Source of the DNA: a virus
Lineage: Duplodnaviria > Heunggongvirae > Uroviricota > Caudoviricetes
Strand: one strand, 5' to 3'
Length of the DNA: 5,071 nt
Virus record (IMG/VR): IMGVR_UViG_2778261182_000002
Location: 1 to 5,071 of that record
Shown here: positions 1 through 5,071 of the stretch, in pieces
Layout of the letters: each line of letters starts with the position of its first letter
How positions within the stretch are numbered: the first letter of the stretch is position 1
The notes under the pieces: generated by a model
Seen by the model: only the letters and a program-made list of their open reading frames with translations
Databases searched by the model: none
Told to the model about the DNA's origin: nothing
Translations under genes and position numbers: made by a program

Positions 1-1962
1 GGACTGGTTGGGGGGGGGCCGGGGGTTGTCATGCTGGGGGCCGCGGCCTGGTACACAATGTATCAGAATCAGGAGCAGGCCAGAGAATCTGCACGCCAGT
101 ATGCCGCAACAATCGACGAAATTCGCCAGAAAACGTCGGCAATGTCGCTTCCTGAAGCGTCAGATAATGAGGAAAAGACGCGGCAGGCACTGGAGGAACA
201 AAATCGCCTGATTAGCGAACAGGAAGGAAAAATTCGCGGACTGAAAAATCAAATTGCTGATTATCAACGTTGGCTTGATGAAAGTTCGCAGAGTGGTTCG
301 GGTGCTGAAATCATCCTTAAAGGGCTTGCCGAAGCAACAAATCAACTGGCAGTTGAACAGTCCCGTCTCACACAAATGCAGGGCAAAGCGCAATCCATTC
401 AGGATGTGCTTGCCGGGCTGGAAGACCGACGGGTGGCGTTGATCCGTCAACAGGCGGCGGAACAAAACAAAGCGTATCAGTCCCTGTTGATCATGAACGG
501 GCAGCATACCGAGTTTAATCGCCTTCTCGGGCTTGGTAATGAATTACTTCAGCAGCGACAGGGGCTGATGAATGTACCGTTACGGCTACCACAGGCAACC
601 CTGGATGATAAACAGCAGACCGCACTGAATAACAGTAAGCGCGAACTGGCTCTGTCCCGCCTGAAGGGGGAAGCGCGTGAGCGTGCCCGACTGGGCTATG
701 CTGCGGATGATCTCGGCTTTGTGGGAGAGGCGTATCAGACAGCCAGACAGAATTATATCAATAACTCACTGGATGCCTGGCGAAATAACCAGGCAAATAA
801 ACCCAAAGCGCATAAAAAGACCGAAGCGGAAAAAACAGAAGATATTTATAAACGGCTGATTAAACAGCAGAAAGAGCAGATAGCACTGGCAGGGCAGAAT
901 ACTGAACTGGCTAAGATGAAATATCAGGTCAGTCAGGGCGAATTATCAACCCTGTCAGAAGCGCAGAAAAAAACGCTTTTACAGAATGCGGCACTCATCG
1001 ACCAGAAAAAGATTCGTGAGCAGCTTGCCGCGTATGAAAGCAGTCTGGCGGACAGTAATGCCAGTGCCCGGGCATCTGACGACGCGCAGTTACTGGGATA
1101 TGGTGAAGGCTCACGGATGCGTGAACGACTCCAGGAAATGTGGAGTATCCGGCAGGAGTTTGAGCAGAAAAATAACGAGCTGCTGAGACAGTATCAGGCC
1201 GGAGAAATTGAAGAAGCCCTGTGGAAACAGGAGAAAGAACTGAATAAAAAATATCTGGAAGAGCGTCTCAGCGATCAGCAGGATTATTATGCAAAGGCCG
1301 ATGCTTTACGTAATAACTGGAATGCCGGACTCCAGGAGGGACTGACCAACTGGGCAGACAGTGCCACCGATTATGCTTCACAGGCGGCAGATGCTGTCGT
1401 TTCCACGATGGACGGGCTGGTATCAAATATTTCCGATGCACTGGCCGGGAATGTTGTGGACTGGAGGAACTGGGGGAGTTCAGTTCTCCGGGAAGTTTCA
1501 AAAATTCTGATGAATGCAGCCATTGTTAACGGACTGAAATCACTCTCCGGTGCCGGAGGGTGGCTTGGTACGGTCGGCGGATGGATTTCGGGGGCAGTGG
1601 CAAACGCAAAAGGTGGTGTTTACACATCGGCAAATCTGAGTGCTTACAGTAACACTATTGTGGATACACCGACGTATTTTGCTTTTGCGAAAGGTGCCGG
1701 GTTGATGGGCGAGGCCGGGCCTGAAGCAATCATGCCACTGACACGGGCAGCGGACGGCTCTCTTGGGGTCAGGGCCATTGGAAATGTGAATGGTGGCGGT
1801 GGATTTGTTTATTCTCCCGTGTATCACATCAGCATTCAGAATCAAGGGAGCAATGGCGAGATAGATGCGCGCTCAGCCAGGGGACTGGTGGATCTGATCG
1901 ACAGCAGGGTTGTGTCAATTATGCAGTCATCGCGTCGGGATGGAGGATTGTACAGTGCCTGA
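1..1962 (+). CDS. H: Tail tape measure protein (lambda gpH-like), 5'-truncated by the window edge; C-terminal ~654 codons present
   Basis: Frame 1 is open from nt 1 (no stop before the ATG at 31 that the ORF track used) to TGA at 1960-1962. The protein has a long Q/E/K/R-rich predicted coiled-coil, then a Gly-rich hydrophobic segment (GLKSLSGAGGWLGTVGGWISGAVANAKGG) and a C-terminal ...RDGGLYSA. From memory it matches the lambda gpH C-terminal half in blocks (NWNAGL~NWMAGL, WADSATD~WEESATD, DGGLYS~DGGLFS) but is diverged overall. Position immediately upstream of M-L-K-I-J fits. Confidence 0.9.
   Translation, partial: GLVGGGPGVVMLGAAAWYTMYQNQEQARESARQYAATIDEIRQKTSAMSLPEASDNEEKTRQALEEQNRLISEQEGKIRGLKNQIADYQRWLDESSQSGSGAEIILKGLAEATNQLAVEQSRLTQMQGKAQSIQDVLAGLEDRRVALIRQQAAEQNKAYQSLLIMNGQHTEFNRLLGLGNELLQQRQGLMNVPLRLPQATLDDKQQTALNNSKRELALSRLKGEARERARLGYAADDLGFVGEAYQTARQNYINNSLDAWRNNQANKPKAHKKTEAEKTEDIYKRLIKQQKEQIALAGQNTELAKMKYQVSQGELSTLSEAQKKTLLQNAALIDQKKIREQLAAYESSLADSNASARASDDAQLLGYGEGSRMRERLQEMWSIRQEFEQKNNELLRQYQAGEIEEALWKQEKELNKKYLEERLSDQQDYYAKADALRNNWNAGLQEGLTNWADSATDYASQAADAVVSTMDGLVSNISDALAGNVVDWRNWGSSVLREVSKILMNAAIVNGLKSLSGAGGWLGTVGGWISGAVANAKGGVYTSANLSAYSNTIVDTPTYFAFAKGAGLMGEAGPEAIMPLTRAADGSLGVRAIGNVNGGGGFVYSPVYHISIQNQGSNGEIDARSARGLVDLIDSRVVSIMQSSRRDGGLYSA
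10..25 (+). repeat. Homopolymeric G tract (G9 at 10-18, then CC, then G5 at 21-25) inside the H coding sequence
   Basis: Read directly: ggttGGGGGGGGGccGGGGGttg. It encodes G-G-G-P-G within a hydrophobic, Gly-rich stretch of the tape measure protein. Confidence 0.9.
1942..1946 (+). promoter_or_regulatory. Shine-Dalgarno (GGAGG) for M, 8-nt spacer to GTG 1955
   Basis: GGAGG read directly at 1942-1946, inside the 3' end of H; spacing is appropriate for the GTG at 1955. Confidence 0.5.
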
Positions 1963-2296
1963 GCCTGAAGTTTTTAACTGGATCCCCCGTGAGGGGATGG
2001 AGACGACACGAAAGCCATCAGTTATTACGGTAAAGTTTGGTGACGGATATGAACAGCGACGGGCTGGTGGTCTGAATGCGGATCTGAAAACGTTTAAACC
2101 GGTATTTCGTGTCACAGATGAATATTCCCGTGCCGCGCTGGACAGTTTTTTATCCCGTCATGCCGGGATTCGTGCTTTTTTGTGGCGTCCGCCAAAACAC
2201 AACAGGACTGTCCGGGTTGTCTGCAGGGAGTGGAGCATTTCGGATAATGCCATGTATACCGATTTTAACTGTACCTTTGAAGAGGTCACTCACTGA
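1955..2296 (+). CDS. M: Minor tail protein M (lambda gpM-like), ~113 aa
   Basis: Frame 2 ORF ending TGA 2294-2296. The product (VPEPEVFNWIPREGMETTRKPSVITVKFGDGYEQRRAGGLNADLKTF...FLWRPP...) aligns with lambda gpM as I recall it (FRWKVKPGMD...VRFGDGYSQRAPAGLNANLKTY...FLWTPP), conserved but diverged. Start chosen as GTG 1955 because of the GGAGG 8 nt upstream and the N-terminal length matching gpM (109 aa). ATG 1940 and ATG 1997 are alternatives, so the start is uncertain; the end is firm. Confidence 0.8.
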   Translation: MPEPEVFNWIPREGMETTRKPSVITVKFGDGYEQRRAGGLNADLKTFKPVFRVTDEYSRAALDSFLSRHAGIRAFLWRPPKHNRTVRVVCREWSISDNAMYTDFNCTFEEVTH

Positions 2297-2994
2297 TGCA
2301 GGATATACAGCAGGAAACACTCAATGAGTGCACTAAAACGGAGCAATCCGCGCTGGTCGTGCTCTGGGAAATTGATCTGACAGAGGTCGGCGGAGATCGT
2401 TATTTCTTCTGTAATGAGCAGAACGAAAAAGGTGAACCAGTCACCTGGCAGGGGCGGCAGTATCAGGCCTATCCCATTCAGGGAAGCGGATTTGAGATGA
2501 ACGGCAAAGGAGCCAGTGCAAGGCCAACGCTGAAAGTCTCTAATCTGTACGGCATGGTCACCGGGATGGCGGAAGATCTGCAGAGTCTGGTCGGCGGAAC
2601 GGTGGTCCGGCGTAAGGTTTACGCCCGTTTTCTGGATGCGGTGAACTTCGTCAACGGAAACAGTGACGCCGATCCGGAGCAGGAGGTGATCAGCCGCTGG
2701 CGCATCGAACAGTGCAGCGAACTGAGCGCGGTCAGTGCCTCTTTTGTGCTGTCCACACCGACGGAAACGGATGGCGCTGTTTTTCCGGGGCGCATCATGC
2801 TGGCCAACACCTGCACCTGGATCTACCGCGGCGATGAGTGCGGTTATGATGGCCCGGCTGTCGCGGATGAATATGACCAGCCAACGTCCGATATCACGAA
2901 GGATAAGTGCAGCAAATGCCTGAGTGGTTGCAAGTTCCGCAATAACGTCGGCAATTTTGGCGGCTACCTTTCCATTAACAAACTTTCGCAGTAA
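2296..2994 (+). CDS. L: Tail tip protein L (lambda gpL-like), 232 aa, C-terminal Cys cluster (Fe-S binding family)
   Basis: ATG 2296-2298 overlaps the M stop (TGATG), stop TAA 2992-2994. AGAGG sits at 2281-2285. Length 232 aa equals lambda gpL and the sequence (MQDIQQETLNECTKTEQSALVVLWEIDLTEVGGDRYFFCNEQNEKGEPVTWQGRQYQ...) matches lambda gpL closely from memory. Five Cys lie in the C-terminal 45 residues. Confidence 0.93.
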   Translation: MQDIQQETLNECTKTEQSALVVLWEIDLTEVGGDRYFFCNEQNEKGEPVTWQGRQYQAYPIQGSGFEMNGKGASARPTLKVSNLYGMVTGMAEDLQSLVGGTVVRRKVYARFLDAVNFVNGNSDADPEQEVISRWRIEQCSELSAVSASFVLSTPTETDGAVFPGRIMLANTCTWIYRGDECGYDGPAVADEYDQPTSDITKDKCSKCLSGCKFRNNVGNFGGYLSINKLSQ

Positions 2995-2998
2995 CCCC

Positions 2999-3742
2999 AT
3001 GACAGAGACAGAATCAGCGATTCTGGCGCACGCCCGGCGATGTGCGTCAGCGGAGTCGTGCGGCTTCGTGGTGAGAATGCCGGAGGGAGAAAGATATTTT
3101 CCCTGCGTGAATATCTCCGGTGAGCCGGAGGCGTATTTCCGGATGTCGCCGGAGGACTGGCTGCGGGCAGAAATGCAGGGTGAGATTGTGGCGCTGGTCC
3201 ACAGTCATCCCGGTGGTCTGCCCTGGCTGAGTGAGGCTGACCGGCGGCTGCAGGTGCAGAGTGATTTGCCGTGGTGGCTGGTCTGCCGCGGGGAGATTCA
3301 TAAGTTCCGCTGTGTGCCGCATCTCACCGGGCGGCGCTTTGAGCACGGGGTGACGGACTGTTACACGCTGTTCCGGGATGCATACCATCTGGCGGGAATT
3401 GAGATGCCGGATTTTCATCGCGGAGATGACTGGTGGCGTAACGGCCAGAATCTCTATCTTGACAATATGGAGGCGACTGGTTTTTACCGTGTCGCACTGA
3501 CAGAGGCGCAGCCGGGCGATGTGCTGCTGTGCTGTTTTGGTTCATCGGTGCCGAATCATGCCGCCATTTACTGTGGTGATGGCGAGCTGCTGCACCATAT
3601 TCCTGAACAACTGAGCAAACGAGAGAGGTATACCGACAAATGGCAGCGACGCACACACTCCCTCTGGCGTCACCGGGCATGGCGCGCATCTGCCTTTACG
3701 GGGATTTGCAACGATTTGGCCGCCGCATCGACCTTCGTGTGA
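2999..3742 (+). CDS. K: Tail tip assembly protein K (lambda gpK-like): N-terminal JAMM/MPN (JAB) metalloprotease-like domain + C-terminal NlpC/P60-like Cys/His domain, 247 aa as called
   Basis: ATG 2999 lies 4 nt after the L stop; stop TGA 3740-3742. A JAMM-type motif H-S-H-P-x7-S-x2-D is encoded at 3200-3241, with candidate upstream Glu (E19/E29/E31). The NlpC/P60-like part has Cys121 (TDCYTLF, nt 3359-3361) and downstream His (NHAAIY, LLHH). An internal in-frame ATG at 3143 would give 199 aa but would cut off the N-terminal part of the JAB domain, so 2999 is preferred. Confidence 0.88.
   Translation: MTETESAILAHARRCASAESCGFVVRMPEGERYFPCVNISGEPEAYFRMSPEDWLRAEMQGEIVALVHSHPGGLPWLSEADRRLQVQSDLPWWLVCRGEIHKFRCVPHLTGRRFEHGVTDCYTLFRDAYHLAGIEMPDFHRGDDWWRNGQNLYLDNMEATGFYRVALTEAQPGDVLLCCFGSSVPNHAAIYCGDGELLHHIPEQLSKRERYTDKWQRRTHSLWRHRAWRASAFTGICNDLAAASTFV
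3624..3628 (+). promoter_or_regulatory. Shine-Dalgarno (AGAGG) for I, embedded in K coding sequence, 11-nt spacer to ATG 3640
   Basis: GAGAGAGG read at 3621-3628, upstream of the first ATG of the I frame. Confidence 0.45.
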
Positions 3743-4287
3743 AAACGGGGGCCGAAGCCATCCGGGCGCTGGCCACACAGCTCCCGGCGTTTCGCCAGAA
3801 ACTGAATGACGGCTGGTATCAGGTGCGCATTGCCGGGCGTGATGCAGGTGAAACCGAATTATCTGCCCGTCTTAATGAGCCGCTGGCAAATGGTGCCGTG
3901 ATCCACATAGTTCCGCGTCTGGCGGGTGCCAAAAGTGGCGGTGTGTTTCAGGCGGTGCTGGGTGCGGCGCTGATTGCGGTGGCATGGTGGAACCCTGTGG
4001 GCTGGCTGGGGGCCGCGGCTGTATCGGGTATGTATGCGGCAGGGGCCAGTATGATCCTGGGCGGTGTGGCGCAGATGCTGGCACCGAAAGCCAGGACGCC
4101 CACGGCAGCCAGTACAGATAACGGCAAACAGAACACCTATTTCTCCTCACTGGATAACATGGTTGCCCAGGGCAATGTTCTGCCTGTTCTGTACGGTGAA
4201 ATGCGCGTGGGGTCGCGGGTGGTATCTCAGGAGATCAGCACGGCAGATGAAGGTGATGGTGGTCAGGTTGTGGTGATTGGTCGCTGA
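3640..4287 (+). CDS. I: Tail tip assembly protein I (lambda gpI-like): N-terminal ubiquitin-like (beta-grasp) domain ending in Gly-Gly, then a Gly/Ala-rich hydrophobic segment and a C-terminal domain; 215 aa
   Basis: Frame 1 opens after TGA 3604-3606; the first ATG is 3640 and no alternative start codon lies upstream in frame. Stop TGA 4285-4287. The product (MAATHTLPLASPGMARICLYGDLQRFGRRIDLRV...IHIVPRLAGAKSGG / VFQAVLGAALIAVAWW... / ...NTYFSSLDNMVAQGNVLPVLYGEMRVGSRVVSQEISTADEGDGGQVVVIGR) matches lambda gpI from memory. The Gly-Gly is encoded at 3937-3942. Confidence 0.88.
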   Translation: MAATHTLPLASPGMARICLYGDLQRFGRRIDLRVKTGAEAIRALATQLPAFRQKLNDGWYQVRIAGRDAGETELSARLNEPLANGAVIHIVPRLAGAKSGGVFQAVLGAALIAVAWWNPVGWLGAAAVSGMYAAGASMILGGVAQMLAPKARTPTAASTDNGKQNTYFSSLDNMVAQGNVLPVLYGEMRVGSRVVSQEISTADEGDGGQVVVIGR

Positions 4288-4305
4288 TGAAAAATGTTTT
4301 ATGTG

Positions 4306-4333
4306 AAACCGCCTCCGGGCGGTTTTGTCGTTT
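4306..4333 (+). terminator. Candidate intrinsic-terminator-like hairpin in the I-J intergenic gap: stem AAACCGCC / GGCGGTTT, loop TCCG, followed by a T-rich run (TTTTGTCGTTT)
   Basis: Read directly: 4306-4313 AAACCGCC, 4314-4317 TCCG, 4318-4325 GGCGGTTT, then TGTCGTTT. The GC core is only 5 bp, so any terminator would be weak; it may instead be a stabilising or processing structure within the late transcript. Confidence 0.35.
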
Positions 4334-4335
4334 AT

Positions 4336-4339
4336 GGAG
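4336..4339 (+). promoter_or_regulatory. Shine-Dalgarno (GGAG) for J, 8-nt spacer to ATG 4348
   Basis: tttatGGAGcgtgaggaATG read directly. Confidence 0.55.
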
Positions 4340-4347
4340 CGTGAGGA

Positions 4348-5071
4348 ATGGGTAAAGGCAGCAGTAAGGGGCATACCCCGCGCGAAGCGAAGGACAACCT
4401 GAAGTCCACGCAGTTGCTGAGTGTGATTGATGCCATCAGCGAAGGGCCGGTTGAAGGTCCGGTGGATGGATTAAAAAGCGTGCTGCTGAACAGTACGCCG
4501 GTGCTGGACAGTGAGGGGAATACCAATATCTCCGGCGTCACGGTGGTGTTCCGGGCAGGCGAGCAGGAGCAGACACCGCCGGAGGGATTTGAATCATCAG
4601 GTTCCGAGACGGTGCTGGGTACGGAAGTGAAATATGACACGCCGATCACCCGGACCATCACGTCTGCAAACATCGACCGTCTGCGCTTTACCTTCGGTGT
4701 GCAGGCACTGGTGGAAACCACCTCAAAGGGGGACAGGAATCCATCGGAAGTCCGCCTGCTGGTTCAGATCCAGCGTAACGGTGGCTGGGTGACGGAAAAA
4801 GACATCACCATTAAAGGCAAAACCACCTCACAGTATCTGGCCTCGGTGGTGGTGGGTAACCTGCCGCCGCGCCCGTTCAATATCCGGATGCGCAGGATGA
4901 CGCCGGACAGCACCACAGACCAGCTGCAGAACAAAACGCTCTGGTCGTCATACACCGAAATTATCGATGTGAAACAGTGCTACCCGAACACGGCACTGGT
5001 CGGCGTGCAGGTGGACTCGGAGCAGTTCGGCAGCCAGCAGGTGAGCCGTAATTATCATCTGCGCGGGCGTA
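4348..5071 (+). CDS. J: Tail tip / host specificity protein J (lambda gpJ-like central tail fiber), 3'-truncated by the window edge; N-terminal 241 codons present
   Basis: ATG 4348 with a GGAG 8 nt upstream. Frame 1 is open to the end of the window; it is absent from the ORF track only because no stop lies in the window. My translation (MGKGSSKGHTPREAKDNLKSTQLLSVIDAISEGPVEGPVDGLKSVLLNSTPVLD...NIRMRRMTPDSTTDQLQNKTLWSSYTEIIDVKQCYPNTALVGVQVDSEQFGSQQVSRNYHLRGR) matches the lambda gpJ N-terminus as I recall it. Confidence 0.92.
   Translation, partial: MGKGSSKGHTPREAKDNLKSTQLLSVIDAISEGPVEGPVDGLKSVLLNSTPVLDSEGNTNISGVTVVFRAGEQEQTPPEGFESSGSETVLGTEVKYDTPITRTITSANIDRLRFTFGVQALVETTSKGDRNPSEVRLLVQIQRNGGWVTEKDITIKGKTTSQYLASVVVGNLPPRPFNIRMRRMTPDSTTDQLQNKTLWSSYTEIIDVKQCYPNTALVGVQVDSEQFGSQQVSRNYHLRGR

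What the first reader, a model, noticed from the sequence alone, without database searches (positions are those of the whole stretch)
2999..4287. K-I pair encodes a JAMM/MPN protease plus NlpC/P60 domain next to a ubiquitin-like protein ending in Gly-Gly
Seen in sequence: K carries an H-x-H-x7-S-x2-D JAMM-type motif (nt 3200-3241) and an NlpC/P60-like Cys/His set (Cys at 3359-3361; His in NHAAIY and LLHH). I has an N-terminal region of about 90 residues with a pattern consistent with a beta-grasp fold, ending in A-G-A-K-S-G-G (GG at 3937-3942), immediately followed by a Gly/Ala-rich hydrophobic segment. Established knowledge: comparative genomics (Iyer, Burroughs and Aravind, 2006) predicted that lambda gpI is ubiquitin-like and gpK is a JAB plus NlpC fusion, implying a ubiquitin-like processing or conjugation step in tail-tip assembly. 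As far as I know, the biochemical roles of the two K active sites and of the I diglycine remain poorly defined. Inference: K may process I at the Gly-Gly, or use I as a tag or chaperone during J/L/tip assembly, with the NlpC/P60 domain acting as a peptidase or transferase rather than a cell-wall hydrolase. This is the most system-like content in the window.
Basis: partly seen in the sequence, partly recalled or inferred. Interest (0 to 1): 0.62.

Follow-up and report, generated by a model that had tools for sequence, protein, structure and literature searches.

The report
Lambda tail genes K and I
These are the phage lambda tail-tip genes K and I: a two-headed protease next to a tail-plug protein made with a removable ubiquitin-like cap, a pairing predicted in 2006 and now being confirmed experimentally, so the finding is real but already known.

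Summary
The window is a lambda-type tail module, H-M-L-K-I-J, 96% identical to Escherichia phage vB_EcoS-640R1.

K (2999-3742, 247 aa) has a Prok-JAB domain and an NlpC/P60 domain, both above Pfam cut-offs. It carries E19...H68-x-H70-x7-S78-x2-D81 and C121/H187/H199. Each of these residues is at least 92% conserved in 107 homologues below 65% identity. A K model matches Rpn11, CSN5 and PfJAMM1, and also MepS and CwlO.

The interpretation repeats Iyer, Burroughs and Aravind (2006). Newer work supports it:
- Cryo-EM finds only the part of gpI after the ubiquitin-like domain in virions.
- gpK is absent from virions.
- An F-pyocin gpI homologue loses its N-terminus on maturation.

No E1 or E2 gene is present, so conjugation is unsupported. 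The substrate of the conserved NlpC/P60 site is still unknown. Only the final Gly is widely conserved, not the Gly-Gly pair.

The parts
2999..3742 (+). Gene K, tail tip assembly protein K, 247 aa
   Evidence: ORF and translation. 232/247 identical to the intact lambda K of PV340536.1. Annotated as K in ON470612.1.
3008..3313 (+). K aa 4-105: JAB/MPN+ (JAMM) metalloprotease domain
3053..3055 (+). JAMM catalytic Glu19 (AESCG)
   Evidence: Glu in 102 of 107 diverse homologues.
3200..3241 (+). JAMM zinc motif H68-S-H70-x7-S78-x2-D81
   Evidence: H68 97%, H70 96%, S78 92% and D81 98% conserved.
3329..3670 (+). K aa 111-224: NlpC/P60 (C40, papain-like) domain
3359..3361 (+). NlpC/P60 nucleophile Cys121 (TDCYT)
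   Evidence: Cys in 102 of 107 homologues, with the preceding Asp in 103 of 107.
3557..3559 (+). NlpC/P60 His187 (NHAAIY)
   Evidence: 96% conserved.
3593..3598 (+). NlpC/P60 third residue His199, plus His200 (LLHH)
   Evidence: 96% and 93% conserved.
3640..4287 (+). Gene I, tail tip assembly / plug protein I precursor, 215 aa
   Evidence: ORF. E 2.6e-107 to lambda gpI chains 8iyk_I, 8iyl, 8k35 and 8xcg. 178/215 identical to lambda gpI.
3640..3742 (+). 103-nt out-of-frame overlap of K and I; I is in the -1 frame relative to K
   Evidence: Lambda has the same overlap. No X XXY YYZ slippery site in the K frame.
3679..3942 (+). I aa 14-101: ubiquitin-like beta-grasp domain (ThiS/MoaD type)
3937..3942 (+). 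G100-G101, end of the ubiquitin-like domain and predicted K cleavage site (after G101)
   Evidence: Terminal Gly kept in 13 of 15 diverse phages and in both F-pyocin homologues. Lambda gpI is resolved from residue 101 on in the closed tail (PMC11101478).
3943..4089 (+). I aa 102-150: hydrophobic Gly/Ala-rich helices, equivalent to lambda H1/H2
   Evidence: Kyte-Doolittle peak 1.57 and 41% Gly+Ala. Helices at 102-117 and 122-127 in the model, at low confidence. Predicted transmembrane in lambda (PMC11101478).
4018..4284 (+). I aa 127-215: structural plug domain that sits in the tail-tip lumen (lambda gpI 135-223)
   Evidence: E 7e-44 to 9e7m chains. 76/81 identical to lambda over the last 81 aa. 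Structure described in PMC10721106.
2296..2994 (+). Gene L (context): hub protein that I and J assemble with
   Evidence: Pfam Phage_tail_L 1.6e-99.
4348..5071 (+). 5' part of gene J (context): central tail fibre that I binds by beta-sheet augmentation
   Evidence: Pfam FNIII-A_GpJ 5e-42. PMC10721106.
31..1962 (+). 3' part of gene H, the tape measure (context); its C-terminal coiled coil rests on the I trimer
   Evidence: Pfam Phage_HK97_TLTM and Tape_meas_lam_C. PMC10721106 and PMC12617516.

Best explanation
The region holds the lambda-type tail-tip genes K and I.

Gene I encodes a precursor with three parts. The first is an N-terminal ubiquitin-like beta-grasp domain (aa 14-101) ending in Gly-Gly. 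The second is a hydrophobic Gly/Ala-rich helical stretch. The third is a C-terminal domain that, as a trimer, plugs the lumen of the tail tip and holds the C-terminus of the tape measure.

Gene K encodes a non-structural assembly enzyme with two active sites: a JAMM zinc metalloprotease of the deubiquitinase type, and an NlpC/P60 cysteine peptidase.

Most likely order of events:
1. Precursor I joins the J-L tip complex. Until then the ubiquitin-like domain keeps the hydrophobic helices soluble and blocks later steps.
2. The JAMM domain of K docks on the ubiquitin-like domain and cuts the peptide bond after Gly101.
3. The ubiquitin-like domain and K leave.
4. I(102-215) stays in the virion, and the tip can then take up tape measure, M and tube.

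Shown here: gene identities, both K folds, both sets of conserved catalytic residues, the beta-grasp fold, the conserved terminal Gly and the lack of E1/E2. Taken from papers: only the post-ubiquitin-like part of gpI is in virions, gpK is absent from virions, and gpK is reported to cleave gpI. Inferred: that the JAMM site rather than the Cys site makes the cut, the exact bond, and the chaperone or checkpoint role. The substrate of the NlpC/P60 site is unknown.
For: Synteny H-M-L-K-I-J and 96% DNA identity to a lambda-like phage.

K: Prok-JAB and NLPC_P60 both exceed their gathering scores. A complete E...HxHx7Sx2D motif and Cys-His-His are present. Each of these residues is 92-98% conserved in 107 homologues below 65% identity, and all are intact in 14 distant phages from gamma- and beta-proteobacterial and cyanobacterial hosts. 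The K model matches PfJAMM1 (including its SAMP2 complex, 5lda), Rpn11, CSN5, BRCC36, BilC and Cap3. There is also a weak NCBIfam desampylase match.

Literature: prediction in PMC1779556. gpI 135-223, 134-222, or from residue 101 on, is seen in virions, with the N-terminal domain never seen. gpK is not in virions. The PA0640 N-terminus is present in stalled tips and absent from mature F-pyocin, and a PA0639 (gpK homologue) deletion gives tip-less tubes. The Davidson laboratory result is reported in PMC12908700.
Against: The experimental statement that gpK cleaves gpI reached me only as a meeting summary, with no data or methods. It does not say which active site cuts or where.

The F-pyocin preprint found that PA0640 expressed alone in E. 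coli loses its N-terminus to unknown host proteases, so removal need not depend strictly on K.

The I model is of low overall confidence (mean pLDDT 47).

Salmonella phage S137 keeps an intact JAMM site, but its ubiquitin-like domain ends in ...EGAISAA with no Gly.

Nothing here explains why a second, equally conserved active site exists.
Confidence: 0.85

Rival explanations
1. The papain-like NlpC/P60 domain, not the JAMM domain, removes the ubiquitin-like domain from I. The JAMM domain would then only bind the ubiquitin-like domain or act on something else.
Against: The closest sequence relatives of the domain are cell-wall endopeptidases (MepS, CwlO, LytE), not ubiquitin-like proteases. JAMM enzymes that cut after the C-terminal Gly of MoaD/SAMP-type proteins are well documented, and K matches them best. 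The meeting report calls the relevant K domain 'deubiquitinating'. The similarity to C39 peptidases is generic to the papain fold.
Confidence: 0.07
2. The ubiquitin-like domain of I is a true modifier. After exposure of Gly101 it would be conjugated to a tail protein such as J, L or H, and K would act as ligase or deconjugase.
For: I has a beta-grasp fold with a C-terminal Gly, as in SAMP, Urm1 and ubiquitin. NlpC/P60 folds can act as acyltransferases in other families (general knowledge).
Against: No E1 or E2 domain appears in any of the six ORFs of the window, nor in the annotated neighbourhoods of 13 distant loci. No extra density or ubiquitin-like peptides are reported in lambda virions.
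Confidence: 0.03
3. The JAMM domain of K is, also or mainly, a counter-defence enzyme. It would strip host ubiquitin-like proteins attached to the central tail fibre by Bil-type defence systems.
Against: K and a ubiquitin-like I co-occur across very diverse phages and in F-pyocins, which are not targets of phage defence. K is essential for tip assembly without any Bil system (for PA0639; classical lambda genetics as cited). The cognate substrate lies in the neighbouring gene.
Confidence: 0.08
4. The NlpC/P60 domain of K is a virion-borne peptidoglycan hydrolase used during DNA injection.
For: The best sequence and fold matches are murein endopeptidases such as MepS, CwlO and LytE, and there is a weak match to TIGR02219, a phage cell wall peptidase model. 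The enzyme lambda uses to cross the cell wall is unidentified (PMC11101478).
Against: gpK was not detected in lambda virions by mass spectrometry and is not resolved in any tail structure. PA0639 is absent from mature F-pyocin. K has no signal peptide or obvious route to the periplasm.
Confidence: 0.1

Closest known systems
Phage lambda gpK and gpI (tail tip assembly proteins K and I)
   Same: Same gene order H-M-L-K-I-J and the same 103-nt K/I overlap. K is 232/247 identical to intact lambda K and I is 178/215 identical. The AGAKSGG|VFQ junction and all catalytic residues are identical.
   Different: The hydrophobic stretch after the cleavage site is 8 aa shorter and only 14/33 identical. The RefSeq lambda K entry is 199 aa and lacks the first 48 aa because of a 1-nt discrepancy. 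The window has the intact 247-aa form.
'Phage tail assembly associated Ub' system of Iyer, Burroughs and Aravind 2006 (TAPI/TAPK/TAPJ; PMC1779556)
   Same: Exactly this architecture: a ubiquitin-like domain, a Gly-rich linker and a C-terminal domain in I; JAB plus NlpC/P60 in K; J next door. The paper predicts JAB cleavage at the last Gly.
   Different: Nothing differs in architecture. [quoted passage not shown]
F-type pyocin PA0639 / PA0640 (PDB 25vf, 9l9p)
   Same: PA0640-type proteins align with I over aa 11-201 and share ...G-S-K-x-x-G|L-F-Q-x-V-L-G-A-A. The N-terminus is removed on maturation, and the K homologue is needed for tip formation and is absent from particles.
   Different: It is a bacteriocin, not a phage, with low sequence similarity (phmmer E 2.4e-21 and 1.8e-15). 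The protease responsible has not been identified there.
Archaeal and bacterial JAMM enzymes acting on MoaD/ThiS/SAMP-type proteins (PfJAMM1-SAMP2 5lda, HvJAMM1 desampylase)
   Same: The same pairing of a minimal JAMM domain with a ThiS/MoaD-like beta-grasp protein that ends in Gly. Best fold matches on both sides.
   Different: Those systems include an E1-like activator and serve conjugation or sulfur transfer. Here the ubiquitin-like domain is fused in cis to a structural protein, a peptide bond is cut once, and the useful product is the C-terminal fragment.
NlpC/P60 (C40) cell-wall endopeptidases MepS/Spr, CwlO and LytE
   Different: K is cytoplasmic, fused to a JAMM domain, and not found in virions. 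No cell-wall activity has been shown.
Phage T5 baseplate hub pb3 plug domain
   Same: The tripod plug occupies the same position in the tip lumen as the I C-terminal trimer. It is hydrophobic and proposed to insert in the outer membrane (PMC10721106).
   Different: In T5 the plug is an insertion within one large protein, with no ubiquitin-like domain and no K-type protease.

Membership tests
JAMM/MPN+ metalloprotease (Pfam Prok-JAB PF14464) | Profile match above the curated cut-off | tested here: met
   50.4 bits against a cut-off of 25, aa 4-105.
JAMM/MPN+ metalloprotease (Pfam Prok-JAB PF14464) | Complete E...H-x-H-x7-S-x2-D zinc and catalytic motif | tested here: met
   E19, H68, H70, S78 and D81. 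92-98% conserved in 107 homologues.
JAMM/MPN+ metalloprotease (Pfam Prok-JAB PF14464) | MPN fold | tested here: met
JAMM/MPN+ metalloprotease (Pfam Prok-JAB PF14464) | Zinc-dependent cleavage after the C-terminal Gly of a ubiquitin-like domain | not testable with these tools
   Only a meeting report says that gpK cleaves gpI (PMC12908700).
NlpC/P60 (peptidase C40, PF00877) | Profile match above the curated cut-off | tested here: met
   47.9 bits against a cut-off of 23, aa 111-224, covering the full model 1-105.
NlpC/P60 (peptidase C40, PF00877) | Cys nucleophile, His and a third polar residue in canonical order | tested here: met
   C121, H187 and H199. 95-96% conserved.
NlpC/P60 (peptidase C40, PF00877) | Papain-like NlpC/P60 fold | tested here: met
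NlpC/P60 (peptidase C40, PF00877) | Hydrolysis of peptidoglycan stem peptides | not testable with these tools
Absence of gpK from virions argues against a role at infection.
Ubiquitin-like beta-grasp, ThiS/MoaD type (Pfam Lambda_tail_I PF06805) | Profile match above the curated cut-off | tested here: met
   86.9 bits against a cut-off of 23.8, aa 14-97.
Ubiquitin-like beta-grasp, ThiS/MoaD type (Pfam Lambda_tail_I PF06805) | Beta-grasp fold | tested here: met
Ubiquitin-like beta-grasp, ThiS/MoaD type (Pfam Lambda_tail_I PF06805) | Gly at the C-terminal end of the domain | tested here: met
   G100-G101. The last Gly is present in 13 of 15 diverse phages and the penultimate Gly in 6 of 15.
Ubiquitin-type conjugation system (modifier plus E1/E2) | An E1-like adenylating enzyme, and usually an E2, encoded with the modifier | tested here: not met
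   The six ORFs give only tape-measure, M, L, JAB+NlpC, Lambda_tail_I and J families. None is annotated in 13 distant loci.
Lambda gpK/gpI orthologues | Position between L and J in a lambda-type tail module, with high identity to lambda | tested here: met

The most novel reading that the evidence does not exclude
The NlpC/P60 active site of K is as strongly conserved as the JAMM site. It may carry out a second, still unrecognised maturation step in siphophage tail assembly. Candidates are the unexplained cleavage of the tape measure (gpH to gpH* plus gpHC) or another cut in the tip complex. K would then be a dual protease timing two checkpoints. Separately, the JAMM site may double as a counter-defence against Bil-type ubiquitin-like tagging of the tail fibre.
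Probability: 0.15. Interest if true: 0.55.

Novelty: already known. Interest (0 to 1): 0.2.

Why it matters
This pair is one of the simplest known ubiquitin-like-plus-deubiquitinase units. The ubiquitin-like domain is used once, in cis, as a removable cap that times the assembly of a virus tail.

It is widespread: an I homologue occurs in 1729 of 50,697 phage records searched here, and also in F-type pyocins. It bears on the origin of ubiquitin signalling, on engineering tailocins and phage tails, and possibly on the arms race with bacterial ubiquitin-like defence systems.

For this window nothing is new. The genes are close relatives of lambda K and I, and the idea was published in 2006. The only open point is the substrate of the conserved NlpC/P60 site.

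Tried and rejected
1. Tape measure as a second K substrate. The window's H fragment has ANAKGG|VY at aa 527, 114 aa from its end, which resembles AGAKSGG|VF in I. Lambda gpH has no K-x(0,1)-G-G motif at all, so I treat the resemblance as chance in Gly/Ala-rich sequence.

2. Programmed -1 frameshift joining K to I. I lies in the -1 frame over a 103-nt overlap, and K-I fusion proteins exist in databases (P0016, P0032, P0101, P0138). There is no X XXY YYZ slippery site anywhere in the K frame, and the fusions are clusters of only one or two sequences. They are probably sequencing errors or pseudogenes.

3. The search for related loci with the I alignment in viral contigs returned only loci 96-100% identical. 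These were useless for diversity, though I used them to count K alleles. Diversity came instead from the representative search and from tblastn of phage genomes.

4. Search for E1/E2 partners: none found.

5. Search for a full paper or preprint on gpK cleaving gpI: five literature searches found only the meeting summary.

6. No solved gpK structure exists in the PDB copy searched.

7. The consensus terminator scan did not flag the I-J hairpin. Folding did show it.

Full report
**What the window is.** The 5071-nt window is a lambda-type tail module. Megablast finds 96% identity over 98% of its length to Escherichia phage vB_EcoS-640R1, and weaker matches to many Stx-converting and lambdoid phages. 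That record annotates, in order, tape measure H, M, L, K, I and J. Pfam on the six window ORFs agrees:
- Phage_HK97_TLTM plus Tape_meas_lam_C (H fragment, 31-1962)
- Phage_min_tail (M, 1955-2296)
- Phage_tail_L (L, 2296-2994)
- Prok-JAB plus NLPC_P60 (K, 2999-3742)
- Lambda_tail_I (I, 3640-4287)
- FNIII-A_GpJ (J, from 4348)

No E1, E2 or other enzyme family is present.

**Checking the observation.** A script confirmed every coordinate.
- Nt 3200-3241 encode HSHPGGLPWLSEAD (H68-x-H70-x7-S78-x2-D81). This is the only match to that pattern in all six frames.
- The upstream glutamate is E19.
- Nt 3359-3361 are the Cys121 codon.
- NHAAIY gives His187 and LLHH gives His199/His200.
- Nt 3937-3942 encode G100-G101 of I, within AGAKSGG.
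- The next 49 residues are 41% Gly+Ala and strongly hydrophobic.

The two K domains and the I domain all exceed Pfam's curated cut-offs, with E-values of 2.5e-13, 1.4e-12 and 1.3e-24.

**Conservation.** An exhaustive HMMER search of 1.84 billion cluster representatives found 2699 K relatives. I took 107 of them that are of full two-domain length (215-285 aa) and below 65% identity to the window K, and counted conservation at each catalytic position:

| Site | Residue | Conserved |
|---|---|---|
| JAMM | E19 | 95% |
| JAMM | H68 | 97% |
| JAMM | H70 | 96% |
| JAMM | S78 | 92% |
| JAMM | D81 | 98% |
| NlpC/P60 | C121 | 95% |
| NlpC/P60 | H187 | 96% |
| NlpC/P60 | H199 | 96% |

Both active sites are therefore under selection, and neither looks like a dead domain.

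A tblastn search with I found homologues in 1729 phage records, 1409 of which cover at least 80% of the protein. I then fetched 14 distant loci: Mannheimia, Ralstonia, Pseudomonas, Burkholderia, HK75, three Klebsiella and Escherichia groups, Moraxella, a T1-like Shigella phage, Vibrio, Stenotrophomonas, Salmonella S137 and the cyanophage S-CBS4. All have a two-domain K with intact motifs.

In I, the conserved junction reads G-x-K-x-x-G followed by [VLI]-F-Q-x-V-L-G-A-A. The final Gly is present in 13 of 15 sequences, but the penultimate Gly in only 6 of 15. The two F-pyocin homologues in the PDB read GSKQSG|LFQ and GSKTGG|LFQ.

**What is already known.**
- Iyer, Burroughs and Aravind (2006) identified the ubiquitin-like domain in 'TAPI' and the JAB plus NlpC/P60 domains in 'TAPK'. 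[quoted passage not shown]
- Cryo-EM of lambda then showed a gpI trimer in the tip lumen, built from residues 135-223 (PMC10721106) or 134-222 (PMC12617516). One account has it resolved from residue 101 onward in the closed state (PMC11101478). The N-terminal domain was never seen.
- gpK was not detected in virions by mass spectrometry.
- In the F-type pyocin, the N-terminus of PA0640 (the gpI homologue) is present in stalled tips and absent from mature particles. Deleting PA0639 (the gpK homologue) gives tip-less tubes (bioRxiv 10.64898/2026.02.24.707460).

I found no full paper on this last result in five searches.

**Mechanism.** The best-supported reading has four steps.
1. I is made as a precursor. 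Its ubiquitin-like domain masks or solubilises the hydrophobic helices and blocks later assembly steps.
2. Precursor I joins J and L.
3. The JAMM site of K cuts after Gly101.
4. The ubiquitin-like domain and K leave, and I(102-215) remains as the plug that holds the tape-measure C-terminus.

The identity and anatomy are shown here. The cleavage itself rests on the literature. Two points are inferred: the assignment of the cut to the JAMM site rather than the Cys site, and the chaperone or checkpoint role.

Conjugation is not supported, because no E1 or E2 is encoded. The role of the NlpC/P60 site is open. A cell-wall role at infection fits its closest relatives but not the absence of K from virions. 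A second proteolytic step in assembly is possible but untested.

**Leads that failed.** The H fragment has ANAKGG|VY, which resembles the I junction, but lambda gpH has no such motif. K-I fusion proteins exist in databases, and I lies in the -1 frame of K over 103 nt. The K frame has no slippery heptamer, and the fusions are clusters of only one or two sequences.

**Side observations.** The lambda reference sequence (J02459/NC_001416) lacks one base that is present in this window (G at nt 3133) and in independently sequenced lambda genomes and derivatives. As a result the RefSeq K is 199 aa and lacks the first 48 residues, including the JAMM glutamate. PV340536.1 annotates K at 744 nt, the same length as here. 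Of 81 related loci, 73 have the intact form and none has the gapped form. Several GenBank records also start I at an internal GTG, which removes the first strands of the ubiquitin-like domain. A 2020 review that used a 199-aa K and a 190-aa I saw only the peptidase domain (PMC7291167).

**Verdict.** Novelty: already known. Interest: low. The only residual question is what the conserved NlpC/P60 site does.

Noticed in passing
window nt 3133 (K codon 45); L096 (lambda NC_001416) 3620-3860: The lambda reference sequence (J02459/NC_001416) has GGAGGC-TATTTCC where this window has GGAGGCGTATTTCC. The independently sequenced lambda genome PV340536.1 annotates an intact 744-nt K, and LC730321.1, DE3, imm21 and imm434 span one extra base across the same stretch. 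The missing base splits K, so RefSeq and UniProt lambda K is 199 aa and lacks aa 1-48, including the JAMM Glu. The intact lambda K is 247 aa. Of 81 related loci, 73 have the intact form and none has the gapped form. This is probably an error or private variant in the 1982 sequence, and it has misled later domain analyses (PMC7291167).
   Followed up: yes
window 3640 versus 3739 (start of I); L001 5267; L097 2055: GenBank records ON470612.1 and PV340536.1 start I at an internal GTG that overlaps the K stop, giving 182 and 190 aa. This removes the first two strands of the ubiquitin-like domain. Distant homologues all start a few residues before strand 1, which supports the upstream ATG at 3640 (or the one at 3679).
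   Followed up: partly
L093 (Salmonella phage S137) 2665-3192: I is annotated as 148 aa, but a GTG 81 nt upstream restores a full ubiquitin-like domain that overlaps K. The domain ends in ...VVEGAISAA with no Gly, although the K of this phage has an intact JAMM motif. This is an exception to the conserved terminal Gly.
   Followed up: partly
window 4301-4331 (between I and J): A G+C-rich hairpin, ACCGCCTCCGGGCGGT, is followed by TTTGTCGTTT. Its predicted free energy is -16.2 kcal/mol and its z-score is -3.4 against shuffles. It looks like an intrinsic terminator inside the late operon. HK75 has annotated terminators on both sides of its I gene.
   Followed up: partly
window 3943-4041 (I aa 102-134): The hydrophobic stretch just after the cleavage site is by far the most divergent part of I compared with lambda. 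It is 14/33 identical and 8 aa shorter, whereas the flanking ubiquitin-like domain is 87% identical and the plug domain 94%.
   Followed up: no
window 1594-1614 (H fragment aa 522-528): ANAKGG|VY in the tape measure, 114 aa from its C-terminus, resembles the I junction AGAKSGG|VF. Lambda gpH has no such motif, so this is judged to be chance.
   Followed up: yes
P0016, P0032, P0101, P0138 (database proteins): Database proteins of 348-428 aa carry JAB, NlpC/P60 and Lambda_tail_I domains together. This is consistent with a -1 shift inside the 103-nt K/I overlap. Their clusters hold only one or two sequences, and there is no slippery heptamer in the K frame, so they are probably sequencing errors or pseudogenes.
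   Followed up: partly
L089 3095-3583; L090 840-2433; L086 2214-2438; L088 1740-2398; L082 2373-2498: The K-I-J block is often interrupted in distant phages. Shigella phage Sd1 has an HNH homing endonuclease between I and J. Vibrio P3 has about 1.7 kb between K and I, holding anti-repressor-like and KilA-N genes on the opposite strand plus a zinc-ribbon gene on the K/I strand. HK75, Moraxella Mcat2 and Mannheimia have small inserted ORFs between K and I.
   Followed up: no
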